IMG/VR virus record: IMGVR_UViG_2718218136_000001
Length of the DNA stretch: 64,000 nt
Source of the DNA: a virus
Taxonomy: Duplodnaviria > Heunggongvirae > Uroviricota > Caudoviricetes
Reading direction: 5' to 3' (one strand)
Part shown: positions 1 through 64,000 of the stretch, piece by piece
Layout of the letters: each line of letters opens with the position of its first letter
Numbering within the stretch: the first letter of the stretch is position 1
Program-made: the position numbers and the translations under genes
The notes under the pieces: generated by a model
The model's database searches: none
What the model saw: the letters and a program-made list of their open reading frames with translations, nothing else
What the model was told of the DNA's origin: nothing

Positions 1-175
1 TCCATCAACTTCGACAGAGAACTGCCATCCTTGCGCGAACAGCATTTTGTTCATGATGATTGACGTCAGCTTACCAACTTCCCGCTCACCAACGCCGGAG
101 CCAAATAATGTCGTCGTTAATGCCGAAGATACATAAGACTTTACTGAAGCAACATTAAGCCCCATATCAGCCCCC

Positions 176-766
<591 letters not shown>

Positions 767-822
767 TTAACAGATTCTACGAGTTGTCATTTGTGACAGT
801 ATGCTCGCAATCGTAGTGATTA

Positions 823-1362
823 CTACCACCAACTGCTAGCTTTCTTCTCTCTAGCTTTTCCTTCGCTTTGCAGTAAATCTTTACTTCCTGTAGAAATATT
901 TCTATTTGCATCAGCCTCAGACTGAATTACATCTGTCTTAGCTGCTCTCTCCTTCAACTCCTGCTCTATAAAATCGTTTTCTCGCTGGACACGAGCCGCT
1001 TTTGCTTGCAGTTCGAGTTTCATGCTTTCGAGTTGCAGCTTGCGAAGCTCATCCTCATAAGCTTGATCTCGCTTCTTGTCATTTGCTAGCTCGGCTTCTC
1101 GTTTCGCTCTACGTTCATTTTCTGCAGCAACACGCTGTTTTTCGCGTGCAGCAGCGGCAGATGCTGCTTTTTCTCTTCTAATACGTTCAGCTTGTTCTTG
1201 TTGGCGAATAAGTTCTTTTCTGGCATCCTCAGCTTGCTGCTCTTTAGCTCGCCCTTCATTTTCCGCTTGAGCAATAGCAGCAATTTGACTTTGCAACGAG
1301 TTAGCCAAGGCAGTGCCTACACTAAACGTAGAAAAGATTAGAAATAAAATAATTTTATTCAT
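823..1362 (-). CDS. secreted coiled-coil protein with N-terminal signal peptide
   Basis: N-terminus MNKIILFLIFSTFSVGTALA is signal-peptide-like; remainder is highly charged E/Q/R/K-rich, consistent with a periplasmic coiled coil. Confidence 0.5.
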   Translation of the reverse strand: MNKIILFLIFSTFSVGTALANSLQSQIAAIAQAENEGRAKEQQAEDARKELIRQQEQAERIRREKAASAAAAREKQRVAAENERRAKREAELANDKKRDQAYEDELRKLQLESMKLELQAKAARVQRENDFIEQELKERAAKTDVIQSEADANRNISTGSKDLLQSEGKAREKKASSWW

Positions 1363-1365
1363 AAA

Positions 1366-1887
1366 TTATTTCTTTTCTGGACAAGTAGCATTTGGCTGAA
1401 TTCGAGTTTCATTATCTTTAGTTGAAATAAGCACAGCAAGCCCCGTTGTAAACTGGCATGCTTTACCAACTTGAGTTGAAGTGAACACCTTAGTTCCTTC
1501 TTTATAAGTCAGTGAAACACCTTCAACAATTGTTTTATCACTAACCAAAGAACCAGCCGCTGCACCAAGAGCCGCACCACCAGTACCGCCAGCTACAGCA
1601 CCCAGTGTCGATGTGCCTTTAACATTATAACCGGCAACGCCCCCAGCAACAGCTCCCAGTACCGCACCAAATGTCTGTGCCGCTTCTTTATTAGCTTTAT
1701 TATCAACTTTCACTTTAGCTGGAAGCACAGAGATAATATTGACTGTCTTTGTTTCCTGCTTCGAATTCAATTGAGCGGTATCATAAACATCGGCAGCATA
1801 ATCAGCACCGCTAGATTGACACCCAGAAAGAAGAATTGCAGATACAACAAGAGCGCATAAAGTATACTTTTTAGACATAAGAATCAT
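1366..1887 (-). CDS. lipoprotein with glycine-zipper domain (SlyB/17-kDa-antigen-like)
   Basis: Lipobox LLSGC after a hydrophobic N-terminus; GxxxG-rich segment GAVLGAVAGGVAG...GAVAGGTGGAALGAAAG; true start probably the internal Met of MSKKYTL. Confidence 0.55.
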   Translation of the reverse strand: MILMSKKYTLCALVVSAILLSGCQSSGADYAADVYDTAQLNSKQETKTVNIISVLPAKVKVDNKANKEAAQTFGAVLGAVAGGVAGYNVKGTSTLGAVAGGTGGAALGAAAGSLVSDKTIVEGVSLTYKEGTKVFTSTQVGKACQFTTGLAVLISTKDNETRIQPNATCPEKK

Positions 1888-2168
1888 CCCAGAAAAACAA
1901 AAACCGGCGAGAAGTTACCACGAGAACGGAAAGTAAACAAGAATACTCCCATTGACTTATATCAAATAATCAACTTTTTATAAGCTATCCCTAACTTATT
2001 GTGTATAGCTGAAAAGTCAGAGATAAGTTCACCATCTGCATTATTTCTTAAGTTAATAGTTTATTGCTAACTTAATTTATGTATCGACTATTGATATCCA
2101 TCTTAAAGTAACAATATCCCTCTGCATTATTTTTCATCACAAATAATACATCTATTGCACTACGCTCA

Positions 2169-2185
2169 CCTGCTCTAATAAATTT
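2169..2185 (+). promoter_or_regulatory. C1 operator-like site upstream of the immI module
   Basis: cctgctctaataaattt resembles the asymmetric 17-bp C1 operator ATTGCTCTAATAAATTT. Confidence 0.45.
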
Positions 2186-2374
2186 GTATTTTTAAGTCGC
2201 GAATGCTATCTTTTCGCATCATATTGACCTTTTAATCGTTCAGGCTTATAGTTTCGCCGTCGTAGCAAATTCTGCGACCAGGTTTGACAGCCTGAATGAT
2301 TGTGCGGACAACCGCAGATTTCCGATATTGCGGTATTTTTGTGTCCGTTAAACCGCGTTACGCCCAAATTATGG

Positions 2375-2465
2375 TGGGGCGTGATGGGGAGGCTTCGGCC
2401 TGCTGGTTTCACAATCGCCAGTCTGTCAACCCTGTCACGTCCTGCCACCTGTTTGACAGCGGGTA
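2375..2465 (+). ncRNA. candidate c4-like antisense repressor RNA (boundaries approximate)
   Basis: Immediately upstream of icd; contains tcacaatc (2409-2416) and ggcct complementary to gattgtga and the RBS region (2482-2495) in the icd leader, matching the a'/b' versus a2/b2 logic of P1 c4. Confidence 0.35.
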
Positions 2466-2499
2466 GCAGGTTGTTAAACCTGATTGTGAGGCCGTAACT

Positions 2500-2721
2500 A
2501 TGGTTAATGCCAATCCTTGCGCACGCCCAGAATTCATCTGGCGTTTCTATTCCTGTAAAAAACACCACTATCACTTCGTTATCGCAGCAACTGAAGACGA
2601 AGCACGCTCTCAATTGCCTGATGGCCCCTGCATTTTTACTGCCCGTTTTTCAACTAACTCGCGCAATTCACTTAGTTACTGGAGCCTCCCCTTCTCTGCC
2701 GACGTTCAGGGGGGTTTATGA
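2500..2721 (+). CDS. icd: Icd-like cell-division interference protein
   Basis: 73-aa ORF whose stop overlaps the ant start (ATGA); position between the c4-like region and ant matches P1 immI. Confidence 0.75.
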   Translation: MVNANPCARPEFIWRFYSCKKHHYHFVIAATEDEARSQLPDGPCIFTARFSTNSRNSLSYWSLPFSADVQGGL

Positions 2722-3752
2722 AAACACCTCTCGTCACCCGTAATGAAATAGCCGAAGCGATCGCCCTGCATACTGCCTGTATGCCGACACGGGAGATCCC
2801 CGGCGCAATTGCTAACTATTTCATGATAACCAGACGTTTTTATACCCGAACAGATAAGGCTGTGATCAACAGGCTACTGATAGCCGAGATCAGGGATTAT
2901 TTGATTGAACAAGGACGTCTACGTTACGCAACAGTGGCAGCAGAAATGAGAAAGGAGGCACATAGAATGACCGGTAATAATTTAAATGTTGAAAAACCAG
3001 CACCTGTTGCTTCAGCTACGCCAGCACCAGCCCTGAATGTCATCCCCAACACCGGAGACACAATCGACAGCCAAACATTGTTGAAGATGGTCAATGAGGC
3101 ACGGAAATTATGTAGCGAAAAACCAGTTCGCAACAATGATTTCATTGCCAGAGTTAAGGATGAGCTTGAAGGAGAAACCTACGAAATTTTCGTAGGTCAA
3201 AAAAACGGCGCAGTAATAGATATTATAACCATGACCTACAAACAAGCCCTGCGAGTTGCCGCGCGCGAGTCAAAAGCGGTCCGCCGTTCGCTGATCGACA
3301 AACTGGAAGAATTGCAGCAGGCAAACTCCCCTACCCCATCGATCCCCCAAACATTACCAGAAGCTCTACGCCTGGCTGCCGAGTTGGCAGAACAGAAAAT
3401 GCAGTTGGAACAACAGCTGGTGGCCGCAGCCCCTAAAGTCGATTTTGCCGACCGGGTATCAGCGGCTAATGGAATCCTGATCGGGGACTTTGCAAAGGTC
3501 GTTGGACTTAAGCAAAACGCCCTTTTCTCATGGTTGCGCCAGAACGGCATTCTCATGGCTTTTGGTGCGCGCAAAAACGTACCGCGCCAGCAGTACATTA
3601 ACGCCGGGTATTTCACGGTGAAAGAAGTGGTGCTGGATGATGAAAATGGCTACCAGATACGGCTGACGCCCCAATTAACGGGTAAAGGCCAGCAGTGGTT
3701 AACTAGCAAGCTACTTGATGCTGGTTTGTTAAAACCAGTAGCAATAGGTTAA
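2718..3752 (+). CDS. ant: antirepressor Ant (Ant1/Ant2 in-frame pair expected)
   Basis: 344 aa; C-terminal region shares the KilA-C/antirepressor block (PQTLPEALRLAAELAEQK...GKGQQWL) with the KilA ORF and the second ant-like ORF in this window. Confidence 0.75.
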   Translation: MKTPLVTRNEIAEAIALHTACMPTREIPGAIANYFMITRRFYTRTDKAVINRLLIAEIRDYLIEQGRLRYATVAAEMRKEAHRMTGNNLNVEKPAPVASATPAPALNVIPNTGDTIDSQTLLKMVNEARKLCSEKPVRNNDFIARVKDELEGETYEIFVGQKNGAVIDIITMTYKQALRVAARESKAVRRSLIDKLEELQQANSPTPSIPQTLPEALRLAAELAEQKMQLEQQLVAAAPKVDFADRVSAANGILIGDFAKVVGLKQNALFSWLRQNGILMAFGARKNVPRQQYINAGYFTVKEVVLDDENGYQIRLTPQLTGKGQQWLTSKLLDAGLLKPVAIG

Positions 3753-3829
3753 CAAAAGAAAAAACCTGCCAGCTAACTGGCAGGTTTCTGAGCAGATCGA
3801 CCAACCCGATCTGGATCGAGTTAGAAAAA

Positions 3830-3846
3830 TTTGCTCTAATAAATTT
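3830..3846 (+). promoter_or_regulatory. C1 operator upstream of kilA-repL
   Basis: tttgctctaataaattt, one mismatch to the C1 operator consensus, about 70 bp before the kilA start. Confidence 0.6.
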
Positions 3847-3915
3847 CGTTTTCTAAGTGCAAAGAATCACCATTTCGAGCTGGTGATTGAAGGTTGATGC
3901 AAATTTGGAGAAAAA

Positions 3916-4716
3916 ATGCAACAAACATTCAATGCGGATATGAATATATCAAACCTTCATCAAAATGTCGATCCTTCAACCACCCTGCCTGTTATTTGTG
4001 GTGTTGAAATTACGACCGACCGCGCTGGCCGTTATAACCTTAATGCTCTACACAGAGCGAGCGGACTCGGTGCCCATAAAGCGCCAGCTCAATGGCTAAG
4101 AACGCTGTCAGCCAAACAGCTCATCGAAGAGCTTGAAAAAGAAACTATGCAGAATTGCATAGTTTCGTTCGAAGGCCGTGGCGGCGGCACTTTTGCCCAT
4201 GAATTGCTCGCAGTGGAGTACGCTGGTTGGATTTCTCCCGCGTTTCGGCTGAAGGTAAACCAGACATTTATCGACTATCGAGCTGGAAGATTACAACCTG
4301 CTATTCCGAAGAGCCTCCCAGAAGCTCTCCGTTTGGCTGCTGACCTGGCAGAGCAAAAGCAACGGCTGGAGCAAAAAATGCTGATGGATGCACCTAAAGT
4401 CGAATTCGCCGAACGCGTTGCTACCGCCAGCGGGGTTCTAATCGGCAACTATGCCAAAGTGCTCGGCCTGGGCCAAAACTATCTCTTCACCTGGTTGCGT
4501 GATAACGGAATTCTGATCGCAACCGGTGAACGCAGAAACGTCCCCAAACAAGAATACATATCCCGTGGGTATTTCACCCTTAAAGAAACCGTGATCGATA
4601 CAAGCAATGGAAGCAGGATTTCTTTCACGACTCGTATAACCGGCAAAGGTCAGCAGTGGCTGATGAAGCGATTGCTTGATGCTGGTGTGCTGGTACCTGT
4701 CGCGGCAACGCGCTAA
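3916..4716 (+). CDS. kilA: KilA (KilA-N plus KilA-C domains)
   Basis: 266 aa, the length recalled for P1 KilA; antirepressor-like C-terminal block; immediately upstream of repL. Confidence 0.8.
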   Translation: MQQTFNADMNISNLHQNVDPSTTLPVICGVEITTDRAGRYNLNALHRASGLGAHKAPAQWLRTLSAKQLIEELEKETMQNCIVSFEGRGGGTFAHELLAVEYAGWISPAFRLKVNQTFIDYRAGRLQPAIPKSLPEALRLAADLAEQKQRLEQKMLMDAPKVEFAERVATASGVLIGNYAKVLGLGQNYLFTWLRDNGILIATGERRNVPKQEYISRGYFTLKETVIDTSNGSRISFTTRITGKGQQWLMKRLLDAGVLVPVAATR

Positions 4717-4745
4717 CAGACGTAGTAAGAACCACCAGCATTGTA

Positions 4746-5591
4746 ATGCTGGCTAAAGTCACTTTCCTGAGCTGTATAACGATGAGCGATTTTACTTTTT
4801 CTGGCTATGAATTGGCCTGCTTTGTAACACACTCCGGTCTATCCCGTAGCGCCGGGCATATCCTGTCGCAATGTGCAAATCTCGCGGCAACAACCAGTGA
4901 ATACTTCATTCACAAGCCTCACCGCCTGATCGCGGCAGAAACTGGTTATAGCCAATCAACCGTCGTTCGTGCATTCCGTGAAGCTGTAAACAAAGGAATT
5001 CTGTCTGTAGAGATTGTTATCGGCGATCACCGTGAACGTCGCGCTAACCTGTACCGGTTTACACCATCCTTTTTGGCCTTCGCACAACAAGCCAAAAATG
5101 CGCTGATTGAAAGCAAATTAAAGATCTCTTCAGCGGCAACCAAGGTTAAAGCTGTTCTCGCTAAGACATTGGCTTTATTTAATTTTTTATCCACACCCCC
5201 ATGTCAAAATGATACCCCCTCCCCCTGTCAGGATGACGTGGCAATAAAGAATAAGAAGTCACAAGTTAAAAAAACAAAAAGATCAGTTTCCGGCGGTGCC
5301 GGAACGACCAGACTCAAAAAATTGACTTCATGGATCGCTGAGGCAAAAGCAAAGGCTGACAATCTGCGGTTATCCAAAAAACGCGCTCAAAAACATGAGT
5401 TCAAGCAGAAAGTAGAGGCGGCAGCGCGGAAATATGCTTACCTGAAGGACAAGCGTTCTCCTGATATTGGCGGGATATCAAACTTCGATAATCTGCCGCA
5501 TTGCATGACGGTAAACGAAGCTCTTAATGCGGTTTTAGCCAAAAATAAAGATAACGAACAATGGGGTATACCGGCAGGATTCAGAGGGTGA
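4746..5591 (+). CDS. repL: lytic replication initiator RepL (oriL expected inside the gene)
   Basis: 281 aa, the length recalled for P1 RepL; follows kilA under the same C1 operator. Confidence 0.75.
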   Translation: MLAKVTFLSCITMSDFTFSGYELACFVTHSGLSRSAGHILSQCANLAATTSEYFIHKPHRLIAAETGYSQSTVVRAFREAVNKGILSVEIVIGDHRERRANLYRFTPSFLAFAQQAKNALIESKLKISSAATKVKAVLAKTLALFNFLSTPPCQNDTPSPCQDDVAIKNKKSQVKKTKRSVSGGAGTTRLKKLTSWIAEAKAKADNLRLSKKRAQKHEFKQKVEAAARKYAYLKDKRSPDIGGISNFDNLPHCMTVNEALNAVLAKNKDNEQWGIPAGFRG

Positions 5592-5887
5592 TAGATTGCT
5601 CTAATCTGGAGTCACCTGGCGTTTTCAGTTTGAGGTCGGAGATGCAATCTGATTTTTTACAGTTAGCGATCGCTTTTGCAGGATATGTTTGTATTGGCTT
5701 CTGTGTATACATGATCAGCCGAAAAATGCTTGTCGATATCGACCGCAAAGAACAAGCAGAGGAGATCTTAGTATGGATTTTCTTTGGCGCGGTCTGGCCA
5801 TTAGGGATCATGTTTGCTGCAACATTTCTTCTGATGTGGATATTCACCCTTCCAGGTGATTTCTATAGAAAAAAAGCCAGACATTGA
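5561..5887 (+). CDS. small hypothetical membrane protein
   Basis: Two hydrophobic helices (IAFAGYVCIGFCVYMI, ILVWIFFGAVWPLGIMFAATFLLMWIF); start likely an internal Met. Confidence 0.35.
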   Translation: MGYTGRIQRVIDCSNLESPGVFSLRSEMQSDFLQLAIAFAGYVCIGFCVYMISRKMLVDIDRKEQAEEILVWIFFGAVWPLGIMFAATFLLMWIFTLPGDFYRKKARH

Positions 5888-6010
5888 TACAATCGTTGCG
5901 GGTGCTTGAGGCTATCTGCTTCAGGCATTACCCGAAAAGCAGATAGAAGAAAGCCCCAGATAACATTACGCGTCCTGCAAGACGCTTAACATTAATCTGA
6001 GGCCATATCT

Positions 6011-6217
6011 ATGCTTAGCATACGTAGATTAGCCTCTTACCGACCAAAAGGTCAAGGAGAAGCAGGCTATGAAGCAGCAAAAAGCGATGTTAATCGCTCT
6101 GATCGTCATCTGTTTAACCGTCATTGTGACGGCACTGGTAACGAGGAAAGACCTCTGCGAGGTACGAATCCGAACCGGCCAGACGGAGGTCACTGTCTTC
6201 ACAGCCTACGAATCTGA
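6011..6217 (+). CDS. mok-like overlapping reading frame of the hok-like locus
   Basis: 68-aa ORF starting upstream of and overlapping the hok-like ORF in another frame, as in hok/mok/sok loci. Confidence 0.3.
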   Translation: MLSIRRLASYRPKGQGEAGYEAAKSDVNRSDRHLFNRHCDGTGNEERPLRGTNPNRPDGGHCLHSLRI

Positions 6218-6224
6218 AAGGTAA
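6069..6224 (+). CDS. hok: Hok/Gef-family type I toxin
   Basis: 51 aa MKQQKAMLIALIVICLTVIVTALVTRKDLCEVRIRTGQTEVTVFTAYESER; hydrophobic N-terminus followed by the conserved LTRK-LCE-R-R-G--EV--F-AYES pattern. Confidence 0.7.
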   Translation: MKQQKAMLIALIVICLTVIVTALVTRKDLCEVRIRTGQTEVTVFTAYESER

Positions 6225-6301
6225 GAGACCTGGCGGGGAGAGATCCCTGCCACTCTTCGTGTGTCAGGTATCCTCAATGCACCCTTTCCTCTCCAAATAA
6301 A

Positions 6302-6321
6302 AAAGCTCCCGAAGGAGCTTT
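6302..6321. terminator. bidirectional hairpin terminator between the hok-like gene and the minus-strand virion block
   Basis: aaagctcc cgaa ggagcttt perfect inverted repeat flanked by A/T runs on both sides. Confidence 0.5.
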
Positions 6322-6340
6322 AAAATACAAGGGATGACTC

Positions 6341-6850
6341 TTAAGCCCACTCAATCCAGTTGTAGACGATACGAAGTGACGGGCGCACAGCGGCAGTCAC
6401 ATCTTCGGTACTAAAGTCGATTGCATCACTGTAGATTTTGCAGTCCAACATTTCAATTGTTGTAGCAGCTTTTGTCACAGCGTTAACCCCGGAAGATTTG
6501 GATTCAGGGGTCGCAGCCATCGTGATATCAACATAGTCCTTCGCCGCAATGCGATCTTTAATGAACTGAAGAATATCGCCTTCGATAGTCTCCACGCACT
6601 GGACCTGGATTTCCCCAGAGTTTCGAATTGGACCGTGCTGGTTGAACTTCACACCATTCGGACCATAGTCCTCCACATCCTCGCGGGTCATTTCAGGAAT
6701 TTGCGACGTGCGAACCAGTACGCTGATATCTTCATGGCCTGCAAAAGTGAGCTGGAATTCAGAAGATACCAGTCGTTCGCCTTTGGCCGCGTTGGCAGTA
6801 TAGCGGCCCTTAATAAATTTACGGTTTCCCTTAGTGTTATTGTGCCCCAT
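6341..6850 (-). CDS. putative virion structural protein (tail-tube-sized)
   Basis: 169-aa ORF in a co-directional late-gene block; no diagnostic motif. Confidence 0.4.
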   Translation of the reverse strand: MGHNNTKGNRKFIKGRYTANAAKGERLVSSEFQLTFAGHEDISVLVRTSQIPEMTREDVEDYGPNGVKFNQHGPIRNSGEIQVQCVETIEGDILQFIKDRIAAKDYVDITMAATPESKSSGVNAVTKAATTIEMLDCKIYSDAIDFSTEDVTAAVRPSLRIVYNWIEWA

Positions 6851-6861
6851 ATAAAATCCTT

Positions 6862-7443
6862 TTACTGGAACGCCCGAACAATATCGGAGCTGTTATATAT
6901 CGAAGAACCGGTCAACTGGAGGTTGACGGTGTTTTTCAGGAAATGCCCATTGCTGTCCCTGGGCGCATCGAGATCGAAACTTATGTCCTGGATAGCGACA
7001 TCAATGATGTTGATCCGGCGACCAATGTTTAGCGTCACACGCTCCGGGATTCGACCACCAATACTGGCATCTTTAAGTTCCGGGCTAATCATCGCTGACA
7101 ATGCGGCGATAGCTCCTGAAACCTCCGTGAATGGGTCAAACAAAGCGATGAAAGTTACTGGCAGCGTGAAAGTCGGCGGTGTTCCCCCCTCCCAAACCAT
7201 TAAGCTGTTCCAACGGGCCACCGACGTTGTTTCAGTACCAACCTGCGCAAAACCACTGAAAGCACCAGCAACAGACCCCATGGACATACCGGTAAACGGC
7301 GCTTCCCAATTCTGGGCCATGTTCATTGCTGCCCCCTGGCTGATATATCCGGTAACCTGGTACTGAGAGTTCGTTAAAGTAACTTTCAGAAATGGCGATA
7401 CACCGTCAGCCTGGCTGTAAACCCCATAAGGAATAGGTGCCAT
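6862..7443 (-). CDS. putative virion structural protein
   Basis: 193-aa ORF tightly packed in the same block. Confidence 0.4.
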   Translation of the reverse strand: MAPIPYGVYSQADGVSPFLKVTLTNSQYQVTGYISQGAAMNMAQNWEAPFTGMSMGSVAGAFSGFAQVGTETTSVARWNSLMVWEGGTPPTFTLPVTFIALFDPFTEVSGAIAALSAMISPELKDASIGGRIPERVTLNIGRRINIIDVAIQDISFDLDAPRDSNGHFLKNTVNLQLTGSSIYNSSDIVRAFQ

Positions 7444-7478
7444 TCAAGTTAAAGGCCGGAGTTCTCCGGCCTCCTCCT

Positions 7479-8294
7479 TTAGCCAAGGCGCTTACGGCGC
7501 AGTTTCATTGACTTTTTGCGGGCAAGTTTTGCCGCGCCGGTCTGGGCTTTTCGACGCGCTTTTTTCAGCGCCGATTTTTGAGCCGCAGTCAGACGTTTTT
7601 TACGCAGGCGTTTACGGATGAGTTTGATCTCACCGTTACGAACAACCTTCTTAAATGCTTCAGTCAGCATTTCATCAGAAGTGCCAGCAACAACAAACGC
7701 CGCTTCCAGTTCGTCGCGGTCGTCGCTATCTAAACCAGCGATAGAGGCACCAACATCAGCAGCTGCGTCGTCGTCTTCATCGTCAGCCAGTGCTTCGATC
7801 AGGTCATCATCTACACCGCATGCTGCGAGGAAGTCAGCAACATTTGCCCATGCTTCGTTATAGGCATCGTCCTGTTCTTCTGTAACTTCGGAGTCTTCGT
7901 CATCAGAGATACCAGCGATAGCCTGAACGAAACCATCAAGGGAGTCGAAAGTCAGATCACCGCTATCAGCCCAGGCGAAAACGGCGTCGGCCGCATCACT
8001 CAACGCATTCTGCATAGCACTTCGATTTGCAGCTTCCAGAATCATCTGGTGCGCCTGTTCGACGGTCCATTCTTTACCGTCTTTCCCTTCCAGGATTTGC
8101 TCAGGAGCCGTGGCAGATGGAACGTTATCGTTAGTCTGTGCCGCCGGTTTCGGATTATTATTAATAACCGGATCTGTTGTCGGTTCGGCGCTTGCTCGGG
8201 CAGACTCCATCAACTGCACAGGATCAGAGTTCAAAGCGAAACGAGACAGTCCATTCCCCAAAAATGCCCCGGATTGAAAAAAGTTTTTGCTCAT
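7479..8294 (-). CDS. acidic protein with a strongly basic C-terminal tail (possible scaffold or internal virion protein)
   Basis: D/E-rich central region and C-terminal KRLRKKRLTAAQKSALKKARRK...RRKRLG. Confidence 0.45.
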   Translation of the reverse strand: MSKNFFQSGAFLGNGLSRFALNSDPVQLMESARASAEPTTDPVINNNPKPAAQTNDNVPSATAPEQILEGKDGKEWTVEQAHQMILEAANRSAMQNALSDAADAVFAWADSGDLTFDSLDGFVQAIAGISDDEDSEVTEEQDDAYNEAWANVADFLAACGVDDDLIEALADDEDDDAAADVGASIAGLDSDDRDELEAAFVVAGTSDEMLTEAFKKVVRNGEIKLIRKRLRKKRLTAAQKSALKKARRKAQTGAAKLARKKSMKLRRKRLG

Positions 8295-8303
8295 TGTATT
8301 TCC

Positions 8304-9893
8304 TTACTTAATAAGCAGCGGTACGCCCTGGATGCGACGGGCTACGCCAGTCGGGCAGCAGGCCCAGACTACTTCCCATTTATCGAATTCCGCCTGCGTA
8401 ACTTTCAGCACATACGGTTCTGTACCGTCAGCATCAGGATCACGAGGAGCCACCAGAGCGCCGGAGGCGACAAAGCGATCTAAAAGTTTGGTCATCCCTT
8501 TAGTCAGGCCAGCCGCAGTAATACCGTCCGGGCTATGCTTCATCTGTCGGGCTAACTGGACAAAGAAACGGCTGATTGCATTCATCAGGGATGGGACGTG
8601 CTGGAAGTGCAGATAGTTATCCTGCGTGCAGCAAGTTAAAGCATCATCGATGATCATCTGGCCCGAAGTACCTACAGATACTTTATTGAGTCGGCCCTTG
8701 ACCATAGCTTCTTCGTCCGGGGTGTCTTCAGGATACAGCGGCTGAAGTGATGCACGAGCTATGACGGCACGTTCTTCACCAGCCGGTGAGTAATGCCAAC
8801 CGCCGACATCGGAGTTTTTCCTGACGCCACGAGCTTTCGCCGCATACGCCGCGCCAGACAGACCGAAGACCACGCGGGATTGGGTCCATTTGTCTTTGCA
8901 GGAGAACGGGAAATGATAGACAGCACAGCTTACATAATCGGTACCAAGTAAACCGGTATCTTCAACAGCAGAGATCGCTTCCGTGTACGTCAATGTCGGT
9001 TTGACATCAAAGAAGCCATCAATCAGGCGATCAGAACAGATATTACCTAACGCAGTGATCGCCGCATTGTCATAGCACCCCAGGCCGAGAACAGCGGTGT
9101 ACATGTACGGCGCATTGTTCAGCACTTTCACCGCACGCAGGTACGCAGCGGTTGAGATTTTCGACTGATCGCCGTTGGTACCGCCAGTGAACGCCAACGA
9201 TTTTTTGTTTGTTACTTTCGCTGTCGAAATCAGCTCTTCATTAACAACCGCGCGCAGATATTTAGAACGGGCTTCCAGAGCCGTAGGCAGATAACACAAG
9301 CGGCCCATGTCATCTTTCGCTTCTTCCGCCAAAGACACAGTGTGTGTCTCCAGGGTCGTTACCACGCCGAGCGAAGTCGTCTGGGTCAGTTTTAAGAGGA
9401 AGCGTTCATTACCCGCGCTGTCCGCTGTTGCCGTTTCGATGGTTAACTCACGGGTAGGTGAAATACACGGATCACCATCATCAACGTAGATAGCAAAGGC
9501 TTCGCCACTATCAAGTTCAATTTCAGAACCGTATGGCAACGCACTGTAAGCCGGTTCGCCTGATTCATCGAACATAATAATCGGGAACTTCGCATCATCC
9601 GGAACAGCGCGAACAACATAACCAGACGTTTGCTGAATAGCTTCGTATACATGGCGAATTGGTTCGAACTGTGAGCCGGAAGACGGCTTCAGCGGTTCGC
9701 CGAGAACATCTTCGTAATTGGACTCAGTAACCGCAAGAACAGTAAACGGCTTGCCACGCGCAAATACGCCAATACCAGCCCACAAGCTGCTATTTAATGC
9801 AACACCGGTAGATAACGTCGCATCGGCATTGATCGGGCTAACAGCGACGCCGGATGCATTACCTAATGACTGTTGAATTGAATATTGAGACAT
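8304..9893 (-). CDS. putative tail sheath protein (P1 gp22-like by position and size)
   Basis: 529 aa, adjacent to the putative major head gene and upstream of parS as in P1; assignment is positional. Confidence 0.45.
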   Translation of the reverse strand: MSQYSIQQSLGNASGVAVSPINADATLSTGVALNSSLWAGIGVFARGKPFTVLAVTESNYEDVLGEPLKPSSGSQFEPIRHVYEAIQQTSGYVVRAVPDDAKFPIIMFDESGEPAYSALPYGSEIELDSGEAFAIYVDDGDPCISPTRELTIETATADSAGNERFLLKLTQTTSLGVVTTLETHTVSLAEEAKDDMGRLCYLPTALEARSKYLRAVVNEELISTAKVTNKKSLAFTGGTNGDQSKISTAAYLRAVKVLNNAPYMYTAVLGLGCYDNAAITALGNICSDRLIDGFFDVKPTLTYTEAISAVEDTGLLGTDYVSCAVYHFPFSCKDKWTQSRVVFGLSGAAYAAKARGVRKNSDVGGWHYSPAGEERAVIARASLQPLYPEDTPDEEAMVKGRLNKVSVGTSGQMIIDDALTCCTQDNYLHFQHVPSLMNAISRFFVQLARQMKHSPDGITAAGLTKGMTKLLDRFVASGALVAPRDPDADGTEPYVLKVTQAEFDKWEVVWACCPTGVARRIQGVPLLIK

Positions 9894-9953
9894 AACTTTC
9901 CCTGTTATGCGCCCCGCACGGGGGCGCTATGTTAAACGGAGAACTTCCCCTGA

Positions 9954-11681
9954 TTACTCAGAGTCACCGGCATCAATCGTGTCGCCGCTTATGAAGTTAA
10001 GCCCGCCTTTTTTGGCCATTGTCAGCGTTACACGAGTGAAGTAATCAGCGCCGTTGCGTGGGTGCATATCATTGATAGCCGAACCCCACAGCGTGGTACG
10101 ATTGACCAGCGCCGGAGTGGTCGGATGCTGGAACGGGATGGCCGGGACAGCATCACCAGTCACGAAGCCTGCTTTACCCGGATTTTCATCACGGACGTAG
10201 CACAGCACATCCATCGAGCTGAACTGAATGTTCTCTGTCGTTAAGTTCTTACAAATACCAGCAGGTACTTCGTACACTTTCACGTTACCGAACAGGGTAC
10301 CGATGTAGTGAACATACGGAGTCTGGATATAGTCTTCGGCTGGCTGGAAGAAATCCTTCGGCAACTGTTTGAAGAAAGATGCTGCATCAGCACCAGCAAA
10401 CATCCCCATCGCACCAGAAGATTTAACGCGCTCAATAATGTCGCGATATACAGTCTGGAATTTGCCACGAATGATGGTTGCCCATACATCAAAGGACTGG
10501 TTAACCGGCAGAGCGATGTCAAAGGTGTCGGTCGCAAGAGTGCGCCAGATCATGATGCGAAGACGCAGCATATCCTGTTCATGAGACAGGTATTCCTTCA
10601 GGGTGCGGAACTGTAGGGAACCCAGGTCCAGACCAAATTCACGCTGTGCTTCATACGCCGCCTGTACCGTGTGCTCAGCCGCGATAACGAACTGACTTGG
10701 GAACAGGGTGTATTTCTTCATTTCGTGGTTGATCAGCGGGATCAGCTCAGGAGCGGCTTCAATATTGATTTCCGTCTCAATTGCGATCTCAGTGCCTTTA
10801 TCCGGCGCTTTGGAGAACGACAGGGCAATCTGACCAATGTTGTAGTTCAGAGAGCAGGTAACAGTGATTTGCTCACCAGCAGCATTAGTAAACGAGTGAA
10901 GTAGGCTGCCGGAACCGTTATCAACAACAGACTTAATACGGTTAACGTAGATGTTAGTGCGACCTTTTCGGATTGGTACATTCTGGCCTTCGAAGTCTTC
11001 CATCTTGAAGGTTGCGGTTTTGCTGGTGCCATCGGAGCTTGCCACCAGCACATAGCGGCGACGTAACTGGCTGTACACACCGACGGATTGCATGTCCAGA
11101 ACATCACCAGCAGCATAAGAACCAAAAGAGGAACCTGCCACGTTAAAGACTTCATAGATGTCGGACTGGTCACGCGTAACCGGAATGAAGGTACACGCAT
11201 CAGCGGTAGCTGCCCCCAACTGAACAGGTAGGATCATCGCGAGGAATAAAGGCAGACGCATAACACCGTCAGAAACGCTCATCATCTCTGCTGCGACGGA
11301 TTCCAGCATCGCTTTATTAGTGGCATCCATGCTATTGCGGGTGGACTCAATCAGGCAGTTTTCCAGCGTCTGGTGGCAGGAGGCCAGAATTTCCGGACGC
11401 GGCATAGATTTATGTGCTGCGGCGTAGTCAGCCAGTGCACTTGCCCACGCTGTAGCGATTTGAGCGGTGGCATTATCAGAGATACCCGCAAAAACCGGGT
11501 CTTTACGTGCAGCTTCAAGGATAGATGCGGCACGCGCGGCATCATCTTTAATGAATTGGTTATCAGTACCGAACTGCGCAGTGCTTGCCCAGCCAAGCAC
11601 AGCTTTAGAGCGTTTTGCGATATCTGCAATACGATTCTGGTATTCGCGTAAGTTACTCAATTTACTCTTCCTTAAACACAA
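9954..11681 (-). CDS. putative major head protein (P1 gp23-like by position and size)
   Basis: About 570 aa, immediately adjacent to parS/parB as gene 23 is in P1; true start probably downstream of the first ATG. Confidence 0.45.
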   Translation of the reverse strand: MCLRKSKLSNLREYQNRIADIAKRSKAVLGWASTAQFGTDNQFIKDDAARAASILEAARKDPVFAGISDNATAQIATAWASALADYAAAHKSMPRPEILASCHQTLENCLIESTRNSMDATNKAMLESVAAEMMSVSDGVMRLPLFLAMILPVQLGAATADACTFIPVTRDQSDIYEVFNVAGSSFGSYAAGDVLDMQSVGVYSQLRRRYVLVASSDGTSKTATFKMEDFEGQNVPIRKGRTNIYVNRIKSVVDNGSGSLLHSFTNAAGEQITVTCSLNYNIGQIALSFSKAPDKGTEIAIETEINIEAAPELIPLINHEMKKYTLFPSQFVIAAEHTVQAAYEAQREFGLDLGSLQFRTLKEYLSHEQDMLRLRIMIWRTLATDTFDIALPVNQSFDVWATIIRGKFQTVYRDIIERVKSSGAMGMFAGADAASFFKQLPKDFFQPAEDYIQTPYVHYIGTLFGNVKVYEVPAGICKNLTTENIQFSSMDVLCYVRDENPGKAGFVTGDAVPAIPFQHPTTPALVNRTTLWGSAINDMHPRNGADYFTRVTLTMAKKGGLNFISGDTIDAGDSE

Positions 11682-11699
11682 GGCACTTGTGTGAATCCC

Positions 11700-11925
11700 T
11701 TTTCGGAAGAGATTTTATTGAAAGTCACTTGTTGACTTTCTCGCTAAAAGTAATTTTTTAAATTTTTTGTGCGGGGGAGGGGGCAAGTAAAACAGGCGTG
11801 AAATCGTGGGAATTTCAGTCTGAAATTTTCTATGAATATCTATATATATCATATATTTATACATGAAATAGGCGCGGGACATTTTAGACAGGGGAGGGGG
11901 CTAAAGCCGCCTCCCACCAGCGGGA
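11700..11925. promoter_or_regulatory. candidate parS centromere
   Basis: AT-rich region just downstream of parB containing gtgaaatcgtgggaatttcag (heptamer box-A-like GTGAAAT/ATTTCA) and poly-G/C blocks. Confidence 0.4.
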
Positions 11926-12891
11926 TTATTCCCCAGCAGACATTTTCCCAATGATTTTTTTTATTGCTTCGTCAATTTCAGTTTGCACTTCAGACGGGAG
12001 TCTGGAGAACTCGTAGGCGACAACCCGTTTTTTCGGATCGGACTTCTTTCGGGCATATTGGCGACGGTCAGAGAAGTCTCGCAGCTTCTCAACCACCACA
12101 GATTTAACCGGCGCGGGCTTCAGGCTTTTGCTTTCCGCTTTGAAGATAGCCAGTATCTTCGCTTTATCCTCTTTCGCGCCCTCAGTCTCTGCAATTCGTT
12201 CGCGCACCGTATCAACCAGCTCTTCAATCGGCACGCTTTTAGCGTTAGCATCCTCGGCGATCTGGAGCAGTAACTGGTAATCTGGAAGGGCGAGATCGCT
12301 GGCTACGGGGAAGACAGCAATCATCTCATCCGGCACTGCCGCAGCCTGGAAAGCTCGCGTCACTTTAGCCTTTGAGATGTTCTCAGCTCGGGCGATCTCT
12401 TCTTTGGTCATATTCTTACCGTACATAACCTCGAAGCGTTTACCCAGCTCGCGCAGAGTGTGTTCGCGGGCTGTCTGGATATCAATGGCCAGCTGGCGGG
12501 CATCCGCCAGGCTGATCTCATCTTTCGTCACCAGAATCTCAAATTTCGTTTCATTGAAGATACACGCAGCGCGGCGACGCGATCCGTCCAATACCTCAAT
12601 GCGCTCCCCAACCATACGACCGATAGCCGGGAAGAACTGTTGCAATTTAATGGTGCGGGAAATATCGCTTACCGACTCAGGGGTGAGCAGAGACTGATCG
12701 CGGCCGTTAACTGCCGGGTCAACGAACGTGCGCGACTCAATCTCACCACTCAGCACGACGGTAAGCAAGAATTTAGCCTGGCGGCCAGATTTTAGGGTAA
12801 AGGTTTTGGTACCTTCACTGCCTTCAAGCATGCGAGCAAACTCGGAGCTATTCTTGCCCAGCACTCGTCCACGGGAAACTATTTTTTTCAT
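11926..12891 (-). CDS. parB: partition protein ParB
   Basis: 321 aa directly downstream of and overlapping parA; followed by the centromere-like region; the repA-parA-parB arrangement of P1. Confidence 0.85.
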   Translation of the reverse strand: MKKIVSRGRVLGKNSSEFARMLEGSEGTKTFTLKSGRQAKFLLTVVLSGEIESRTFVDPAVNGRDQSLLTPESVSDISRTIKLQQFFPAIGRMVGERIEVLDGSRRRAACIFNETKFEILVTKDEISLADARQLAIDIQTAREHTLRELGKRFEVMYGKNMTKEEIARAENISKAKVTRAFQAAAVPDEMIAVFPVASDLALPDYQLLLQIAEDANAKSVPIEELVDTVRERIAETEGAKEDKAKILAIFKAESKSLKPAPVKSVVVEKLRDFSDRRQYARKKSDPKKRVVAYEFSRLPSEVQTEIDEAIKKIIGKMSAGE

Positions 12892-14099
12892 GCCGCCTCA
12901 CCCCTAACAAACTCAATTCGATCAAACACAGCCTTAGTGAAACGCTCGGCCTCGGTTCGTGCCTTCTTCAGCGCCTCTGCACTGCCTGGATACGATTGCG
13001 GGTTGGCACTGATTACGGTGTCGAAAGACTCGCCGCATCGCTCAAAGCCATCCAGACGAGGCAGAGAAGAGTCCAGAATGTTGCTGGCGTAAACCTCACG
13101 CGCAAGGCTGTGTGATGTCTCGTGATCGCGCTTGCCGGTCATCTTCGACATAAAACCAATGCTGGCGCTCAAACGCGGTTCTACGCCTTCCTCCTCCAGT
13201 TGCTCCAGCATTTCTGGCAGACGGGTGAGATATTTCAGTGTTGAGTGGAAGTCAACCTGGGCTGGTGGGGTAGGGGTAAGCAGCAAATCGCTGGCCGCCA
13301 GACCGTTGAGCAGGAACGGATCCAGGTGTGGACCGGTATCAATAAAGATAAAGTCATAATCATCCGCAACACGATCAATGATATTGCGTCGAAGGATTTC
13401 GTACTGATTTTGTCCGGGAAGATGCTCTTCAACCAGCTCTTTCCATTGGCTGGCAACAAAGCCATCGTCGATAGAGGCTGGAATCACGTCTACGCCAGGA
13501 ACGATGGTCGGACGAATCACCTCTTTGCGTAGCGTCTCCGCGTCCAGGTCGTTCAGCATCGCCTGCGCGGCGGTTTCCAGGATGGAACCAATACTGTGAG
13601 TATGGTCGAGGAACATTGTGCTGGATGCCTGAGGGTCAAGGTCAATTACCAGAATGCGCAGATCGTGACGCAGTAAATCCTGATGCACACGCAGAGCGTG
13701 CGCCAACGTGACTGTGGAAACCGTTTTGGATACGCCACCCTTCAGGTTTACGACAAAAATAACGTAAGGCGATTTGTGAATGTCGCGATATTTGGGGATC
13801 TTACGGTGGGCATAGATATCAATGACGTTCTGGATGGTCAGCGCGTACTGTTCAACGTTACCGACCTGTTTCTTGTTGAACTGGTACCCATCATCTTCCA
13901 TCTCTTTGATGGCCTGCTCCACAATACGGCGGCTCAGCTTCGGCAACTTTGCCACAGCGTTACGAGTGAACGTCTGATAATACTCGGTCTGATTGAACTC
14001 TTTGCGCTGATCTTCAATATCCTGACTCATGGCCTTAAGTAATGCGCTTGCACGAAGAGCTATGGTGCCGACACCGCCGTAATCGCGTTTCATCATCAT
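12888..14099 (-). CDS. parA: partition ATPase ParA
   Basis: 403 aa with deviant Walker A NLKGGVSKT; between incA iterons and parB. Confidence 0.85.
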   Translation of the reverse strand: MMMKRDYGGVGTIALRASALLKAMSQDIEDQRKEFNQTEYYQTFTRNAVAKLPKLSRRIVEQAIKEMEDDGYQFNKKQVGNVEQYALTIQNVIDIYAHRKIPKYRDIHKSPYVIFVVNLKGGVSKTVSTVTLAHALRVHQDLLRHDLRILVIDLDPQASSTMFLDHTHSIGSILETAAQAMLNDLDAETLRKEVIRPTIVPGVDVIPASIDDGFVASQWKELVEEHLPGQNQYEILRRNIIDRVADDYDFIFIDTGPHLDPFLLNGLAASDLLLTPTPPAQVDFHSTLKYLTRLPEMLEQLEEEGVEPRLSASIGFMSKMTGKRDHETSHSLAREVYASNILDSSLPRLDGFERCGESFDTVISANPQSYPGSAEALKKARTEAERFTKAVFDRIEFVRGEAA

Positions 14100-14204
14100 C
14101 TCCTTATCATTTCGTATGAGTGAATTGTACGTTTGATTCTGCTACGTGCAACTTTTTTTGATTCGTGCGTCAATTATTGCACGTAAAGAAATGGCGATGT
14201 GGCT

Positions 14205-14495
14205 ATTAGATGTGTGCTGGAGGGATGATGCAGGACCAGAATGTGCGATAGAGGGAAGTCGCATTAAATTATGTGCTGTGGAGGGATCGCTGGTATCAAA
14301 TATGTGTGCTGGAGGGAAAGGCAGAGAATTACATGTGCACTGGAGGGAAAAACGGATGGACAGATGTGTGCTGGAGGGAAAGTCTGGGCAAACTGCGGGG
14401 CGTCCCCCTCCAGCGCACATCAAAAACAGGAAATTGGACAAGCCTTCCCGGCAGCACACATTTTTTTAATGCAGCTTCCCTCCAGCACACACTTA
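14205..14495. repeat. incA iteron array (about 8-9 RepA-binding repeats in both orientations)
   Basis: Repeated gatgtgtgctggaggga units (for example 14210, 14268, 14301, 14365) and inverted copies ccctccagcacaca (14405, 14450, 14475) between repA and parA. Confidence 0.8.
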
Positions 14496-15353
14496 TTCTG
14501 GGAGTTTCAGCTTTGGATTGCGAGAATGGACGATTACAAAACTTTCCCGGCCTTTCTTCTCAATTGAACAGTCGAGATAGCCGATTGTTTTAAGCTGTTC
14601 TATCGCTTTCTTAATGATACGGTTTTGCTCGCCAACAGCTGACTGCAAAGCCAGGCGCTCACGGATTCGGGCGAAAGATAGCGGCAACGGATTCTGCGGA
14701 AGGCTTTCGATGAAAGTGTAAATGGCTTGTGCAGCTTCTTTCTTCGGAAGGGCACGCAAGGCGTGGTGTTGCAACAGAACGCGATAATCAAGCTGGAACA
14801 GCTCCCACAGCTTCGAATCAGCCTCCAGCTCTATCAGATCAAGGTCAGCATCAAAACGACCGACCTTTAGCAGACCAGTCTGATAGCCGCCTTTAGCATC
14901 TTTTCCGCGCTTAAAAGCGATACCCTTGTTACGTAAGCGTCCAAGTGATTCATGAATGGTTAAACGCAGTTTCGCATCCAGACGTTTTGAGGGGAAACCA
15001 CAGGCTTTAGCGAATTCCTGAAACGATAACTGGATGGTGTTTGAGGACAAGCCGTATTTGCTGAACGCGTAGATGACACCGATCCACGTTTTGAAATCAG
15101 TATCCATATCGAGTCGAGGACCGGTGATTTTAATATCATCGTAACCCTCGGCTTTAGCTATCTCCAGCTGGGAAAACGCTTTGGTGGCATCAATCTCTTT
15201 ACTTTCTCCTTTGCTCTTTGATGGCTTCGGAACGAATACCCCCAAGCGCATCAACGCTACAGGCTGGACAGTGTTGTTTGAATTAACTGTTAGTTCTTTT
15301 GCCTTACTTTCAATGTCTGCGTAAAGAATATCGGAGATAAATGATTGATTCAT
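14493..15353 (-). CDS. repA: plasmid replication initiator RepA
   Basis: 286 aa, the length recalled for P1 RepA; flanked by iteron arrays on both sides. Confidence 0.85.
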   Translation of the reverse strand: MNQSFISDILYADIESKAKELTVNSNNTVQPVALMRLGVFVPKPSKSKGESKEIDATKAFSQLEIAKAEGYDDIKITGPRLDMDTDFKTWIGVIYAFSKYGLSSNTIQLSFQEFAKACGFPSKRLDAKLRLTIHESLGRLRNKGIAFKRGKDAKGGYQTGLLKVGRFDADLDLIELEADSKLWELFQLDYRVLLQHHALRALPKKEAAQAIYTFIESLPQNPLPLSFARIRERLALQSAVGEQNRIIKKAIEQLKTIGYLDCSIEKKGRESFVIVHSRNPKLKLPE

Positions 15354-15640
15354 ATTACTTTTTCCGAATTATGTGGATAGTTTTTATAAGTGGTGATAAC
15401 TACCCAGGCTTTCCCGTCAGCACACATCCTATATCCCGCCAGCACACATTAGCAACCCGTCAGCACACATTTTTATCCCTCCAGCACACATCGTTTTCCC
15501 TCCAGCACACATCGCGATACACTTCTAAGCCAGACGTGGCGCGGCCTGCAACGATCAGGGATCTATATGGATCTAATTGGGATCTGTATGGACCTAATTA
15601 TTGGATCTACCCAGTGGATAATGTGGATAAGTGAAAAACC
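15354..15640. promoter_or_regulatory. oriR plasmid origin: five iterons, GATC cluster, DnaA boxes
   Basis: Five cc(c/g)(t/c)cagcacacat iterons (15410-15525); five GATC-containing repeats (15550-15610); tgtggataa DnaA box at 15622-15630. Confidence 0.8.
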
Positions 15641-15670
15641 GGCCAACATAGCCGGTTGGAAGGAAGGGTA

Positions 15671-16063
15671 TTATTCTACGCTTTCGATAAGAAGACCATG
15701 TTCATAGCATTTAAGCTCATCGCCTTCATACAGGAACTGGTATCCAATACCACCATATTCAGGCACATTAGGGAATAACTCATCACTTACCGAAGAACAA
15801 ATCACACCAATGCAGCGATCAACGCCTTCTCGTTCTTCAGTGCTGAAAAAATCCTCTTCGGTAAGAACATGAGTGCATTGCTCATCAGCATAGGTCGGAA
15901 ATACATGCTCGATGCAATCCGGGTGTTTTAAACCAAGCTGATCGGCAAGCTCGAAAGCATGACGGTATTGTTCAGATCCTGGCTTGCCAACAGTGATTTG
16001 CTCAATTTTGTAGATTGAAGTCGCTTTGTTGATAGTTTGCTTTACTGTTACTTTATCAGACAT
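15671..16063 (-). CDS. hypothetical protein (upfA position)
   Basis: 130-aa ORF immediately upstream of oriR, same strand as repA. Confidence 0.45.
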   Translation of the reverse strand: MSDKVTVKQTINKATSIYKIEQITVGKPGSEQYRHAFELADQLGLKHPDCIEHVFPTYADEQCTHVLTEEDFFSTEEREGVDRCIGVICSSVSDELFPNVPEYGGIGYQFLYEGDELKCYEHGLLIESVE

Positions 16064-16074
16064 AAAAATCCCTT

Positions 16075-16407
16075 TTAGTTACCACTGATAGCGTGGTTGT
16101 AATCATTAACGTTGCGATTCTTCCTGTTAATCCCCATCAGCATCGTTTCTGTATCAAGGATATAGGCTGGCAGATCATCAAAATATTCACTGCTAAACTC
16201 TGGCATCCTGCACATAAACGCACTTTTGGGGGCAGGGTGATTAACCTTTGTCGGCGTCGGCGTTAAATTCGCTGATCGACTCCCGGAGCAACCGCTGAGT
16301 GTCAACAGGAATGCGCTGGCGAACACTACCCGACGCAACCAGTTGTTTCTGAACTTCAGCTTTTCGTTCCATTTGCCTGTCAGCATATTTGGCTTGTTCT
16401 GATTCAT
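16075..16407 (-). CDS. lipoprotein (o-spanin-like or mlp-like)
   Basis: Lipobox LTLSGC after a basic and hydrophobic leader; overlaps the 3' end of the upstream membrane coiled-coil ORF in another frame. Confidence 0.45.
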   Translation of the reverse strand: MNQNKPNMLTGKWNEKLKFRNNWLRRVVFASAFLLTLSGCSGSRSANLTPTPTKVNHPAPKSAFMCRMPEFSSEYFDDLPAYILDTETMLMGINRKNRNVNDYNHAISGN

Positions 16408-16690
16408 TTTTCACTTCCTGGCTGTGAAAATGTTGCTCTGCTTTGTTCATCGTCTCAATGGTCTGGTTAAGATCCATTATTGACTTATCACGTTCCTTAA
16501 CAGCCTGATCAAGACTGCCAATTTTCTCCATGGCTTGCTTTAGCTGATGACGTTCCCATGCAAACCCAGCACCAACAAGTGCGCAAATCAGAACAAGAAC
16601 ACCAGTAGCAGCAAGTTTCTCCTTCAAAGACAAAGCTGTTTTTAACGTAGAAAAGAATGACATGTCTTCCTCCTGAAGAAAAATTATCAA
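16241..16690 (-). CDS. membrane-anchored coiled-coil protein (i-spanin-like)
   Basis: N-terminal TM helix ATGVLVLICALVGAGFAW followed by a charged coiled-coil region. Confidence 0.45.
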   Translation of the reverse strand: MIIFLQEEDMSFFSTLKTALSLKEKLAATGVLVLICALVGAGFAWERHQLKQAMEKIGSLDQAVKERDKSIMDLNQTIETMNKAEQHFHSQEVKNESEQAKYADRQMERKAEVQKQLVASGSVRQRIPVDTQRLLRESISEFNADADKG

Positions 16691-16702
16691 TGAAGTCCTT
16701 TG

Positions 16703-17491
16703 TTACTGTGCCGCTTTGTTTAATTCATCAAGAACAGAATCAGGAACCAAAGCGGCAACTGCGCTGGCTGTGCTGGCCTTATTTGCTGATGCTTCCGCAA
16801 GCGCGGTACCGATAGCATGGTTATAAGCAGTTATGGCTACGTTGGCGCTTTCATTCGCTCGTTCATACTGCTGTTGTAACGCAGTTGTGGGCGCTGTTGT
16901 CTGGTTGAAAACAACCCCAAACTGTTCAGTTGCTACTTTCAGAGATTCAATTTGCTCTTCTGTTAGTGCTGGTGGGGGAGTGGCAGTGCCGCCGCCTGAA
17001 CCAGAGCCTGACGAGCTTCCTGAGCCAGTGTTAAGGGTCTGGTTAATCTCCCCCATAGCAGCAACTAAACTTGATGTATTAAGCGCGTTTACAGCGTCCT
17101 CAAGCGATTTAGTAATAGTCACATCACCAATGGCAATAGAGATCGGCAGTTCTGAAACTTCTCGCTCATTAGCACGGCAGTAAACATCCCAACCAATATC
17201 GAGTTGAAGCAGCATTGACAGATCTGCATAACCAGCCAACAGGTCCGCGTGCTTAGTTGCCAGTTCGACAATGTTCGTTAAGCCTGTTGTGGTTGTTCTG
17301 ATCGTTGAAACATAACTGGTAATAGTGTCGGGATAGACAATTGTATCCAAAATTAATCCGATCAATTCTTCTGCAAGCTGTTTTGCCGTGTTAGCACTGT
17401 TTCGTGCCGATGTTATGGCACCAAGTGTTTTCATCCCACCGGCTGCGGCCAATTTTTTATATGCGGATAACTGGTAGTCTTTTTCCAGCAT
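16703..17491 (-). CDS. hypothetical protein with a Gly/Ser linker
   Basis: ORF in the track runs to 17548, but the internal Met of MLEKDYQ (17491) avoids overlap with the upstream ORF; GSGSSSGSGSGGG linker. Confidence 0.45.
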   Translation of the reverse strand: MLEKDYQLSAYKKLAAAGGMKTLGAITSARNSANTAKQLAEELIGLILDTIVYPDTITSYVSTIRTTTTGLTNIVELATKHADLLAGYADLSMLLQLDIGWDVYCRANEREVSELPISIAIGDVTITKSLEDAVNALNTSSLVAAMGEINQTLNTGSGSSSGSGSGGGTATPPPALTEEQIESLKVATEQFGVVFNQTTAPTTALQQQYERANESANVAITAYNHAIGTALAEASANKASTASAVAALVPDSVLDELNKAAQ

Positions 17492-17499
17492 GATATCTC

Positions 17500-17784
17500 C
17501 TAACTTACCTGAACTAGGCCGTCTCCGGACGCTACGGTAGATCCGCATGAAACAGGGTCACCAACGCATACGATCCCTTTACCATTGACGGTAAACCATG
17601 CCCTGGTTGATATAGCTTGCCCACCGTGCGTACTGTTTCCATCGGTATGCTGTGCATATTGCTTACCATCAACTAACACTTCGACTCCGTTGACTTTAAG
17701 TAGTGGTTCACTCTCTACAGGAGGCCTGGATGGGAATCCTCCGTGCCCCGAACAAATGCTGTCTTTTGTTGCAATACTTGCCAC
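17500..17784 (-). CDS. PAAR-like repeat protein
   Basis: 94 aa with three H-G-G/C-G motifs (SGHGGFP, STHGGQ, GDPVSCG) typical of PAAR cone proteins. Confidence 0.45.
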   Translation of the reverse strand: MASIATKDSICSGHGGFPSRPPVESEPLLKVNGVEVLVDGKQYAQHTDGNSTHGGQAISTRAWFTVNGKGIVCVGDPVSCGSTVASGDGLVQVS

Positions 17785-17865
17785 GTCGTCACCAATGATT
17801 TGCTCTGATTTTCGTTATTTTAACTTAGGTTATTTGTGGTCTGTATGGCGTTTACTTATTACAAA

Positions 17866-17882
17866 ATTGCTCTAATAAATAT
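17866..17882 (+). promoter_or_regulatory. C1 operator
   Basis: attgctctaataaatat in the divergent intergenic region before hrdC. Confidence 0.6.
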
Positions 17883-17953
17883 TGTTTTTTATATCGTGTT
17901 TTCGGTACCATTCAGCCATCGCCCTTCAATGGGCATTTGTTTGGAGTCGTCAG

Positions 17954-18238
17954 ATGCAGATGGAGCTAATAAGCCGCAAGGAGTTCGATAGCCGTGTAAC
18001 CAGCGGTGAACTCGACAACTTGCAGGCTATCAAGGTGAAAGAAGGCTTTTGCCTCATTGGGAATCAGAGCGGAACAAATCGCGTTTTTATGCTTCGCCGT
18101 ACGGATTTGAAGCCATTTGTCTGGAAGAACGAAATTGGTCCCAGCTCATACGCTCAAATGAGGGGGTGCCACAACTTGGCCTTTTTCTACAAAGACGAGC
18201 TTTCTGTGGTTGATATTCAAGGGTTACAACATGTTTAA
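17954..18238 (+). CDS. small hypothetical protein (uhr position)
   Basis: ORF in the track starts at 17882; the Met of MQMELIS is the more plausible start after the operator. Confidence 0.3.
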
Positions 18239-19136
18239 GCACTGGAAAAATATTACTATTTATAAACTTTCTCGTGAGGCGGATCTGACCGACTTAGAAG
18301 ATAAAAAGAAAATGATCCTTTTCACGCCATGCGGTAGTCAGGATATGGCCAAGTTCGGTTTTGTATCGCCATTTGGTGATAATTCCGAAGTTATCGCTAT
18401 GCATGGAAATGGTTTTATCCTTGTTGAAGCAAAGCGCGAAACAAAAATTCTTCCCCCGCCGGTTATCCAGCGAGCTATTCAAGAAAAAATTGAAAAACTT
18501 GAGCAAGAACAAGCGCGTAAACTGAAGAAAACAGAGAAGGACTCCCTGAAAGACGAAGTTCTGCATTCTCTTCTGCCACGGGCTTTTTCAAAGTTTTCTG
18601 TTATCCAGGCGATCTACGACGGTTCAACTAAACGTATCTATATCAATGCCAGCGCGCGGCAGGCAGAGGATATGCTCGCGCTTATGCGTAAGTCTCTGGG
18701 TTCTCTTCCTGTTGTGCCACTAAGTGTTGAAAATCCCATTGAGTTAACGCTGACCGACTGGGTACGTGATGCTAGTGCTCCACAGGGATTTCAAATGGGG
18801 GATGCGGCAGAACTTAAGGCAGTGCTTGAGGATGGCGGTATCGCCCGAGTGAAAAAGCAGGATTTGGGAAGCGATGAAATTTCCACACACCTGGAAGCTG
18901 GCAAGCTCGTCACTAAGTTGGCACTCGACTGGCAGAACCGCATTAAATTTACACTGGACCATAACTTCAGCATTACCAGCGTCAATTTTGCGGATGAATT
19001 GCTTGAGCAGAACTCTGATATTGATAGTGAAGATGTTGCGCAGCGACTGGACGCAGATTTCTTCCTATTGACCAGTGAAATTTCGTGCCTGGTTGATGCT
19101 CTGGTAAATGCCCTTGGTGGAGAGGCTAAGCAGTGA
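18231..19136 (+). CDS. hrdC: RdgC-like recombination-associated protein
   Basis: About 300 aa with RdgC-like N-terminus [13 protein letters not shown]; directly upstream of dmt as in P1. Confidence 0.65.
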
Positions 19137-32603: not shown

Positions 32604-33182
32604 ATGTTGCGCTTTACTGAGGAAGAGTTTCAGGCTTTTAGTGAGCGTCGAAATAAGGGGCGGTCCAGGCCAAAAACCAAAAAGGATCCATTCTTATCGC
32701 TTGCGCCGGTAAAAGAAGTTTCTCCACATGCGAAGGCACTTGCAGCACTGGCAAAGAACCCAGACCTGCGCGACGGAAATTGCGAGCACTTCGAGCAGGT
32801 TTTCATTTTTGATTACTTCGAACGCAAGCACCCTGACATCTATGAGCTGTTGCATGCAACGCCTAACGGAGGGAAGCGTTCAAAAGCAACCGCCGGGAAA
32901 ATGAAGGCTGAAGGGCAGAAAAAAGGTTATCCGGACATGAGTCTCGATAAAGCATGCGGTATTTATCACGGCATGCGAATTGAGCTTAAAGAACCAAATG
33001 GTAAAGCCCCGACGAAAGAGCAGATCGCCTGGATGCGCAGGCTTAGAGAGGAAGGCTACTACGTTGTTCTTGCGTATGGTGCAGAACAAGCGATTACCGC
33101 CATCCTGGAATACATAAGTCTTAAAAAGGGTGAGGCTATTGAGCATGTATTGAACGGCGATAAGTGGTTGCATGCTGCTTAA
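32604..33182 (+). CDS. VRR-NUC domain nuclease
   Basis: GYPDMSLDKACGIYHGMRIELKEPNG fits the PD-(D/E)xK VRR-NUC core. Confidence 0.55.
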   Translation: MLRFTEEEFQAFSERRNKGRSRPKTKKDPFLSLAPVKEVSPHAKALAALAKNPDLRDGNCEHFEQVFIFDYFERKHPDIYELLHATPNGGKRSKATAGKMKAEGQKKGYPDMSLDKACGIYHGMRIELKEPNGKAPTKEQIAWMRRLREEGYYVVLAYGAEQAITAILEYISLKKGEAIEHVLNGDKWLHAA

Positions 33183-33378
33183 AATAATAAATTAATTAGT
33201 GCATATGTGTTCTTTGATACAGCGCACATTAACATCGGGAGAATAATCGTGTCATCCAAGGCTAATTATGAATCGCTGGCATCGATCATGCCGCGTAATG
33301 AACAGGAAGCAGATGCTGTCGTGGACCCGGTAATCGCTGAAATGAATGCTCGCCTGGAGGCTGAATTTGCAGCTGAGA

Positions 33379-34008
33379 ATGAACATACCACCCAGGGCGA
33401 CTAGGACTGTTTTTTGTGTCGGTAGCGGTCCGTCACTCACTCGTGAGGACTGTGCTGCTATAGAAAAAACTGGCTGTTCAATCATCGCGGTTAACAATTC
33501 CTGGCAGATGTTCGATGACATTTATGCCTTATACGCCGGTGATTTGTCATGGTGGAAGCAATACGGATCCACCATACCGGGAGGGAGATTCCGCAAAGTG
33601 ACAGCCAACCTGGCGGCGGCGAAATCATTTTCGTTGGAGTACAGGCGATATTGTGGACCGGCGGAAGGGGTAAATAGCGGCGCGCAGGCTATCAGTCTGG
33701 CTGCTGAATCAGGGGCTGAAGTAGTGGTATTAGTCGGCTATGACTGTTCTCTGCAAAACGGCCTTCATTGGCATGGCGCGCACCCTCAAGCCCTACGGAA
33801 TCCAACGCAGGTGTCTATTTCAAAATGGCAACAGCAGTTCCTGGATACCCGCAAAAAACACGCAGATTTACATATTTTGAATGCAAGTAGGAGCAGTGCA
33901 ATTCAATGTTTCCCAAGAATAAATTTAGAGGCAGTGATCGCGTTATTATCGTCGGCAGTGGCCCAAGCGCCGCAAACTTTGTTGCGCCGCGCGGAGTGCC
34001 GATTATAG
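33379..34008 (+). CDS. GxGPS-motif protein, paralog A
   Basis: FCVGSGPSL near the N-terminus; paralogous to the next ORF; ORF in the track starts at 33346. Confidence 0.4.
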   Translation: MNIPPRATRTVFCVGSGPSLTREDCAAIEKTGCSIIAVNNSWQMFDDIYALYAGDLSWWKQYGSTIPGGRFRKVTANLAAAKSFSLEYRRYCGPAEGVNSGAQAISLAAESGAEVVVLVGYDCSLQNGLHWHGAHPQALRNPTQVSISKWQQQFLDTRKKHADLHILNASRSSAIQCFPRINLEAVIALLSSAVAQAPQTLLRRAECRL

Positions 34009-34532
34009 CGGTCAATGGGGCTATCGACTGGCTTAACCGCGCTTCTTATTTTTTCACCCTTGATCCATCCCCAGACAATATGCGGCGCGTTGGTCGTGGC
34101 CGCCGTCGCCGTGGTGTTTGTTATTGCATGGCACTACCCGATGTTAAAGAACGTGAAGTCAGAGATGGCGTTCTGTGCTTCCGTCGTGTGGCTGAACGCG
34201 GCATGGAGCCAAAAAATACGAATTCTCCCGAGTGGTGGGCGTGGCGCTGGTCCGCACATTTCGGCCTTTGCGAAGATGAGAATGAAATTGCCAGCGGCAA
34301 TAGTGCATATGGTGCTCTGAACCTGGCTTTCCATATCGGATTCAAACATGTAGCTCTGGTGGGCGTTGACGCTACGCAAGAACTACGCGTTCACTCCGGC
34401 GGCACGCCAAAAAATCTAAGTCACCTGCCTTTGTTATTCCAGTCTGCGCGTGAACAGATTGACGTTGTTTCATGCGGGAAAATGGGAGGTATTCCGCAGA
34501 TGACTCTTAAAGAATGGCTGAAGAATACATGA
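33906..34532 (+). CDS. GxGPS-motif protein, paralog B
   Basis: [16 protein letters not shown]...IIAVNGA parallels the N-terminus of paralog A. Confidence 0.4.
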
Positions 34533-35206
34533 TGGCACCCACAATTTATCACCGTATCGACGGTACCAAATACAGGAATGTCTGGGTTGTTGGTGATCTG
34601 CATGGTTGCTACACCAGACTGATGTCCGAACTCCATCGTGTGGATTTTGACCCGGCGCAGGATTTACTGATATCGGTCGGCGACCTTATCGATCGCGGTA
34701 CTGAAAATGTCGAATGTCTGGAACTATTGCAGATGCCCTGGTTCAGGGCAGTGATGGGGAACCATGAGCGGCTGATGATTGATGCGTTAAGTCCAGATGG
34801 CAACGTGAATAACTGGCTAATGAATGGCGGACAATGGTTCTTCATGCTGGACACTGATCAGGAAATATTAGCCTGGGCGCTGGTGGAGCTGGTAAAGCGT
34901 CTGCCCTATATCATTGAGTTGAACACGGGGCAAGAAACTATCGTTATAGCCCATGCCGACTATCCGGATAATGAATACCAATTCGGTAAGGAGGTGCCGC
35001 TTTTCAACGTTGTCTGGGCGCGCGAGCGTATCAGTGATTCGATGGATGATATTGGTGGCGAAATTTCGGGCGCAGATCGTTTTATCTTTGGTCACACTCC
35101 GGTGAAAAGCCCGAAGACATTCTGGAATCAGCAGTATATCGACACTGGTGCCGTATTTTGCGGAAACCTGACATTGATGAAAGTGAAAGGTGATGGTGCA
35201 GCATGA
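34514..35206 (+). CDS. ppp: Ser/Thr protein phosphatase (lambda-PPase family)
   Basis: Metallophosphatase motifs GDLHG, GDLIDRG, GNHE in canonical order. Confidence 0.75.
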
Positions 35207-36204
35207 AGATTGCTTTAGTTTTTCGCTCTGGTGGTGACTATAACGCTTCCGATGTGCAGTGGCTGGTTAATCAACTGCCAAAAGGCTATGAAATTATTTG
35301 CCTGACAGACCTGAAGCGTTTACATGTACCTGGCGTCAAAGTTGTCCCATTGATCAACCAGTGGCAAAAGTGCCGTGGCTGGTGGGCGAAAATCGAGTTG
35401 TTCCGACCGGATATAACCGATGATCTGTTCTATCTGGATTTGGACACGGTTATTGCCGGTGATATACGCCCAATCCTAGAGCATCCACCAACCAGCTTCA
35501 CCATGCTTAGGGATTTTTACCATCCACAATATCGTGGCAGCGGTGCCCTGTGGATACCAAATAGTGTTAAAGCGCATATCTGGAGTTCATTCTGGCAAGA
35601 TCCGGAAGGTTGGATTTCTCGTTGTGTCACTACTGAGTGCTGGGGTGACCAGGGGTTCTTACGAAAGGTTATGGGCGATGATACACCAGCATTTCAGGAT
35701 CTGTATCCAGGATGGTTTGTAAGTTACAAGGCCGATGTTGTGGAACCTGGTTCAAAATATGCGAGCGCGCGTTACTCCAGGGGGAATGGGGCATTACCAA
35801 AAGACTGCCGAATAATCTTTTTCCACGGCAAACCGCGACCTCGCGAAGTGTCAGAGGATTGGCTTCCCCTTATCAGCTCATTTTTTGAGCGAGAATCAGA
35901 ATATTATTGCTCTAATAATTCCGTATTTTTAAAACGTGATGTACACTCATCACGTTTTTTATTAGAGCAATCTACAAGGTGCACTATGTGGCCATTCCGA
36001 CGGAAATATCACTACTGGCTGATCGCCTTTGTTACGCCGACCGGCGGTATCAGGCATGTCATCACCAGGTATCGCAACAAGAGACTCACCTTAGCCAGAA
36101 TTTTACAGGCTGCCATAGGTGAGGGACTGGATACAAATTGCGTAGTCCTTCCTCCTTCATACTTAGGAAAAATGACCGAAGCACAAGCTAATACGGAACT
36201 TTGA
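35203..36204 (+). CDS. hypothetical protein with DxD-like motif; 3' third may be a separate unit
   Basis: 333-aa continuous ORF; [11 protein letters not shown] resembles a glycosyltransferase DxD motif; a C1-operator pair and hairpin lie inside the ORF at 35906-35971. Confidence 0.4.
35906..35971. promoter_or_regulatory. inverted pair of C1 operators flanking a perfect hairpin with T-run
   Basis: attgctctaataattcc (35906-35922, +) and gattgctctaataaaaaa (35955-35971, -) flank aaaacgtgatgtacactcatcacgtttttt. Confidence 0.5.
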
Positions 36205-36205
36205 A

Positions 36206-37468
36206 ATGAGCACTTCAGCACAAAACCAATCAATCGAAAATGTATGTATCCCTGATGTCCTGAATGCCGGTATCCCGGCCATTATCCAGAACATCCGGGC
36301 CGCGCAACGCCGCGTTAGTTGTGATGACCTCACAGCACGTTTTTTTGATAATGCGGTTCAGTCAGCGGAGATGCTTCACGCACAGCTTATTGATGTTTAT
36401 AACGCAGAAGCTGATAGCCATAACTCCCTGGTAGATGCAGCTGAAAATATGCAGTTGGATCTCGGTCTGAAGGGTAAAGAAATTGAAGAGCTTCAGCTGG
36501 AAATTGAACATTTGAAACGCCAGCAACAGGACGCGATCGACGATGCGACGCATGACGCCAACCAGCGTGCTGATAATGCCGAACGTATAAGCATTGAGCT
36601 GGAAACAAAACTCAATGAAATGACCGCGATGGTTGAACTGCGGAACTCACAGATTTCAACGCTAAAATCTCAATATAAAGAGATCATGAAACTTGATCCT
36701 TTTAACCTTGAGAAACGCTATAACAAAGCTAAAAGCGAGCGACAGGAACTGCGTAAGCAGGTCGCCGACCTTAACCAACAGCTCAAAAAAACTATTAAAG
36801 ATGCAAGCGAGGCGCGCGTGGCATTTGCTAATAAAAAAGCAGAGGTTACCGCGCTGGTTAATGAGAATGCCAAATTTGCGACGCTCAAGAAGGAAATGTA
36901 TGGCATTACTGAGCGCCGTTTCCCTGCAAGCAAACTTCATCCGACGTTAGGGCAAATCTCCTTCTTCCCGCGCCTCCTGGCTTATGGGATCTCATCGCCT
37001 AAAGAGTTCAATAACGAGCGTCCTTATATCGTTTCTAAGCTGGACTTTGCTTATCAGTTCTGCTGCGACATGGGCTATGCCATTGATATCCGAATCAACG
37101 AATGGTTGATGCCAAACTTCCAGCCGTTGGCAATTTTCCGCGAGTTCCAGCCGGAAGGTTGGGTAGAGTTCTTCCATGAATTGATCTGTAAAGAGATGGA
37201 AAGCCGCCGCCCGGAATTGGTCCGTCGAGTTGAGTGGGCGCAAGAGGTTATGTTGGCAGATGCAGAGCTGCCGTTCGAACCGGAATTCATTGATGATCTG
37301 GCAACTAAAGGGTTGCATACCCTGTTTGATGTGGTTACCCGCCGTCATGAGCAGTTGGTTGTCGAATTGGGTTTAGAGGAAACTGCGGCAAGAAGACTTC
37401 TCGATGTTTGCTATGCACGTAGCGATGCATGGGAAAAAGAGAACGGCGGCACTATTTACGTTCGCTGA
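36206..37468 (+). CDS. coiled-coil protein
   Basis: 420 aa; residues about 90-240 are heptad-rich (EELQLEIEHLKRQQQ..., ELRKQVADLNQQLKK). Confidence 0.5.
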   Translation: MSTSAQNQSIENVCIPDVLNAGIPAIIQNIRAAQRRVSCDDLTARFFDNAVQSAEMLHAQLIDVYNAEADSHNSLVDAAENMQLDLGLKGKEIEELQLEIEHLKRQQQDAIDDATHDANQRADNAERISIELETKLNEMTAMVELRNSQISTLKSQYKEIMKLDPFNLEKRYNKAKSERQELRKQVADLNQQLKKTIKDASEARVAFANKKAEVTALVNENAKFATLKKEMYGITERRFPASKLHPTLGQISFFPRLLAYGISSPKEFNNERPYIVSKLDFAYQFCCDMGYAIDIRINEWLMPNFQPLAIFREFQPEGWVEFFHELICKEMESRRPELVRRVEWAQEVMLADAELPFEPEFIDDLATKGLHTLFDVVTRRHEQLVVELGLEETAARRLLDVCYARSDAWEKENGGTIYVR

Positions 37469-37540
37469 TAGTTACAGTGTCACTTTTAATGCTGGTGGAG
37501 TGCTCCCACCAGCATTTTTTTCGTCCAATGAGGAGGGCAT

Positions 37541-38047
37541 TTGAGTATTTTCAATAAACACGCACACCAGGAACGTCCGTACATCGTCATAGTAGATATT
37601 GATGGGACGATATCAGAGGCAACGGAAGACAGGCTGCATTTACTTCCACCACCTGGCAAAGGTGCATTAACAGAGCACTGGAACGAGTTTAACCTTGCCT
37701 GTGACACTGATGCTCCCATCACTCCAGTTATTGATATGGTGCGCCAGTTATTTAACGTTTACACGGTCTGGTTTGTAACCGGGCGCTGTGAGATCGCAAG
37801 GGATAAAACACGAGCCTGGCTGCGGAAGTACGTAACAAACGGTGCTGAGCCTTTGCTATCTATGCGTCCTGCCACCGATGACAGAAATGACGGCCCAGCA
37901 AAGATTGATCTCCTTAAGAAAATTGGTCTAAGTAAAATCGCGTTCGCACTGGAAGATAAGATTGAAGTGGCGCGTGTTTTCAGGAGTCACGGCGTACTTA
38001 CGTTAATGGTCAGGGAGTATGAAAACGCACTTCTTCATCAACAATAA
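37541..38047 (+). CDS. HAD-like phosphatase (DxDGT motif)
   Basis: N-terminal IVIVDIDGTISE is HAD motif I; size fits small nucleotidases or Pnk-phosphatase-like proteins. Confidence 0.45.
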   Translation: MSIFNKHAHQERPYIVIVDIDGTISEATEDRLHLLPPPGKGALTEHWNEFNLACDTDAPITPVIDMVRQLFNVYTVWFVTGRCEIARDKTRAWLRKYVTNGAEPLLSMRPATDDRNDGPAKIDLLKKIGLSKIAFALEDKIEVARVFRSHGVLTLMVREYENALLHQQ

Positions 38048-38062
38048 TTGCTCTAATAAATC
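38046..38062 (+). promoter_or_regulatory. C1 operator
   Basis: attgctctaataaatct overlapping the stop codon of the HAD-like gene. Confidence 0.55.
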
Positions 38063-38313
38063 TTGATTTTTAAAACAGGGAAAGTGAAAATAAAAACATG
38101 CCGCAAGGGGCGCGGCATGTATCCAATCAATCACAGGAGCTGAAGATATGAACACGGCATTCAAAATCATTATGACCGCGATCTATTTCTGGCTGTTCTC
38201 TATCACTTTTGGCGGCATCGTCGCTCATGGGTAAGGGGAGTATATTAGCCATTTGGGACCCCACGGTCTCTTGCGGGTTTAATTAAGAACCCGCAAGAAA
38301 AATACGAATTGGG

Positions 38314-41300
38314 CTATATTTTTCCGCCTACGCCTTTAAACTTCTCAATAAACGAGACGATTTTCTGGAAAACTGCCTGTTTTTTCGTTTTATATTGCGG
38401 ATTTAACGGACTAAGTTTTGGTAATGTTTCGTTTAATTCTGTGCCATTTTCGGTGGCATATTCGCGTTTTAAAGACGTGCGAATATAGCGTTTTGCTGCA
38501 TCTTCATTGAGATTTTCTTCTTTTATCAATGCTTCTGCTTCACGTTGCTGTTCGCGTTGAGCAAACGTAAAGAATGCGTCAATGATGCTGGCTTTGTCCG
38601 GTAAATCATCCAGGTTCGTTTGCTGAATAAAATCGACCACCAGGCCCTCTTTAGCACGGTTCCCTAGGCTTGAACGAATTAAGCGTTTGACCTCTTCGAT
38701 CATTTCGCCCTTGCCTTTATTTTGTCTGTTGTGTTCGAAAATCAGTCCAAGGATATAATCCAGGTTTATTTCCTGAGACTTCAGCAAATCGACCTCAAAA
38801 ACTACGTCATCCCAGTCAGTGGTTGATTTCTCTTTTTTCTCAGCTTCTTTCTCACGGCGCTGCCAGTCGCGAATATCGTTATAGGCAGAACGATAATCCT
38901 GAATCTTGCGATCAGCAGGGAGACGAATTGTTTGCAATTTAGCGAACTTTTCATCATCCACATAATGCTCTGCTTTGAATTTTTCTACCGCAACAGGATC
39001 GCTAAGATCGATTTGTTGCAGGGCTTTTAGCGTGGCAAATTCATCATAGTTTTGCAGGATGTTCTCGGCACGCAGGTATTCGCCAAACAGTTTAACGAAG
39101 TCTTTCTTCTCTTTTTCACTTTCAATACTGGTAGGGTCAGGGAACCGTTGTTCCAGTTCTGAAACTACTGTCATAAAGCCGCGTTTAGCTTCACCAGTAG
39201 CAGCATCAGTAAAGCCTTCCATATACTCTGTATAACTCTTTTCTAACACCACATTTTTGGTGTTTTTGTCACCAAACAGCGTTATGGCATCAATAGTTGA
39301 GCGTTCCAGATCCCGGAAAGTGACGATATTACCGAAGGTTTTAGTAGCGTCATAAATGCGGTTGGTGCGGGAAAATGCCTGCATCAGGCCGTGAAAACGC
39401 AAGTTTTTATCGACGAATAGCGTGTTCAATGTTGGAGCATCGAAGCCGGTTAAAAACATCCCCACGACGATTAACAAGTCAACATCCTGATTTTTAACCC
39501 GCTGAGCCAGGTCCCGATAGTAGTTCTGAAAACCCTTGCTATCAGTACTGAAATTCATTTGAAAATGGTCGTTATATTCACGAATTGCAGCATCCAGAAA
39601 CTCTTTAGCACTGCTGTCCATTGCGCTGGTATCAAAAGTTTCATCGGAAATTTCACCAATGGCATTTTGTTCTTCATTAGCGGCAAAGGAGAAGATTGTC
39701 GCAACACGCAGCGGTTTATAGGTAGCCGATTTATTAGCGGCTTCTTCTTGTAACCGTTTAAACGTCGCATAATAGGCTTTCGCGGCATCCACGCTGCTCA
39801 CTGCCAGCATGGCATTAAAGCCTTTGGAGCCTGGGAAGGTACGGTGGGTTTTCTGGCGGAAGTTGTTCAGGATATATTGCGTGATTTCCTGAATACGCAT
39901 GGGATGAAGAAACGCCTGCTGATTTTCAGCCGCACTCAGTTTTTTCTCGTCAGTTTCTGTCTCTAAAGACTTAAACTGTGGCCGCACATCGTTGTAGTCC
40001 ACCTTGAATTTGAGCACTTTTTCGTCACGAATCGCATCGGTAATTACATACGAATGCAATTCACGACCAAATACGCTGGCGGTTGTTTCTGAGCCTAAGG
40101 CGTTTTCCGGGAAAATAGGGGTGCCGGTAAAACCAAACTGATAATAGCGTTTGAATTTCTTCTTCAGGTTTTTCTGCGCTTCTCCAAACTGGCTGCGGTG
40201 GCATTCATCAAATATAAACACCACTTGCTGATTATATACAGGCAGGTCGCTTTCTGCTTTCATCAGATTATTGAGTTTCTGAATAGTAGTGACGATAATT
40301 TTGTTATCGTCCTTATCCAGATTTCGTTTAAGGCCTGCGGTATTTTCCGAGCCGTTGACGCTGTCTGGCGAAAAACGCTGATATTCCTTCATGGTCTGGT
40401 AATCGAGGTCTTTCCTGTCGACCACAAAGAAGACTTTATCAATAAAGTCCAGCTCTGTTGCCAGACGCGCGGCTTTAAAGCTGGTGAGGGTTTTACCAGA
40501 ACCGGTAGTGTGCCAGATATACCCACCGCTTTCCGGTTTTGACCAGTTCTTCGCTGTAAAGGAACTCTTAATTTTCCACAGAATGCGCTCGGTGGCGGCA
40601 ATCTGGTACGGTCGCATCACCAGTAGCGTCTGACTACTGTCAAAAACGCTGTAGTTCACCAGAACATTCAGCAGAGTATGTTTCTGGAAAAAGGTAGCGG
40701 TAAAGTCTTTGAGGTCTTTAATCAGCGTGTTGTCTGATTTCGCCCAATTCATGGTGAAGTCAAAACTGTTTTTATCGCGCTTTGTCGTGTTGGCAAAATA
40801 ACGGGTATCGGTGCCGTTAGAAATGACAAACAGTTGCAGATACTTAAACAGGGAATTTTCGCTGTTAAAACTCTCTTTACTGTAACGATGTATCTGGTTG
40901 AAAGCCTCACGAATCGCCACCCCGCGTTTTTTTAGTTCGATTTGCACCAGCGGTAAACCATTAACCAGGATCGTGACGTCATAACGGTTAGCATGAGAAC
41001 CCGTCTGTTCAAACTGCTGGATAATCTGCACCTTATTGCGCATGAGATTCTTTTTATCTATCAAATAGATGTTCTCAAGTCGCTCGTCATCAAAAATAAA
41101 GTCGCAAATATAGTCGATATGGATTTTACGGGTCTTATCCAGAATGCCATCGCTCGGGTTGTCCAGATACTGCTCCGTGAAACGCCGCCACTCGCTGTCA
41201 TTAAACACCACACCATTGAGGCTCTGAAGCTGTTGTCGAACATTGGCCAGCATCGCCGACTGAGATTTTACGGATATAAATTCATAGCCCTGATTTCGCA

Positions 41301-41430
41301 GGTCCTGAATCAGTTCACGTTCCAGGTCCGATTCGCTCTGGTAGCTGTCGCCTGTTGGCTCAGCTTTGATGTACTTATCAAGAACGATAAAGTTATTGGA
41401 TTCAGCAATGGTGTGTGTCTGATGAGTCAT
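38314..41430 (-). CDS. hsdR: type I restriction enzyme R subunit (EcoR124-like, family IC)
   Basis: 1038 aa; SF2 motifs GSGKT ([11 protein letters not shown]) and DEAH-type [10 protein letters not shown]; same length as EcoR124I HsdR as recalled. Confidence 0.85.
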
Positions 41431-41551
41431 AGCGCATCCTTTGTGCCGTCTGGCAAGGGCCGGAAGGGGGGTAATGGTGACTTCCGGCGCGTAAAAAATA
41501 GTCTATATACTGACCGGGTGTTAAGGTGGTCCGATCGGTAGCAATGATCAA

Positions 41552-42783
<1,232 letters not shown>

Positions 42784-42787
<4 letters not shown>

Positions 42788-44346
42788 TTTTGCACCTCGC
42801 AGCCTTCAATTTCAGCCACAATCGCATCAATATCTTTACGCAACTGGTCGATTTTGCTGACCGTGGTTTTCAGCTCAGCATTCAGCTCAGCAATATCGAT
42901 AATTTCGCGGTTATCTTTCGCTTCCACATAGCTGCTCACCGACAGGTTATAGTCATTAGCAACAACGGTCTCAAACGCGACAGATTTCGCCAGATGAGCA
43001 ACATCTTCCTTGCTGGCAAATACCTGCATAATCTGTTCGATATGGGTATCGGTCAGGATATTGTTGTTAGTCTCTTTTTTGAACAGTTCGCTGGCGTCAA
43101 TAAACTGAACGTTGGTATCCGTTTTATGTTTGGACAGAACCAGAATGTTTACTGCAATGGTGGTGCCAAAGAACAGGTTCGGTGCCAGTGAAATTACGGT
43201 TTCGACATAGTTATTGTCAATCAGATACTGACGGATTTTCTGCTCCGCGCCGCCACGGTAAAAAATACCCGGGAAGCAAACAATCGCAGCACGACCTTTG
43301 GCAGAAAGATAGTTCAGCGCATGTAGTACAAAGGCGAAGTCAGCTTTTGATTTGGGGGCCAGAACGCCAGCCGGGGCAAAACGCTCATCGTTAATCAGTG
43401 TCGGGTCATCGCTGCCAATCCATTTCACCGAATACGGCGGGTTAGAAACGATGGCATCAAACGGTTTTTCATCTCTGAAGTGCGGCTCAGTCAGTGTATT
43501 ACCCAGCCTGATATCAAACTTGTCGTAGTTGATGTTGTGCAAAAACATGTTCATACGCGCCAGATTATAGGTCGTATGGTTGATTTCCTGACCGAAAAAG
43601 CCTTCTTCGATGATATGGTTATCAAACTGCTTTTTAGCCTGCAACAACAGTGAGCCGGAACCCGCTGCCGGGTCGTAGATTTTGTTAACGTTGGTCTGCC
43701 CGTGCATAGCCAGTTGTGCAATCAGCCTGGAGACGTGCTGCGGTGTAAAGAACTCACCGCCTGACTTACCAGCATTCGCCGCATAGTTAGAAATCAGGAA
43801 CTCATAGGCATCGCCGAACAGGTCAATCTGATGTTCGTTAAAGTCGCCAAGCTTTAAGCCTTCAACCCCTTTCAGGACCGCAGCCAGGCGGGCATTTTTA
43901 TCCTTAACGGTGTTACCCAGGCGGTTACTGGTGGTATCGAAATCAGCAAACAGACCTTTGATGTCTGCTTCTGAAGGATAACCGTAAGCAGAACTTTCGA
44001 TAGCAACGAAGATGCTGTTTAAATCTGCATTCAGTCTGTCATTGGTATTTGCTTTCGCCGCTACGTTGCAGAAAAGCTGACTGGGGTAGATGAAGTAGCC
44101 TTTAGTTTTGATGGCATCGTCTTTAATATCATCAGTAATTACGCTGTCATCCAGTTTCGCATAACAGATACTGTCATCACCGGCTTCAATATAGCTGGAA
44201 AAATTTTCGCTGATAAAACGGTAGAAAAGTGCGCCCAGAACGTATTGCTTAAAATCCCATCCATCGACCGAACCCCTGACATCGTTAGCAATTTGCCAGA
44301 TTTGACGATGAAGCTCTGCACGTTGTTGAATACTTGTCATTTTCAT
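42784..44346 (-). CDS. hsdM: type I N6-adenine methyltransferase M subunit
   Basis: 520 aa with VSNPPYS motif IV and AdoMet-binding region; stop overlaps the hsdS start. Confidence 0.85.
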
Positions 44347-44522
44347 CCACTTATTTCAGGCTTATGTAATTGGATGTGATTCTACAGCAACTTGGATGCT
44401 TTAGCAGTTCGGATATTAGGCTACGAATGACCTGCCTAGAGGTTTGTTAAGCCGCAAAGTGCTGGTGCTTTATGTCTGTGAAGTTTATAATTGCGTACAC
44501 ATAACGAGTACACGAGGTATTT

Positions 44523-44744
44523 ATGCAATCCATTAACTTCCGTACCGCGCGCGGCAACCTTTCTGAAGTGCTCAACAATGTTGAAGCCGGGGAAGAGGTT
44601 GAAATCACCCGCAGAGGCCGTGAGCCAGCAGTAATTGTCAGCAAGGCTACTTTCGAAGCCTACAAAAAAGCGGCGCTGGATGCTGAATTTGCATCCCTGT
44701 TTGACACCCTGGACTCCACCAACAAGGAACTGGTTAACCGATAA
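44523..44744 (+). CDS. phd: antitoxin Phd
   Basis: 73 aa [56 protein letters not shown]...; stop overlaps the doc start. Confidence 0.9.
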
Positions 44745-45124
44745 TGAGGCATATATCACCGGAAGAACTTATTGCGCTTCATGATGCGAATATAAGCCGC
44801 TACGGCGGCCTGCCGGGAATGTCAGATCCGGGTAGGGCAGAGGCCATTATCGGGAGAGTTCAGGCCAGAGTTGCCTACGAAGAGATCACCGACCTTTTCG
44901 AAGTCTCCGCCACCTACCTGGTGGCTACAGCGAGAGGGCATATATTCAATGATGCCAATAAGCGTACCGCGCTAAACAGCGCGCTGCTATTTCTACGCCG
45001 TAACGGGGTGCAGGTATTTGATTCACCTGAACTGGTAGACCTTACCGTAGGGGCTGCGACCGGAGAGATATCTGTATCTTCTGTCGCCGACACGTTACGT
45101 AGATTGTATGGTTCTGCGGAGTAG
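44744..45124 (+). CDS. doc: toxin Doc (Fic-fold kinase)
   Basis: 126 aa; Fic-like motif [11 protein letters not shown]; directly downstream of phd. Confidence 0.9.
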
Positions 45125-45308
45125 ATTAATGGCACGTAAATACAACAAGTTGTCCCGTGAAGCGTTAAAGATGCTTCTTGATGGCGTGAGCCGCCGCAAG
45201 GTAAAGCAATACCTGGTTGGTAAGCAAATTGGAGTCAGGACCGCTATTGCTGTGTTATGCCGTCAGGAAATGGTTGTGCTTAAACAGAGAATGCCGGGCA
45301 GCAGATAA
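45108..45308 (+). CDS. small hypothetical protein (post-doc position)
   Basis: 66-aa ORF; likely start MARKYNKL. Confidence 0.3.
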
Positions 45309-45335
45309 AGCCCAATCAGTGATTAAAGGTGTGAT

Positions 45336-46379
45336 GTGAAAGCCATAATTACTCCCTTTGTACAGAAAGAGCTTGGCCTCGCCACGTTCAAAGTGGATCA
45401 GGAGGTCAGAAAGCTGGTGGAGGCTGGCCGTAAATTTATTATGGAGCCGGTGCCGCGTGAGTTAATCGAGCACATGGAAGACGGCCTCGTTGTTACCGAG
45501 CAAACCATGGCAACAAATGAGGCGTTGCAGCCGTTTTTTAACAGCGATGAACTGTTTCGCCGTATTGGTGGAATTGACGCGCTGGTGGCGTGGTTGCGTA
45601 AGAAAGAGGGTCAATGCCAGGCCGCAGATCGTAGTTGGTGTGACAACCATATTGTCCACGCTGAACGAGACAATAGCGCGGTGTTGTTGTGCTGGCATCA
45701 CGATAACCATTATCGGATGCGTGGTTTTAATGAGCTGAAAGAAACGCTGCACAATAATCGCGTTAACTGGATACTGGATGTCGCCCGTCAGGAAATGGGC
45801 CTTTCAAATAGCCATGATTTAAGTATTCAGGAGCTGTGCTGGTGGGCTTTCATGCGCAACATGATGCACCTGATGCCGGAAGAAGTCTGCCGCATATCAA
45901 TAAATAAGATGAAGGCTACTCCGCAGGATAGCGGACCTCTGAAAGAGGCGGATATTCGCCCGTATGACGATCGCGCTACAGCATATGTTCAGATGATGGA
46001 AGAACGCGCCGCGCCGATGCGTGCAAAAGTATGCCCTGTGGATGTTGACTCCGACCCTGGCATGGCGCATTTCAAAATACCAAAACTGCAATCGCTAAAA
46101 TTACCTGAGTACATGGACTTTGTTGCTTCCCGTCCATGCTGTGGGTGTGGAGCTGCGGGAGCTGGCGCTCACATTACGCCTCATATCGTTCGTCATAGTC
46201 GATTATGCGCGCATGACATTTACGCAATTCCTCTGTGCCAGTCATGCCAGCGTGATATTGAGCGTGACCGCGATAATTGGGAGAAGACGCACGGTAGGTT
46301 GGCGATGCATCAACGATTGTTCTTTGATTACGCGCTTGGAGTCGGCGCTATCACAAGTCACTCGTCGAACGTTAGGTAA
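45336..46379 (+). CDS. hypothetical Cys-rich protein (post-doc position)
   Basis: 347-aa ORF with C-terminal Cys cluster [10 protein letters not shown]...[15 protein letters not shown]. Confidence 0.5.
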
Positions 46380-46380
46380 A

Positions 46381-46397
46381 ATTGCTCTAATGTATTG
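46381..46397 (+). promoter_or_regulatory. C1 operator-like site upstream of the lpa-like gene
   Basis: attgctctaatgtattg. Confidence 0.45.
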
Positions 46398-46467
46398 CTA
46401 TTTATTTAATCTATGGTATTATATTCCACGTTGATTAGTTGACATGGGCTAATCAGTAGGTGACAGG

Positions 46468-46920
46468 ATGTTACTTAACTGGCAGGGACGCCACTTCATG
46501 GAAATAAATCACTTACGAATAACATCGTATGAGATTGCGGATTACATGATCCGCACCAAATCTCTTCTATCAGCGAAAGAACTCGCAGCAATCCTTGAAA
46601 AGGAATACCCGCATCTGGATGTCGATAAGCGCGACGTTTATCTGCGCTTAAAGGCTATCGCTGTGTCTAAGTATTCGTCTGTTTTGATTGATGACAGTAC
46701 ACGCCCACGTAGATTTCAGATCCACTCTCTGAATCCTGAATTCTTTCGCCGCAGCCGCGCGCCGCGCCGGTTTGATGAAAAACTCCAGAACGAACTCTAT
46801 ATGACGCAGGACGAAAAGGAACGCCGGGAACACCAGCCTTGGGTAATGGCGCGTCAACTTTTCAATAAGGTAGCCCGTCAGCACCGTCATTACGGTAATG
46901 CCACATCCGCACGTATCTGA
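46468..46920 (+). CDS. lpa: late promoter activator-like protein
   Basis: About 140-150 aa ORF preceded by a C1 operator and located just upstream of pacA, as lpa (gene 10) is in P1. Confidence 0.45.
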   Translation: MLLNWQGRHFMEINHLRITSYEIADYMIRTKSLLSAKELAAILEKEYPHLDVDKRDVYLRLKAIAVSKYSSVLIDDSTRPRRFQIHSLNPEFFRRSRAPRRFDEKLQNELYMTQDEKERREHQPWVMARQLFNKVARQHRHYGNATSARI

Positions 46921-47005
46921 TTGATTGCTTGCCCGTTCCGGGCCTTTTGACATGTGACTTTCGTTACCCTCGCGTCAAAAAGAGTTTTTACGAAAGGAAG
47001 CATAA

Positions 47006-48199
47006 GTGACCTGGGACGATCACAAGAAGAATTTTGCTCGCCTGGCGCGAGATGGTGGTTACACCATCGCACAATATGCCGCCGAGTTTAATCTCAACCC
47101 AAACACCGCACGTCGTTATCTCCGTGCATTCAAAGAAGACACCAGAACAGCGGACAGCCGTAAGCCAAATAAGCCTGTCAGGAAACCACTAAAAAGCATG
47201 ATCATTGATCACGCTAATGATCAACGTGCAGGTGATCACATTGTGGCTGAAGTGGCTGAAAAACAAAGAGTTAATGCTGTTGTCAGTGCCGCAGTCGAGA
47301 ACGCTAAGCGCCAAAATAAGCGCATAAATGATCGTTCTGATGATCATGACGTGATCACCCGCGCCCACCGTACCTTACGTGATCGCCTGGAACGCGACAC
47401 CCTGGATGATGATGGTGAACGCTTTGAATTCGAAGCTGGCGATTACCTGATAGATAACGTTGAAGCGCGGAAGGCCGCGCGCGCTATGTTGCGTCGGTCC
47501 GGGGCCGATGTTCTGGAAACCACTCTTCTGGAAAAGTCTCTTTCTCATCTCCTTATGCTGGAGAACGCCAGGGATACGTGCATTCGCCTGGTGCAGGAAA
47601 TGCGCGATCAGCAAAAAGACGATGATGAAGGTACTCCGCCTGAATACCGTATCGCGAGCATGCTAAACAGCTGTTCCGCGCAGATAAGCAGCCTGATCAA
47701 CACCATTTACAGCATCCGGAATAACTATCGAAAAGAAAGCCGGGAGGCGGAAAAGCACGCTTTATCTATGGGGCAAGCTGGCATTGTTAAGCTGGCATAC
47801 GAACGAAAGCGTGAAAATAACTGGTCAGTGCTGGAAGCGGCTGAATTCATCGAGGCGCATGGAGGAAAAGTGCCGCCCCTGATGCTGGAGCAAATCAAAG
47901 CCGATCTGCGTGCTCCTAAGACCAATACCGATGATGAGGAAAATCAAACAGCATCTGGCGCTCCATCACTTGAAGATCTGGATAAAATCGCGCGAGAACG
48001 GGCCGCCAGCCGCCGCGCTGATGCCGCATTGTGGATTGAGCATCGTAGAGAAGAAATTGCCGATATCGTCGATACAGGTGGTTATGGTGATGTCGATGCG
48101 GAAGGCATATCAAACGAAGCATGGCTTGAACAGGATCTGGACGAAGACGAGGAGGAAGACGAAGAAGTTACCCGCAAACTGTACGGGGATGATGATTAA
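47006..48199 (+). CDS. pacA: terminase small subunit / pac-recognition protein PacA
   Basis: 397 aa, the length recalled for P1 PacA; contains the pac hexamer cluster; acidic C-terminus. Confidence 0.85.
47199..47356. other. pac packaging site: seven TGATCA/G hexamers with Dam GATC sites (four plus three)
   Basis: tgatca at 47199, 47206, 47218, 47233; tgatcg at 47329; tgatca at 47341 and 47351. Confidence 0.8.
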
Positions 48200-49683
48200 T
48201 GGCCAGAAGTTGCGTAACGGACCCACGTTGGCGCGAGCTTGTGGCGCTATATCGTTATGACTGGATTGCGGCCGCTGATGTGTTGTTTGGGAAGACACCA
48301 ACCTGGCAGCAGGATGAGATCATTGAGTCCACGCAGCAGGACGGCAGTTGGACAAGTGTGACCTCCGGCCATGGTACTGGTAAATCGGATATGACGAGTA
48401 TCATTGCAATACTTTTCATCATGTTTTTCCCCGGCGCTCGCGTCATTCTGGTCGCTAACAAAAGACAGCAAGTCCTTGATGGTATTTTCAAATACATAAA
48501 GAGCAATTGGGCTACTGCTGTTAGCAGATTCCCGTGGTTGTCGAAGTATTTCATTCTTACAGAAACGTCTTTTTTTGAGGTGACTGGCAAGGGTGTTTGG
48601 ACAATATTGATAAAGTCCTGTCGCCCCGGAAATGAGGAGGCGTTGGCTGGTGAACACGCCGATCATCTCTTGTATATCATCGACGAAGCGTCGGGGGTGA
48701 GTGATAAAGCATTCAGTGTGATAACAGGTGCGCTGACCGGTAAGGATAACCGTATTCTGCTTCTTTCCCAGCCTACGCGACCTTCAGGCTATTTCTACGA
48801 TTCACACCACAGACTAGCTATTCGCCCGGGAAATCCTGATGGATTGTTTACTGCGATAATACTGAATAGTGAAGAATCTCCGCTTGTAGATGCAAAATTT
48901 ATACGAGCAAAACTTGCGGAGTATGGCGGTCGTGATAACCCCATGTACATGATCAAAGTACGTGGTGAATTTCCCAAATCTCAAGATGGCTTTCTTCTTG
49001 GTCGTGATGAGGTTGAGCGGGCGACGCGGCGAAAGGTCAAGATTGCCAAAGGATGGGGCTGGGTTGCATGTGTTGACGTTGCTGGTGGCACAGGACGAGA
49101 TAAGTCCGTTATTAATATCATGATGGTGTCCGGCCAGCGAAATAAACGCCGTGTAATCAACTATCGTATGCTGGAATACACAGACGTTACAGAAACGCAG
49201 TTAGCCGCCAAGATTTTCGCAGAATGTAACCCAGAACGGTTCCCGAACATAACCATAGCTATTGATGGCGATGGCTTGGGGAAATCGACGGCTGATCTAA
49301 TGTACGAACGCTATGGCATTACCGTCCAGCGTATCCGCTGGGGTAAAAAGATGCACAGCCGTGAAGATAAAAGCCTTTATTTCGATATGCGCGCTTTCGC
49401 GAATATTCAGGCGGCAGAAGCTGTAAAATCAGGGCGTATGAGGCTTGATAAGGGGGCTGCGACTATAGAGGAAGCATCAAAGATACCGGTAGGGATAAAT
49501 TCCGCAGGTCAATGGAAGGTGATGTCAAAGGAAGATATGAAGAAAAAACTCAACCTGCACTCACCGGACCATTGGGATACATATTGTTTCGCTATGTTGG
49601 CGAACTATGTTCCCCAAGATGAAGTGCTTAGCGTCGAAGACGAAGCGCAGGTTGATGAAGCTCTGGCATGGCTTAACGAGTAA
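48199..49683 (+). CDS. pacB: terminase large subunit PacB
   Basis: 494 aa, the length recalled for P1 PacB; start overlaps the pacA stop. Confidence 0.85.
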
Positions 49684-49685
49684 AA

Positions 49686-49702
49686 ACTTGCTCTAATAAA
49701 TT
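49686..49702 (+). promoter_or_regulatory. C1 operator preceding the second icd/ant-like module
   Basis: acttgctctaataaatt directly after the pacB stop. Confidence 0.55.
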
Positions 49703-49879
49703 GTGTTTTTTGACTGCCGATGTTACATTGAACCTGACCTCTTGCGCCTTGAGGCATTTTCGGTTTATGCTTATCAGGCACCTCATTAAAACGGGTGCCG
49801 GGATTGAGACCCCGGATAATGTCAAAGGCGACACAGACGCCGAAAGCGTCTTTTTTTGTGTCATGCCATCGCACAGCCA

Positions 49880-50040
49880 TACGTAGCGTTTAGCTCCGAA
49901 ATCAATGGTAGTGCTGGCTGGGCTGCCGAAAGGCAGGCCGGTTCCCTTTGACGCCGGTAGTCTCAACCCAGTCAGTGCTACCGCCATTGAGATTGAGACC
50001 TCACGCGGTAGCTCCTTAACTTAGTCAAAGGAGGCTGCCA
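49880..50040 (+). ncRNA. candidate second c4-like antisense RNA region (very approximate)
   Basis: Upstream leader of the icd paralog; ccctttgac (49944-49952) is complementary in 8 of 9 positions to gtcaaagga (50024-50032) at the RBS. Confidence 0.25.
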
Positions 50041-50042
50041 TT

Positions 50043-50264
50043 ATGGCTACTGTCCCTACCCCAACTCATCCTGAATTCATCTGGCGCTTCTATTCCTGCC
50101 AGAAACGTCACTATCACTTCGTTATTGCACCGACAGAAGATGAGGCCCGTTCTCAGCTTCCTGACGCTCCCTGCATTTTCTCTGCCCGCTTTTCCACTGA
50201 TTCGCGCAACTCTCTCAGTTACTGGTGCCTCCCTGTTAACGCTTCTGCTCAGGAGGGACTATGA
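50043..50264 (+). CDS. Icd-like protein, second copy
   Basis: 73 aa, highly similar to the first copy (shared PEFIWRFYSC..HYHFVIA.TEDEARSQLPD.PCIF.ARFST.SRNSLSYW). Confidence 0.7.
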   Translation: MATVPTPTHPEFIWRFYSCQKRHYHFVIAPTEDEARSQLPDAPCIFSARFSTDSRNSLSYWCLPVNASAQEGL

Positions 50265-51376
50265 GAACGTCATTAGTCACCCGTGAAGAAATGATTGAGG
50301 CAATTGAACAGCACACATCCTGTATCAGTACCAGGGATATACCGGGCGTTATTGCCAACTACTTCATGATCACCAAACAACTTTACCGGAGAAAGGACAA
50401 GAACGCTGTTCACCGCATTCTGTTGTCTGATATCCGCGAATACCTGCTCGAACAGGGGCATCTGAATTACGCAACCGTCGCAGCCGAAACACGCAAGGAG
50501 GCACACAGAATGAAAGCAACTAACGTTAAATCAGAAAAAACTCATGCACCTTCAGTTCAGGAATCGGAGCTGGTGGTTGTTCAGAATCAGTCTGATGAAA
50601 TTCCCGTTCTGGAATGGCTGGGAGTGCGTGTAGTGACAACTAAGATCCTTGCTAAGGGGTATGGGACAGATGCGGATAACATCAAGAAGAACTTTTCCCG
50701 TAATGCTGAACGTTTTTGTGAAGGCAAGCATTTCTATAAAGTTATTGGAGATGATTTGAACAATTTGCGGGTGACTTTAAGTAACTCACAAAATCCTATC
50801 TCTCCTAAAGCCCGCTCACTCATCCTCTGGACGGAACGCGGCGCAGCCCGCCACGCTAAAATGATCGAAACCGATCAGGCATGGGCATTCTTTGAAAAAC
50901 TGGAAGACAGCTACTTCCGACAAAAAGAACAGCAACCGATCGCAATCCCCCAGACGCTTCCAGAAGCTCTGCGCCTTGCTGCCGAACTGGCTGAACAAAA
51001 GCAACTTCTGGAACAGAAAGCCCATCAGCTAAATCAGCAGCTGGTGGCCGCAGCCCCCAAAGTCGATTTTGCCGACCGGGTATCAGTGGCTAAGGGGATC
51101 CTGATTGGGAATTTTGCAAAGGTCGTTGGACTTAAACAAAATGCGCTGTTTGCCTGGTTACGGGAGAACGGCATTCTGATAGCGTCCGGCGGCCGTAAAA
51201 ATGTACCGTTCCAGCAGTACATAAACGCCGGATATTTCACAGTGAAAGAAGTGGTGCTGGATGATGAAGAGGGCTACCAGATACGGCTGACGCCCCAATT
51301 AACGGGGAAAGGCCAACAGTGGTTGACGCGTAAACTGCTCGATGCTGGCTTGTTAAAACCGGTGGCGGCTGAATAA
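50261..51376 (+). CDS. antirepressor-like protein, second copy, with a different central domain
   Basis: 371 aa; N- and C-terminal regions parallel Ant (LVTR.E..EAI..HT.C..TR.IPG.IANYFMIT; C-terminal PQTLPEALRLAAELAEQK...GKGQQWLT); unique central segment PVLEWLGVRVVTTKILAKGYG. Confidence 0.7.
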   Translation: MRTSLVTREEMIEAIEQHTSCISTRDIPGVIANYFMITKQLYRRKDKNAVHRILLSDIREYLLEQGHLNYATVAAETRKEAHRMKATNVKSEKTHAPSVQESELVVVQNQSDEIPVLEWLGVRVVTTKILAKGYGTDADNIKKNFSRNAERFCEGKHFYKVIGDDLNNLRVTLSNSQNPISPKARSLILWTERGAARHAKMIETDQAWAFFEKLEDSYFRQKEQQPIAIPQTLPEALRLAAELAEQKQLLEQKAHQLNQQLVAAAPKVDFADRVSVAKGILIGNFAKVVGLKQNALFAWLRENGILIASGGRKNVPFQQYINAGYFTVKEVVLDDEEGYQIRLTPQLTGKGQQWLTRKLLDAGLLKPVAAE

Positions 51377-51408
51377 TGGAAGAATGCCCGGTTGATGCCG
51401 GGCATAAT

Positions 51409-52260
51409 TTATTGCGCGCTTTCGGGGTTGTCGTTTACTGGCTGCCCCTTCTTGGTTTTACGGCTGCGCGTAACTGATGCGGCTGACTTAACCTTTTTCT
51501 CTTCGCGAGTGATGGCAATTTGTTTTTTTACATTTTCAATATCTGCCAGGCGATATATTTTTGCTTGCGGCCAGCGGTCGCAGATGATCGGTTCTATGGA
51601 GTCATAAAGGCTAAATTTTGCTTTTTCGAATTCACCGTTGATGATGATTCCATCACGGAGAGTTTCATCGCAGATAAACACGCCACACAGCGGTACATGG
51701 TAACTAACTGATTTACCATCATTGTAGTTAGGGCTACTGGAGATGTAGTGGACGCGCAGCATTGTTTCGCTAAAGCCGTGTACACGCATACGGAATTTTT
51801 CATCCTCCGGGTACTGCCTCATTAGCTCTTTTGTTGCTTCCAGGTTCTCTATGTATTTCGCACTGTGCTCATTGATCCCCGCGCTTTTTTGGATGCGAAT
51901 GTCCTTATCAATCAGATGAATAATGCGGCCAGCGGTCATGTTGACGCTGTTCACAGCTTCTGTCTGATAAGTTGTAACCTTGCGCACACCGCGAAGGATG
52001 TTAGGCACTGGATATAAAATAGTCTTTGGGATATTGAGGTCTGGGTACTGTTCCAGTTCCCGCGCCATTAAAGTCCATTTATCAATTTCAGCCTGAATGC
52101 TGTCCGTTTCTTTGAACGGTAGAACGACAACCGGGCGTACAGGACGACCGTCGCTGGCGGTATCAACGTGTTGGGCGCGTGCAACAGCTTTTTTTAGAAA
52201 GAGATCCCTGAAGCTGACGAACTCCTGGTACAGTTGTTCGCCGTAGACATAATTTATCAT
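51409..52260 (-). CDS. c1: C1 repressor of lysogeny
   Basis: 283 aa, the length recalled for P1 C1; downstream of coi on the same strand; its operator sequence recurs throughout the window. Confidence 0.8.
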   Translation of the reverse strand: MINYVYGEQLYQEFVSFRDLFLKKAVARAQHVDTASDGRPVRPVVVLPFKETDSIQAEIDKWTLMARELEQYPDLNIPKTILYPVPNILRGVRKVTTYQTEAVNSVNMTAGRIIHLIDKDIRIQKSAGINEHSAKYIENLEATKELMRQYPEDEKFRMRVHGFSETMLRVHYISSSPNYNDGKSVSYHVPLCGVFICDETLRDGIIINGEFEKAKFSLYDSIEPIICDRWPQAKIYRLADIENVKKQIAITREEKKVKSAASVTRSRKTKKGQPVNDNPESAQ

Positions 52261-52354
52261 TGATCCTCCTCCAGAATTGACATGGTCAATAACGCCCGGC
52301 TGAGAAAACCGGTCATTACTGACCTATATTATAGAGGGATCAAACAAAAATAAT

Positions 52355-52371
52355 AGATTTATTAGTGCATT
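52355..52371 (-). promoter_or_regulatory. C1 operator between coi and c1
   Basis: Reverse complement atgcactaataaatcta. Confidence 0.45.
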
Positions 52372-52580
52372 TATTGTGAGTCTAACTGGTTAGTTGCCAT
52401 GAGATATTCGATTGTGTCAGTGAGGTCATCCAGGTCGTCTTGGGTGATGCGGTACTCCTGATTGGATATCTTTGAGTAGTGTTCAGCAATGGCGCGGGCT
52501 GCGTCGGTTTCGGCAGGGTCTACAGATAAAGCGTTAGAGCAATGTCTAACGTCGTCGATGGTTGGTTGAATGAAAGCCAT
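52371..52580 (-). CDS. coi: C1 inactivator Coi
   Basis: 69-aa acidic ORF immediately upstream of c1. Confidence 0.75.
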   Translation of the reverse strand: MAFIQPTIDDVRHCSNALSVDPAETDAARAIAEHYSKISNQEYRITQDDLDDLTDTIEYLMATNQLDSQ

Positions 52581-52820
52581 AATTATGCCTCACTGTATTG
52601 ACAACACAGAGCCTGAAGCTCTGACCTACTGTTTCACCCATGATCCATGCTGGGGTAATCTAACAACATTGCGCTGTGTGTAAGATGAGCAATGCATAGC
52701 TGTAATGCCGTTGTATAAGGTTTCCCTGTTTGCTCATTTCCTTCTGAGCCGCTCTACAACGCTGAAGACACATTAAATAGTGAATCCCAAGTTGTATTAC
52801 GAAACGGCGGCAAAACTATA

Positions 52821-52837
52821 ATCTATTAGAGCAATTG
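52821..52837 (-). promoter_or_regulatory. C1 operator
   Basis: Reverse complement attgctctaatagatta. Confidence 0.5.
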
Positions 52838-52901
52838 TCAAACAACTATGAAAAACAATCCAGTTTTTTGCTGGTGGAGTGGGATTTTTCTCTCAAAATT
52901 T

Positions 52902-52918
52902 ATTGCTCTAATAATTCT
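52902..52918 (+). promoter_or_regulatory. C1 operator just upstream of loxP
   Basis: attgctctaataattct. Confidence 0.55.
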
Positions 52919-52961
52919 TGATTTTTATGCGCAGCTGGACGTAAACTCCTCTTCGGGCCTA

Positions 52962-52995
52962 ATAACTTCGTATAGCATACATTATACGAAGTAAA
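52962..52995 (+). other. loxP-type Cre recombination site with variant right arm
   Basis: ataacttcgtata gcatacat tatacgaagtaaa; left arm and spacer match canonical loxP, right arm ends in aaa where canonical loxP has tat. Confidence 0.85.
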
Positions 52996-53184
52996 CTTAA
53001 GGGTTATTGAACATGAACAATTTACCTGTAAATCCATACAGTTCAATACCTTATCAGGTCAAATAGTGATCACTTGATCATTTGATCAAGATTGCGCTAC
53101 GTAAAATCTGTGAAAAGTTGGCAGTGTTAGTGCTCCAGATTTCGCGTAGCGCACTTAGCACCACCAATCAATCAGAGGTGAAAA

Positions 53185-53406
53185 ATGGGATATTCAGCTG
53201 CTAAAGTGTCCACTCATCTTGAGCTTGAGAAAAACCGTGGTTACTGGCGGGCAAAAGGGTTTGAGCGTGATAGTTACCAACTGTCATTATCTCGCGGTGA
53301 AGAGAAAATAGAACGCACGCGCGGTCGCTGGCGTTTCTATGACGAGAACCATAAACAGGTAAAGGCAGAGCCGATCCTGTACACTTTACTTAAAACCATT
53401 ATCTGA
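53185..53406 (+). CDS. small hypothetical ORF between loxP and cre
   Basis: 73-aa ORF with an RBS-like aggtg upstream; may be non-coding promoter region. Confidence 0.25.
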   Translation: MGYSAAKVSTHLELEKNRGYWRAKGFERDSYQLSLSRGEEKIERTRGRWRFYDENHKQVKAEPILYTLLKTII

Positions 53407-53413
53407 GTGTTAA

Positions 53414-54445
53414 ATGTCCAATTTACTGACCGTACACCAAAATTTGCCTGCATTACCGGTCGATGCAACGAGTGATGATGTTCGCAAGAACCTGATGGAC
53501 ATGTTCAGGGATCGCCAGGCGTTTTCTGAGCATACATGGAAAATGCTTCTGTCCGTTTGCCGGTCGTGGGCGGCATGGTGCAAGTTGAATAACCGGAAGT
53601 GGTTTCCCGCAGAACCTGAAGATGTTCGCGATTATCTTCTATATCTTCAGGCGCGCGGTCTGGCAGTAAAAACTATCCAGCAACATTTGGGCCAGCTAAA
53701 CATGCTTCATCGTCGGTCCGGGCTGCCACGACCAAGTGACAGCAATGCTGTTTCACTGGTTATGCGGCGGATCCGAAAAGAAAACGTTGATGCCGGTGAA
53801 CGTGCAAAACAGGCTCTAGCGTTCGAACGCACTGATTTCGACCAGGTTCGTTCACTCATGGAAAATAGCGATCGCTGCCAGGATATACGTAATCTGGCAT
53901 TTCTGGGGATTGCTTATAACACCCTGTTACGTATAGCCGAAATTGCCAGGATCAGGGTTAAAGATATCTCACGTACTGACGGTGGGAGAATGTTAATCCA
54001 TATTGGCAGAACGAAAACGCTGGTTAGCACCGCAGGTGTAGAGAAGGCACTTAGCCTGGGGGTAACTAAACTGGTCGAGCGATGGATTTCCGTCTCTGGT
54101 GTAGCTGATGATCCGAATAACTACCTGTTTTGCCGGGTCAGAAAAAATGGTGTTGCCGCGCCATCTGCCACCAGCCAGCTATCAACTCGCGCCCTGGAAG
54201 GGATTTTTGAAGCAACTCATCGATTGATTTACGGCGCTAAGGATGACTCTGGTCAGAGATACCTGGCCTGGTCTGGACACAGTGCCCGTGTCGGAGCCGC
54301 GCGAGATATGGCCCGCGCTGGAGTTTCAATACCGGAGATCATGCAAGCTGGTGGCTGGACCAATGTAAATATTGTCATGAACTATATCCGTAACCTGGAT
54401 AGTGAAACAGGGGCAATGGTGCGCCTGCTGGAAGATGGCGATTAG
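53414..54445 (+). CDS. cre: Cre tyrosine recombinase
   Basis: 343 aa beginning MSNLLTVHQNLPALPVDATSD and ending MVRLLEDGD, the well-known Cre sequence; about 420 bp downstream of the lox site. Confidence 0.97.
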   Translation: MSNLLTVHQNLPALPVDATSDDVRKNLMDMFRDRQAFSEHTWKMLLSVCRSWAAWCKLNNRKWFPAEPEDVRDYLLYLQARGLAVKTIQQHLGQLNMLHRRSGLPRPSDSNAVSLVMRRIRKENVDAGERAKQALAFERTDFDQVRSLMENSDRCQDIRNLAFLGIAYNTLLRIAEIARIRVKDISRTDGGRMLIHIGRTKTLVSTAGVEKALSLGVTKLVERWISVSGVADDPNNYLFCRVRKNGVAAPSATSQLSTRALEGIFEATHRLIYGAKDDSGQRYLAWSGHSARVGAARDMARAGVSIPEIMQAGGWTNVNIVMNYIRNLDSETGAMVRLLEDGD

Positions 54446-54462
54446 CCATTAACGCTTAAATG

Positions 54463-54479
54463 ATTGCTCTAATTATTTG
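54463..54479 (+). promoter_or_regulatory. C1 operator downstream of cre
   Basis: attgctctaattatttg. Confidence 0.5.
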
Positions 54480-54495
54480 ATATTTATGGTGACAT

Positions 54496-54807
54496 GTGAG
54501 AAAGGATTTCAACATCGACGGAAAATATGTATTGCTGTCTGTAAGCACTAATATTCAGTCGCCAGCCGTCATTGTCACTGTAAAGCTGAGCGATAGAATG
54601 CCTGATATTGACTCAATATCCGTTGCGTTTCCTGTCAAAAGTATGCGTAGTGCTGAACATTTCGTGATGAATGCCACCGAGGAAGAAGCACGGCGCGGTT
54701 TTGCTAAAGTGATGTCTGAGTTTGGCGAACTCTTGGGTAAGGTTAACAATGTCCTTTCAATCAGTTCAGCAAGGTCCAAAGCGTTAACAGCTTCCATGAT
54801 GAAATAA
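54496..54807 (+). CDS. small hypothetical protein (cra position)
   Basis: ORF between cre and ref preceded by a C1 operator; start likely an internal Met. Confidence 0.35.
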   Translation: MRKDFNIDGKYVLLSVSTNIQSPAVIVTVKLSDRMPDIDSISVAFPVKSMRSAEHFVMNATEEEARRGFAKVMSEFGELLGKVNNVLSISSARSKALTASMMK

Positions 54808-54938
54808 AAAAAAGCCTGGCAAGGAGCCAGGCTGCACAAAAGAGCGGGTTTGTATTCCACATCCAATCAATCAAGAAGGAGTATAGCACACAGGTACTGA
54901 AGTGAAAAAATGTGATTCGCGATAAACAAAATACCTAT

Positions 54939-54969
54939 CATTGCTCTAATTGATTGCTATAATTGAGCC
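54939..54969 (+). promoter_or_regulatory. tandem C1 operator-like sites upstream of ref
   Basis: attgctctaattgattg overlapping attgctataattgagcc. Confidence 0.5.
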
Positions 54970-55054
54970 GCAGTTTTTGTCAACTACGAAGACGTTGCCA
55001 TTACTTCACTCCTTGACATCATTGGCGGCCATTAGGCCGCCTTTTTTTTGCCAT

Positions 55055-55615
55055 ATGAAAACAATCGAACAAAAAATTGAACAGTGCCGCAAGTGGCAGA
55101 AGGCAGCCAGAGAACGAGCGATCGCTCGGCAACGGGAGAAGTTGGCTGATCCGGTCTGGCGAGAATCTCAATATCAGAAAATGCGGGATACTCTCGACCG
55201 CCGTATCGCTAAACAGAAAGAGCGCCCACCAGCCAGCAAAACGCGGAAAAGCGCGGTAAAAATAAAATCTCGTGGCTTGAAGGGGAGAACACCAACGGCG
55301 GAGGAACGGCGCATCGCCAATGCTCTTGGCGCTCTCCCCTGCATTGCCTGCTATATGCATGGAGTAATATCTAATGAGGTGTCTCTGCACCATATCGCCG
55401 GTCGTACCGCGCCGGGTTGTCATAAAAAGCAATTGCCACTTTGTAGATGGCACCACCAGCATGCAGCTCCGGCTGAAGTAAGAGAAAAATACCCATGACT
55501 GGTCCCTGTTCATGCCGATGGTGTGGTTGGAGGCAAGAAAGAATTCACCTTGCTGAACAAGTCAGAGATGGAGTTACTGGCTGACGCCTATGAAATGGCA
55601 AACATCATGCACTAA
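55055..55615 (+). pseudogene. ref: ref (HNH nuclease) interrupted by an in-frame TGA at codon 148
   Basis: ORF from MKTIEQKIEQ stops at tga 55496-55498; the same frame continues LVPVHADGVVGGKKEFTLLNKSEMELLADAYEMANIMH to taa at 55613-55615, totalling 186 codons, the length recalled for P1 Ref. Confidence 0.6.
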
Positions 55616-55803
55616 TAAATATATTATTTTTAATGATAAATGATTGACAACTGACAAGTGACTTCAGTCAGAATCATCACACGCCCGGTACGGATGGATC
55701 CCTTTTCAAATATTCCATGGACGGCACAGTCTGAGTACCGGGCGCTACCTTCAGTTGTATTGCTAAGCCGCCGCTGGTGGCTTTTCTTTTTTGTAGGGGC
55801 GCT

Positions 55804-56445
55804 ATGGATAAGAAAATATGCGTTGTTTCAATGAGCGTCGGCAAACCGGCGTCAATGACTGCTGCATGGATCAACAATGAGCTGATCATGGCTGAGCGGA
55901 CCAGCTACCCTGAACGCCGCCGCGATATGGAACTCCAGCTGCTGCGCGAATTGCGAGAAAAAGAGGAAAAGGGTTTTATCGTGCTGGTGGAAGAGGAAAA
56001 CAGCTTTATTACCGGTCGAGTTGGCCAGCGTGTAAGGTTGCGTGATCCCTTCATGAACGGCAGACCGGTACTGATTGAAGCAATGCAGATTTACAAGGAA
56101 TTGGAACGCCAGAAAGCGATCAAGTTACCGCGCAAGGAATCCGGCAAATACATCCTTCACCAAAGCATCTTCGATTCCGAACACGATAAAAAAGGCGATG
56201 AATTTTTCAACATCAACTGGAGCGAAATAACGACAGAACATGTTCTGACGTTACTATGTTGCTTTGCGACGGAATACAACAACGTTGCCAGCGCCGACTA
56301 CATCAGGGCAATGGCTGGAGAAGTTGAGGCCCGCCAGGAGCCATCGTTACTAAGCCCTCTGATTAACAGAATTCGCGGAACCCAAACGCTGGCACAAAAA
56401 CGGGTGCCGAAAGGGGAATTAACAGGAAAAGGAAATTATCTATAA
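55804..56445 (+). CDS. hypothetical protein (mat position)
   Basis: About 213 aa from MDKKICVV; phage-typical GC content; sits between ref and the low-GC island. Confidence 0.45.
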   Translation: MDKKICVVSMSVGKPASMTAAWINNELIMAERTSYPERRRDMELQLLRELREKEEKGFIVLVEEENSFITGRVGQRVRLRDPFMNGRPVLIEAMQIYKELERQKAIKLPRKESGKYILHQSIFDSEHDKKGDEFFNINWSEITTEHVLTLLCCFATEYNNVASADYIRAMAGEVEARQEPSLLSPLINRIRGTQTLAQKRVPKGELTGKGNYL

Positions 56446-56501
56446 ACGTCAATGCATTAGGGTATACTTCTCCATAGAACTATAAGTAAATGGAGTAAGT
56501 A

Positions 56502-57602
56502 ATGAGCGAATATGTTGAGTTAGCATACGCTGCCGCTACAAGCAGGCTTTGTCTATTTACCGGGACTGGCTTTTCAAAGGCAGTCTCGAACGGCGAAGCA
56601 CCAACGTGGAAAGAACTATTAAAAAAAGTTTGCAGCAAAGTTCACAACGCCAAACAGTTGGAAGACACGTTATTCCCTGATGATAAACCACCAGCACTGA
56701 GTCTTGAAGAAGCCGCACAAATACTATCTTTGAAGCTCAACATTGAAGGCAAGTCGATTTATGATGAAATTGTTGACATCATATCTCCAATACAACTTGG
56801 CGAAGATATATCAAATATAAAGGATTTTTTTCAAAAAAGAACATTTCGTGTCATTACAACGAATTATGACAAGTTAGCTGAATACTTAACTGGAGATGAG
56901 GAGGTTCAGTCTATTACCCCAGGCTTACCTATTCCTAAATATCCCTCCAAAGTTAAAATATATCATGTCCATGGTTCTATTGACTCTCCACAAAACATGA
57001 TTGTTACATCAGAAGACTATTTTAGGTTTATAAACTCCGACACTTATTTCTCTCGAAAACTTAGCACGATGCTGCATGAAAATACAGTTGCGATATTAGG
57101 CTATTCTTTAAGCGACACGAACCTAAAAGCAATTATAAATGATTACAAAATATTCTCGAAAGGTAACACTCTGTGCTCTAATATATTTTTCATCTCTCGC
57201 AGTGAAGTAAGTCAAGATATGAAGGATTATTATTTTTATTGTTTTGGAATACGAGTAATTGACAACACCGAAATAGACTCTTTCTTTAAGAGATTGAGCA
57301 TTAACATAATGTTAATTGAAGGCGTCATAGCAAGAGCCAGACAAAGTATAAAAAGAGTTTTATCAGGCACTTTTAACTATAAGGATGAATACATTAGATT
57401 AGAAGATTCATTCTATCAAATAACTTCCTCGATTATATCTGAGGGTTTCGACTGGAATGACGGACAAGTAGTTGATTTTTTTCAAGAGAATAATAAAACA
57501 AAAAAGAGACTTAACAAGAGAGAGTGGTGCTTGGGAGCAATACGAGCAGCTTGCAAAATGGCTTATATATTTCGGCAGCCTTTTAGAAATTGGTGGAACT
57601 AA
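56502..57602 (+). CDS. SIR2-like (SIR2_2-type) NAD-binding protein, candidate anti-phage defence effector
   Basis: 366 aa with LFTGTGFS (Rossmann GxGxS), VITTNYD and YHVHGS motifs in the order seen in defence-associated SIR2 domains; strongly AT-rich relative to its flanks. Confidence 0.65.
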   Translation: MSEYVELAYAAATSRLCLFTGTGFSKAVSNGEAPTWKELLKKVCSKVHNAKQLEDTLFPDDKPPALSLEEAAQILSLKLNIEGKSIYDEIVDIISPIQLGEDISNIKDFFQKRTFRVITTNYDKLAEYLTGDEEVQSITPGLPIPKYPSKVKIYHVHGSIDSPQNMIVTSEDYFRFINSDTYFSRKLSTMLHENTVAILGYSLSDTNLKAIINDYKIFSKGNTLCSNIFFISRSEVSQDMKDYYFYCFGIRVIDNTEIDSFFKRLSINIMLIEGVIARARQSIKRVLSGTFNYKDEYIRLEDSFYQITSSIISEGFDWNDGQVVDFFQENNKTKKRLNKREWCLGAIRAACKMAYIFRQPFRNWWN

Positions 57603-57860
57603 GTATGAAAATGAATATTTAGACGCCGTTGAATACTCAATGTCCAACATGAGCAAAGAAATGAGATTAGGTTATTCGTGGCATGCTTATAGAGCTTGGG
57701 AAACAAGATGGTCCACAATCATTGCTTCAAATCGATTAATAATAAAAAACGCATCGAAGAAATTGGCGTACTGGAGGATGCTAATTCTATAGTAAAAGAT
57801 ATAGTGTAATTGAAGAGCGGCAAAAATTTAACGGGCAGCTACAACTGCCCGATATATAAA

Positions 57861-58109
57861 TCAATCCGCATTCAGGAGCAATGCGTTATCTATGATGATC
57901 TGCTCCCATTCTTCGAATGCCCGGTCGCGGACGCCCTGGGGAACGCTGTTAGTTTTGAAATCGACGACCGTACGCCATTTCCCGTCCGGACGGTACATGC
58001 GCAGAGCTTTACTTCCCCCTTCCCTGCGCACCTCAACGTTATGCTTATCAGCAAACTCTTGTAATGCTCGTAGCGTCCCATGCTTTACTGTGTAGTATCG
58101 CTTTTTCAA
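57861..58109 (-). CDS. small regulatory protein (lxc/bof position)
   Basis: 82-aa ORF directly downstream of the ulx-like ORF on the darB strand; assignment by position and size. Confidence 0.4.
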   Translation of the reverse strand: MKKRYYTVKHGTLRALQEFADKHNVEVRREGGSKALRMYRPDGKWRTVVDFKTNSVPQGVRDRAFEEWEQIIIDNALLLNAD

Positions 58110-58546
58110 GTTTTCTCTCCAGCCTGTGCCAAGGCTTCAACTTCCAAATCGTAAGACTCAAACTCATAGTCCTGGTCGTCAACTTCTTCAGGCACTGGCA
58201 GTAAATGCCAGGCTGAGTATATCTGACCATTATCAAAACGCTCCTGGCTGTAGAGCGTCGCGGCTATGAGTGTTAGCGCCGGGCGGTCATAACGGTAAAT
58301 TTTGCGAACGTCACGGTCAACGAGACGACCGAAATTACCATAACCGCGCTCCAGTAATAATTTTTTAATTTCCGGCCAGTATGGACCATAGCTGCGGTAC
58401 AGGCGGGGATTTTTCAGTAATCGCCCGCGTAGCCCTGACAGGAAGAAATCAACGTATTCGTCTTCTGTCTTTCCTAACAACGCTGTACGGAGTACCGCCT
58501 CAAGATATGTTTTATTCGGTTTTATTGTATCAGATAGTGTGGCCAT
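58106..58546 (-). CDS. hypothetical protein (ulx position)
   Basis: 146-aa ORF between the darB-like gene and the lxc-like ORF, overlapping stop/start. Confidence 0.4.
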   Translation of the reverse strand: MATLSDTIKPNKTYLEAVLRTALLGKTEDEYVDFFLSGLRGRLLKNPRLYRSYGPYWPEIKKLLLERGYGNFGRLVDRDVRKIYRYDRPALTLIAATLYSQERFDNGQIYSAWHLLPVPEEVDDQDYEFESYDLEVEALAQAGEKT

Positions 58547-58579
58547 ATTATGCGACGCCCGGCGAACCGGGCGCTCCTG

Positions 58580-61500
58580 TTATGCGTATTGTTGGATGAC
58601 GGCCAGAACGTCCGCCACGTTGTGTTTTGTCTCGATAATCCACCAGTTACCCGGGAAATCGCTGTTCTTCGCCTTCGCTGGCAGCCAGCGAGCGCCGAAT
58701 TTCGCCTTGATTGCGTCTTTCGCACGGAAAAGAACGCCTTTCATGCCTGAGGCTTCCTGAAGCCCAAATACCTCGCCAGCGGCGAATTTTGGTGCGTACA
58801 TCATCTTCAGGTCGGCGGTGGATACGCGATAATTCAGACCAAGAGACTGAGCTATGCTGGTGGCATCACCCTGTATTGATGATAACTCTTCTTGTTTCTC
58901 GTTTCTGGCGGCAATTTCTTCCTCCGTGATGTTGCCAAGGGCCAGGTTTATCCGATCAGCGTCGGCCTGTTTCTCTTCATCGGTGCGCCCGGCAAGAACC
59001 GTGTTAATTCTCTGCAATATCTCCACATGATTCTTGCGCATGCTGAGCAATTCCGGCGTAACCTCGTTAAGATCCACCAGCCCAAGGATGGCAAGGTCGG
59101 AAAACATTGATACCAGGTTGTAGGTCATGCGATAGCTGAGTTGGCCATAGGCTGATGGCAACTGCACCGCATCCATTTGATAGGCATCCATAAATTTAGA
59201 GCCGTCGTTTACGACATCCGCAATTGCAGGTGTGATTTTCCCTGTGGTGGCGGCCTCCCTGATTGCTGTTACCCATGATTGAGTCAGTGCGGCGACTGCA
59301 TGATTCAGATTGGCTTCCCGTTCTGCTGCGATGCGCGCGCTTGCTGAGTCCATTGCCTGCTTGATCTCGGCTTTATTGCTGTAAATGCCAATGGTGCCAA
59401 ACTGTGCTGTGGTGATCTCATAATCTGACGCCCGGAACTCATGGGTACCGAAAATGGCATTGGTGACCTCAAGTTCAGAATCCCCGTTACGAGTAGCCCC
59501 CTGGCTTGTTTTCTCCGGCATTTTTGCGATCGCATCCGCTATTTTCTCCTGAATTACTTCAGGGGATAGCGTATCTCCGTATGACGCGATTACATCGCCA
59601 TAATTGGAGCCAAACAATTCAACCAGGAATGTTTCTGCCGAACGGATCTGGCGGTTATTCCCTTCCGACATCATACCAAGCACCCATTTTGCAATTGACG
59701 ACTTCAGCGCGCCGTCACGGCGATCCGGGTAAACCGCATGCTTCAGTGGGGCCGTATAGGAACCAACAAAATCAATGCTATAGCCTGACTCTGTAGTCTG
59801 AACGCCGTATGAGTCAGTGATTTTGATCATGCCGCGCTGCTGGAAACGGTAGAAATCGTCACAGGAAATGATGTCGTTAATCCCGGCGATGGAGACGCCA
59901 CCACTGATTTTCTGCATAACAGCATCTTCATCGGGAGTTACATCAACCTGTTTATCCAGCGTCTTCACATCCCAGTTACCCGATTTGGTGCCTTTGAAGG
60001 TAAAGATGATCTCCACGTCTGCGCGCTGGCTGTCGAAGTCCAGCGACTTAATGCGAACGATATCACCGGCACAATCATAGTATTGGCCTACACGCCATGA
60101 GCGATCGCCGATAACAAGGAACTCATTCGCATGGTTAACCAGATCAGGATCAACATCCAGAATGCCTTTATTTATTGCATCCTCCACCAGCGGGCGCAGG
60201 CGTTTGATATCCGTCGCGGCCTTCTGAGTACGGTTCAATAATTTCTCATAGCGGGAGATGGCCTGAGAGATATTAGCCTTGCGCTGAATGGCGCTTTTCA
60301 ACGACGCGCGATACTGTGCTAACAACATACGGTCTGTGTGATGGACGCTACCCCAGCGGGCTTTCCAGTCTGCGTTATCAGCTGCTTTGGCCATTACCGC
60401 CTGTTTGAATTTGGCGACGTCGGCGGTGGTCTTTTCAAGTTCCGCTTTGCTTCGCTCCAATTCAGCGGTAAGTACCTCCACATCCTCACCAGCTGCGTGC
60501 TGCGCCTTGATGTAGTTCTGAAGGTCGATAGTAGCCTGTTCTTTCTGGCGAGCGCGTTTCGCAGCTTTCGCCTTATCCATTTGAACCTGCATCATTACCA
60601 GACGTTCGCCGTCATCCTTCGCGGTATACATCTGCATTTCGATCATGTCATTGGCGTCGGCGTTCTCCATTTCTGACTTATCTGAACGGAGGATATCGGA
60701 GATCCAGCCTGCTTTACGCTTCAGCGTCTTCAGTCGGTATTCATCGAAAGACCCCTTGCCGCAGTAGTAGTGAACGCGAACGCTTGCACGGTTGGAGCCA
60801 ACTCGTGCACCGCGACCGTTACGTTGTGCGATACTGGCTGGTGTCCACGGCAACGTCAGGTGGTGGATATCCGTCGTTCCTCGATGCAGGTTGATACCCA
60901 CCTCTGCCTTTTTGTTGCAGATGATGATCGGAGTCCGGCCCTCCTGGAAGTCGGCTGCAATCTTTTCCAGACCGCCCAACGACATTTCATTTTGCTGCGC
61001 GATATAGGCGTCATACAGAGCCATTTGCTCGTTGTATTTCGCTATCTGTGCATCTGTTGGTTCATCCGGTAGCTCTTTCGGCGGTTTAACCGCTTTCAGT
61101 TTCTTACCGGTTTTACCTGCCTCGGCAACCGTCTGAGCATTCAGGATCCCCACCTTTGAAGGTTCAAGGTTTAGAGCATTGCAGATAATGCGCTTGAGCT
61201 TCTGGTGCTGCGTTTTTTCATCGGTGAAGATGATTTGCTTACCTTCCGGGAAAAACTCCTTCAGCGTCGCGATCAGCTTCGCGTATTTCGGCGTAACGGG
61301 GTGAGTTACGGTCAGTTCGTCAATGCCAAACCTGGCCAGGCGCTTATTCACTTCCTGCTCGAACGCTTCCGGAACCTGCAACTGAATAAACTCGCCCTTA
61401 TCTATCAGGGAGTATTGCGATTGCTGCGTGATTGAATCATCACTGTCGTCGTCTTCGCTGGTGGCTTGTTTAGGCAAACTGTCCGCAAGCTGCTGCACCG

Positions 61501-64000
61501 CATCGGCGTACTCCGGCAGGAAACGATAGGTGATCCGGCGATAGTACAGGTCCATGTCAGTACATACGCGGTCCATATCCCTGATTATTGAGAAGATCGG
61601 ACGGGCTTTCTCGTGCTCAATCACGCCGTCTTCATTGACCGAGGTCGTTACGCCATTGTTGGCTTTGGCCGCCGCTTCCGCCTGCTGACGCAATTCTTCA
61701 TACGCCGCCAGTTGTTCTTCAGTAAGTGGTGCATCCTGCTGGTGTTCGTCCAGCTCCGGGATCTCCACGGTATCCTTAACGTCTTCCGCCGTTTTAAGCG
61801 TTACCCAGCGATGGAATATACCGCGCAGCGCATCAAGGTTTTCAAAGCCCACCAGCGCCATTTTTTCTTCAACTTCACCGCTAATTTTCTGTACCGTTTC
61901 CAGCCTGGTCTTGCCGAAGAATTTAACGAAGTCATCAGGACCGTAGATCCCCATGTTCTGCCAGTATTCCTTCGGCAGAACATGAGAAAGCATGTTGTAT
62001 GCATCGATCGGGGTGTTAACGACTGGCGTTGCAGTCAGGAGAACCGGCCCGCGCCCGCCATTCTTTTTCATCAGGTACGCGTTTTTAATTGCCATATCTC
62101 GCGCCGATTGCGCCACCGCGCTGGTGGGCAGATAGGCCAGTTGTGACGCTTCGCGACCATTTTTATAGCTATTGCGGTAGTTGTGACCTTCGTCAGCGAT
62201 CACACTATCGAAGCCCATATCCTCAAAGTACGGATACTTCTCTGCTTTTTCGGTGCCGGTATCTGAATACTCCGACAATACCCGGCGACGCGCGGCCTCT
62301 TTGCGGTGGGAGTCGGAGTCCATTGCGCTGGCTACGCGTCCGGCGGCAACGAAGTCATAAAGCATATCCTGTGCATGCTCATCTACGGTGTCATCACGTA
62401 GCGGAATGCGGGCGTATTGTTCTTTGGTAAACACGACTGCACGGTAATTTGAGTGCGGGATCGCGTTCATCCGCGCCGTGATAGTGGCTTCATCTGCCAG
62501 CTTAAGAGCATCGCGCATAACTGGAGTGCCATCAGTACCAAGAACAGGTTTACCGTTCTCATCGAGCACCGGCACCTGGCGAATCTGATCACCATCCATC
62601 AGCACATCAAGACCGACGAACAGGTAGTTACTGAATGCCTCTTCACTCAGGAATTCTTTTGCTTCGTAATACCAGTTTTCCAGCACTGATTTAGGCACTA
62701 CATACGCAGTACGGGTGGAGCGACCGTTCTCATAGTTGAACGCCTCAAGCGCCAGCGCGGTCGTGGTTTTACCCAGCCCGGTGCCGAAGCCCAGGATGCC
62801 GCGCCCATCTTCGGACAGTCGGCGCACCTCGCTATTCTGGTAATCAAATGGCTGGCGCTTACCGCTTAATCCCTTCAACCCAAGCGGATCGCCAGAGTGT
62901 TCATACGGGATATTGCTATTGAACACATCGTTGTATTTGGCAACCAGCTCATCGTAGCGATCGTGCGTCTTGATCCACTTATTGAACTGGTCCTCAAGCA
63001 GTGCCATCTGCTCGCGGTAGCCGTTCGCCGTCGCGCTATCTTTGCCACCGATACGCGCACCATTGAGATACTTTTCCAGCTGTGCCGGGAACCCGGTCGC
63101 GTTTTCACCTGATTTACGGTCCCACTCGTAGCGGATCTCGCCTGTTTCTTTATCCTTGCGCTGGACGACACCGTATCGGTGCCCGACGAACAGACCATCA
63201 CCACCGTGATAGGTGTCAGAAACCATTTCGTCGCCTTCCAGCTGCACTGACTGCACATAGCGCAGATCCGGATAGCCGTTTTCCTGCAAAAACTCCAGAA
63301 TGACGGAACGGTCGAACCAACGGCTATTGAGCTTAAACCGGATATTCTCTGCTGGCGTCTTGATGCGCTTCTCTTCGATCGCTGCCAGCTGATTAAGGAC
63401 GTTGTTCTTTACTGGACCGTCGGGGAGCGTGGCGAGGAATTCCTGTTTTGGAGCCACTATCTCGTTAATGTCGCCGCTGGTGGCGCGGGCGAACGGAACA
63501 ATCCCGCCATACGGTGAAACCGCAATACCAGGAGTGCTGGCCAATAAATTAAGCAACTCTTCATCACTGGCTGGCAATTCGCCGGTAAACGCAAGGCGGA
63601 AATCATCGAGCTGGATTGGATCGCGGGTAAGATCGCTATAGAGATAACGCAGGGTGTCCTGATAGCTGGTGGAGTCATAACTGGCGCTGGAATCATGCGT
63701 AACCAGCTTTCCTGTCAGCTCGTCAGAAATAGTGCCATCCAGCTTAATTGCACCACGGAAAGCAAACCAGGCGCGCGCACCGCTTCCCGATAATTTAGCT
63801 ATCGGACCGCGACCAGGGTTACCAAAACGGTCAATCTCTGCCTGCAAACGGGATACCAGAGAAAGGCGCTGCTGTTCGATTTGTTCAGCACTATGCCCGG
63901 CGGCCTTCATATCCTGATATTCAATTAACATCCGGCCAATCATCGCCCCACGATACAAGCGTTCACGGTATTTTTCAGGCTGGCTGTTAATCCAGTCCAC
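58580..64000 (-). CDS. darB: DarB-like giant helicase/antirestriction protein, C-terminal 1806 codons (gene runs off the window)
   Basis: SF2 helicase motifs GFGTGLGKTTTALALEAF, VIADEGHNYRNS, QRNGRGARVGS; no start codon inside the window. Confidence 0.7.
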   Translation of the reverse strand: MDWINSQPEKYRERLYRGAMIGRMLIEYQDMKAAGHSAEQIEQQRLSLVSRLQAEIDRFGNPGRGPIAKLSGSGARAWFAFRGAIKLDGTISDELTGKLVTHDSSASYDSTSYQDTLRYLYSDLTRDPIQLDDFRLAFTGELPASDEELLNLLASTPGIAVSPYGGIVPFARATSGDINEIVAPKQEFLATLPDGPVKNNVLNQLAAIEEKRIKTPAENIRFKLNSRWFDRSVILEFLQENGYPDLRYVQSVQLEGDEMVSDTYHGGDGLFVGHRYGVVQRKDKETGEIRYEWDRKSGENATGFPAQLEKYLNGARIGGKDSATANGYREQMALLEDQFNKWIKTHDRYDELVAKYNDVFNSNIPYEHSGDPLGLKGLSGKRQPFDYQNSEVRRLSEDGRGILGFGTGLGKTTTALALEAFNYENGRSTRTAYVVPKSVLENWYYEAKEFLSEEAFSNYLFVGLDVLMDGDQIRQVPVLDENGKPVLGTDGTPVMRDALKLADEATITARMNAIPHSNYRAVVFTKEQYARIPLRDDTVDEHAQDMLYDFVAAGRVASAMDSDSHRKEAARRRVLSEYSDTGTEKAEKYPYFEDMGFDSVIADEGHNYRNSYKNGREASQLAYLPTSAVAQSARDMAIKNAYLMKKNGGRGPVLLTATPVVNTPIDAYNMLSHVLPKEYWQNMGIYGPDDFVKFFGKTRLETVQKISGEVEEKMALVGFENLDALRGIFHRWVTLKTAEDVKDTVEIPELDEHQQDAPLTEEQLAAYEELRQQAEAAAKANNGVTTSVNEDGVIEHEKARPIFSIIRDMDRVCTDMDLYYRRITYRFLPEYADAVQQLADSLPKQATSEDDDSDDSITQQSQYSLIDKGEFIQLQVPEAFEQEVNKRLARFGIDELTVTHPVTPKYAKLIATLKEFFPEGKQIIFTDEKTQHQKLKRIICNALNLEPSKVGILNAQTVAEAGKTGKKLKAVKPPKELPDEPTDAQIAKYNEQMALYDAYIAQQNEMSLGGLEKIAADFQEGRTPIIICNKKAEVGINLHRGTTDIHHLTLPWTPASIAQRNGRGARVGSNRASVRVHYYCGKGSFDEYRLKTLKRKAGWISDILRSDKSEMENADANDMIEMQMYTAKDDGERLVMMQVQMDKAKAAKRARQKEQATIDLQNYIKAQHAAGEDVEVLTAELERSKAELEKTTADVAKFKQAVMAKAADNADWKARWGSVHHTDRMLLAQYRASLKSAIQRKANISQAISRYEKLLNRTQKAATDIKRLRPLVEDAINKGILDVDPDLVNHANEFLVIGDRSWRVGQYYDCAGDIVRIKSLDFDSQRADVEIIFTFKGTKSGNWDVKTLDKQVDVTPDEDAVMQKISGGVSIAGINDIISCDDFYRFQQRGMIKITDSYGVQTTESGYSIDFVGSYTAPLKHAVYPDRRDGALKSSIAKWVLGMMSEGNNRQIRSAETFLVELFGSNYGDVIASYGDTLSPEVIQEKIADAIAKMPEKTSQGATRNGDSELEVTNAIFGTHEFRASDYEITTAQFGTIGIYSNKAEIKQAMDSASARIAAEREANLNHAVAALTQSWVTAIREAATTGKITPAIADVVNDGSKFMDAYQMDAVQLPSAYGQLSYRMTYNLVSMFSDLAILGLVDLNEVTPELLSMRKNHVEILQRINTVLAGRTDEEKQADADRINLALGNITEEEIAARNEKQEELSSIQGDATSIAQSLGLNYRVSTADLKMMYAPKFAAGEVFGLQEASGMKGVLFRAKDAIKAKFGARWLPAKAKNSDFPGNWWIIETKHNVADVLAVIQQYA

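Follow-up and report, generated by a model that had tools for sequence, protein, structure and literature searches.

A predicted hok/mok/sok locus between repL and bplB of a P1-like phage-plasmid

What occupies the interval between repL and bplB in this P1-like phage-plasmid, and does it carry the parts of a toxin-antitoxin system of type I? The window, by which we mean the whole 64,000-nt stretch of DNA analysed, is a P1-like phage-plasmid, and an earlier note on it had placed a hok/mok-type killing module in this interval. Judged by homology, motif arrangement and RNA folding, positions 5866-6284 contain every part of a hok/mok/sok toxin-antitoxin locus (type I) and fall within the prophage hokW/hokD subfamily.

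Results

Place of the cassette relative to P1

The genes and elements that frame the cassette, together with the second addiction module discussed below, are as follows.

2718-3752: ant-like ORF, upstream of the hok cassette
3916-4716: kilA, upstream of the hok cassette
4746-5591: repL, upstream of the hok cassette
5642-5887: membrane ORF of 81 aa, PHROG 3772, which has no assigned function
6302-6321, no strand given: GC hairpin AAAGCTCC-cgaa-GGAGCTTT, P1 backbone, possible bidirectional terminator
6341-6850, minus strand: bplB, downstream of the hok cassette
6862-7443, minus strand: pmgG, downstream of the hok cassette
44523-45121: phd/doc, type II addiction module

Beyond pmgG the minus strand continues with gene 21 and the sheath gene 22, and Rfam matches in other parts of the window include C4 antisense RNA and three tRNAs. 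In reference P1 the genes rlfA, rlfB and pmgF fill about 1.8 kb between repL and bplB, a gene order absent from the window. Homology to P1 ends at about 5606, within the C1 operator Orlf, and restarts at about 6297, just before the hairpin at 6302-6321. The block in between (5607-6296) contains the 81-aa membrane ORF, for which PHROG 3772 was the sole match and searches of Pfam and NCBIfam returned none, followed by the hok cassette, which lies directly downstream of the C1-repressed kilA-repL lytic operon and is co-oriented with it. Reference P1 and P7 both lack the hok cassette. The alignments thus indicate that in this P1-like lineage the cassette and the membrane ORF replace rlfA-rlfB-pmgF.

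The earlier note had assigned a hairpin terminator to hok. A hairpin is indeed present at 6302-6321, and in P1 the same hairpin lies between bplB and pmgF. Because P1 homology resumes at about 6297, ahead of the hairpin, and the window is identical to P1 from there on, this structure belongs to the P1 backbone and is not the hok terminator. A terminator scan called it on the minus strand only, since its plus-strand U-tract consists of just UUU. The hok cassette proper ends at the fbi box, at position 6284.

The hok toxin and the overlapping mok frame

The coding part of the cassette comprises two overlapping frames, each with its own Shine-Dalgarno (SD) sequence.

5999-6002, plus strand: mok Shine-Dalgarno sequence GAGG, with the motif and spacing of the R1 mok SD and conserved in alignments
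6011-6217, plus strand: mok-like leader ORF of 68 codons, in the +1 frame relative to hok
6054-6059, plus strand: hok Shine-Dalgarno sequence AAGGAG, overlapping the Sok -35 element of the opposite strand
6069-6224, plus strand: hok toxin gene, 51 aa (MKQQKAMLIALIVICLTVIVTALVTRKDLCEVRIRTGQTEVTVFTAYESER), Hok/Gef family, HokD/HokW-like

The Hok/Gef assignment proposed from the peptide sequence was borne out by profile searches, in which the 51-aa product matched Pfam PF01848 HOK_GEF (E=2.4e-22, bit score 78.7, cutoff 22) and PHROG 251 'MokW-like host killing' (E=4.9e-32). The NCBIfam Hok subfamily model scored below threshold (49.5 against a cutoff of 73). Three to four of the 51 residues differ between the window Hok and the HokD and HokW copies with which it was compared. 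The hok SD falls within an invariant CAAGGAGAAG block common to the R1-type and 933W loci, and it is paired in the fold of the full-length mRNA.

A longer, upstream-starting frame overlapping hok in the manner of mok had also been expected, and the 68-codon ORF answers that description: it starts 58 nt 5′ of the hok AUG. With this ORF and its SD in place, translation of mok is predicted to reach the hok start and to be coupled to that of hok. The reading frame of mok differs between loci. Among ten prophage and phage copies it was in frame with hok in eight, and a ninth, O157H16, was in frame but truncated by a stop. An in-frame mok yields a 70-aa extended product in hokW-type loci, which is not so in the window (68 aa, +1). 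Elsewhere mok is in frame in one IncFII R1-type copy, in the +1 frame in R1 and reduced to a 19-codon mini-ORF in one strain. This variability is consistent with the published view that only translation as far as the hok start matters (PMC9841398). An off-frame mok is variation inside the hokW/hokD subfamily and gives no ground for excluding the window locus from it.

Promoter, leader and fold of the hok/mok mRNA

Six elements were located on the hok/mok transcript.

5866-5893, plus strand: predicted hok/mok mRNA promoter (-35 TAGAAA at 5866-5871, 16-nt spacer, extended -10 TGaTACAAT at 5885-5893)
5900-5911, plus strand: putative mRNA +1 and tac element (GGGUGCUUGAGG), at the start of the RF01794 match
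5952-5957, plus strand: ucb or anti-SD box AGCCCC, by which the mok SD is masked when the mRNA is closed (minimum free energy, MFE, fold)
6032-6036, plus strand: dcb box GCCUC, potential partner of the mok SD region in the open form
6231-6252, plus strand: stem-loop in the 3′ UTR, expected to protect the 3′ end once the mRNA is processed (MFE folds)
6272-6284, plus strand: fbi (fold-back inhibition) box CCUCAAUGCACCC, which pairs with tac and marks the end of the shared cassette

The candidate hok/mok promoter reached 9/12 with the TG extension in a promoter scan and ends 6 nt before G5900. Its -10 element aligns with TAGAAT of 933W hokW, at equal distance from a conserved GGGTGCTTGAGG, and these features point to promoter function for 5866-5893. 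Homology to prophage and R1-type hok loci begins at G5900, and the tac element is invariant in the ten homologues.

The leader (5900-6074) matched the Rfam family RF01794, named 'sok', over the full length of the model (1-157) with 114.9 bits against a gathering threshold of 59 (E=2e-25). This match is a plus-strand one, since the consensus of the model extends as far as the SD and AUG of hok; RF01794 describes the hok leader containing the Sok target and not the antisense transcript itself. The minus strand, where a sok-like Rfam hit had been anticipated, gave none.

Folding of 5900-6325 gave an MFE of -166.5 kcal/mol (z=-9.7 against shuffled sequences, 0/100 of which reached it). Like the profile and Rfam matches, this stability lies well outside what chance would give. 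In this fold tac (5900-5911) and fbi (6272-6284) form 12 bp with one bulge, which agrees with the suggestion of fold-back elements in the mRNA. Positions 5953-5955 and 5957 within ucb pair with 5999 and 6001-6003, burying the mok SD. The partner of the mok AUG is 6269-6271, and a long helix that takes in the 3′ region of the ORF buries the SD and AUG of hok. On this model tac/fbi closure would hide both SDs in the full-length mRNA. The fold is conserved among ten distinct homologues, with 93% of alignment cells paired and nine pairs changed on both sides, as compared with 3.1 in shuffles and 0-1 with slid partners. Two of the pairs with compensatory changes among homologues lie in the 3′ stem-loop at 6231-6252 (helix 16); the role of the last hairpin in processed hok mRNA and the definition of the ucb element have been described (PMC9841398). 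The fbi box was paired in 99% of cells across the homologues and showed no sequence variation. As tac/fbi never varies within this close subfamily, covariation is uninformative there. The stem of the Sok target hairpin was kept in 87% of cells, with one-sided changes only and no double changes.

When the mRNA was truncated at its 3′ end (ends 6250-6260), the MFE structure contained a metastable tac hairpin (tac with 5919-5933) in place of tac/ucb pairing. An R1-type control, an RNA studied by experiment, was truncated in the same way and likewise gave an MFE structure without the tac/ucb open form. Pairing of dcb, which lies inside an invariant TTAGCCTCTTAC block, appeared once tac/ucb was enforced, and the enforced tac/ucb and SD/dcb structure lay 4.7 kcal/mol above the MFE for the window as against 3.2 kcal/mol for the R1-type control.

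A predicted Sok antisense gene

The antisense RNA was expected on the minus strand at about 5930-6060, and both elements of its predicted gene were located there.

6055-6026, minus strand: predicted Sok promoter (-35 TTGACC at 6055-6050, 18-nt spacer, -10 TAATCT at 6031-6026)
about 6019-5949, minus strand: predicted Sok RNA of about 71 nt, position transferred by alignment from the annotated 71-nt sokW of 933W

The predicted RNA has a 15-nt single-stranded 5′ tail (6019-6005) over the mok AUG, and next to it a 53-nt hairpin (6004-5952), the presumed terminator, which runs into U-rich sequence; the fold of the RNA is stable (-29.1 kcal/mol, z=-4.8). A generic sigma-70 scan returned no minus-strand promoter in 6020-6060; the Sok site matches the consensus at 8/12 positions, which is below the threshold of that scan. 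Homology to sokW and R1 served to position the promoter, and the window sequence is homologous to the sokW promoter TTGCCT...TAACCT. In the study of Takada et al. the 'pro-less' sokW mutant (primers YO-421/422) alters the -10 element TAACCT, the position equivalent to TAATCT in the window, and this promoter-less mutant lost antitoxin activity. The 71-nt sokW RNA itself was detected by northern blot in Sp5. We therefore predict a Sok-like antisense gene with its own promoter on the minus strand of the window.

The most variable stretch of this otherwise 93%-identical family lies just after the mok AUG and coincides with the loop of the target hairpin and the 5′ tail of Sok. Such a variable loop would fit a specificity determinant that insulates co-resident loci, and chromosomal Sok RNAs have been reported not to cross-protect for R1 hok (PMC9841398).

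Distribution and earlier descriptions

At a coverage of at least 80%, the 749-bp repL-bplB spacer of the window was found in about 260 PLSDB plasmids and in 233 of 5,426 complete E. coli genomes. The remark of the earlier note that such a module is not known at this position in P1 holds for reference P1, which has rlfA-rlfB-pmgF at this site; in the P1 group as a whole the locus is not unusual. A junction-spanning query gave a rough estimate of two-thirds of P1-like PLSDB plasmids with the hok arrangement, so that by this rough estimate the arrangement of reference P1 is the minority one among sequenced P1-like plasmids. The window copy and NZ_CP080083.1 agree at every position (100% identity), and the sequence is at least 99% conserved in hundreds of plasmids. 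In the P1-like relatives NZ_CP080083.1, phi456, MH422554 and pSvP1/pTZ20_1P the whole spacer occupies the same site with 99-100% identity. At an identity of at least 99% it is found in the phages phi456, MH422554 (annotated 'MokW'), MH445380/1 and Ro157c2YLVW, and several GenBank 'P1' phage records contain it with the annotation hokD or MokW. About 4,000 of the 5,426 complete E. coli genomes, and many lambdoid phages as well, have loci of the hokW/hokD type.

The replacement of rlfA-rlfB-pmgF was reported in 2019 by Venturini et al., who gave the new content as '2-3 orfs including antibacterial toxin' (PMC6906374). Our search of the literature on hok in P1-like elements, IncY plasmids and phage-plasmids found this 2019 'antibacterial toxin' description and no paper dedicated to the locus. 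A hok cassette at this P1-like site is thus already known, real but ordinary.

IS186-type insertion between hok and fbi

In about 189 of some 415 cassette-bearing plasmids (approximately 45%) the match to the window breaks at 6237-6247. An IS186-type target, GGAGAGATCC, is located at 6237-6246 within the 3′ stem-loop (6231-6252). CP122701.1 carries a 1,348-bp insert at this target that encodes a DDE transposase and is flanked by a 10-bp duplication of GGAGAGATCC; the insert in pSvP1 was identified as IS186B by Venturini et al. (PMC6906374). The insertion falls close to the loop of the 3′ hairpin (GGGG-N6-CCC) and separates hok from fbi. In K-12 gef/hokC, fbi is likewise disrupted by IS186. The window copy is uninterrupted by an IS. 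With an IS between hok and fbi in about 45% of cassette plasmids, the intact module is evidently dispensable.

Discussion

A model for the window locus

With this set of elements the window locus is very probably an active hok/mok/sok module. Several points speak against this reading: the weak plus-strand U-tract of the hairpin downstream of the cassette, the Sok promoter with its 8/12 match below the scan threshold, the MFE fold of the truncated mRNA without tac/ucb (shared by the R1-type control), the reports of chromosomal hok loci that do not kill, the frequent IS between hok and fbi, and the presence of phd/doc. A model based on homology to R1 hok/sok and Sp5 hokW-sokW would run as follows. 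Transcription from the promoter at 5866-5893 would yield a stable mRNA of about 385-425 nt, in which the 5′ tac element pairs with the 3′ fbi box and the SDs and AUGs of both mok and hok are base-paired. With the start sites paired in this closed form, the full-length RNA would escape both translation and binding by Sok. Its 3′ end would then be trimmed slowly as far as the hairpin at 6231-6252, with loss of fbi, and the leader would refold (tac/ucb, SD/dcb) so as to expose the mok start region in a hairpin loop.

In cells that still have the element, Sok, a short-lived RNA of about 71 nt (minus strand 6019-5949), would bind the exposed loop through its 5′ tail. By blocking translation of mok, Sok would thereby also block the coupled translation of hok, and the Sok-mRNA duplex would be cut by RNase III. 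If Sok synthesis ceased, on plasmid loss, transcription shut-off or prophage induction, the stored mRNA would be translated and the membrane toxin Hok would kill the cell. Under this model hok/sok would be a second addiction module of the element besides phd/doc.

Biological role

The main role of the cassette is most likely to stabilise, together with phd/doc, a plasmid prophage of low copy number. R1 hok/sok, the classical post-segregational killer, also weakly excludes T4. Help with lysis at induction and phage exclusion are alternatives that do not exclude plasmid stabilisation.

The closest relative gives reason to consider lysis. On induction of Sp5 the sokW RNA vanishes and HokW is found in the inner membrane about 1 h before endolysin, deletion of hokW-sokW halves phage release, and the window locus is 88% identical to this system. 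By analogy, Sok would be lost on induction, perhaps because transcription reads through from the adjacent C1-repressed kilA-repL operon, and the membrane would be made permeable by Hok before holin and endolysin act; P1, moreover, already has phd/doc for addiction. Nevertheless the effect in Sp5 is a modest, twofold one, and a plasmid prophage, in contrast to Sp5, is exposed to loss by mis-segregation, which makes classical post-segregational killing directly applicable. A lysis aid and an addiction module can be one and the same locus. We consider it unlikely, while still worth serious thought, that aiding lysis or phage release rather than addiction is the main role here. A defence function against other phages would rest on shut-off of host transcription by an invader, which would deplete Sok and release Hok. 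Defence genes are common on prophages and phage-plasmids, and R1 hok/sok, when carried at high copy number, is reported to have lowered the plating of T4 by 42% and the size of its plaques by about 85%. The R1 effect is weak and needed high copy number, and a survey of Hok loci found no enrichment of hok beside defence systems; abortive infection as the selected function seems improbable.

The cassette could also be structurally intact and yet unable to kill, kept by hitch-hiking as a silent passenger. Chromosomal hokA, hokB and hokC are reported to give neither post-segregational killing nor a response to rifampicin, absence of such killing is also reported for chromosomal hok loci that have all elements, and many P1-like plasmids tolerate an IS that separates hok from fbi. 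Recurrent disruption of this kind, however, fits at least as well with selection against an active toxin or with a preference of IS186 for the GGGG-N6-CCC hairpin. Moreover, the regulatory elements and both ORFs are intact and at least 99% conserved in hundreds of plasmids, 42 of the 45 Hok peptides tested in a survey were toxic, HokD included, and hokW-sokW, the closest homologue to have been characterised, works from its own locus. We regard a silent cassette as very improbable.

Plasmid stabilisation remains our preferred reading of the locus. One further proposal, that hok/sok was recruited in P1-like phage-plasmids as an induction-coupled module and not as a simple addiction system, strikes us as improbable. 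On induction, read-through from kilA-repL might interfere with the convergent Sok promoter or produce 5′-extended hok transcripts unable to form tac/fbi, and in both cases the making of Hok would become coupled to the lytic switch. If this were true, the IS186-type elements found so often between hok and fbi would be the trace of a continuing conflict over Hok activity.

As a locus of one of the best-studied toxin-antitoxin families, with an experimentally characterised nearest relative and with annotated copies at this site in hundreds of P1-like plasmids, the cassette is of small value as a discovery. Its value lies in annotation: automatic annotation records the toxin ORF alone and omits mok, Sok and the RNA elements, and the element is one with two unrelated addiction modules, hok/sok and phd/doc.

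Comparison with known hok systems

P1 phd/doc shares the presumed purpose of the window hok/sok, the stabilisation of a plasmid prophage, but it is a pair of protein antitoxin and toxin related to hok/sok in neither sequence nor mechanism.

K-12 carries hokD (relF) in the Qin prophage, which matches window positions 6055-6284 at 91% and lacks everything 5′ of 6055, namely the leader, the mok start, the Sok gene and tac, whereas the window copy is complete. The possibility that the window ORF is a truncated relic of this kind was rejected, as full leader, mok, Sok and tac are all present. The window Hok differs from the common HokD sequence at three residues, and PGAP labels it 'hokD'.

R1 hok/mok/sok (parB) and its IncF relatives have the same architecture as the window locus, with closure by tac and fbi and the ucb, SD and dcb boxes. 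In R1 the mok AUG is at 116-118 and the hok AUG at 174-176, giving the same 58-nt offset (PMC9841398), the Sok promoter overlaps the hok SD region as it does in the window, and the energy cost of the open form is comparable. The R1-type tac/fbi pair, GGCGCUU/GAAGCGCC, differs in sequence from that of the window while complementarity is kept. Nucleotide similarity between the two is only patchy; a distant blastn search against plasmids did not reach R1-type hok loci, which were retrieved by tblastn with the R1 Hok peptide as query. The published identity of 44% between HokW and R1 Hok indicates the scale of protein divergence. Relative to R1, the first leader hairpin of the window is shorter and the Sok hairpin longer.

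Closest to the window locus are the hokW/hokD loci of lambdoid phages and prophages, which are 86-91% identical to the unit 5897-6284 (+1 to fbi). Prophage homology has exactly these limits, which fits a mobile functional unit. With hokW-mokW-sokW of the Stx2 phages 933W and Sp5 (VT2-Sakai) the window shares 88% nucleotide identity across the mRNA from +1 to fbi, and the boxes, the SDs, the Sok hairpin and the position of the Sok promoter are all conserved. HokW is likewise a 51-aa toxin and differs from the window Hok at four residues. The mok frame of the hokW type is in frame with hok, whereas in the window a 1-nt insertion (T at about 6052) shifts it to +1, as in R1. Further differences concern the hok promoter's -35 element and the terminator context downstream, and hokW-sokW resides in an integrated lambdoid phage in contrast to the plasmid prophage that carries the window locus. 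About half of the positions of the 9-nt target loop and the Sok 5′ tail differ between the two loci, and cross-regulation between the window system and hokW-sokW is therefore unlikely. In Sp5, hokW-sokW is an experimentally proven type I toxin-antitoxin system in which the toxin arrests growth and sokW neutralises it in a partly RNase III- and Hfq-dependent manner.

Variation in the Sok target loop and the mok frame

The 9-nt loop that follows the mok AUG (window 6014-6022) is the target for the 5' tail of Sok, the antisense RNA of the hok/mok/sok type I toxin-antitoxin cassette. When the hok-locus homologues were aligned (alignment A3) this loop was found to be hypervariable, while the loci are elsewhere 93% identical and the stem flanking the loop is retained. 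This pattern suggests that diversification of the loop would prevent cross-talk among co-resident hok/sok loci. The mok reading frame is not conserved when the window copy (6011-6217) is compared with homologues L001 and L004-L013. In most prophage copies, and in one IncFII R1-type copy, mok is in frame with hok and would give a fusion-like product of 70-71 amino acids; the window copy has mok in the +1 frame relative to hok, and in strain MY504 mok comprises 19 codons and stops at the AUG of hok.

Rfam's 'sok antitoxin' family, RF01794, hits the hok leader in the sense direction, up to the hok AUG (5900-6074, plus strand). The strand called by this model should therefore not be used to deduce which way the antisense RNA runs. 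Rfam also returned two matches to C4 antisense RNA in the 64-kb window, the second of which suggests a further C4-type immunity or antirepressor control module at ~49.9 kb. Three tRNA genes, expected in P1-like phages, were matched as well.

Other RNA features matched by Rfam
2246-2298 and 2367-2452, C4 antisense RNA and its a1/b1 targets, in the immI region expected near 2.3 kb
49778-49856 and 49901-49988, second C4 antisense RNA (~49.9 kb), with an isrK-like RNA ahead of C4
23093-23165, 23171-23243 and 24687-24759, tRNA genes

The segment replacing rlfA-rlfB-pmgF

The left junction with P1 (window 5595-5611) lies inside the C1 operator Orlf/Op55, of which the first 11 of 17 bp are kept (ATTGCTCTAAT), followed by CTGGAG versus TATAAC in P1. 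If C1 still binds there, it might control the 81-aa ORF or read-through into hok. Besides the hok cassette, the remainder of the segment substituting rlfA-rlfB-pmgF is taken up by an ORF, which matches PHROG 3772 (function unknown; E=3e-54) and gave no match in Pfam and NCBIfam profile searches. In its 108-aa form the ORF overlaps the last part of repL.

5642-5887, plus strand, predicted membrane protein of 81 amino acids (108 from an alternative start at 5561)

The phd and doc genes of P1 are also present, so that the element has type II and type I addiction modules together.

44523-44741, phd, 100% identical to P1 phd
44744-45121, doc, 98% identical to P1 doc

IS186-type insertion downstream of hok

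Approximately 189 of ~415 cassette-bearing plasmids in the plasmid database PLSDB (both numbers being estimated from place counts and from a sample taken at even spacing) carry a 1.35-kb IS186-type element that separates the stop codon of hok from the fbi box. The insertion site corresponds to the hairpin in the hok 3' UTR; the window cassette is intact.

6237-6246, insertion site, 10-bp duplication GGAGAGATCC
L014 (example locus with the insert) 2598-3946, IS186-type element encoding a DDE transposase

In K-12 gef/hokC, IS186 is likewise inserted downstream of the toxin gene, in parallel to the cassettes of P1-like plasmids.

Follow-up and report, generated by a model that had tools for sequence, protein, structure and literature searches.

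A rare single-base stop-loss allele joins the pmgQ and pmgR reading frames across a P1-type C1 operator module

The closest described counterparts of the locus analysed here are found in P1 and P7. In the P1 record (AF234172), pmgQ (702 nt, 233 aa) is followed, after a single base, by operator a, the predicted promoter PpmgR and the inverted operator OpmgRb, and then by pmgR and pmgS; the P7 record (AF503408) names these elements hdmD, Op(sht[a]), Op(sht[b]), shtA and shtB. The operator module, 66 bp long, sits in both records within an 81-nt spacer that runs from pmgQ/hdmD (233 aa) to pmgR/shtA (72 aa) and, since P1 and P7 both annotate it, the operator pair is a known and named element. Upstream, the P1 annotation describes a tightly packed unit, pmgN-pmgO-pmgP-ppp-pmgQ, under the control of PpmgN/Op83, with the late promoter LPpmgL further upstream. 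The C1 consensus is an asymmetric 17-bp sequence, ATTGCTCTAATAAATTT (PMC8546580), while previous work has described pmgQ as dispensable (PMC10695390) and pmgR as essential (PMC9024508). The assignment of the operators to the control of pmgR and pmgS comes solely from GenBank annotation: a text search of the literature for 'Op86', the former name of the pair, returned no match, and what is said here about Op86 is taken from the feature notes of the P1 and P7 records.

The window (the whole stretch of 64,000 nucleotides that was analysed, IMG/VR virus record IMGVR_UViG_2718218136_000001) is, judging from its sequence, a P1/P7-type phage-plasmid, and comparison of the segment from 35000 to 36400 gave 99.1–99.7% identity to P1, P7 and SJ46. 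P1 and P7 carry annotated operators at exactly the positions where a sequence-only reading of the window had placed two inverted C1 operators, with pmgQ and pmgR as separate genes. Each of the two sites (operator a, ATTGCTCTAATAATTCC; operator b, ATTGCTCTAATAAAAAA) matches the 17-mer consensus at 14 of 17 positions, the first 13 of them perfectly, and their centres lie 49 bp apart in a module of 66 bp. By consensus match and positional orthology, both sites are P1 C1 operators. Alignment of the region to P1/P7 revealed two differing bases in 141, an A-to-T change at 35904 and an A-to-G change at 35923, and only the latter falls within the 66-bp module. The element is the same as OpmgRa/OpmgRb with PpmgR of P1 (Op(sht[a])/Op(sht[b]) of P7) in position, orientation and sequence, except for 35923. 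However, the module is intergenic in P1 and P7, whereas in the window the pmgQ frame reads through it, the differing base at 35904 lying just upstream. The G at 35923 is located one base beyond operator a, within the PpmgR spacer, and is shared, among the fetched loci, by L115 and L021 only. The features of the segment are collected in Table 1.

Table 1. Features of the pmgQ-pmgR-pmgS segment (window positions) and stem versions found in related loci.
Feature	Position	Strand	Basis or detail
pmgQ/hdmD part of the fused ORF	35203..35904	+	233 codons plus the mutated stop; aligns with the 702-nt CDS of P1 and P7
Former pmgQ stop	35902..35904	+	TAA in P1 and P7; TAT (Tyr) here, A to T at 35904
C1 operator OpmgRa (former Op86a), Op(sht[a]) of P7	35906..35922	+	protein_bind features of AF234172 and AF503408
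Predicted sigma-70 promoter PpmgR	35907..35935	+	-35 TTGCTC 35907-35912, 17-nt spacer, -10 TAAAAC 35930-35935; P1 GenBank
RNA hairpin, 11-bp stem and 6-nt loop, then T6 (35955-35960)	35931..35958	+	folding, covariation
Stem arms 5'/3', window and P1			AAAACGUGAUG / CAUCACGUUUU
Stem arms 5'/3', L116 and L124			AAAACAUGGUG / CACCAUGUUUU
Stem arms 5'/3', L122 and L123			AAAGCAUGGUG / CGCCAUGUUUU
Stem arms 5'/3', L117			AAGGUGUGGUG / CGCCACAUCUU
Stem arms 5'/3', L125			GCGGCAUGGUG / CAUCAUGCCGU, 3-nt loop UAU, then U6
C1 operator OpmgRb (former Op86b), Op(sht[b]) of P7	35955..35971	-	protein_bind features; overlaps the T-run
Shine-Dalgarno-like AAGGTG of pmgR	35975..35980	+	read from the sequence; 5 nt, then ATG at 35986
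pmgR/shtA (72 aa), also the C-terminal part of the fused ORF	35986..36204	+	P1 and P7 annotation
pmgS/shtB (420 aa, coiled-coil), follows pmgR in the C1-controlled unit	36206..37468	+	P1 and P7 annotation
Terminator-like hairpin and T-run closing the pmgR-pmgS unit	37488..37516	+	11 pairs, 6 G-C, -17.6 kcal/mol; consensus scan

Over the window as a whole, the C1 16-mer was matched 18 times with three mismatches or fewer, against 1.06 matches expected. Overlapping operator matches are found at 22411–22438, where a perfect 16-mer (22411–22426, plus strand) is combined with a two-mismatch site (22423–22438, minus strand), and by their sequence this pair looks like one of the bivalent operators of P1. 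Elsewhere, the minus strand at 38314–41430 encodes a 1038-aa type I restriction enzyme R subunit just after pap and an Op88-like operator (38047–38062); the identical gene of L115 matches the Pfam families HSDR_N, ResIII and EcoR124_C. At the pap/Op88 junction the P1 record has only short fragments resembling DNA that flanks the EcoDXXI and R124/3 hsd loci, and the window lineage seems, from an examination of hsdR, to carry an hsd gene where P1 has remnants.

Positions 35203–36204 form an unbroken ORF of 333 codons with the operators at codons 235–257, as had been read from the DNA. The module looks intragenic here because a single base change has removed the stop codon of pmgQ: in P1, P7, SJ46, Ro157c2YLVW and JL22 the annotated pmgQ/hdmD is 702 nt long, with a single base between its end and operator a, and in the window its TAA has become TAT. 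Since the 81-nt spacer is in frame with the pmgR start and contains no in-frame stop, loss of the pmgQ stop is enough to join the two frames, adding 28 residues before the PmgR methionine (the tyrosine that replaces the stop and 27 further codons). The earlier suggestion that two genes had been fused by loss of a stop is thus borne out, and by sequence the 333-codon ORF is a gene fusion of this kind. It resembles other fusions arising from a point stop loss in that it involves one substitution in a TAA, a stop-free spacer in frame and a second gene that continues this frame; unlike in ordinary cases, the linker is a regulatory region with two operators, a promoter and a hairpin, and pmgR keeps its own start. 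A search of Pfam with the 333-aa product gave no match; the RefSeq name given to PmgQ is 'glycosyltransferase'. The exact 72-aa PmgR protein occurs on at least 1000 contigs. A 72-aa pmgR homolog in vB_EcoM-Ro157c2YLVW (MH160767.1; 2487–2705 of L004) is labelled gene 'L' with the product name 'RNA-directed RNA polymerase L', apparently an annotation error in the database.

The open spacer frame invites the idea that it is itself under selection. We estimated the chance of an open, in-frame spacer at about 0.05 (about 0.15 for the lack of a stop multiplied by 1/3 for the frame), which makes the open frame seen in the P1 group no more than mildly improbable as a chance event. Moreover, frame, length and stops vary among lineages; because the open frame is not conserved across them, we take it as a coincidence and reject selection on it.

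How rare the stop loss is was addressed with an exact-pattern scan in which the stop codon was left free, yielding 114 related loci. The stop is TAA in 113 of these and TTA in one (L078), and TAT is found in none. In L078 (IMGVR_UViG_2778261417_000008, 6186–6208) the change from TAA to TTA (Leu) also creates a 333-codon pmgQ-pmgR ORF; its spacer haplotype differs from that of the window, which indicates an independent stop-loss event. A stretch identical to 35825–35922 was absent from 600 plasmid and 608 E. coli complete-genome records, where the best match covered 97 of the 98 bases, and an exact-variant scan of JGI metagenome contigs did not find the TAT variant. The exact 333-aa protein was found in Logan assemblies only (two contigs in the cluster table, three in the contig look-up), in a 90%-identity cluster of 2,479 members; the 233-aa form of P1 is by itself present on 332 contigs. 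One Logan contig, L115 (run ERR15823409), is identical to the window at 7,001 of 7,002 bases, has the TAT codon and differs at 33320. Thus at least one further assembly has the TAT variant, yet it is limited to a very small lineage. As many as 108 of 111 relatives are one mutation away from the fusion. Nevertheless, the frequency of stop loss (one locus in 114 plus the window lineage) is about the per-site singleton rate in the spacer, and we therefore rejected the rarity of the fusion as proof of selection against it.

Homologs of the fused product end where pmgQ normally ends. A search with the 333-aa sequence returned 35 clusters, reaching down to 29% identity, all of which are 189–243 aa long and cover 64–70% of the query, namely its first part; this settles, in favour of two genes, a check proposed with the sequence-only reading, which asked whether homologs end near residue 235. 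Likewise, 11 divergent loci carry pmgQ followed by a small pmgR-like gene and the fusion is present in none of them. The pmgR-like gene was called at 72–79 aa in most of these loci (L119 has no pmgR call and a visible PmgR-like frame, and the call in L120 is 56 aa long), and a pmgS-like gene of about 416–429 aa usually lies downstream. Where the C1 module is present the divergent spacers measure 77–83 nt, the two genes are related by frame 0, 1 or 2, and several of the spacers contain in-frame stops. Two distant relatives, L118 (3274–3321) and L120 (3266–3313), whose PmgQ proteins are 55–58% identical, lack C1-type operators ahead of pmgR. At this point there is instead another 12-nt inverted repeat (AAGATACTAAAT / ATTTAGTATCTT, with copies 36 nt apart from start to start) that occurs at a single spot in each 5.7-kb locus and, from its arrangement, may be the operator of another repressor. 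If so, repressor control of pmgR would predate the operator sequence.

Between the two operators lies a hairpin. Its arms (35931–35941 and 35948–35958) form 11 perfect pairs around the loop TACACT, so that what had been described as a perfect palindrome with a T-run holds for the pairing and for the six T's, although it is strictly an inverted repeat with a spacer. The 90-nt region around it folds at -26.9 kcal/mol (z = -6.3), none of 200 shuffles folding as well, and its opposite strand folds about equally well. The hairpin alone accounts for -12.9 kcal/mol, or -13.4 kcal/mol in a 39-nt context; the core stem is modest (7 bp, 4 of them G-C, -8.5 kcal/mol) and the base of the stem is A/U-rich. 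The operator-hairpin-operator module measures exactly 66 nt in all lineages that possess it, and the five versions of the stem (Table 1) all fold on the plus strand at -13.4 to -16.5 kcal/mol. In L125 (ENA ERZ27235605 k119_98014, 767–832) the base of the stem reads GCGGC...GCCGU and the loop has 3 nt, giving the appearance of a textbook terminator.

Comparison of the stem versions revealed that pairing is maintained while the sequence changes. In an in-register alignment of the core, which replaced a MAFFT alignment that had the 3' arm of L117 out of register, 97% of the cells are paired and 4 of the 11 pairs have changed on both sides (7 cells), a covariation signal that comes from about four diverged lineages related to one another (L125, with a loop 3 nt shorter, was excluded from the pair count and folded separately). 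None of 500 shuffles attained the observed pairing or covariation score, and controls with slid arms were 39–72% paired. Close relatives display the same pattern, with pairing-preserving transitions that recur (in four, two and two loci) and five stem-breaking changes that are all singletons. In L122/L123, L117 and L125, the minus strand folds 5.5–8.6 kcal/mol more weakly owing to G.U pairs, an asymmetry that double-stranded DNA cannot sense and that points to RNA made from the plus strand. The hairpin thus appears, from comparative sequence data, to be a conserved plus-strand RNA structure.

The T-run is retained everywhere except in L117, and the hairpin starts 27 nt past the ancestral pmgQ stop, where the packed pmgN-pmgQ unit ends. 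For a conserved plus-strand hairpin and U-run in such a place, the simplest role is intrinsic termination of that unit, and we consider this its most likely role, with the terminator nested in the promoter of pmgR. The stem-loop and U-run 27 nt after a stop codon and the compensatory changes are as in intrinsic terminators that overlap the promoter of the next unit; unlike typical examples, the U-run in the window coincides with a repressor operator, the base of the stem is A/U-rich and the hairpin lies inside a translated frame. The P1 record has no feature on the hairpin and no terminator anywhere in a 16-kb span. Our consensus terminator scan did not list it either, probably because maximal extension of the stem consumes four of the six T's, and Rfam returned no family at E<=1. 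The searchable literature yielded no data on P1 transcript ends or starts at the module.

The promoter assignment deserves experimental checking, because the predicted -10 (TAAAAC) is weak and poorly conserved: it does not have the conserved final T, it reads TAAAGC, TAAAGG or TGCGGC in relatives, and a consensus promoter scan did not find PpmgR. The TGCGGC version, which occupies the predicted -10 position in L125, casts doubt on the assignment made in P1. A leftward promoter-like match (35932–35903) was set aside as a chance occurrence, as three such matches were found against 5.1 expected.

Taken together, we regard it as highly probable that the 66-bp module is a P1-type pmgQ-pmgR regulatory region in which the pmgQ stop has been lost, with the hairpin as a proposed terminator nested in PpmgR. 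According to this model, the two monovalent inverted C1 operators around PpmgR would control the pmgR-pmgS unit, while the hairpin would end the upstream pmgN-ppp-pmgQ unit as an intrinsic terminator. Given that the predicted -10 overlaps the 5' arm, PpmgR transcripts should start inside the hairpin; with a start at about 35942, in the loop, they would have no 5' arm and would escape termination. C1 bound at operator a would cover the -35 and at operator b would sit just past the start, so that both would repress initiation in lysogens. The strong hairpin 20 nt past pmgS, which also carries no annotation in the P1 record, could act as a second terminator and close the pmgR-pmgS unit. As pmgR keeps the sequence AAGGTG followed by 5 nt and ATG (in a part of the spacer that varies among relatives), PpmgR transcripts should still yield free PmgR. 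The only source of the predicted fusion, PmgQ joined to PmgR by the 28-residue linker, would be upstream transcripts reading past the hairpin. Ribosomes that cross a hairpin can lower termination, as in classical attenuation, and in the stop-loss allele ribosomes translating across this one might weaken termination likewise.

Other readings of the module differ in what they ask of the hairpin. An intragenic terminator or attenuator under repressor control, as initially suggested for the window, does not fit best with a module that is normally intergenic, with operators annotated for PpmgR and with a -10 that lies on the 5' arm. One elaboration of our model is that C1 at operator b additionally serves as a roadblock that aids termination, making of the interleaved terminator and C1-controlled promoter a dual switch. 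We hold this to be unlikely; were it true, C1 would control read-through from pmgQ as well as initiation at PpmgR, and ribosomes in the stop-loss allele, translating across the hairpin, would partly break down this insulation, so that the essential pmgR would become coupled to the upstream unit. Less probable is a leader attenuator, in which pmgR-pmgS transcripts would start before the hairpin and the hairpin would be a regulated terminator whose read-through C1 modulates. A hairpin with a U-run 28 nt before the pmgR ATG and between two operators would suit such a device, and the annotated -10, weak as it is and not conserved in L125, leaves the true start uncertain. However, the sole proposed promoter puts the start inside the hairpin, neither reading nor scanning the sequence offered a better -35/-10 pair upstream, the minimum free energy and centroid structures contain only the hairpin and an outer helix between the inverted operators with no antiterminator, and there is neither a leader peptide nor an Rfam match. 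The constant length of the module, always 66 bp with operator centres 49 bp apart, does suggest a geometric constraint, as would be expected if the palindrome acted as DNA, either by offering a dimeric protein a binding site or by spacing two C1 molecules suitably for looping or cooperative binding. We judge this very improbable, and slightly more so than the attenuator: the stem bases are free to change as long as pairing is kept, unlike in a sequence-specific protein site, the plus strand folds 5.5–8.6 kcal/mol more stably in three lineages by virtue of G.U pairs, and L125 has a loop 3 nt shorter and a shifted 3' arm.

The stop loss, for its part, could be an error of sequencing or assembly, the real phage having TAA. 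The change concerns a single base within an A/T-rich stretch, and TAT did not turn up in three curated collections, in IMG/VR or in the JGI metagenomes. Yet it is a substitution and not a change in homopolymer length, and the identical 333-aa product is called on two to three Logan contigs, including L115, which is not simply the same record since it differs from the window at 33320. We therefore give an error a slim chance, smaller still than that of a DNA-level role for the palindrome. At the far end of the scale, and the least credible of these alternatives, is a PmgQ-PmgR fusion selected as a functional two-domain protein in the window lineage. Two independent stop losses, TAT here and TTA in L078, produced the same 333-codon fusion, as such selection might; but with 108 of 111 relatives one mutation away, only L078 among the 114 loci has it (besides the window and L115), a homolog cluster of fused length is absent at any divergence, the frame of the spacer and its in-frame stops differ among lineages, and the linker is merely translated operator, promoter and hairpin DNA.

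What the window carries is a known regulatory element, Op86a/b with PpmgR, bearing a rare single-base stop-loss allele, and the finding has little importance beyond annotation, as the operators and the promoter are already present in the P1 and P7 reference records. Gene callers would report a spurious-looking 333-aa "PmgQ" in the window lineage; the ORF is best flagged as a pmgQ-pmgR stop-loss fusion, with the essential pmgR still annotated. A modest new point is the evidence that the hairpin between Op86a and Op86b, unannotated in P1, is a conserved plus-strand RNA structure, which makes it a good candidate for a terminator that would separate two C1-controlled units.

Follow-up and report, generated by a model that had tools for sequence, protein, structure and literature searches.

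The hsd genes found beside the phd-doc addiction module of a P1-like phage-plasmid raise three questions: whether they form a complete restriction-modification system, how they came to stand where bacteriophage P1 carries other genes, and which DNA target the system would read. The locus lies in a 64,000-nt stretch of DNA (hereafter, the window), of which ten segments, collinear with P1 and 96–99% identical to it, cover everything except six variable segments, so that genes for replication, partition, morphogenesis, packaging and immunity agree with those of a P1-like (Punavirus) element; one short secondary match (86% identity) was detected besides. Plasmids identical or near-identical to the window, of which CP099239 and NZ_LR883966 are examples, belong to replicon type IncY.

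The original prediction placed a complete type IC system at 38314–44346, and the three open reading frames found there bear this out, since hsdR, hsdS and hsdM are all intact, encoded on the minus strand, and match the expected families. hsdR (38314–41430, minus) encodes the 1038-residue restriction and translocase subunit with an EcoR124-type C-terminal domain; it matches TIGR00348 (E = 2.9e-230) and the Pfam families HSDR_N, SWI2_SNF2/ResIII, T1R_D3 and EcoR124_C (PF12008, E = 2.1e-71, residues 728–1031), and its nuclease and ATPase motifs are preserved (D151/E165/K167, Q179/Y183, GSGKT at 310 and DECH at 408). hsdM (42784–44346, minus) encodes the 520-residue N6-adenine methyltransferase subunit, with matches to TIGR00497 (1.8e-194) and Pfam HsdM_N and N6_Mtase and intact SAM-binding and catalytic motifs (DPAAGSG at 225, NPPY at 302); its stop codon and the start of hsdS share a 4-nt overlap. 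The proposed agreement of both sizes with EcoR124 is confirmed by PDB alignments that run the full length of each protein, 1–1038 for HsdR against 2w00 and 7bst (2290 bits for 2w00_A) and 1–520 for HsdM against 7bst_D (1159 bits). EcoR124 has a two-promoter organization. The corresponding regions here are presumed to be the 100-nt hsd-specific leader upstream of hsdM (44347–44446, minus, reaching the right junction) for hsdM-hsdS, and the 121-nt hsdS-hsdR spacer (41431–41551, minus) for a separate hsdR promoter. The spacer contains a promoter-like consensus site (41524–41495, TTAACA-18-TATTTT), in a scan that overall returned no more sites than shuffled sequence did.

Enzymes of this type operate as an HsdM2-HsdS1 complex that methylates adenines of a bipartite target and that, once joined by two HsdR subunits, uses ATP to translocate DNA and cleaves molecules with unmethylated targets. 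We consider it probable (roughly 0.85), reading the activity of these hsd genes from their sequence, that the block would be a functional type IC system of the EcoR124 family, one that the IncY P1-like phage-plasmid holds as accessory cargo in its pap–phd interval, a known site of variation. In a lysogen, incoming unmodified phage and plasmid DNA would be restricted, whereas the element's own DNA would be marked, so that progeny virions could enter hosts of the same specificity. Type IC systems are open to silencing by restriction alleviation. Type I families are defined by subunit exchange (PMC12707154).

To define how the block sits in the element, its boundaries were compared with P1. The whole non-P1 block (38239–44446; 6,208 bp, GC 0.436) stands for P1 84483–87969 (3,487 bp), and both flanks are collinear with P1 around this variable locus: in blastn, window 35000–38238 corresponds to P1 81246–84482 (98.9%) and window 44447–48000 to P1 87970–91523 (98.1%). 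P1 has no hsd genes and is annotated with humD directly upstream of phd, both as originally stated. The left P1-homologous flank (37541–38238, plus), described from the P1 annotation, sequence, a terminator scan, RNA folding and translation, contains pap (37541–38047), the C1 operator OpmgT with the PpmgT promoters (about 38048–38093), a predicted intrinsic terminator on the minus strand (38120->38096) and a hydrophobic 28-aa ORF (38148–38234). The right P1-homologous flank (44447–45124, plus; 98% identity to P1) contains Pphd, with a −10 element TATAAT at 44486–44491 carried over from the P1 annotation, followed by phd (44523–44744, plus) and doc (44744–45124, plus), a pair that matches TIGR01552/TIGR01550. 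The predicted neighborhood with phd-doc is thus correct, the module beginning 176 bp from hsdM on the opposite strand and diverging from it.

The hsd and P1 blocks share no homology (chance-level short matches only, best E-value 0.22), no direct or inverted repeats were found at either junction, and no IS elements were found at the hsd locus within the window. Transposon- or integrase-mediated insertion at this locus is therefore rejected, and the recombination scars sought at the flanks were not seen. Nor was the P1 interval found relocated within the 64-kb window, in which P1 84483–87969 gave no blastn match. Of the proposed cargo insertion or replacement at the place of humD, it is the replacement that stands: the block is a clean replacement that removed more than humD, with all nine genes from pmgT to humD gone. 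These P1 genes are dispensable according to CRISPRi data (PMC10695390), and the absence of pmgU–humD from one laboratory P1 isolate agrees with this.

The same junctions are already visible in the P1 RefSeq annotation, in which P1 84263–84482 is recorded as homologous to the downstream side of hsd in EcoDXXI and R124/3, and 87969–88647 to the upstream side of EcoDXXI hsd; the window junctions (P1 84482 and 87969/87970) coincide with these limits. Tyndall et al. (1997, Mol Microbiol 23:729), as their title states, dealt with type IC hsd loci flanked by P1 DNA, and the window has the arrangement concerned, with the start of P1 homology downstream of hsdR in the same place and with phd-doc upstream of hsdM. 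The hsd block is matched by 1494 PLSDB plasmids, 600 of which cover at least 80% of it. Reference P1 genomes with these hsd genes at this position had been named as what would refute the original reading; P1 itself lacks them, but at least 161 PLSDB plasmids carry hsd together with both 5-kb P1 flanks, and two deposited P1-like phages (vB_EcoM-673R5 and phi456) have the same layout. The placement of hsd beside phd-doc is ordinary and already described.

The direction of the exchange can also be read in reverse, with the hsd-bearing state being the older one in this lineage and the P1 pmgT–humD block the later replacement, which would leave the function of the system unaffected. Downstream of hsdR, the sole canonical intrinsic terminator is the minus-strand one that sits in the P1-homologous flank (98.9% identical to P1), where the nearest annotated P1 minus-strand gene on the terminator side, lxr, is ~2.5 kb away, and P1-like plasmids that carry hsd and those that lack it are similar in number (161 records versus 6/60 evenly spaced rows). 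Moreover, hsd-phd-doc modules bounded by IS1 on IncF plasmids, such as L008 with IS1 on both sides, retain 84 bp of the P1 left flank together with phd-doc-pdcA, which implies that hsd was already part of the P1-like element from which the module departed. However, the GC content of the block is below that of its flanks (0.436 versus 0.485), humD adjoins phd in P1, SJ46, other P1-like phages and record L011, and type IC hsdS is more often chromosomal in E. coli (938 places) than plasmid-borne (676), which makes an outside source plausible. We regard an older hsd state as possible but less likely than not.

The specificity gene departs from the family pattern. hsdS (41552–42787, minus) encodes 411 residues arranged as TRD(GAA)-CR1(3xTAEL)-TRD(GAA)-CR2, and matches Methylase_S and PADLOC Specificity_I (1.6e-142). 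Residues 1–203 are near-identical to EcoR124 HsdS (PDB 7bst_A), as are CR1 and CR2, and residues 209–368 exactly repeat residues 6–165. TRD copy 1 (42293–42773, minus; hsdS nt 15–495) is the N-terminal TRD of EcoR124, a domain that recognizes GAA (PMC2877798), and TRD copy 2 (41684–42164, minus; hsdS nt 624–1104) is of the same GAA type and occupies the position of the RTCG-reading TRD of EcoR124; the copies are identical at 481/481 nt, with an offset of 609 nt. Between them, in the central conserved region, three tandem 12-nt repeats (42239–42274, minus) encode the three TAEL units that set the spacer length (residues 172–183), giving a 4-aa insertion in the alignment with the two-repeat PDB sequence. 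An AF2 model of moderate confidence (pLDDT 71, pTM 0.57) has 7bst_A as its top fold match (TM 0.67/0.71). The duplication was absent from the original observation. The gene is probably an uncharacterized specificity allele.

The target of this HsdS may be predicted from TRD identity and the TAEL count. As the TRDs are 100% identical in sequence, the same half-site preference follows for both, and the predicted target is the palindrome GAA(N8)TTC. The predicted spacer follows the specificity rule that a spacing of 8 nt separates the methylated adenines in alleles with three TAEL repeats (PMC2877798; PMC12707154, Table 1; PMC3874165); the engineered EcoR124I half-S dimer (EcoR124I-NT), with two repeats, reads GAA(N7)TTC, with 7 nt between them (PMC2877798, PMC12707154, PMC3874165). 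Homodimeric S subunits are treated in PMC3874165, and the choice of N8 rather than N7 is an extrapolation, made for a covalent double-TRD protein on the basis of such truncated homodimers. Site counts in the window are uninformative: GAA(N8)TTC occurs 19 times versus ~17 expected, showing neither avoidance nor enrichment, and the series GAA(N6-9)TTC (17, 26, 19 and 31 sites versus ~17 expected) gives no signal of avoidance. A search of the full-text literature, with REBASE outside its scope, found no report of a natural enzyme reading GAAN7TTC or GAAN8TTC, only the two papers on engineered EcoR124I-NT.

Is the duplicated-TRD gene real? A perfect 481-nt repeat is the type of feature that assemblers mishandle, and hsdS might owe its form to misassembly or be a non-functional product of recombination; the system would then be inactive, or the true gene an ordinary two-TRD or half-size one. 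The number of units does vary among sibling plasmids, which carry one (a 208-aa half-S, as in NZ_CP074035), two (411 or 407 aa) or three (614 aa, as in CP099227), and the one-unit (L007, 627 nt) and three-unit (L009, 1845 nt) records are otherwise 99.9–100% identical across the locus. Full-length double alleles are also rare, occurring in 11 PLSDB records and 5/5,426 complete E. coli genomes; BLAST summary counts blur double-TRD and EcoR124-type alleles, since a single subject TRD matches both copies of the query, and the tally was limited to records giving one ungapped alignment over the entire gene. In addition, exact-sequence look-up of the 411-aa HsdS and of HsdM found neither in a 15-billion-protein collection. 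An identical HsdS is, however, present in RefSeq (WP_059338147.1), so the negative look-up is no evidence of rarity, and the HsdM miss is probably explained by a RefSeq start 2 aa downstream.

Against an artefact, the double-TRD architecture recurs in complete plasmids that are independent of one another and come from several hosts and countries, on hsd backgrounds that differ by ~3%. The TRD copies of one record (L004) have diverged at 4 of 481 nt (477/481 identical), records P0016–P0018 combine the double-TRD architecture with two TAEL repeats, with the substitutions of P0018 matching in both copies, and every sibling version of hsdS is in frame. Engineered single-TRD S subunits of EcoR124 and EcoDXXI are active (PMC2877798, PMC3874165), and two identical TRDs are thus compatible with function. 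An artefactual or dead gene is accordingly very unlikely, and a genuine double-TRD allele is preferred, although the 614-aa sibling shows that the repeat is unstable and some copies may be non-functional.

Such an allele may have arisen when two alleles, one of EcoR124 type (GAA TRD at position 1) and one whose position 2 holds the GAA TRD, underwent an ordinary crossover within their conserved central region; the databases contain both parental types (P0079 for the former, L010/P0043 for the latter). We advance only tentatively, as a doubtful proposal, that the 609-nt unit of TRD plus conserved region would behave as a recombinationally unstable tandem cassette, providing P1-like phage-plasmids with a natural full-length symmetric type IC S subunit. 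Changes in unit or TAEL number could then alter spacer length, or turn activity on or off, among members of a population, a mechanism akin to phase variation and one for which the EcoR124 family has no description.

A further question is what the system is selected for. The tight linkage of hsd to phd-doc, and the movement of the pair as one IS1-bounded unit on IncF plasmids, could suggest that the system is selected mainly for plasmid maintenance, acting with phd-doc in post-segregational killing, and not for anti-phage defense. Yet phd-doc already provides addiction, and in type I systems, type IC included, restriction alleviation renders their gain, and DNA damage that creates unmodified sites, non-lethal (PMC12707154). 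TRD reshuffling is furthermore the mark of diversifying selection on target specificity, which suits defense better than addiction. A primary role in maintenance is thus highly improbable, and restriction of foreign DNA remains the favored function.

As submitted, the finding matters little, being a rediscovery of the classical association of P1 DNA with type IC hsd loci. It confirms the pap–phd interval as a cargo site of P1-like phage-plasmids and places one hsd-phd-doc module in both phage-plasmids and IncF conjugative plasmids; the window element also lacks P1's own type III system and carries different defense cargo at two hotspots. Potential novelty is confined to the specificity gene. 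If the predicted GAA(N8)TTC methylation were confirmed, the window would hold a naturally occurring type IC enzyme with covalent symmetry, and the one-, two- and three-unit series would provide a simple system for the evolution of S-subunit architecture by unequal recombination.

Among known systems, the closest are EcoR124I and EcoR124II (type IC; plasmids R124 and R124/3; PDB 2w00, 7bst), with which the window shares HsdR and HsdM over their full length, a near-identical N-terminal TRD, central TAEL region and C-terminal conserved region of HsdS, the order hsdM-hsdS-hsdR and a P1-derived flank downstream of hsdR; the three TAEL repeats are those of EcoR124II. The differences lie in the second TRD, which reads RTCG in EcoR124 and is another GAA-reading copy here, and in the host, an IncF conjugative plasmid for EcoR124 and a P1-like IncY phage-plasmid for the window. 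EcoDXXI and EcoprrI (Tyndall et al. 1997) have the same P1 junctions (84482, 87969) and phd-doc immediately upstream of hsdM, but their TRDs read TCA/RTTC and CCA/RTGC, and EcoprrI has an inserted prrC, also found in some PLSDB P1-like plasmids (H55, H56) and absent from the window. The interval replaced is exactly variable region 8 (pmgT–humD), one of eight in P1-like elements in a 2022 survey (PMC9603915), which treats it as variable, apparently with no type IC occupant named.

For the duplicated TRD, the nearest parallels are EcoR124I-NT/HsdS(delta50), the EcoDXXI truncations and the natural NgoAV, all type IC, in which a single kind of N-terminal TRD, used twice, leads to a bipartite, palindromic target. 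The engineered forms and NgoAV have half-size S subunits that dimerize non-covalently, whereas both TRDs of the window belong to a single full-length chain that includes CR1 and CR2; a half-S of 208 aa does occur naturally in a sibling (L007). In the Helicobacter pylori DoMo process (Furuta et al. 2011, as cited in PMC3467074), TRDs shift between positions 1 and 2 within one family of type I S genes, through recombination at conserved flanking repeats. The window resembles it in that its TRD copies have conserved flanking sequences (13 and 22 residues), and differs in organism, in type I family and in having gained, besides, a 609-nt tandem unit of variable copy number.

The window belongs to a P1-like phage-plasmid. 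It is collinear with phage P1, at 96–99% identity where aligned except for one short secondary match at 86%, first through pmgC, sim, repL, structural genes, par/rep, dmt, ban and tail and head genes, then through pap, phd-doc, pac, c1, cre, ref, mat and darB; complete plasmids identical or near-identical to it are 95–108 kb and typed as IncY. Three genes lie together on the minus strand: hsdR (38314–41430; 1038 aa; TIGR00348, E = 2.9e-230), hsdS (41552–42787; 411 aa; Methylase_S, PADLOC Specificity_I 1.6e-142) and hsdM (42784–44346; 520 aa; TIGR00497, 1.8e-194). HsdR contains the EcoR124_C domain (PF12008, 2.1e-71), the nuclease triad D151/E165/K167, QxxxY, Walker A GSGKT at 310 and DECH at 408, and aligns over residues 1–1038 with the EcoR124 HsdR crystal-structure sequence (PDB 2w00, 2290 bits); HsdM carries motif I (DPAAGSG) and motif IV (NPPY), and aligns over residues 1–520 with EcoR124 HsdM (PDB 7bst_D). 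The phd (44523–44744) and doc (44744–45124) genes are divergent from hsdM, across a gap of 176 bp. The ORFs, profile matches, full-length alignments, motifs and phd/doc positions thus confirm the original prediction of a complete type IC restriction-modification system next to phd-doc. The gene content suggests, with a probability of roughly 85%, an active system that would restrict unmodified DNA entering lysogens of this phage-plasmid and would modify the element's own DNA; selection mostly for plasmid addiction, jointly with phd-doc, is highly improbable.

P1 homology ends at window position 38238 (P1 84482) and restarts at 44447 (P1 87970), so a 6,208-bp block (38239–44446) substitutes for 3,487 bp of P1 (84483–87969). 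No significant homology was found between the two blocks. As predicted, P1 lacks a type I system and has humD immediately upstream of phd; the proposed replacement of humD also holds, although nine genes (pmgT to humD) were replaced, not one. Both junctions are sharp, the left falling 3 nt past the stop codon of a small ORF and the right within the final 4 nt (TTAA) of humD, and flanking repeats, sought at both as recombination scars, were not found. The replaced genes are dispensable, none of those tested being essential in a CRISPRi screen of P1 (PMC10695390). Independent evidence comes from OP279344 (35748–36830), a laboratory isolate of P1 ('del res del mod') in which a truncated pmgT is joined directly to phd and pmgU–humD is missing. 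A reverse history, with the hsd state ancestral and the P1 block a later arrival, would leave function unaffected; its best argument is that the sole canonical terminator after hsdR (38120→38096) sits in P1-homologous DNA, but the lower GC content of the hsd block (0.436 vs 0.485 in the flanks) counts against it, and we regard it as rather unlikely.

Within 38048–38234, the window retains P1's PpmgT promoters and its C1 operator OpmgT (attgctctaataaatct). The promoters face the 3' end of hsdR, passing through a 28-aa hydrophobic ORF (38148–38234; MNTAFKIIMTAIYFWLFSITFGGIVAHG) that is missing from the P1 annotation; given this orientation, prophage induction could drive antisense transcription into hsdR. 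Six segments of the window have no P1 match. Those at 795–2170 (sim/immI region) and 5606–6298 (rlfA-rlfB region) match published variable regions of P1-like elements, and another (20879–21307) lies inside dmt. Between pacB and c1, a non-P1 insert (49684–51025) contributes to a plus-strand gene for a 371-aa antirepressor-like protein (50261–51376) with ORF6N and ANT/KilAC domains, and 51026–51360 has 86% identity to P1 ant1. P1's own type III res-mod system is absent from the window. Its position, between mat and lxc, is occupied (within 56314–57851) by a plus-strand ORF (56502–57602) for a 366-aa SIR2_2-domain protein (Pfam 3e-23) with PADLOC matches to PDC-S25, ThsA-like and LmuA-like proteins, a candidate defence gene in place of res-mod.

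The interpretation as defence cargo was essentially right, although the arrangement is already known and widespread. Type IC hsd loci with P1-homologous flanks were reportedly described by Tyndall et al. in 1997, and several later papers cite that work. In the curated reference record of P1, three annotated stretches (P1 84263–84482, 84399–84482 and 87969–88647) have limits at the same two junctions; the first is noted as matching DNA downstream of the EcoDXXI and R124/3 hsd loci, and the last as matching DNA upstream of EcoDXXI hsd. A 2022 survey (PMC9603915) counts pmgT–humD among eight variable regions of P1-like elements, as region 8. The same hsd genes are absent from P1 itself and present, in the same layout, in two deposited P1-like phages (vB_EcoM-673R5 and phi456). 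Matches to the hsd block occur in 1494 PLSDB plasmids, with coverage of at least 80% in 600; when 5.2 kb of P1 flank is added per side, 161 plasmids cover at least 80% of the query, and these are P1-like with hsd at exactly this locus, giving a public total of at least 161. Among 60 evenly spaced PLSDB rows, six are P1-like plasmids without hsd whose corresponding interval holds 6.5–11.3 kb of different cargo (ead/Ea22-like genes, DUF4752, TnpB and, in one plasmid, ISEcp1 together with CTX-M-15), with humD still beside phd; the interval is thus a real cargo hotspot. Nine further rows are non-P1 plasmids, mostly from E. coli, in which only window 38155–45610 (hsd and phd-doc-pdcA) is present. 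In the one such plasmid examined, a conjugative IncF plasmid (NZ_CP045279.1, 3249–12613), hsdRSM-phd-doc-pdcA is bracketed by IS1A and IS1B and the P1 left flank is only 84 bp. Type IC-like hsdS matches occur in 1313 of 5,426 RefSeq complete E. coli genomes, on the chromosome more often than on a plasmid. In some P1-like plasmids of ~93–94 kb (NZ_CP116245.1 and CP057875.1), a prrC-like anticodon nuclease gene is inserted into this hsd locus, the EcoprrI arrangement. A type IC hsd operon of 82.6% identity, the match being confined to the hsd genes, lies in the 111-kb Klebsiella phage vB_KpnS_p4727 (PQ492289.1, 4119–10052), placing this hsd family on a second, unrelated phage-plasmid group.

HsdS residues 1–203 are nearly identical to the N-terminal target recognition domain (TRD) and central conserved region of EcoR124 HsdS, the TRD of which reads GAA (PMC2877798); the central region has three TAEL repeats, compared with two in the PDB sequence. 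Residues 209–368 repeat residues 6–165 exactly (nt 15–495 and 624–1104 match at 481/481 positions), and the GAA-reading domain is therefore present at both TRD positions. An AlphaFold model (pLDDT 71, moderate confidence) has a pair of globular domains with a long helix after each, and its top PDB match is EcoR124I HsdS (TM 0.67/0.71). An artefactual duplication or a dead product is very unlikely; the double-TRD gene is not a one-off assembly error. An isolate from a red fox in Norway has an identical annotated protein (WP_059338147.1). The architecture recurs in hsdS genes ~2% diverged from that of the window, on plasmids from a gull in Australia, from a sheep isolate and from E. marmotae; in the gull plasmid, the one examined closely, the two TRD copies differ at 4 positions. 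Three further proteins (P0016–P0018) combine the double TRD with two TAEL repeats.

In EcoR124-type alleles (P0079) the GAA TRD occupies position 1; in protein P0043 and locus L010 it occupies position 2, preceded by another TRD. A single crossover between two such alleles, within their common central region, is the likely origin of the double allele, comparable to type IC module reassortment and H. pylori "domain movement" (PMC3467074). In the resulting gene the 609-nt unit stands in tandem. One unit is found in four PLSDB records as a 208-aa half-S (NZ_CP074035.1, 4953–5579), an exact deletion product consisting of the TRD and second conserved region, in loci otherwise 99.6–99.9% identical; three units, in frame, encode 614 aa (CP099227.1, 487–2331) in a sibling plasmid that belongs to the same farm study and is exactly 609 bp longer. 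These states may represent loss and gain of the unit, possibly in part dependent on assembly.

Truncated EcoR124I S, with two TAEL repeats, dimerizes to target GAA(N7)TTC, with 7 nt between the methylated adenines, and type IC alleles with four extra residues (EcoR124II, EcoDXXI) keep 8 nt, the EcoDXXI truncation targeting TCA(N8)TGA (PMC12707154, PMC3874165). By this rule, GAA(N8)TTC is predicted for the window HsdS and GAA(N7)TTC for the 407-aa alleles. Literature text searches, with REBASE outside their scope, found no natural GAA(N7/8)TTC enzyme. Any novelty may lie only in the symmetric double-TRD specificity allele and its one-, two- and three-unit relatives; the sole natural palindrome-reading type I system in a 2014 review was NgoAV, which has a truncated S subunit (PMC3874165).

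Follow-up and report, generated by a model that had tools for sequence, protein, structure and literature searches.

Immunity in P1 has been taught from two phages, P1 and P7, each with one antirepressor module (immI), while about half of the matching natural records described below carry ant beside c1. P1 and P7 are reportedly heteroimmune; they differ by two plus two nucleotides at the same a and b sites, the short elements through which the antisense RNA C4 recognizes its targets.

A leader of a different type, isrK, belongs to the isrK-orf45-anrP locus of Gifsy-1. According to Hershko-Shalev et al. (2016, PMC4825925), transcription partly reads through its terminator, the isrK-type leader activates translation of the downstream antirepressor in trans, and the antirepressor acts within the lambdoid prophage. 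Searched by term, the same paper does not connect the locus with phage P1 or with icd.

For the junction between pacB and c1, Venturini et al. (2019, PMC6906374) reported an ant insertion in pTZ20_1P and RCS47, and mentioned only two short hypothetical ORFs in addition to ant. Both this insertion and the parts of an immI-type operon are already known. In the literature searched, no description was found of C4 or isrK RNAs, an operator, target sites or an allele series at this site, and on the function of the second module or the diversity of immI alleles among P1-like plasmids it yielded passing mentions only.

The window considered here, meaning the whole 64,000-nucleotide stretch of DNA that was analysed, is the plasmid pET6.1-IncY (NZ_CP043218.1), a P1-like phage-plasmid of low copy number which also carries hok/sok. 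Between pacB and c1 it has a 1.72-kb cassette (49684–51408) that, judged from its sequence, is a complete second immI-type operon, both real and intact. The probability that this cassette serves as a second, functional immI-type immunity operon is put at about 0.8.

Organization of the pacB–c1 cassette

The pacB stop codon is at 49683, and c1, which is on the minus strand and convergent with ant, has its stop codon at 51409. In P1 the two stop codons are separated by 24 bp with no cassette between them, and the P7 reference likewise has none. The initial annotation, in which P1 was not known to have a second module at this position, was correct. The sim-kilA-repL position of the window (the canonical site, 2.2–3.8 kb) is occupied by the other module and not by the second cassette. 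No flanking direct repeats were seen by eye at the cassette ends. The only sequence common to the P1 spacer and the right end of the cassette is an ATGCCGG heptamer at an equal distance from c1, which alone is too little to decide between an insertion and a deletion origin of the cassette.

The features are collected in Table 1. From left to right, the cassette consists of a C1 operator and promoter region, an isrK-type leader bearing a1 and b1, a terminator, a C4 RNA gene, the target sites a2 and b2, an icd-like gene and ant.

Table 1. Features of the pacB–c1 cassette, with the canonical immI module of the same window for comparison.
Feature	Position	Strand	Basis or remark
C1 operator-like site, CTTGCTCTAATAAATTG	49687–49703	+	Positional equivalent of P1 Oc4/Op51
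Putative C1-controlled upstream promoter	49701–49729	+	Equivalent to P1 P2c4/P51a by positional homology
 -35 TTGTGT; -10 TACATT	49701–49706; 49724–49729		Spacer 17 nt
Putative operator-free downstream promoter	49742–49771	+	Probable equivalent of P1 P1c4/P51b
 -35 TTGCGC; -10 TATGCT	49742–49747; 49766–49771		Spacer 18 nt
isrK-type leader RNA	49778–49856	+	Rfam RF01394, 60.2 bits (gathering score 50), full-length match
 a1, TTGAGAC; b1, GTCAAAGG	49804–49810; 49821–49828		Both inside the leader
Intrinsic terminator	49835–49858	+	Stem-loop 49835–49851 and T7 run; terminator scan
C4-type antisense RNA gene	49901–49988	+	Rfam RF01695, 75.4 bits (gathering score 45), model positions 1–87 of 87
 Loop element b', CCUUUGAC	49945–49952		RNA fold
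 Single-stranded element a', GUCUCAA	49960–49966		RNA fold
39-aa "ash family protein" ORF	49905–50024	+	Placed over C4 by PGAP
Target site a2, TTGAGAC	49993–49999	+	Exact complement of a'
Target site b2, GTCAAAGG (50024–50031), with the icd-like Shine-Dalgarno AAGGAGG (50028–50034)	50024–50034	+	Overlapping; b2 is the exact complement of the b' loop
icd-like gene, 73 aa	50043–50264	+	NCBIfam NF033153 "Icd-like", E = 2.6e-13
ant gene, Ant1-like, 371 aa	50261–51376	+	Pfam ANT/KilAC and ORF6N
 Nested Ant2-like start, ATG, 288 aa	50510		AAGGAGG ahead at 50495–50501
G+C-rich hairpin between ant and c1, probable terminator	51384–51405		Terminator scan, 9-bp stem
Canonical immI module	2169–3752	+	Listed for comparison
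 Op51; c4-a1b1; C4; icd; ant	2169–2185; 2246–2298; 2367–2452; 2500–2721; 2718–3752		

The operator-like site agrees with the 17-bp C1 operator consensus ATTGCTCTAATAAATTT at 15 of 17 positions, and both mismatches are the outermost bases. It aligns with Op51 of P1 and with Op51 of the window's canonical module. A window-wide scan tolerating up to three mismatches gave 18 matches where 0.29 would be expected by chance. Across the aligned IMG/VR pacB–c1 cassettes the operator core TTGCTCTAAT(A/G)AATTG is kept, with a single A-to-G change in one allele group. The earlier suggestion that the gene pair is preceded by a C1 operator of its own is thus supported.

Two promoters are proposed for the cassette. 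In the annotated P1 counterpart of the upstream promoter, the -35 element overlaps the operator. The downstream promoter was aligned under TTGACC/TATAGT of P1 and is nearly invariant among the cassette alleles; its transcript would start at about 49778, where the isrK match has its 5' end. By eye, both putative promoters fit the consensus weakly (7/12), and a consensus promoter scan of 49500–51600 reported no promoter in the leader, so that the assignments are made by alignment to the annotated P1 promoters only.

The leader terminator is located between a1/b1 and the C4 gene and is kept in all alleles. The ends of C4 were set by alignment to the annotated P1 c4 misc_RNA, and the mature RNA is predicted to extend from about 49907 to 49985 with a long stem followed by GCCA. 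Model match and fold agree with the long stem and two hairpins that characterize C4-family RNAs. Both a1 and b1 are exactly complementary to the C4 elements a' (7 nt) and b' (8 nt). In the minimum-energy fold of the read-through leader, a1/b1 are predicted to pair with a'/b' in cis (z = -5.3). The order and spacing of the sites agree with those annotated in P1. From the letters alone, the leader had been described as having partial antisense complementarity to the ribosome binding site. The complementarity is present, but "partial" understates what was found, namely a complete C4-type RNA with a1/b1 and a2/b2 as targets. Long minus-strand ORFs cover the leader regions of both modules (49673–49987 and 2206–2613); they had no Pfam match and were treated as non-coding.

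The Icd-like protein and the canonical module's Icd share 73% identity. The icd-like stop codon overlaps the ant start codon within an ATGA (50261–50264), which suggests that the two genes are translationally coupled. The nested start in ant aligns with the start methionine of P1 ant2. With the NF033153 and KilAC matches, the paralogous pair of a 73-aa Icd-like and a 371-aa Ant protein proposed in the initial annotation is confirmed at this position. In Ant, the ANT/KilAC domain (PF03374) spans residues 259–360 (E = 4.8e-31) and an ORF6N domain spans residues 117–201 (E = 3.9e-18). The first ~85 and the last ~150 aa of the protein are common to the canonical Ant, and the latter stretch, with the whole KilAC domain, is nearly identical to P1 Ant. 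The centre is different, as had also been noticed earlier; from alignment and Pfam it is ORF6N, which the canonical Ant does not have. With a centre unlike that of P1 Ant, the target of the second Ant could differ.

Specificity, allele classes and distribution

The specificity of the canonical immI module is given by a = TTGACAG and b = GATTGTG(A), and the a and b elements of the second module differ from these. The a sites of the two modules are identical at 5/7 positions (by eye). Between the a'/b' elements of either C4 and the target sites of the other module, no cross-complementarity of at least 6 nt was found. Whole-sequence RNAduplex energies, calculated for each C4 with each leader, fell between -35 and -51 kcal/mol throughout, and cognate and non-cognate pairs could not be told apart by them. 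Exact complementarity of the single-stranded elements, together with covariation, was used in their place. Judged on these short recognition elements, the two modules should be orthogonal and regulated independently, from which a two-locus heteroimmunity code would follow.

A set of 54 isrK-type cassettes resolved into five specificity allele classes. In these classes the pairings a1:a', a2:a', b1:b' and b2:b' consist entirely of Watson-Crick or G.U pairs with no mismatches, and a1/a'/a2 and b1/b'/b2 each co-vary three ways. The canonical-type cassettes present a like pattern of covariation with eight classes. Among homologous loci, dN/dS is 0.02–0.11 for the icd-like gene and 0.02–0.19 for ant, values which argue for a functional module rather than a decaying one. 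An intact ant of 370–372 aa is present in 43 of the 47 homologous loci on IMG/VR contigs and is truncated in the other four. Both the ATGA overlap and the internal Shine-Dalgarno and ATG at the P1 ant2 position are conserved.

The initial annotation had implied that the second module is a rarity, and this does not hold. In PLSDB, 384 of the 704 records that match an ant/c1 probe have ant adjoining c1, and the same is true of 376 of 699 matching complete E. coli genomes. In IMG/VR, 47 contigs have the cassette at these junctions, and related cassettes number as many as three on some contigs. RCS47 is 95.9% identical to the window over pacB, the cassette and c1; in its record, ant is the only annotated feature of the cassette.

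Proposed switch and competing explanations

The mechanism outlined here builds on the sequence architecture and covariation that have been demonstrated and, for its remaining steps, on homology to immI of P1/P7 and isrK of Gifsy-1. Two rightward promoters would serve the cassette. The upstream promoter overlaps the C1 operator and would be off in a lysogen, and the downstream one would be free of an operator. Most transcripts would end at the terminator past the isrK-type leader to give a short RNA that displays a1 and b1. Read-through transcripts would hold the C4-type RNA, which would then be excised (in P1, RNase P makes the 5' end). The C4 tail a' and loop b' are predicted to pair with a2 and b2 of the mRNA. 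Since b2 covers the icd Shine-Dalgarno, translation of icd would be blocked, as would that of ant through the ATGA overlap. The a1/b1 copies may compete for the C4 elements, whether as part of the precursor itself (in cis) or on the separate short leader RNA (in trans), so that the threshold of the switch would be set by a1/b1. Production of Ant, in its long and short forms, would begin where C4 is lacking or outnumbered, as when the element enters a host in which the resident plasmid's C4 has another specificity. From the N- and C-terminal sequence that it has in common with P1 Ant, the second Ant most probably acts on C1 and would inactivate it in the same manner. Layered control of C1 by the two modules is a reasonable inference.

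The RNA switch might also operate as described while the second Ant is directed at a repressor other than C1, or at a DNA site, with co-resident prophages or satellites as possible targets of what would be an inter-element weapon. The central domain of Ant is indeed swapped relative to P1 Ant, and leaders of the isrK-C4 kind are found ahead of Rha/Bro/Ant-type genes in numerous unrelated phages, among them Stx phages, APSE and P4. The antirepressor past isrK in Gifsy-1 works inside a lambdoid prophage (PMC4825925). Such a target is nevertheless unlikely given that P1 Ant shares both end regions of the protein (85 aa at the N-terminus; ~150 aa at the C-terminus, all of KilAC included), that the cassette has a conserved C1 operator, and that it directly adjoins c1 in hundreds of plasmids. 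Considerably less probable still is a cassette that is mainly an addiction or abortive module of the plasmid, in which Icd is the toxin, C4 RNA the antisense antidote, and Ant secondary. Type I toxin-antitoxin systems have a comparable logic, with an antisense RNA over a small toxic ORF. The annotation of P1 Icd is that of a cell-division inhibitor, conservation of the Icd-like protein is very strong, and the element is itself a low-copy plasmid with hok/sok. However, ant is conserved equally and appears translationally coupled to icd, and the operator wires the cassette to C1. In P1, translation of icd mainly serves to allow expression of ant.

An inert remnant, a private recent insertion or an assembly artefact is refuted by the present data. 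While the P1 and P7 references do not have the cassette, and a small minority of related loci (4/47) have a truncated ant, its recurrence at the same junctions in PLSDB records, complete E. coli genomes and IMG/VR contigs (384, 376 and 47, respectively) is not that of an artefact or a private event. The ORFs are intact with dN/dS well below 1, and compensatory changes at three RNA sites would be unexpected in a dead locus. The initial annotation had raised pseudogenization of ant as an objection to a working module; the ORF proved to be intact and under purifying selection.

Should each module gate a C1 antirepressor independently of the other, superinfection immunity, prophage induction by relatives that enter the cell, and plasmid displacement would become matters of a multi-locus RNA code, one that could be read from sequence alone and would help to predict the coexistence and spread of phage-plasmids. 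P1-like plasmids are widespread in E. coli, where they carry resistance genes. A broader reading is held tentatively, with the odds as a whole lying somewhat against it: the cassette may be a second, independently evolving heteroimmunity locus, and the cassettes at multiple sites may make up a combinatorial RNA "immunity barcode" of P1-like plasmids. If this is true, the a/b elements would be reshuffled, with at least five specificities of the pacB–c1 type combined with at least eight of the P1/P7 type (c4-a1b1 type), which is present at several sites, and with additional cassettes located at no fewer than three other sites. Such a barcode would determine between which relatives induction or displacement can occur, the leader of the isrK type would be a built-in decoy that tunes the switch, and the single-module laboratory phages P1 and P7 would represent a reduced state and not the norm. 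The cassette alleles also offer a natural set of short orthogonal antisense-target pairs. As both the components and the way they work together were known before, the contribution to the field is incremental.

Comparison with known systems

In the satellite phage P4, immunity by CI works through premature transcription termination, and no icd-ant pair is known downstream. The C4 stretch of the window matches the P4 immunity region (CI RNA, seqA/seqB/seqC) with 75% DNA identity, and the Rfam profiles for C4 and isrK reportedly pick up CI and seqA relatives (PMC10111431).

The likeness to the Gifsy-1 locus of Salmonella lies in the leader and what follows it. Both have an isrK-family leader with a terminator that is read through in part, then a processed RNA of ~80 nt (read-through and processing being predicted for the cassette), with an antirepressor gene beyond. 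A small ORF lies across the processed RNA in each, and in the cassette this is the "ash family" ORF. Unlike the Gifsy-1 locus as published, the second cassette has an Icd-like gene between the RNA and ant, as well as a P1 C1 operator.

In phage D6, the leader, C4 and icd are 86% identical to window positions 49734–50191. This match begins past the operator and upstream promoter of the window's cassette. The D6 cassette lies after ref and encodes another kind of Ant, which is Rha/Roi/KilA-like and 313 aa long by its annotated coordinates. For the D6-like pYU39_89, a second c4-icd region has been reported (PMC6799933).

The counterpart in P1 and P7 is immI, whose parts stand in an order identical to that of the cassette. 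An operator over the upstream promoter, a second promoter, a1/b1, C4, and a2/b2 on the icd ribosome binding site are common to both, as are the overlap of icd with ant, nested Ant1/Ant2 starts, related Icd proteins and the terminal parts of Ant. The two differ in location, immI being at sim-kilA and the second cassette at pacB–c1. The second cassette has an isrK-type leader that ends in a strong terminator; the Rfam c4-a1b1 family, which the canonical leader matches, gave no match to it. The second cassette is further distinguished from immI of P1/P7 by its a/b recognition sequences, by a downstream promoter that is weaker by consensus, and by the ORF6N centre of its Ant.

An immI-like cassette between pacB and c1

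The initial annotation claimed a second icd/ant-like module between pacB and c1, and such a cassette is present with the coordinates correctly placed. Its genes and RNA elements are listed in the table. In the window, pacB and c1 are separated by 1725 bp (49684–51408), whereas in P1 their stop codons are only 24 bp apart. A query spanning pacB, the cassette and c1 matched P1, P7, SJ46 and phiW39 in the pacB and c1 parts only, and matched RCS47, JL22 and vB_EcoM-673R5 right across; in line with the initial annotation, P1 has no second module at this position. The window comes from a P1-like phage-plasmid, and over the cassette region it shows 100% identity with the E. coli O80:H26 EC-107 plasmid pET6.1-IncY (NZ_CP043218.1).

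Features of the pacB–c1 cassette and its flanking genes
Feature	Coordinates	Strand	Details
pacB	48199–49683	+	
C1 operator-like site	49687–49703	+	CTTGCTCTAATAAATTG; differs from the C1 operator consensus at 2 positions, both terminal
Upstream promoter (putative)			-35 TTGTGT overlapped by operator, 17 nt, TACATT; aligns with P1 Op51/P2c4 (P51a)
Downstream promoter (putative)			TTGCGC, 18 nt, TATGCT; aligns with P1 P1c4 (P51b)
isrK-type leader	49778–49856	+	Rfam isrK, 60.2 bits (gathering score 50)
a1	49804–49810	+	Exact complement of a'; in isrK leader
b1	49821–49828	+	Exact complement of b'; in isrK leader
Intrinsic terminator	49835–49858	+	Clean; at isrK leader end
C4 RNA	49901–49988	+	Rfam C4, full model, 75.4 bits (gathering score 45)
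a2	49993–49999	+	Exact complement of a'; just 3' of C4
b2	50024–50031	+	Exact complement of b'; overlaps Shine-Dalgarno AAGGAGG of the icd-like gene
icd-like gene	50043–50264	+	73 aa; NF033153, E 2.6e-13
ant	50261–51376	+	371 aa
Terminator hairpin	51384–51405		Between ant and convergent c1
c1	52260–51409	-	NCBIfam phage_rep_C1, E 1.4e-184

The cassette Icd is 73% identical to the Icd of the canonical immI module, and the end of its gene overlaps the ant start codon (ATGA). The cassette Ant has its first ~85 and last ~150 amino acids in common with P1 Ant1 and the canonical Ant of the window; between these lies an ORF6N domain that is absent from the canonical Ant. An internal AAGGAGG-N8-ATG (50495–50512) falls exactly at the position of the P1 ant2 start.

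The window contains 18 matches to the C1 operator consensus at three or fewer mismatches, as compared to 0.29 expected by chance. The cassette operator is kept across the aligned pacB–c1 cassettes with a single A-to-G change in one allele group. These cassettes have a single operator, as opposed to the palindromic double operator ATTGCTCTAATAAATTTGATTTATTAGAGCAAAT found ~360 nt upstream of icd in P1/P7-type cassettes at other sites (L035, L052, L059 and similar loci). Since both cassette promoters are weak by consensus and neither was reported by a promoter scan over the leader, they are considered putative. The downstream one ends 6 nt upstream of the isrK match.

RNA pairing and its conservation

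The cassette C4 RNA outscores the canonical c4 of the window (68.4 bits; 2367–2452). From an alignment with the annotated P1 c4 RNA, the mature form is predicted to span ~49907–49985, with a 16-bp stem followed by GCCA. The recognition element b' is the hairpin loop CCUUUGAC and a' is the single-stranded tail GUCUCAA. Complementarity over the icd ribosome-binding site was recognized correctly in the initial annotation; it is not partial, as the antisense element is a full-length C4 RNA with exact complements at two places. Structure prediction on the read-through RNA has a1 and b1 paired with a' and b' in cis (z = -5.3). RefSeq/PGAP places a 39-aa "ash family protein" (49905–50024, +) exactly over the C4 RNA gene, where the P4 "ash" region is 75% identical; the annotation reflects translation of an RNA gene or else a counterpart of Gifsy-1 orf45.

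With the cassette Ant protein as a query, 78 relatives were collected from IMG/VR, 47 of which have the order PacB, Icd, Ant, C1. Pseudogenization of the second ant is contradicted by an intact gene for a product of 370–372 aa in 43 of these 47 loci and by dN/dS values, relative to the window, of 0.02–0.19 (0.02–0.11 for icd). The isrK-type cassettes (n = 54) fall into five allele classes of a/b sites: TTGAGAC/GTCAAAGG, which is that of the window, TTGGAAC/GTCAAAGG, TTGGAAC/GCAAAAGG, TTGAGAC/GCAAAAGG, and a class with a1 TTGGCCT, a2 TTGGTCT and b GTCTAAGG. In all five, a1/a'/a2 co-vary, as do b1/b'/b2, and every position is Watson-Crick or G.U with no mismatches. Eight further classes, also perfectly paired, were found among the P1/P7-type (c4-a1b1-type) cassettes from the same search. 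This covariation is the strongest evidence for cassette function.

The two modules of the window differ by eye at 2/7 positions in a and 6/8 in b. At these sites P1 and P7 differ by 2+2 nt; the heteroimmunity of P1 and P7 was reportedly attributed to c4 by Citron and Schuster in 1990. No cross-complement of 6 nt or more was found between the a'/b' of either C4 and the target sites of the other module, so cross-regulation should not occur. The canonical module itself (2246–2490) has a hybrid specificity, with a (TTGACAG) as in P1 and b (GATTGTG) as in P7, and the change is consistent in all three copies of each site.

Prevalence, other sites and decay

The rarity implied by the initial annotation does not hold. 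Coverage of at least 80% of an 800-bp probe spanning ant|c1 was seen in 384/704 matching PLSDB records and in 376/699 matching genomes out of a set of 5,426 complete E. coli genomes. At megablast sensitivity, 259 PLSDB records cover the pacB|leader junction. The cassette had been recorded at this site before: the RCS47 entry annotates the gene as ant, and Venturini et al. described an ant insertion between pacB and c1 in pTZ20_1P and RCS47 (PMC6906374). For D6-like plasmids, too, a second c4-icd region is reported (PMC6799933). A literature search identified no paper describing the RNAs, operator, allele series or function of the second module.

In other contigs of P1-like elements, related C4-icd-ant cassettes occur at no fewer than three additional sites, equivalent to window positions 55047–55607 (L021, L035, L075), 27404|27462 (L080) and 56445|57861 (L052); at one of these the cassette is in place of ref. 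The isrK type also occurs at the canonical sim-kilA site (L063) and after ref in D6. Contig IMGVR_UViG_2698536372_000019 carries three cassettes (L060, L067, L083). L051 has the 27.4-kb flank joined to that of ant-c1, an apparent product of two cassettes recombining. In the deposited genome of phage vB_EcoM-673R5 (L003, 2239–4238), the ant of the cassette bears the label "Roi" (257 aa) and c1 is broken up into a number of short ORFs, reflecting either sequencing frameshifts or real decay. Phage phi456 (L004, 3262–3863) has just the last ~110 ant codons ("Ant2", Orf87) beside c1, adjoining an InsB (IS1-like) gene; the cassette was apparently truncated by an IS.

Elsewhere in the window, a ref-like gene (55055–55615, +) has an in-frame TGA (55496–55498) that may be a nonsense mutation. 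The frame runs 38 codons further to 186 in all, the length of P1 Ref. Also present, at 5900–6074, 23093–23243 and 24687–24759, are a sok antitoxin RNA (114.9 bits), which points to a hok/sok-type addiction locus, and three tRNA genes.

Proposed mechanism and comparison with known systems

The initial annotation was right to consider the cassette a second icd/ant-like module. Because all of the sequence-level features of P1 immI are present, the action of the cassette is best modelled on that of P1 immI. The C4 RNA, presumably processed by RNase P, would cover the icd ribosome-binding site and block icd along with the coupled ant. Ant, once made, would antagonize C1, probably by binding it, and C1 may in turn bind the cassette operator. 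Given its perfect copies of the C4 targets and their predicted cis pairing with a'/b', the isrK leader is proposed to act as a competitor or decoy for C4. Layered control of C1 by two modules, as first suggested, is a plausible hypothesis.

The cassette is real, is common in nature and belongs to a well-known kind of system. What this analysis adds is its complete regulatory anatomy, the prediction that it is orthogonal to the canonical module, the series of five covarying alleles at the pacB–c1 locus and the occurrence of such cassettes at several sites in P1-like genomes. In Stx phages, APSE and P4, leaders of the isrK-C4 type are likewise found upstream of Rha/Bro/Ant-type genes, and the Rfam isrK and C4 profiles are said to pick up relatives of P4 seqA and CI (PMC10111431). 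The Gifsy-1 isrK locus shares its leader type with the cassette. According to the Gifsy-1 study (PMC4825925), some transcripts continue past the isrK terminator and are processed to yield an ~80-nt RNA, and the short IsrK activates translation of the downstream antirepressor in trans.

Follow-up and report, generated by a model that had tools for sequence, protein, structure and literature searches.

The recombinase Cre and its target site lox serve phage P1 in circularising infecting DNA and in resolving plasmid dimers. A 64,000-nucleotide stretch of DNA from a virus of the Caudoviricetes (IMG/VR record IMGVR_UViG_2718218136_000001; hereafter the window) contains a lox site that departs from canonical loxP at the outer end of one arm, the same end that is altered in the engineered sites lox66 and lox71. 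The locus raises the question of whether such an arm makes the site directional or weakens its use by Cre, as a reading of the sequence without database searches had proposed, or whether the site is a working natural variant. Our analysis indicates that it is very probably the latter: a functional natural allele of loxP, near-neutral or at most mildly weakened and slightly deleterious, and a polymorphism that confers no direction on the reaction.

Sequence and setting of the lox site

Positions 52962-52995 (+ strand) read ATAACTTCGTATAGCATACATTATACGAAGTAAA, that is, ATAACTTCGTATA-GCATACAT-TATACGAAGTAAA: loxP with two substitutions (32 of 34 positions identical). This is the sole match to loxP in the 64 kb window at up to three mismatches, and 100 dinucleotide-preserving shuffles of the window returned none. 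The site has the lox architecture of 13 + 8 + 13 bp with an asymmetric spacer, and its parts were placed by alignment with the annotated lox of P1, P7 and phiW39. On the + strand these are a canonical 13-bp arm, ATAACTTCGTATA, at 52962-52974 (13 of 13 positions as in loxP); the canonical 8-bp spacer, GCATACAT, which is the crossover region, at 52975-52982; and the variant arm, TATACGAAGTAAA, at 52983-52995 (11 of 13). Spacer identity decides which lox sites can recombine together, and here the spacer is that of loxP. The sequence-only reading was right about the left arm and the spacer. It had further described the outer three positions of the right arm as changed: the outer end is indeed altered and the arm asymmetric, but only two of the three positions differ (T to A at 52993 and T to A at 52995, arm positions 11 and 13), position 12 being unchanged. 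The end of the arm thus changes from TTAT to TAAA, and we refer to the allele as TAAA.

In its conventional orientation lox has ATGTATGC as the top-strand spacer (PMC8860596). The + strand of the window is the conventional bottom strand, which makes the altered arm the left recombinase-binding element (RBE), the side altered in lox71. Written conventionally this left RBE is TTTACTTCGTATA, with its changes at positions 15 (52993) and 17 (52995) in the standard arm numbering, which we take from PMC5766204; the canonical arm corresponds to the right RBE of the conventional orientation, here read from the bottom strand.

The surroundings of the site are syntenic with P1: lox lies between c1/coi and cra/cre and is surrounded by the operator, promoter and LexA elements of P1. 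To the left, on the - strand, are two genes of immC, the c1 repressor gene (51409-52260) and coi (52371-52580). To the right, on the + strand, are cra, the Cre-associated ORF, recognised from the annotation of relatives (53185-53406), and then cre (53414-54445), a full-length tyrosine recombinase ORF of 343 amino acids that begins 420 bp downstream of lox. Its product matches P1 Cre at 342 of 343 residues (99.7%), the sole difference being E22D, in keeping with the earlier description of the Cre as canonical. Mapping of the P1 annotation places the C1 operator Oc1e at 52902-52918 (+) and the promoter P4cre (+; -35 TTGATT at 52918-52923, -10 TAAACT at 52942-52947), both from AF234172 94724-94769. 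On the other side of lox it places the LexA-controlled promoter P2coi on the - strand (-10 at 53019-53024, -35 at 53041-53046; AF234172 41-68) together with its LexA box, CTGT-N8-ACAG, at 53024-53043 (AF234172 46-65). The sequences of all four elements are conserved in the window, and by the mapped annotation lox lies in two leaders, one running rightwards from P4cre to cra/cre and the other leftwards from P2coi to coi/c1.

Compared with loxP of P1 (AF234172 / X03453), which is identical in P7, phiW39 and SJ46, the site has the same 34-bp architecture, spacer, position and flanking promoters; it differs in the cre-proximal arm, where the outermost and the third-outermost pair are exchanged from A:T to T:A. 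Judged by its letters, its synteny and the adjacent cre, 52962-52995 is the genuine lox of a P1-like (Punavirus) phage-plasmid, a family member in every feature that sequence can test, and the earlier identification of a natural lox site is borne out on the same grounds.

Over a 20-kb stretch around lox, the window shares 95-97% identity with many P1-like plasmids of Escherichia. Beside lox, in the cre regulatory region, the window has lost a further P1 feature: at the position of 'Dam methylation site 1' (53015-53018) it reads GAAC instead of GATC (T to A at 53017). The change lies directly beside the -10 of P2coi and, among ~150 related loci, is shared only with one metagenome contig, L120, a further TAAA carrier whose right flank and cre are identical to those of the window. 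Directly left of c1, at 50261-51376, the window has a KilAC-domain antirepressor gene where P1 has pacB. The same arrangement occurs in pPEC399_2, pEC13-3 and an E. fergusonii plasmid, and TAAA carriers are found with both arrangements.

Occurrence of the TAAA allele

The window differs from the nearest phage record by three T to A changes within 25 bp (52993, 52995 and 53017), a concentration that could point to a sequencing or assembly error in the window. Relatives in the phage database have canonical TTAT in eight of eight cases (P1, P7, phiW39, SJ46, 813R1, 673R5, phi456 and MH422554). A 53-nt query across the arm, run against larger collections, matched TAAA exactly in 6 of 669 E. coli complete-genome records and in 8 of 663 PLSDB plasmids; pooled, these amount to 11 distinct accessions, in which the allele was confirmed by alignment. 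A flank-anchored pattern that left all 34 lox positions free found it at 1 of 79 loci in IMG/VR, 1 of 50 in metagenome contigs and 0 of 4 in species-representative genomes. Its frequency is ~1% across the collections searched. With exact TAAA in 11 complete plasmids from different laboratories, in one IMG/VR record and in one metagenome contig, and with the 53017 change present in contig L120 as well, the probability of an error is negligible: that explanation is refuted by the recurrence of the allele in independent records. The comparison with other P1-like plasmids that the sequence-only reading had called for has in this way settled the doubt about re-sequencing that accompanied it, the allele recurring in at least 13 independent public sequences.

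The plasmids that carry TAAA are complete circular plasmids of 92-112 kb. They come from Korea, China, Thailand, Colombia, the Czech Republic and the UK, and from human, dog, pig, poultry farm and vegetable sources. Given complete circular plasmids from six countries, it follows that carriers persist.

The canonical 34-bp lox was found at 74 of 79 IMG/VR loci and 48 of 50 metagenome loci (~95%), whereas flank positions -7, -5, -1 and +34 vary freely in the same two sets. From this difference between core and flanks, the 34-bp core is evidently under purifying selection, and because of that selection TAAA is possibly slightly deleterious rather than strictly neutral. TAAA is the only non-canonical lox that was found repeatedly; other variants are singletons in the sample. 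The single-step intermediates TAAT and TTAA had no match in IMG/VR, and the E. coli and PLSDB searches contained no class of matches at 98.1%. Textbook loxP is accordingly not invariant in nature: ~1% of P1-like phage-plasmids carry one two-base allele, with Cre unchanged. Searching full texts for the exact arm, in both orientations, yielded only an unrelated chicken TNF primer; by that search TAAA is apparently undescribed as a natural allele, the same arm having been measured earlier as a member of a library. A small practical use follows, in that annotation pipelines and screens for loxP contamination should allow TAAA.

Recombination and directionality

In the mechanism that we propose, Cre would bind the two 13-bp arms and exchange strands within the 8-bp spacer, and the two swapped pairs, the first and third from the outer end of the cre-proximal arm, would be contacted only via the minor groove. 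Swaps between A:T and T:A keep the minor groove AT-rich and leave its acceptor atoms in nearly the same places. The beta4-5 loop of Cre occupies the minor groove of the outer three base pairs (PMC8860596), where Lys244 hydrogen-bonds with O2 of Thy16 and Thy17, while Asn245 contacts only the phosphate at position 17 (PMC5766204). Because the changes are A:T to T:A swaps in outer pairs that are read through the minor groove, little loss of binding is expected, and the cooperativity of Cre binding would temper the effect of the altered arm. The allele fits the known tolerance of Cre at these positions.

Published measurements bear on this expectation. The 13-bp arm TTTACTTCGTATA, with the same spacer and a canonical second arm, was a member of a synthetic library in the deep mutational scan of Yamauchi et al. 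2022 (PMC9586403), which was performed in yeast with induced Cre and has a narrow dynamic range; it was not recognised there as a natural allele. The arm was assayed with one wild-type loxP partner and in competition with a lox2272 pair, so that the variant is one arm of four, as against two of four in the natural pairing. For the exact arm, the S1 File of that study gives 486 loxP-cut versus 464 lox2272-cut reads and 17 uncut reads (1.8%), that is, 51.2%, a figure whose yardstick is the range of the 39 single substitutions (46.2-61.3%) and not the wild-type value. The component single changes of the natural arm score 54.2% and 57.2%, and in these data the effect of a single altered arm is small. 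Cre-expressing E. coli tolerates a nearly random sequence in one of the four arms, and among efficiently recombined arms ATA is significantly preferred at the outer end (Sheren et al., PMC2018622); because of this preference some cost of TAAA is possible. That Cre would recombine the TAAA lox has indirect support in the published score of its arm and in the maintenance of its carriers as complete plasmids, and strongly reduced function is unlikely. We propose that the TAAA lox would recombine at near wild-type efficiency and without directionality.

A different view is that the asymmetric arm lowers the affinity of Cre far enough to bias or lock the reaction, as it does with lox66 and lox71. 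The resemblance to these sites consists in one arm altered at its outer end and, for lox71, in the altered arm being the left one; the preference for ATA in efficient arms and the very strong conservation of the canonical sequence in nature also speak for some attenuation. However, five outer bases are replaced in lox66 and lox71 (TACCG, which includes G:C), against two A:T to T:A swaps here, and the engineered sites work only as an opposite-arm pair. Recombination between lox66 and lox71 runs one way as the partners are mutated in opposite arms and yield a double mutant and a wild-type site. No partner of that type accompanies the present site: the window has one lox-like site, and its copies are identical. 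Every copy in a P1 dimer or in terminally redundant DNA has the same altered arm, so that a spacer crossover yields the same site again, the products equal the substrates and the reaction is symmetric. No double-mutant product can form in this system, because every partner site has the same arm, and among 141 related loci there was no natural site with the mirror change in the opposite arm. Even a meeting of TAAA with canonical loxP would, by the same logic, give again one of each. It is on crossover logic rather than experiment that we conclude that no directionality can arise. The exact arm also scores inside the single-substitution range, and its carriers are stably maintained plasmids found worldwide, with no compensating change in Cre. 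An attenuated or directional lox is for these reasons distinctly improbable. The earlier suggestion of directional recombination is left unsupported by the identity of all copies and the lack of an opposite-arm partner among the relatives, and that of reduced affinity is at best weakly favored by two minor-groove swaps and a score of 51.2%.

Cre was compared among the 13 carriers that have cre. It is identical to P1 Cre in pFORC64.1; elsewhere the changes are E22D, I180V, P68T+P234S, E150K (in one carrier) and A178S/A249S/A252S/P, those at A178, A249 and A252 being equally common among non-carriers. All carriers with an intact Cre retain the DNA-reading residues 241-245 and 259-263; in L152, a carrier record from a poorly annotated assembly, cre is frameshifted. 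No substitution is common to the Cre of the 13 carriers, and since one of them has a Cre identical to that of P1, a compensatory change was rejected. A separate observation concerns phage vB_EcoM-813R1, in which cre (L003 2215-3246) has a stop at codon 42 and two CDS in its annotation. Either a sequencing error or a P1-like phage that is naturally cre-null may account for this.

In the preferred, bottom-strand-first pathway the conventional left element holds the initially inactive protomer (PMC8860596). An effect of the variant left element on the order of strand exchange is speculation, and the TAAA lox offers a natural, mildly asymmetric site for studies of arm affinity and strand-exchange order.

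Transcription, origin and other natural variants

The position of lox in two leaders raises the possibility that the allele acts on expression, with a weaker lox RNA hairpin and a second TAAACT tuning the levels of Cre and Coi under selection. P4cre and P2coi both read through lox in the P1 annotation, as noted above, and the predicted hairpin loses stability on both strands (+ strand, -14.7 to -11.7 kcal/mol; - strand, -16.0 to -12.8 kcal/mol). The variant also creates TAAACT at 52992-52997, identical to the -10 of P4cre. By eye, however, there is no acceptable -35 upstream of the new hexamer, and a consensus scan found no promoter in either allele, a scan that also misses the annotated P1 promoters and is hence uninformative; a new promoter was rejected for want of a usable -35. 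The hairpin lacks a U-tract, so that no terminator is predicted, and there is no sign that it regulates anything. Nor does an allele at ~1% frequency show any sign of positive selection. A regulatory role of the variant is unlikely, and a selected effect on Cre and Coi levels through hairpin and hexamer is highly improbable; our preferred reading remains a near-neutral allele of a working lox.

How this allele came to be distributed as it is was approached through an alignment of 98 loci over 3.1 kb around lox, 12 of which carry TAAA, the window included. The right flanks of carriers represent at least six haplotypes and the left flanks several, and a clonal origin was rejected on this ground. 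Some carriers are identical to non-carriers over -260 to -1 and +1 to +400; over the full 3.1 kb, carrier L150 and non-carrier L079 differ by five substitutions (all between +31 and +399) and four single-base indels. A hybrid with a secondary lox such as loxB was likewise rejected, the flank immediately right of the variant arm being ordinary P1-like sequence. The pattern of flanks fits two origins: an old allele shuffled by recombination, or a double change that recurs. The double change probably happened a single time or a few times, after which recombination carried TAAA from one P1-like backbone to another. Exchange at lox itself may have helped the spread: as a crossover point, lox would uncouple the left flank from the right arm.

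The recurrent alternative, which concerns origin only, is that the double change arises repeatedly by templating, with GTAAACT copied from the sequence 50 bp upstream (52941-52947). The variant makes GTAAACT at 52991-52997, identical to the upstream heptamer that contains the -10 of P4cre, and turns a direct repeat of 7/10 into one of 9/10 (GA[C/A]GTAAACT). Two simultaneous changes, with no single-step intermediates found, would be explained in this way, as would the many haplotypes, some of which match non-carriers for hundreds of base pairs on both sides. On the other hand, the microhomology available for the switch is only 2 nt per side, and the repeat was noticed post hoc, with a rough estimate of ~0.03 for chance coincidence. 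P1-like elements are, moreover, highly mosaic and lox is a crossover point, so that recombination explains the pattern equally well. We consider a templated origin unlikely. A broader version, in which TAAA is a one-step templated copy of the P4cre -10 GTAAACT with a phenotype of its own, for example changed Cre or Coi expression by way of the weaker hairpin in the two leaders or, through the left element, a shift in which strand pair Cre exchanges first, is very improbable.

The flank-anchored searches returned further lox variants. Three singletons from IMG/VR have canonical arms and a changed spacer: GCGAACAT (L042 2605-2638), GCATGCAT (L067 1524-1557) and GCGTTCAT (L074 4527-4560). By their sequence these would be natural heterospecific lox sites; such spacers would affect partner compatibility and are probably a more interesting lead than the arm allele. 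Two P1-like contigs have singleton arm variants. One, ATAATTTCGTATA (L073 2867-2900), lies in the arm opposite to the variant arm of the window, and the other, ...GAAGTTAC (...GTTAC; L144 6271-6304), is changed at the same outer position as the window's variant.

Canonical or P1-type lox was also encountered outside its usual hosts. The record of Lactococcus phage Q33 (JX564242.1; L155 154-187) has a full canonical 34-bp loxP flanked by the portal gene and the minor capsid gene; it most likely entered the record as an artefact of cloning or of a sequencing vector. P1-type lox is present as well on short contigs of two non-enterobacterial genomes, one of 399 bp assigned to Acinetobacter idrijaensis (L092) and one of 3761 bp from a Bacillota MAG (L091); both regions are probably assembly contamination.

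Follow-up and report, generated by a model that had tools for sequence, protein, structure and literature searches.

A premature opal codon at Trp148 of ref in a young lineage of P1-like phage-plasmids

Introduction

The ref gene in the stretch of DNA studied here (64,000 nucleotides, hereafter the window) is interrupted by an in-frame TGA ahead of a histidine codon of its nuclease active site, which raises the question whether the stop is an error in the sequence, a site of recoding or a genuine mutation, and what such a mutation would leave of the encoded protein. Ref consists of a disordered, basic N-terminal DNA-binding segment of 76 residues, followed by a 110-residue HNH domain of the His-Me finger type with two Zn ions (PMC4330346, PMC3973344). 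The Zn ion of the active site is coordinated by His153 (PMC3973344, PMC4713147).

The ref locus and its regulation

The DNA of the window is that of a P1-like phage-plasmid with a mosaic structure; blocks of it align to P1 (NC_005856) at 96–99% identity. Nucleotide 1 of P1, at lox, corresponds to window position 52979, and around ref the collinearity with P1 extends over P1 nt 1–3462. A SIR2-domain gene 3' of mat occupies the place of the P1 res/mod genes. Promoters and operators of ref were placed by coordinate transfer from the P1 annotation with an offset of 52978 (Table 1). Only two positions differ from P1 between 54935 and 55794; the nearest upstream difference lies at 54934, one base before the -35 element, and the promoter and operator bases are those of P1. 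This is thus the same gene as P1 ref in the same place (cre-c8-ref-mat), lying between c8 and mat with Oref over its promoter, and since the ref promoters and Oref are identical to those of P1, transcription and its repression by C1 should persist as in P1.

Table 1. Features of the ref locus in the window (position 1 is the first letter of the window)
Feature	Position	Strand	Description	Basis
cre	53414–54445		first in local gene order	
c8	54496–54807		between cre and ref	
ref control region	54935–55022	+	P1 1957–2044	transferred from P1 annotation
P2ref promoter	54935–54963	+		transferred from P1
C1 operator Oref	54940–56	+		transferred from P1
P1ref promoter	54995–55022	+		transferred from P1
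164-aa antisense ORF	55019–55513	-	called in carriers in place of ref; no Pfam hit	
full ref frame	55055–55615	+	147 codons, TGA, 38 in-frame codons (LVPVHADG...ANIMH), TAA	translation
truncated ref reading frame	55055–55498	+	147 codons and premature TGA	translation; Pfam; P1 alignment
premature opal stop	55496–55498	+	TGA for TGG (Trp148), G>A at 55498	P1 alignment
in-frame 3' remnant of ref	55499–55615	+	codons 149–186 and TAA; C-terminal part of nuclease domain	
His153 codon CAT	55511–55513	+	downstream of premature TGA	
codon 180 GAA (Glu)	55592–55594	+	synonymous G>A versus P1 GAG, changed base 55594	
C1 operator Omat	55606–55623	-	P1 2628–2645; overlaps end of ref; same as in P1	transferred from P1
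mat	ATG at 55804		3' of ref	

The TGG to TGA change against P1 and relatives

The original prediction, made from the letters of the window, had a Ref reading frame that stops at codon 148 and continues in frame for 38 further codons to a total of 186, and translation bears out every one of these coordinates and counts. The length of 186 residues stated there for P1 Ref is indeed that of the P1 annotation and of PDB 3PLW chain A, by which an end of P1 Ref at residue 147 is excluded. At the nucleotide level the window is identical to P1 ref in 559 of 561 positions, the two changes both being G>A, one of them converting the TGG of W148 to TGA and the other the GAG of codon 180 to GAA. Residues 1–147 and 149–186 are identical to those of P1 Ref, and with Trp placed at position 148 the 186-residue product matches P1 Ref and PDB 3PLW chain A at 100% identity. 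The proposed origin of the stop from TGG is therefore the exact difference from P1, and the same codon is TGG in all of the 80 ref loci retrieved from IMG/VR. GAA at codon 180 is an ordinary polymorphism, as it is present in 14 of the 80 other IMG/VR ref alleles, and it accompanies the TGA in all carriers that cover the site; the TGA is the unusual change.

The allele was searched for in PLSDB, complete E. coli genomes, INPHARED phages, IMG/VR and GTDB representatives. A 100% match to a 261-nt stretch around the stop was found in none of the ref-bearing 21 phages, ~700 plasmids and 674 complete E. coli genomes, and the exact 35-mer across the TGA was absent from IMG/VR and from the GTDB representative genomes. 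The closest complete plasmid with the cre-ref-mat-SIR2 layout is the IncY plasmid pESA139_3 of E. albertii, in which Ref is intact at 186 aa. This makes the TGA the derived state. Neither a record nor an annotation of this specific W148 TGA allele was found, and the lesion itself is a textbook nonsense mutation rather than a new kind of event.

Carriers of the allele

Eleven further public samples carry the TGA allele. They are drawn from NCBI isolate drafts, Logan read-set assemblies and ENA metagenomes and comprise three NCBI draft assemblies (GCA_023599035.1, GCA_035827035.1 and GCA_916160465.1), five read-set assemblies (ERR1880019, ERR3567397, SRR34282156, SRR23199305 and SRR31216263) and three metagenome assemblies (ERZ773216, ERZ28659508 and ERZ27262436). 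The 35-mer across the TGA was found in a metagenome contig (L005, from ERZ773216) that matches window 54886–58440 at 99.86%. Carriers were reached through contigs encoding the exact Cre of the window and then through an exact antisense ORF sequence. In several of the contigs with the exact Cre, Ref is not called and a 164-aa antisense ORF is called instead, and because this ORF spans the mutation its exact sequence could serve as a handle for carriers. An exact look-up of the 147-aa product and of a 182-aa version with a TTG start returned no record, gene callers calling the antisense ORF in their place. The antisense call as such was rejected as a marker of a broken ref, since one locus (L092) and the cluster members with 'DQPG' carry TGG. 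As the call is unreliable, codon 148 was read directly at every locus, which gave as carrier loci L005, L086/L095, L088, L091 (ERR1880019), L096 (GCA_916160465.1) and L097–L102. The antisense ORF is sometimes called where ref is intact, L092 being an example.

The carriers differ from the window and among themselves elsewhere, forming at least seven distinguishable genotypes. They represent two variants of the backbone, set apart by the presence or absence of an antirepressor-like insert of 1.7 kb at 49690–51410, and there is also a block of ~31 SNPs in the c1 region. Outside recombined blocks the carriers differ at ~4 sites in 11 kb. Two of them have a further change in ref, one each, both nonsynonymous: R57C (L088) and E84K (L098). 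The TGA carriers form one young, spreading lineage.

Located between pacB and c1, this insert is restricted to a subset of the TGA carriers (the window, L088 and L096). Its gene at 50261–51376 encodes a 371-aa antirepressor-like protein with ORF6N and ANT (KilAC) domains, and part of the insert is 86% identical to P1 ant.

These carriers bear directly on the suggestion that the stop is a sequencing or assembly error, with TGG as the true codon and ref intact. Such an error might be suspected from a single-base change in a window known as an assembled sequence, the more so as the allele is missing from all five collections searched above. The identical TGA ref, however, recurs in 11 samples that come from different sources and differ elsewhere, and which thus represent independent data. 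Moreover, the site lies outside any homopolymer and outside GATC or CCWGG methylation motifs, and among the annotated P1 genes in the window ref alone has an internal stop, which argues against a generally noisy assembly. A sequencing error, one of the alternatives originally put forward, is hence refuted unless all the carrier assemblies stem from one erroneous data set, which is unlikely, and we regard it as next to impossible. On the comparison of these sequences, the TGA allele of ref is a real Trp148 nonsense mutation that is vertically inherited.

What the truncated protein keeps and loses

The 147-residue product retains the basic DNA-binding segment of 76 residues, identical to residues 1–76 of P1 Ref, together with some 70 residues from the start of the HNH domain, among them the Cys96/Cys99/Cys130/His133 cluster and His134. 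It lacks residues 148–186, so that 39 of the 110 domain residues are gone. As had been predicted, the lost tail starts with LVPVHADG and includes His153, the codon of which follows the stop; of the active-site Zn ligands His134 and His153 only the former is thus kept. In line with this, the nuclease domain is incomplete when measured against Pfam PF16786 (RecA_dep_nuc, gathering cut-off 26.9 bits): the truncated product scores 112.9 bits over profile positions 1–66 of 103, and the read-through product scores 172.7 bits over positions 1–102 of 103. A scan of NCBIfam yielded no model matching Ref, and a single-sequence AlphaFold2 prediction of full-length Ref was unusable, with a mean pLDDT of 54 and values <50 across the nuclease domain.

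His153 had been described in the original prediction as catalytic in P1 Ref. Its place in the active site as a Zn-coordinating residue is well founded (PMC3973344, PMC4713147), but the term is too strong, as H153A still slowly nicks the paired strand of a D-loop (PMC3973344). [quoted passage not shown] The truncation exceeds this lesion, and its loss of 39 of the 110 domain residues would be expected to leave Ref(1–147) unable to make RecA-directed double-strand breaks. Some residual activity may persist, as H153A keeps slow nicking, although the truncation removes far more of the domain.

The natural allele can be set beside the variants engineered in the Cox laboratory, namely H153A, the published nuclease-dead variant H134/153A (nuc-; PMC4713147) and Ref deltaC110, with which it shares a retained N-terminal segment and the loss of His153. 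None of these variants produces double-strand breaks (PMC3973344, PMC4330346, PMC4713147). The nuc- protein causes about half the SOS induction and toxicity, and Ref deltaC110 gives strong SOS induction with little lasting toxicity (PMC3973344, PMC4330346, PMC4713147). The natural product is intermediate among them, as it still contains residues 77–147 of the nuclease domain, a part that probably does not fold stably once the C-terminal third is missing. Over-expression of the N-terminal 76 residues alone induces SOS and slows growth (PMC4713147), and given these effects the truncated fragment may not be inert. Of the predicted nonsense-inactivated HNH nuclease, the nonsense mutation is thus well supported, and inactivation is what we infer for a protein whose N-terminal domain has effects of its own in vivo.

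Decoding of the UGA

The 3' remnant of ref would be translated only upon read-through of the TGA, a possibility that had been raised from the outset. In its strong form this means programmed recoding, by stimulated read-through, selenocysteine insertion or a suppressor tRNA encoded on the element, with full-length Ref as the main product. The 38 downstream codons are indeed intact and in frame, the element has tRNA genes of its own, and E. coli reads UGA as Trp at a low level. The three tRNAs of the window, however, are those of P1, Asn(GTT), Thr(TGT) and Met/Ile (CAT anticodon), none of which decodes UGA. The RNA 3' of the stop shows no unusual structure, the 71 nt from the stop having a minimum free energy of -15.1 against a shuffle mean of -16.7 kcal/mol (z +0.53), with 135 of 200 shuffles folding as well, and an Rfam scan gave no family above threshold, with only sub-threshold chance matches at E<=1. 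The stop is also not conserved among relatives but confined to one young lineage, outside of which all of them have TGG, the opposite of the pattern of a programmed signal, and TGA is a normal stop in this element, ending 11 of the 39 long ORFs in the window. With no tRNA for UGA on the element, no hairpin, no conservation and TGA in ordinary use as a stop, programmed recoding is rejected as extremely improbable.

What can be expected from the literature is ordinary leakiness. Of the three stop codons in E. coli, UGA leaks the most, and the inserted residue is almost always Trp (PMC11126739). In E. coli K-12, where Trp-tRNA competes with RF2, read-through of UGA amounts to ~2% at 37 C and ~4% at 25 C (PMC10570021). 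The RF2 of natural E. coli is more efficient than that of K-12 (PMC11126739), and read-through in natural isolates therefore probably falls below the K-12 figures. On these grounds only basal leakiness would be expected at codon 148, about 2–4% in K-12 and probably lower in natural isolates. Since the inserted Trp is the wild-type residue at position 148, read-through would rebuild the exact wild-type Ref, and the allele may for this reason be hypomorphic rather than null.

The local context of the stop, CCA(Pro147)-UGA-C, could modulate this level. Peptides that end in Pro are released more slowly (Hayes 2002 and Pierson 2016, both cited in PMC7246954 and PMC3834316), and Pro147 ahead of the stop may thus slow release and invite tmRNA tagging. 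With respect to the base after the stop, an E. coli reporter study of the +4 position found G leaky and T tight and nothing decisive on C. Poole et al. reportedly placed UGA-C last in a 1995 ranking of E. coli stop signals by strength. The +4 C was set aside as an argument for leakiness, the effects given by the reporter study being those of G and T.

Probable loss of Ref function and its possible consequences

We assign a probability of about 0.85 to the reading that the W148 TGA marks a natural allele of a dispensable accessory gene, loss-of-function or strongly hypomorphic and possibly leaky, that is vertically inherited and involves no special decoding. With its transcription signals intact, ref would still be expressed under C1 control, and translation would end after Pro147, leaving as main product a 147-residue fragment in which the basic N-terminal segment that binds DNA is followed by roughly two thirds of the HNH domain, without His153. 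P1 Ref differs in that codon 148 is read as Trp, the primary product here ending at Pro147 without a third of the nuclease domain. Near-cognate reading of the UGA by tRNA-Trp may add a small percentage of full-length Ref, exactly as in the wild type.

That ref can be lost is in keeping with what is known from P1. Lysogens of P1 with a ref deletion grow and lyse normally, and intact ref increases the killing of P1 lysogens by ciprofloxacin, reduces lysogenisation 40-fold and has a toxic effect near stationary phase (PMC4713147). A gene that is dispensable and at the same time costly to the host would be expected to be lost by a plasmid-prophage at no cost or with a mild advantage. Other lesions of ref were found among 78 IMG/VR loci, four of them frameshifts, either early (L072, L078 and L079) or late (L066), and in the plasmid NZ_CP034789.1, where ref is interrupted by an IS1 insertion, so that loss of ref recurs in nature. 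In contrast to these frameshifts and the insertion, the allele described here is the sole nonsense allele among the lesions found, and the only one that basal read-through, by virtue of a UGA at a Trp codon, could repair exactly.

This property also invites an adaptive explanation, according to which the opal codon was selected as an attenuator, being kept for a few percent of Ref made through Trp read-through, for a DNA-binding fragment without nuclease, or for both. If this were true, the element would benefit from less Ref toxicity, more lysogenisation and better survival of fluoroquinolones with some function retained. The costs of intact ref named above are consistent with such a benefit, as are the spread of the allele across two variants of the backbone and no fewer than 11 samples, the K-12 rates of UGA read-through with insertion of Trp, and the slow release at a C-terminal Pro. 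A plain neutral or beneficial knockout, however, accounts for the same facts, and the better RF2 of natural isolates argues for less read-through than in K-12. The unmutated tail of 38 codons was rejected as evidence of selection, because an intact tail is uninformative in a lineage as young as this one, with its ~4 differences in 11 kb, and the nonsynonymous R57C and E84K of two carriers fit relaxed constraint as well as anything else. Selection for attenuation is thus unlikely. Slightly less likely again is its most specific form, in which W148opal acts as a selected 'leaky switch' whose slowly terminating Pro-UGA lets through a few percent of wild-type Ref, and more in the cold or in stationary phase. 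Lysogeny and fluoroquinolone survival would then be favoured, with a condition-dependent trickle of active nuclease beside the DNA-binding fragment.

Within the preferred reading of a dispensable gene broken by a nonsense mutation, the data fit neutral decay as well as selected loss, and hitch-hiking as well as selection. The general significance of the ref allele is small, yet a ref-defective lineage of circulating P1-like (IncY) plasmids provides a natural experiment on whether the loss of Ref helps the plasmid or the host. It further illustrates that a broken ref is invisible in protein databases, where the antisense ORF is annotated instead and ref looks absent, and it is a clear example of a lesion that basal read-through of UGA would undo, which matters when 'pseudogenes' are scored.

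Other differences and probable damage in the window

The gene in the place of P1 res/mod encodes a SIR2_2 domain (56502–57602, + strand) and is 366 aa long owing to a run of seven T (57476–57482), a form common to the window, L096 (GCA_916160465.1) and L091 (ERR1880019). With a run of six T, as in L005, L095, L097 and E. albertii pESA139_3, the product is 435 aa long. Its distribution suggests that the T7 is a frameshift inherited within a sub-lineage, which would give the element another damaged accessory gene beside ref. Downstream of the premature stop in this gene, at 57744–57749, the window has a private A6 where the other covering carriers have A7.

Upstream of the mat ATG the window has a 1-nt deletion relative to P1 at 55795. 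Mat of all relatives is 213 aa long and called from the ATG equivalent to 55804, so that the longer mat start of the RefSeq P1 record (P1 nt 2716) is probably over-extended. Within mat, position 56369 is a private G in the window and T in all other carriers that cover the site. A further private base is found at 52823, which is C in the window and T in the other covering carriers. At 54496 the window and L096 start c8 with GTG, whereas P1 and the other carriers covering the site have ATG.

At greater distance from ref, a complete type I restriction-modification system is encoded at 38314–44346 on the - strand, with hsdR (1038 aa), hsdS (411 aa) and hsdM (520 aa); this segment is not from P1 and lies between the pap/pmgT region and phd. 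The frame of the DNA methyltransferase gene dmt (19130–22417, + strand) measures ~1095 codons from stop to stop, compared with 755 in P1, and contains a non-P1 insert of ~1 kb after about P1 residue 79.

What the first reader, a model, noticed from the sequence alone, without database searches (positions are those of the whole stretch)
56446..57860. Low-GC island with a stand-alone SIR2-like gene where P1 carries its type III res-mod genes
Between the mat-position gene and the lxc/ulx/darB block, where P1 has EcoP1I res and mod, there is a single 366-aa ORF with the defence-type SIR2 signature (LFTGTGFS, VITTNYD, YHVHGS) in DNA that is far more AT-rich than its flanks. That points to a horizontally acquired NAD-depleting abortive-infection effector swapped into this hotspot. 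The short size and lack of an obvious partner gene do not fit the SIR2 systems I know (ThsA/ThsB, DSR1/2, SIR2-HerA, SIR2-pAgo), so it may be a new single-gene variant.
Basis: partly seen in the sequence, partly recalled or inferred. Interest (0 to 1): 0.85.

Follow-up and report, generated by a model that had tools for sequence, protein, structure and literature searches.

The report
Untested stand-alone SIR2 gene in P1
A P1-like phage-plasmid carries, where phage P1 keeps its restriction genes, one gene of a widespread but untested SIR2 family that probably kills infected cells by destroying NAD+. The copy in this window reads as broken by two single-base slips.

Summary
Window 56446-57860 is a 1,415-bp AT-rich cassette (GC 0.31-0.37; flanks 0.45-0.53). 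It fills exactly the gap between the stop codons of mat and lxc, where P1 has EcoP1I res/mod, SJ46 has CapRel and RCS47 has nothing.

Its one gene hits Pfam SIR2_2 (3e-23). The catalytic Asn121 and His157 align to ThsA N112/H152 and KomC H146.

The "366 aa" length is not the real size. Relatives carry a 435-aa gene (56502-57809). This copy has +1 T (57476-57482) and -1 A (57744-57749). Whether these are sequencing errors or real decay cannot be told.

The intact family is about 434 aa: a SIR2 domain plus a family-specific HEAT-like alpha-solenoid, a miniature of the DSR2 layout. It has no conserved neighbour in 74 loci and is under purifying selection (dN/dS about 0.12). It occurs in 127 PLSDB plasmids, nearly all P1-like, in prophages and in at least 435 species.

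It is full-length only in phrog_7567 (unknown function). It matches known defence models only over the SIR2 core. I found no experimental report.

Best reading: a compact, single-gene, DSR2-like NADase abortive-infection system, untested. It is a new variant of a known kind, of moderate interest.

The parts
56446..57860 (.). Variable AT-rich cassette between the convergent stop codons of mat and lxc (the P1 res/mod slot).
   Evidence: Homology to RCS47, SJ46 and P1 ends at 56441-56445 and resumes at 57863. GC is 0.31-0.37. There are no flanking direct or inverted repeats and no Rfam match.
56446..56501 (+). 56-nt leader with GGAG 8 nt upstream of the ATG.
   Evidence: The leader is 55/56 identical between two SIR2 clades that share only 57-59% protein identity. 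The scan found no consensus sigma-70 promoter in it.
56502..57809 (+). Stand-alone SIR2 family gene. It is 435 aa in intact alleles and is read here with two frameshifts.
   Evidence: Intact 1,308-nt genes lie at the same position in NZ_CP027575, NZ_LR890538 and NZ_CP091679. The intact protein matches phrog_7567 over 1-434 of 434 positions, E = 2e-229.
56502..57602 (+). The ORF as it reads in this window: 366 aa, of which residues 1-325 are native and 41 are out of frame. RefSeq calls it WP_225088618.1.
56502..57266 (+). SIR2 (Rossmann) NADase domain, about aa 1-255. Ser25, Asn121 (56862-56864), Asp123 and His157 (56970-56972) are invariant.
   Evidence: Pfam SIR2_2 hit. These residues are invariant columns in the 56-sequence alignment. 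N121 and H157 align to ThsA N112/H152 and to KomC H146. The closest solved folds are DSR2, KomC and ThsA.
57384..57809 (+). C-terminal all-helical alpha-solenoid (HEAT-like) domain, about aa 295-435. In this window both frameshifts fall inside it.
57476..57482 (+). T7 run where the intact alleles have T6. This +1 frameshift leads to the stop at 57600-57602.
57744..57749 (+). A6 run where the intact alleles have A7. This -1 frameshift returns reading to the original frame.
57832..57851 (.). GC-rich hairpin between the SIR2 gene and lxc. On the minus strand it is followed by a T-run, so it looks like a terminator for lxc and possibly works in both directions.
   Evidence: Terminator scan. Clade B cassettes carry a different hairpin at this position.
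55804..56445 (+). mat, the conserved left flank, co-directional with the SIR2 gene. The P1 Omat/Pmat/LPmat region is conserved upstream of it.
57861..58109 (-). lxc, the conserved right flank, followed by ulx and darB.

Best explanation
**What it is.** The island is a swappable cargo cassette in the mat|lxc slot of P1-like phage-plasmids. It carries one gene of a stand-alone, roughly 435-aa SIR2 family.

**How it most likely works (inferred).** It acts as a single-protein abortive-infection sensor and effector, in the manner of DSR2.
- The N-terminal SIR2 domain (Ser25, Asn121, Asp123, His157) is an NAD+ glycohydrolase that is kept inactive in uninfected cells.
- The C-terminal HEAT-like alpha-solenoid, joined to it by a long and variable helix, acts as the sensor or regulator.
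- It probably binds a protein of an infecting phage, possibly with a change in oligomeric state. This would release NADase activity, collapse cellular NAD+ and stop the competitor phage.
- The benefit would go to the lysogen population and to the resident P1-like element.

**What is shown.** SIR2_2 homology with intact catalytic residues, the domain architecture, the lack of any partner gene, purifying selection, and residence in a slot that also holds proven defence systems.

**What is inferred.** NADase activity, the trigger, abortive infection, and expression in the lysogen.

**This particular copy.** It reads as frameshifted and would lack most of the solenoid. Either the record has two homopolymer errors or this allele is inactive.
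For: **Homology to defence sirtuins**
- Pfam SIR2_2 at 3e-23.
- All PADLOC hits are defence sirtuins: PDC-S25, ThsA, LmuA, Dsr1 and Dsr2.
- Asn121 and His157 align with ThsA N112/H152 and with the KomC H146 position.
- S25, N121, D123 and H157 are invariant in 56 homologs. They match the DSR2 catalytic set S51/N133/D135/H171 given in PMC11850899.

**Structure**
- The full-length AF2 model (pLDDT 84, pTM 0.80) is closest to the DSR2 SIR2 domain, KomC and ThsA.
- The C-terminal domain model (pLDDT 91) is a HEAT-like solenoid. In DSR2 the HEAT-like C-terminal domain is what captures the phage tail tube protein.
- The C-terminal domain occurs only in this architecture.

**Stand-alone gene under selection**
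- No flanking family is shared by more than 4 of 74 loci.
- dN/dS is about 0.12 while dS is 0.55-0.8, in a backbone that is 95-98% identical.

**Defence context**
- The same slot holds EcoP1I in P1 and CapRel in SJ46. CapRel^SJ46 is a validated anti-phage system.
- The E. coli chromosomal homolog sits at a prophage edge next to the integrase. About 29 IMG/VR viral contigs carry full-length members.
Against: - No experiment on this family was found, and neither NADase activity nor phage protection has been shown.
- No consensus promoter was found in the 56-nt leader. The gene lies directly downstream of mat, which in P1 is controlled by the C1 repressor and a late promoter. Expression in the lysogen is therefore unproven.
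- The copy in this window is frameshifted twice.
- None of the 50,697 deposited phage genomes carries the family.
Confidence: 0.62

Rival explanations
1. In this window the gene is a genuine pseudogene. The two homopolymer slips are real, so only a 366-aa product is made: the SIR2 domain, 70 further native residues and 41 out-of-frame residues. That product has lost regulated function and the cassette is decaying cargo.
For: - The reading frame breaks at 57476-57482 and stops at 57602.
- The neighbouring ref gene has a true nonsense substitution (W148*). This element has therefore lost at least one accessory gene.
- A few other records show split genes or an IS insertion in the SIR2 gene: H48, H101, H115 and H121.
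Against: - Both changes are single-base length changes in runs of 6 or more bases, of opposite sign and 267 nt apart.
- The only other indel in 7.5 kb against the closest relative is also in a homopolymer (A8 against A6). This is the usual signature of long-read or pyrosequencing errors.
- Apart from the indels, the allele differs from the intact one at only 6 positions.
- Only this one record carries the frameshifts.
Confidence: 0.45
2. The protein is a true sirtuin-type NAD-dependent protein deacylase or ADP-ribosyltransferase. It would modify a host or phage protein for regulation rather than deplete NAD+, as the RefSeq name "SIR2 family NAD-dependent protein deacylase" suggests.
For: - RefSeq uses that product name.
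- The SIR2 fold is shared with deacylases.
- The gene lies next to regulatory genes (mat, lxc).
Against: - The match is to PF13289 (SIR2_2), the defence-type clade.
- The best solved relatives are the NADases KomC, ThsA and DSR2, not deacylases.
- No CxxC zinc module is visible among the invariant residues.
- The gene's mobility, AT-richness and deep allele diversity in a defence slot fit immunity.
Confidence: 0.08
3. The protein is a Thoeris-like or Kongming-like effector. It would wait for a small-molecule signal made by a partner encoded elsewhere, rather than sensing a phage protein itself.
For: - ThsA and KomC are the closest SIR2 domains by sequence.
- Such effectors are signal-activated NADases.
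Against: - The C-terminal domain is an alpha-solenoid, not SLOG/STALD or Macro.
- The ThsA models match only the SIR2 part.
- No TIR, KomA/B or other partner family is linked in 74 loci.
- The family moves as a single gene between very different genomes.
Confidence: 0.07
4. The gene serves the phage-plasmid selfishly, through post-segregational killing or exclusion of rival P1-like elements or plasmids. It might act during lytic growth, because it is co-transcribed with mat, rather than defending the lysogen against unrelated phages.
For: - The gene is 56 nt downstream of mat and co-directional with it, with no terminator between them and no consensus promoter of its own.
- In P1, mat is controlled by C1 and a late promoter, and that control region is conserved here.
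- Deep allelic diversity (dS 0.55-0.8; two clades at 57-59% identity) is compatible with conflict between elements.
Against: - No antitoxin-like partner is present.
- The family also sits in chromosomes and at prophage edges, outside any plasmid-maintenance context.
- CapRel^SJ46 sits in the same slot and orientation and defends against unrelated lytic phages when expressed from its native promoter.
Confidence: 0.12

Closest known systems
DSR2 (defence-associated sirtuin 2, Bacillus subtilis)
   Same: - Both are single-gene systems.
- Both have an N-terminal SIR2 NADase domain with the S/N/D/H catalytic set, and DSR2 is the best structural match (TM about 0.7 over the SIR2 domain).
- Both have a C-terminal HEAT-like alpha-solenoid. 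In DSR2 that solenoid binds the phage tail tube protein and switches on the NADase.
   Different: - This family is about 435 aa against about 1,000 aa for DSR2. It has no middle helical-bundle domain and only about 140 aa of solenoid.
- Sequence similarity is confined to the SIR2 core. The NCBIfam Dsr2 score is 23 bits against a cut-off of 1,400.
- The trigger and the oligomeric state are unknown.
ThsA of Thoeris type I
   Same: The SIR2 domains are homologous, and N121 and H157 align to the catalytic N112 and H152. PADLOC ThsA1 hit at E = 2e-17.
   Different: There is no SLOG/STALD signal-binding domain, because the C-terminus is an alpha-solenoid. There is no ThsB/TIR gene nearby in any of 74 loci.
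KomC of the Kongming system
   Same: KomC is the best sequence match among solved structures (E = 6e-7). The TTNYD and HG motifs are shared, and KomC H146 aligns with H157.
   Different: KomC is a 264-aa SIR2-only protein that works with KomA and KomB. Here there are no partners, and there is an extra C-terminal domain.
PADLOC candidate PDC-S25 (similar to phrog_2695), an untested single-gene SIR2 candidate of about 520 aa
   Same: It is the best PADLOC hit (2e-27) and is also a single-gene SIR2 candidate.
   Different: Only 159 of 517 profile positions, the SIR2 core, are matched. The lengths differ (435 against about 520 aa) and the C-terminal domain is unmatched. The window's family is a separate PHROG, phrog_7567.
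CapRel^SJ46 and EcoP1I, the other cargoes of the same P1 slot
   Same: - All occupy the mat|lxc position in P1-like elements.
- CapRel has the same orientation as the SIR2 gene and is also a single protein that fuses sensor and effector.
   Different: The proteins and chemistries are unrelated: a tRNA-pyrophosphorylating toxSAS (from my own knowledge) and a type III restriction-modification system, against a SIR2 NADase.

Membership tests
SIR2_2 / defence-type sirtuin superfamily (PF13289) | Profile match above the Pfam gathering score. | tested here: met
   82.9 bits against a cut-off of 24.5, E = 3e-23, covering profile positions 3-140 of 141.
SIR2_2 / defence-type sirtuin superfamily (PF13289) | Catalytic Asn and His of the NADase site are conserved. 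| tested here: met
   N121 and H157 are invariant in 56 homologs. They align to ThsA N112/H152 and KomC H146.
SIR2_2 / defence-type sirtuin superfamily (PF13289) | NAD+ hydrolysis activity. | not testable with these tools
   This needs a biochemical assay.
DSR2 | Full-length match to the Dsr2 equivalog model (about 1,000-1,200 aa with SIR2, MID and long HEAT domains). | tested here: not met
   NCBIfam NF041819 scores 23 bits against a cut-off of 1,400. The PADLOC Dsr2 model matches only profile positions 121-218 of 1,222.
DSR2 | Single-gene architecture of an N-terminal SIR2 domain and a C-terminal alpha-solenoid sensor. | tested here: met
DSR1 | Full-length match to the Dsr1 equivalog model (about 1,200 aa). 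| tested here: not met
   NF041818 scores 25.8 bits against a cut-off of 1,400.
Thoeris (ThsA/ThsB) | A C-terminal SLOG/STALD (or Macro) signal-binding domain in ThsA. | tested here: not met
   The ThsA models match only the SIR2 region, profile positions 107-232 of 478. The C-terminus is an all-helical solenoid.
Thoeris (ThsA/ThsB) | An adjacent TIR-domain ThsB gene. | tested here: not met
   The neighbours here are mat and lxc. No conserved neighbour was found in 74 loci.
SIR2-HerA (Nezha) | An adjacent HerA ATPase/helicase gene. | tested here: not met
   None is present in the window slot or as a conserved neighbour.
SIR2-APAZ / short pAgo (SPARSA) | An APAZ domain and an adjacent short Argonaute. 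| tested here: not met
   There is no such neighbour and no such domain hit.
Kongming (KomABC) | KomA and KomB partner genes, with KomC as a SIR2-only protein of about 264 aa. | tested here: not met
   There are no partners, and the protein has an extra C-terminal domain of about 140 aa.
Lamassu with a SIR2-type LmuA | An adjacent LmuB (SMC-like) gene. | tested here: not met
   The LmuA model matches only the SIR2 part, profile positions 14-224 of 433. No SMC-like neighbour is conserved.
PADLOC PDC-S25 | Near full-length match to the 517-528-aa profile. | tested here: not met
   Only profile positions 128-286 are matched, 31% of the profile. Whether PADLOC's own thresholds would still call the gene was not tested.
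phrog_7567 (unnamed phage protein family) | Full-length profile match. | tested here: met
   Positions 1-434 of 434, E = 2e-229. The PHROG is annotated as "unknown function".
Anti-phage defence system (functional class) | Protects against phage when expressed. | not testable with these tools
   No published test was found in nine counted searches of the paper library and in the text of the papers they led to.

The most novel reading that the evidence does not exclude
This 435-aa family may be a distinct, minimal "SIR2 plus short alpha-solenoid" immune receptor that senses a phage protein directly with only about 140 residues of HEAT-like repeats. Its two deep clades and its hypervariable linker helix in P1-like elements would then reflect diversification of trigger specificity. 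If so, it is one of the most common but so far unrecognised defence cargoes of P1-like phage-plasmids in E. coli, and the smallest known DSR-type sensor-effector.
Probability: 0.35. Interest if true: 0.6.

Novelty: new variant of a known kind. Interest (0 to 1): 0.45.

Why it matters
**Why the slot matters.** P1-like phage-plasmids are common in clinical and animal E. coli. Their res/mod slot has already yielded EcoP1I and CapRel^SJ46, both model systems.

**How common the family is.**
- In PLSDB this SIR2 family is at least as frequent as those two in plasmids: 127 records, against 81 with a CapRel-like gene and about 108 with a Res protein at least 80% identical to EcoP1I.
- A DefenseFinder survey of 846 P1 contigs did not list it. 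No SIR2 or Dsr term appears in the part of its table that is held.

**What it could give if validated.**
- A very compact single-protein NADase sensor, 435 aa against about 1,000 for DSR2. That size is tractable for structural work on how a short solenoid gates a SIR2 active site.
- A missing entry for defence annotation tools.
- A partial explanation of phage host-range barriers in lysogens carrying P1-like elements.

Tried and rejected
**Partner gene.**
- I ran all-against-all BLASTP of the neighbours in 6 loci and then in 74 loci. The only recurrent "families" were antisense ORFs inside the SIR2 gene itself.
- mat cannot be a partner, because it is present in all P1-likes, including those with an empty slot.

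**Transposon-like insertion.** There are no terminal repeats or target duplications. The junctions are the flanking stop codons. I rejected this in favour of cassette exchange by recombination in the conserved flanks.

**Non-coding RNA in the island.** Only a chance snoRNA match at E = 0.76.

**The C-terminal domain in other architectures.**
- The word-indexed search returned only fragments.
- The exhaustive profile search found the domain only in this architecture.

**Other dead ends.**
- The afdb50 fold library was unavailable.
- Deposited phage genomes gave no tblastn hit in INPHARED.

**Literature.** I searched for PDC-S25, the WP accessions, phage-plasmid with SIR2, single-gene or standalone SIR2, and DefensePredictor. 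No experimental report on this family turned up.
- The Sir2 homologue mentioned by Vassallo et al. is probably the first protein of the two-gene PD-T7-2 system. The text says only that its second protein resembles HerA of Sir2/HerA, and no PD-T model hit this protein in PADLOC.
- The Vibrio NAD-depleting system is Nezha, a SIR2-HerA system.

**Promoter.** No consensus sigma-70 site lies upstream of the gene. The timing of expression is left open.
Full report
**1. The observation**

The window is part of a P1-like phage-plasmid. It is 100% identical to E. coli O177:H21 plasmid unnamed3 (NZ_CP016549.1; IncY, 126 kb).

It matches Pfam SIR2_2 (PF13289) at E = 3e-23, 82.9 bits against a gathering score of 24.5. 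GC falls to 0.31-0.37 across 56650-57850, against 0.45-0.53 on both sides.

In P1 the gene order is mat, then res, mod with an IS5, then lxc, ulx and darB. I aligned the window to P1, to RCS47 and to SJ46. Homology stops exactly at the mat stop codon (56445) and resumes at the lxc stop codon (57861-57863).
- RCS47 has an empty slot of 39 bp containing only a hairpin.
- SJ46 has a 373-aa RelA/SpoT-family gene there, in the same orientation as the SIR2 gene.
- There are no flanking repeats and no Rfam match.

**2. The 366-aa length is not the real size**

Closely related plasmids carry a 1,308-nt, 435-aa gene at this position. Against the 99.4%-identical allele of NZ_CP027575, the window differs by six substitutions, one extra T in a T-run (57476-57482: T7 against T6) and one missing A in an A-run (57744-57749: A6 against A7).

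The first slip shifts the frame and produces a stop at 57600-57602. The 106-aa ORF 57472..57792 is the displaced continuation of the gene. The second slip returns reading to the original frame for the last 22 codons.

Over 7.5 kb of alignment, the only other indel is also in a homopolymer (A8 against A6 at 54806). That pattern is typical of sequencing error. However, the neighbouring ref gene carries a genuine nonsense substitution, W148*, and a few other records have split or IS-interrupted copies. Real decay cannot be excluded, and I rate the two options as roughly even.

**3. The family**

The intact protein belongs to a well-conserved family of 431-437-aa proteins.
- Members share 52-62% identity over the full length in Xenorhabdus, Pantoea, Erwinia, Klebsiella, Vibrio, Halomonas, Pseudomonas, Comamonas, Rhizobium and others.
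- 435 candidate stretches in the species-representative genome set encode a relative.
- About 29 IMG/VR viral contigs carry full-length members.
- An E. coli chromosomal homolog (436 aa) sits at a prophage edge, just after the integrase.

No gene travels with it. Clustering all ORFs within 4 kb in 74 loci gave no flanking family shared by more than 4 loci. The larger apparent clusters were antisense ORFs inside the SIR2 gene itself.

How the libraries see it:
- In PHROGs the protein matches phrog_7567 over its full length (E = 2e-229, "unknown function").
- In PADLOC only the SIR2 core matches. The best hit is the untested candidate PDC-S25, over 159 of 517 profile positions, followed by ThsA, LmuA, Dsr1 and Dsr2.
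- The NCBIfam Dsr1 and Dsr2 equivalogs score 26 and 23 bits against cut-offs of 1,400.

**4. Anatomy**

The alignment of 56 homologs has these invariant residues:
- G21, T22, G23, F24, S25;
- T119, T120, N121, Y122, D123;
- H155, H157, G158, S159;
- G200, Y201, S202, L203, D205, N207;
- a set of C-terminal Trp and other residues: W344, Q346, Y347, W353, S379, M380, G390, S392, W393, W399, W403, N410, R411.

N121 and H157 align residue for residue with ThsA N112 and H152, and with the position mutated in KomC(H146N). The set S25/N121/D123/H157 mirrors the DSR2 catalytic set S51/N133/D135/H171 (PMC11850899).

The AlphaFold model of an 88%-identical allele has pLDDT 84 and pTM 0.80. It shows a Rossmann-type SIR2 domain (about aa 1-255), a long helix (258-287) and an all-helical C-terminal domain (295-431). 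Its best solved matches are the SIR2 domains of DSR2 (target TM about 0.7), KomC and ThsA.

**5. Population picture in P1-like elements**

In PLSDB, 698 plasmids share the flanks. Of all PLSDB plasmids, 127 carry a family member. 121 of these are from Escherichia and 112 are non-mobilizable; the records listed are mostly 74-147 kb, in the size range of P1-like plasmids. For comparison, 81 plasmids carry a CapRel-like gene, and about 108 carry a Res protein at least 80% identical to EcoP1I. Among 5,426 complete E. coli genomes, 134 match the island.

Two deep clades occupy the slot:
- clade A, 435 aa, with three sub-alleles at 84-88% identity;
- clade B, 434 aa, 57-59% identical to clade A.

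The two clades share a 56-nt leader that is 55/56 identical, but they have different trailers and hairpins. All seven carriers I inspected have the gene in the mat|lxc slot.

Within clade A, dN/dS is about 0.12 (0.05-0.09 in the SIR2 domain, 0.10-0.15 in the solenoid). dS is 0.55-0.8, although the backbone is 95-98% identical. The alleles are therefore old, selected, and exchanged as cassettes. The least conserved stretch is the linker helix (aa 256-294), at 27-51% identity.

None of the 50,697 deposited phage genomes has the family. A published comparison of P1-like plasmids already lists res-mod as a low-GC variable region (PMC9603915). A DefenseFinder survey of P1 contigs reports type III RM, dGTPase, PrrC and CapRel but no SIR2 system. 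The part of its table that is held contains no SIR2 or Dsr term.

**6. Mechanism**

The best-supported reading is a single-protein abortive-infection system built like a miniature DSR2. The SIR2 NADase would be held off by, and switched on through, a C-terminal alpha-solenoid that recognises a phage component. NAD+ collapse would then stop the invader.

- Shown: homology, intact catalytic residues, architecture, the lack of a partner, purifying selection, and residence in a slot that also holds two proven defence systems. EcoP1I is one. CapRel^SJ46 is the other, and it protects when expressed from its native promoter.
- Inferred: NADase activity, the trigger, the abortive phenotype, and expression in the lysogen.

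Expression is a real open point. The gene lies 56 nt downstream of mat, with no terminator between them and no consensus promoter of its own. The P1 control region for mat, with its C1 operator and late promoter, is conserved upstream of mat. Expression mainly during lytic growth, and hence a role in conflict between elements, remains possible.

**7. Comparison and novelty**

The protein works like DSR2 but fails the membership tests for DSR1/2, Thoeris, SIR2-HerA, SIR2-pAgo, Kongming, Lamassu and PDC-S25 (see the table). It is a member only of the generic SIR2_2 superfamily and of an unnamed PHROG.

I found no experimental report in nine counted searches of the paper library. The related papers I read also contained none. 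I cannot rule out one in journals outside the library.

I class it as a new variant of a known kind, a compact stand-alone defence sirtuin. It is moderately interesting because it is frequent, sits in a historically productive slot, is missed by current defence catalogues and is easy to test. It is not categorically new, and the copy in this window may be defective.

Noticed in passing
window 55055-55615 (+), stop at 55496-55498: The ref gene (RecA-dependent nuclease) has an in-frame nonsense codon at position 148 (W148*). P1-like relatives have an intact 186-aa Ref, so ref is a pseudogene in this element.
   Followed up: partly
window 38314-44346 (-): A complete type I restriction-modification operon: hsdR (1,038 aa, with an EcoR124_C domain), hsdS (411 aa) and hsdM (520 aa). 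It is extra defence cargo on this 126-kb P1-like plasmid.
   Followed up: no
window 19133-22420 (+): A 1,095-aa DNA methyltransferase with D12 N6-adenine and C5-cytosine methylase domains also carries Hint and LAGLIDADG matches near its N-terminal part. This looks like an intein-type insertion in a Dmt-like gene.
   Followed up: no
L098-L100 (NZ_CP041630, NZ_CP023961, NZ_CP043337), locus 3501-4902: A second deep clade of the same SIR2 family (434 aa, 57-59% identical) occupies the same mat|lxc slot. Its 56-nt leader is nearly identical (55/56) but its terminator hairpin differs. This implies cassette swapping with a conserved 5' junction.
   Followed up: yes
L097 (phage SJ46) 1759-2880, and L096 (RCS47) 1647-1685: The well-studied CapRel^SJ46 gene lies in exactly this slot and in the same orientation. 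RCS47 has an empty slot of 39 bp with only a hairpin. The first 25 nt or so after the mat stop look partly similar between the SIR2 and CapRel cassettes (ACGT...CATTA.GGGTAT).
   Followed up: partly
hit H48, NZ_JBUYCO010000003.1 67486-70099: In one dog E. coli plasmid an IS5-like ISKpn26 element lies within the region that matches the SIR2 cassette. The match is split into two pieces about 1.2 kb apart. I did not check whether the element interrupts the coding sequence.
   Followed up: no
window 54800-54808: The intergenic A-run downstream of c8 is A8 here and A6 in three relatives. It is the only other indel against the closest relative over 7.5 kb, which bears on whether the record has homopolymer errors.
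   Followed up: partly
window 55765-55783 (+): A terminator-like hairpin followed by a T-run (AAGCCGCCGCTGGTGGCTT TTCTTTTTTG) lies between the Pmat/LPmat region and the mat start codon at 55804. Its role is unknown.
   Followed up: no
L010 / L042 (Pantoea sp. Mb-10), locus L010 4628-5857: In Pantoea the family member lies directly downstream of an HD plus HD_assoc (dGTPase-like) gene. The P1 survey lists dGTPase as a defence cargo of P1-like plasmids. This may be a small defence island.
   Followed up: no
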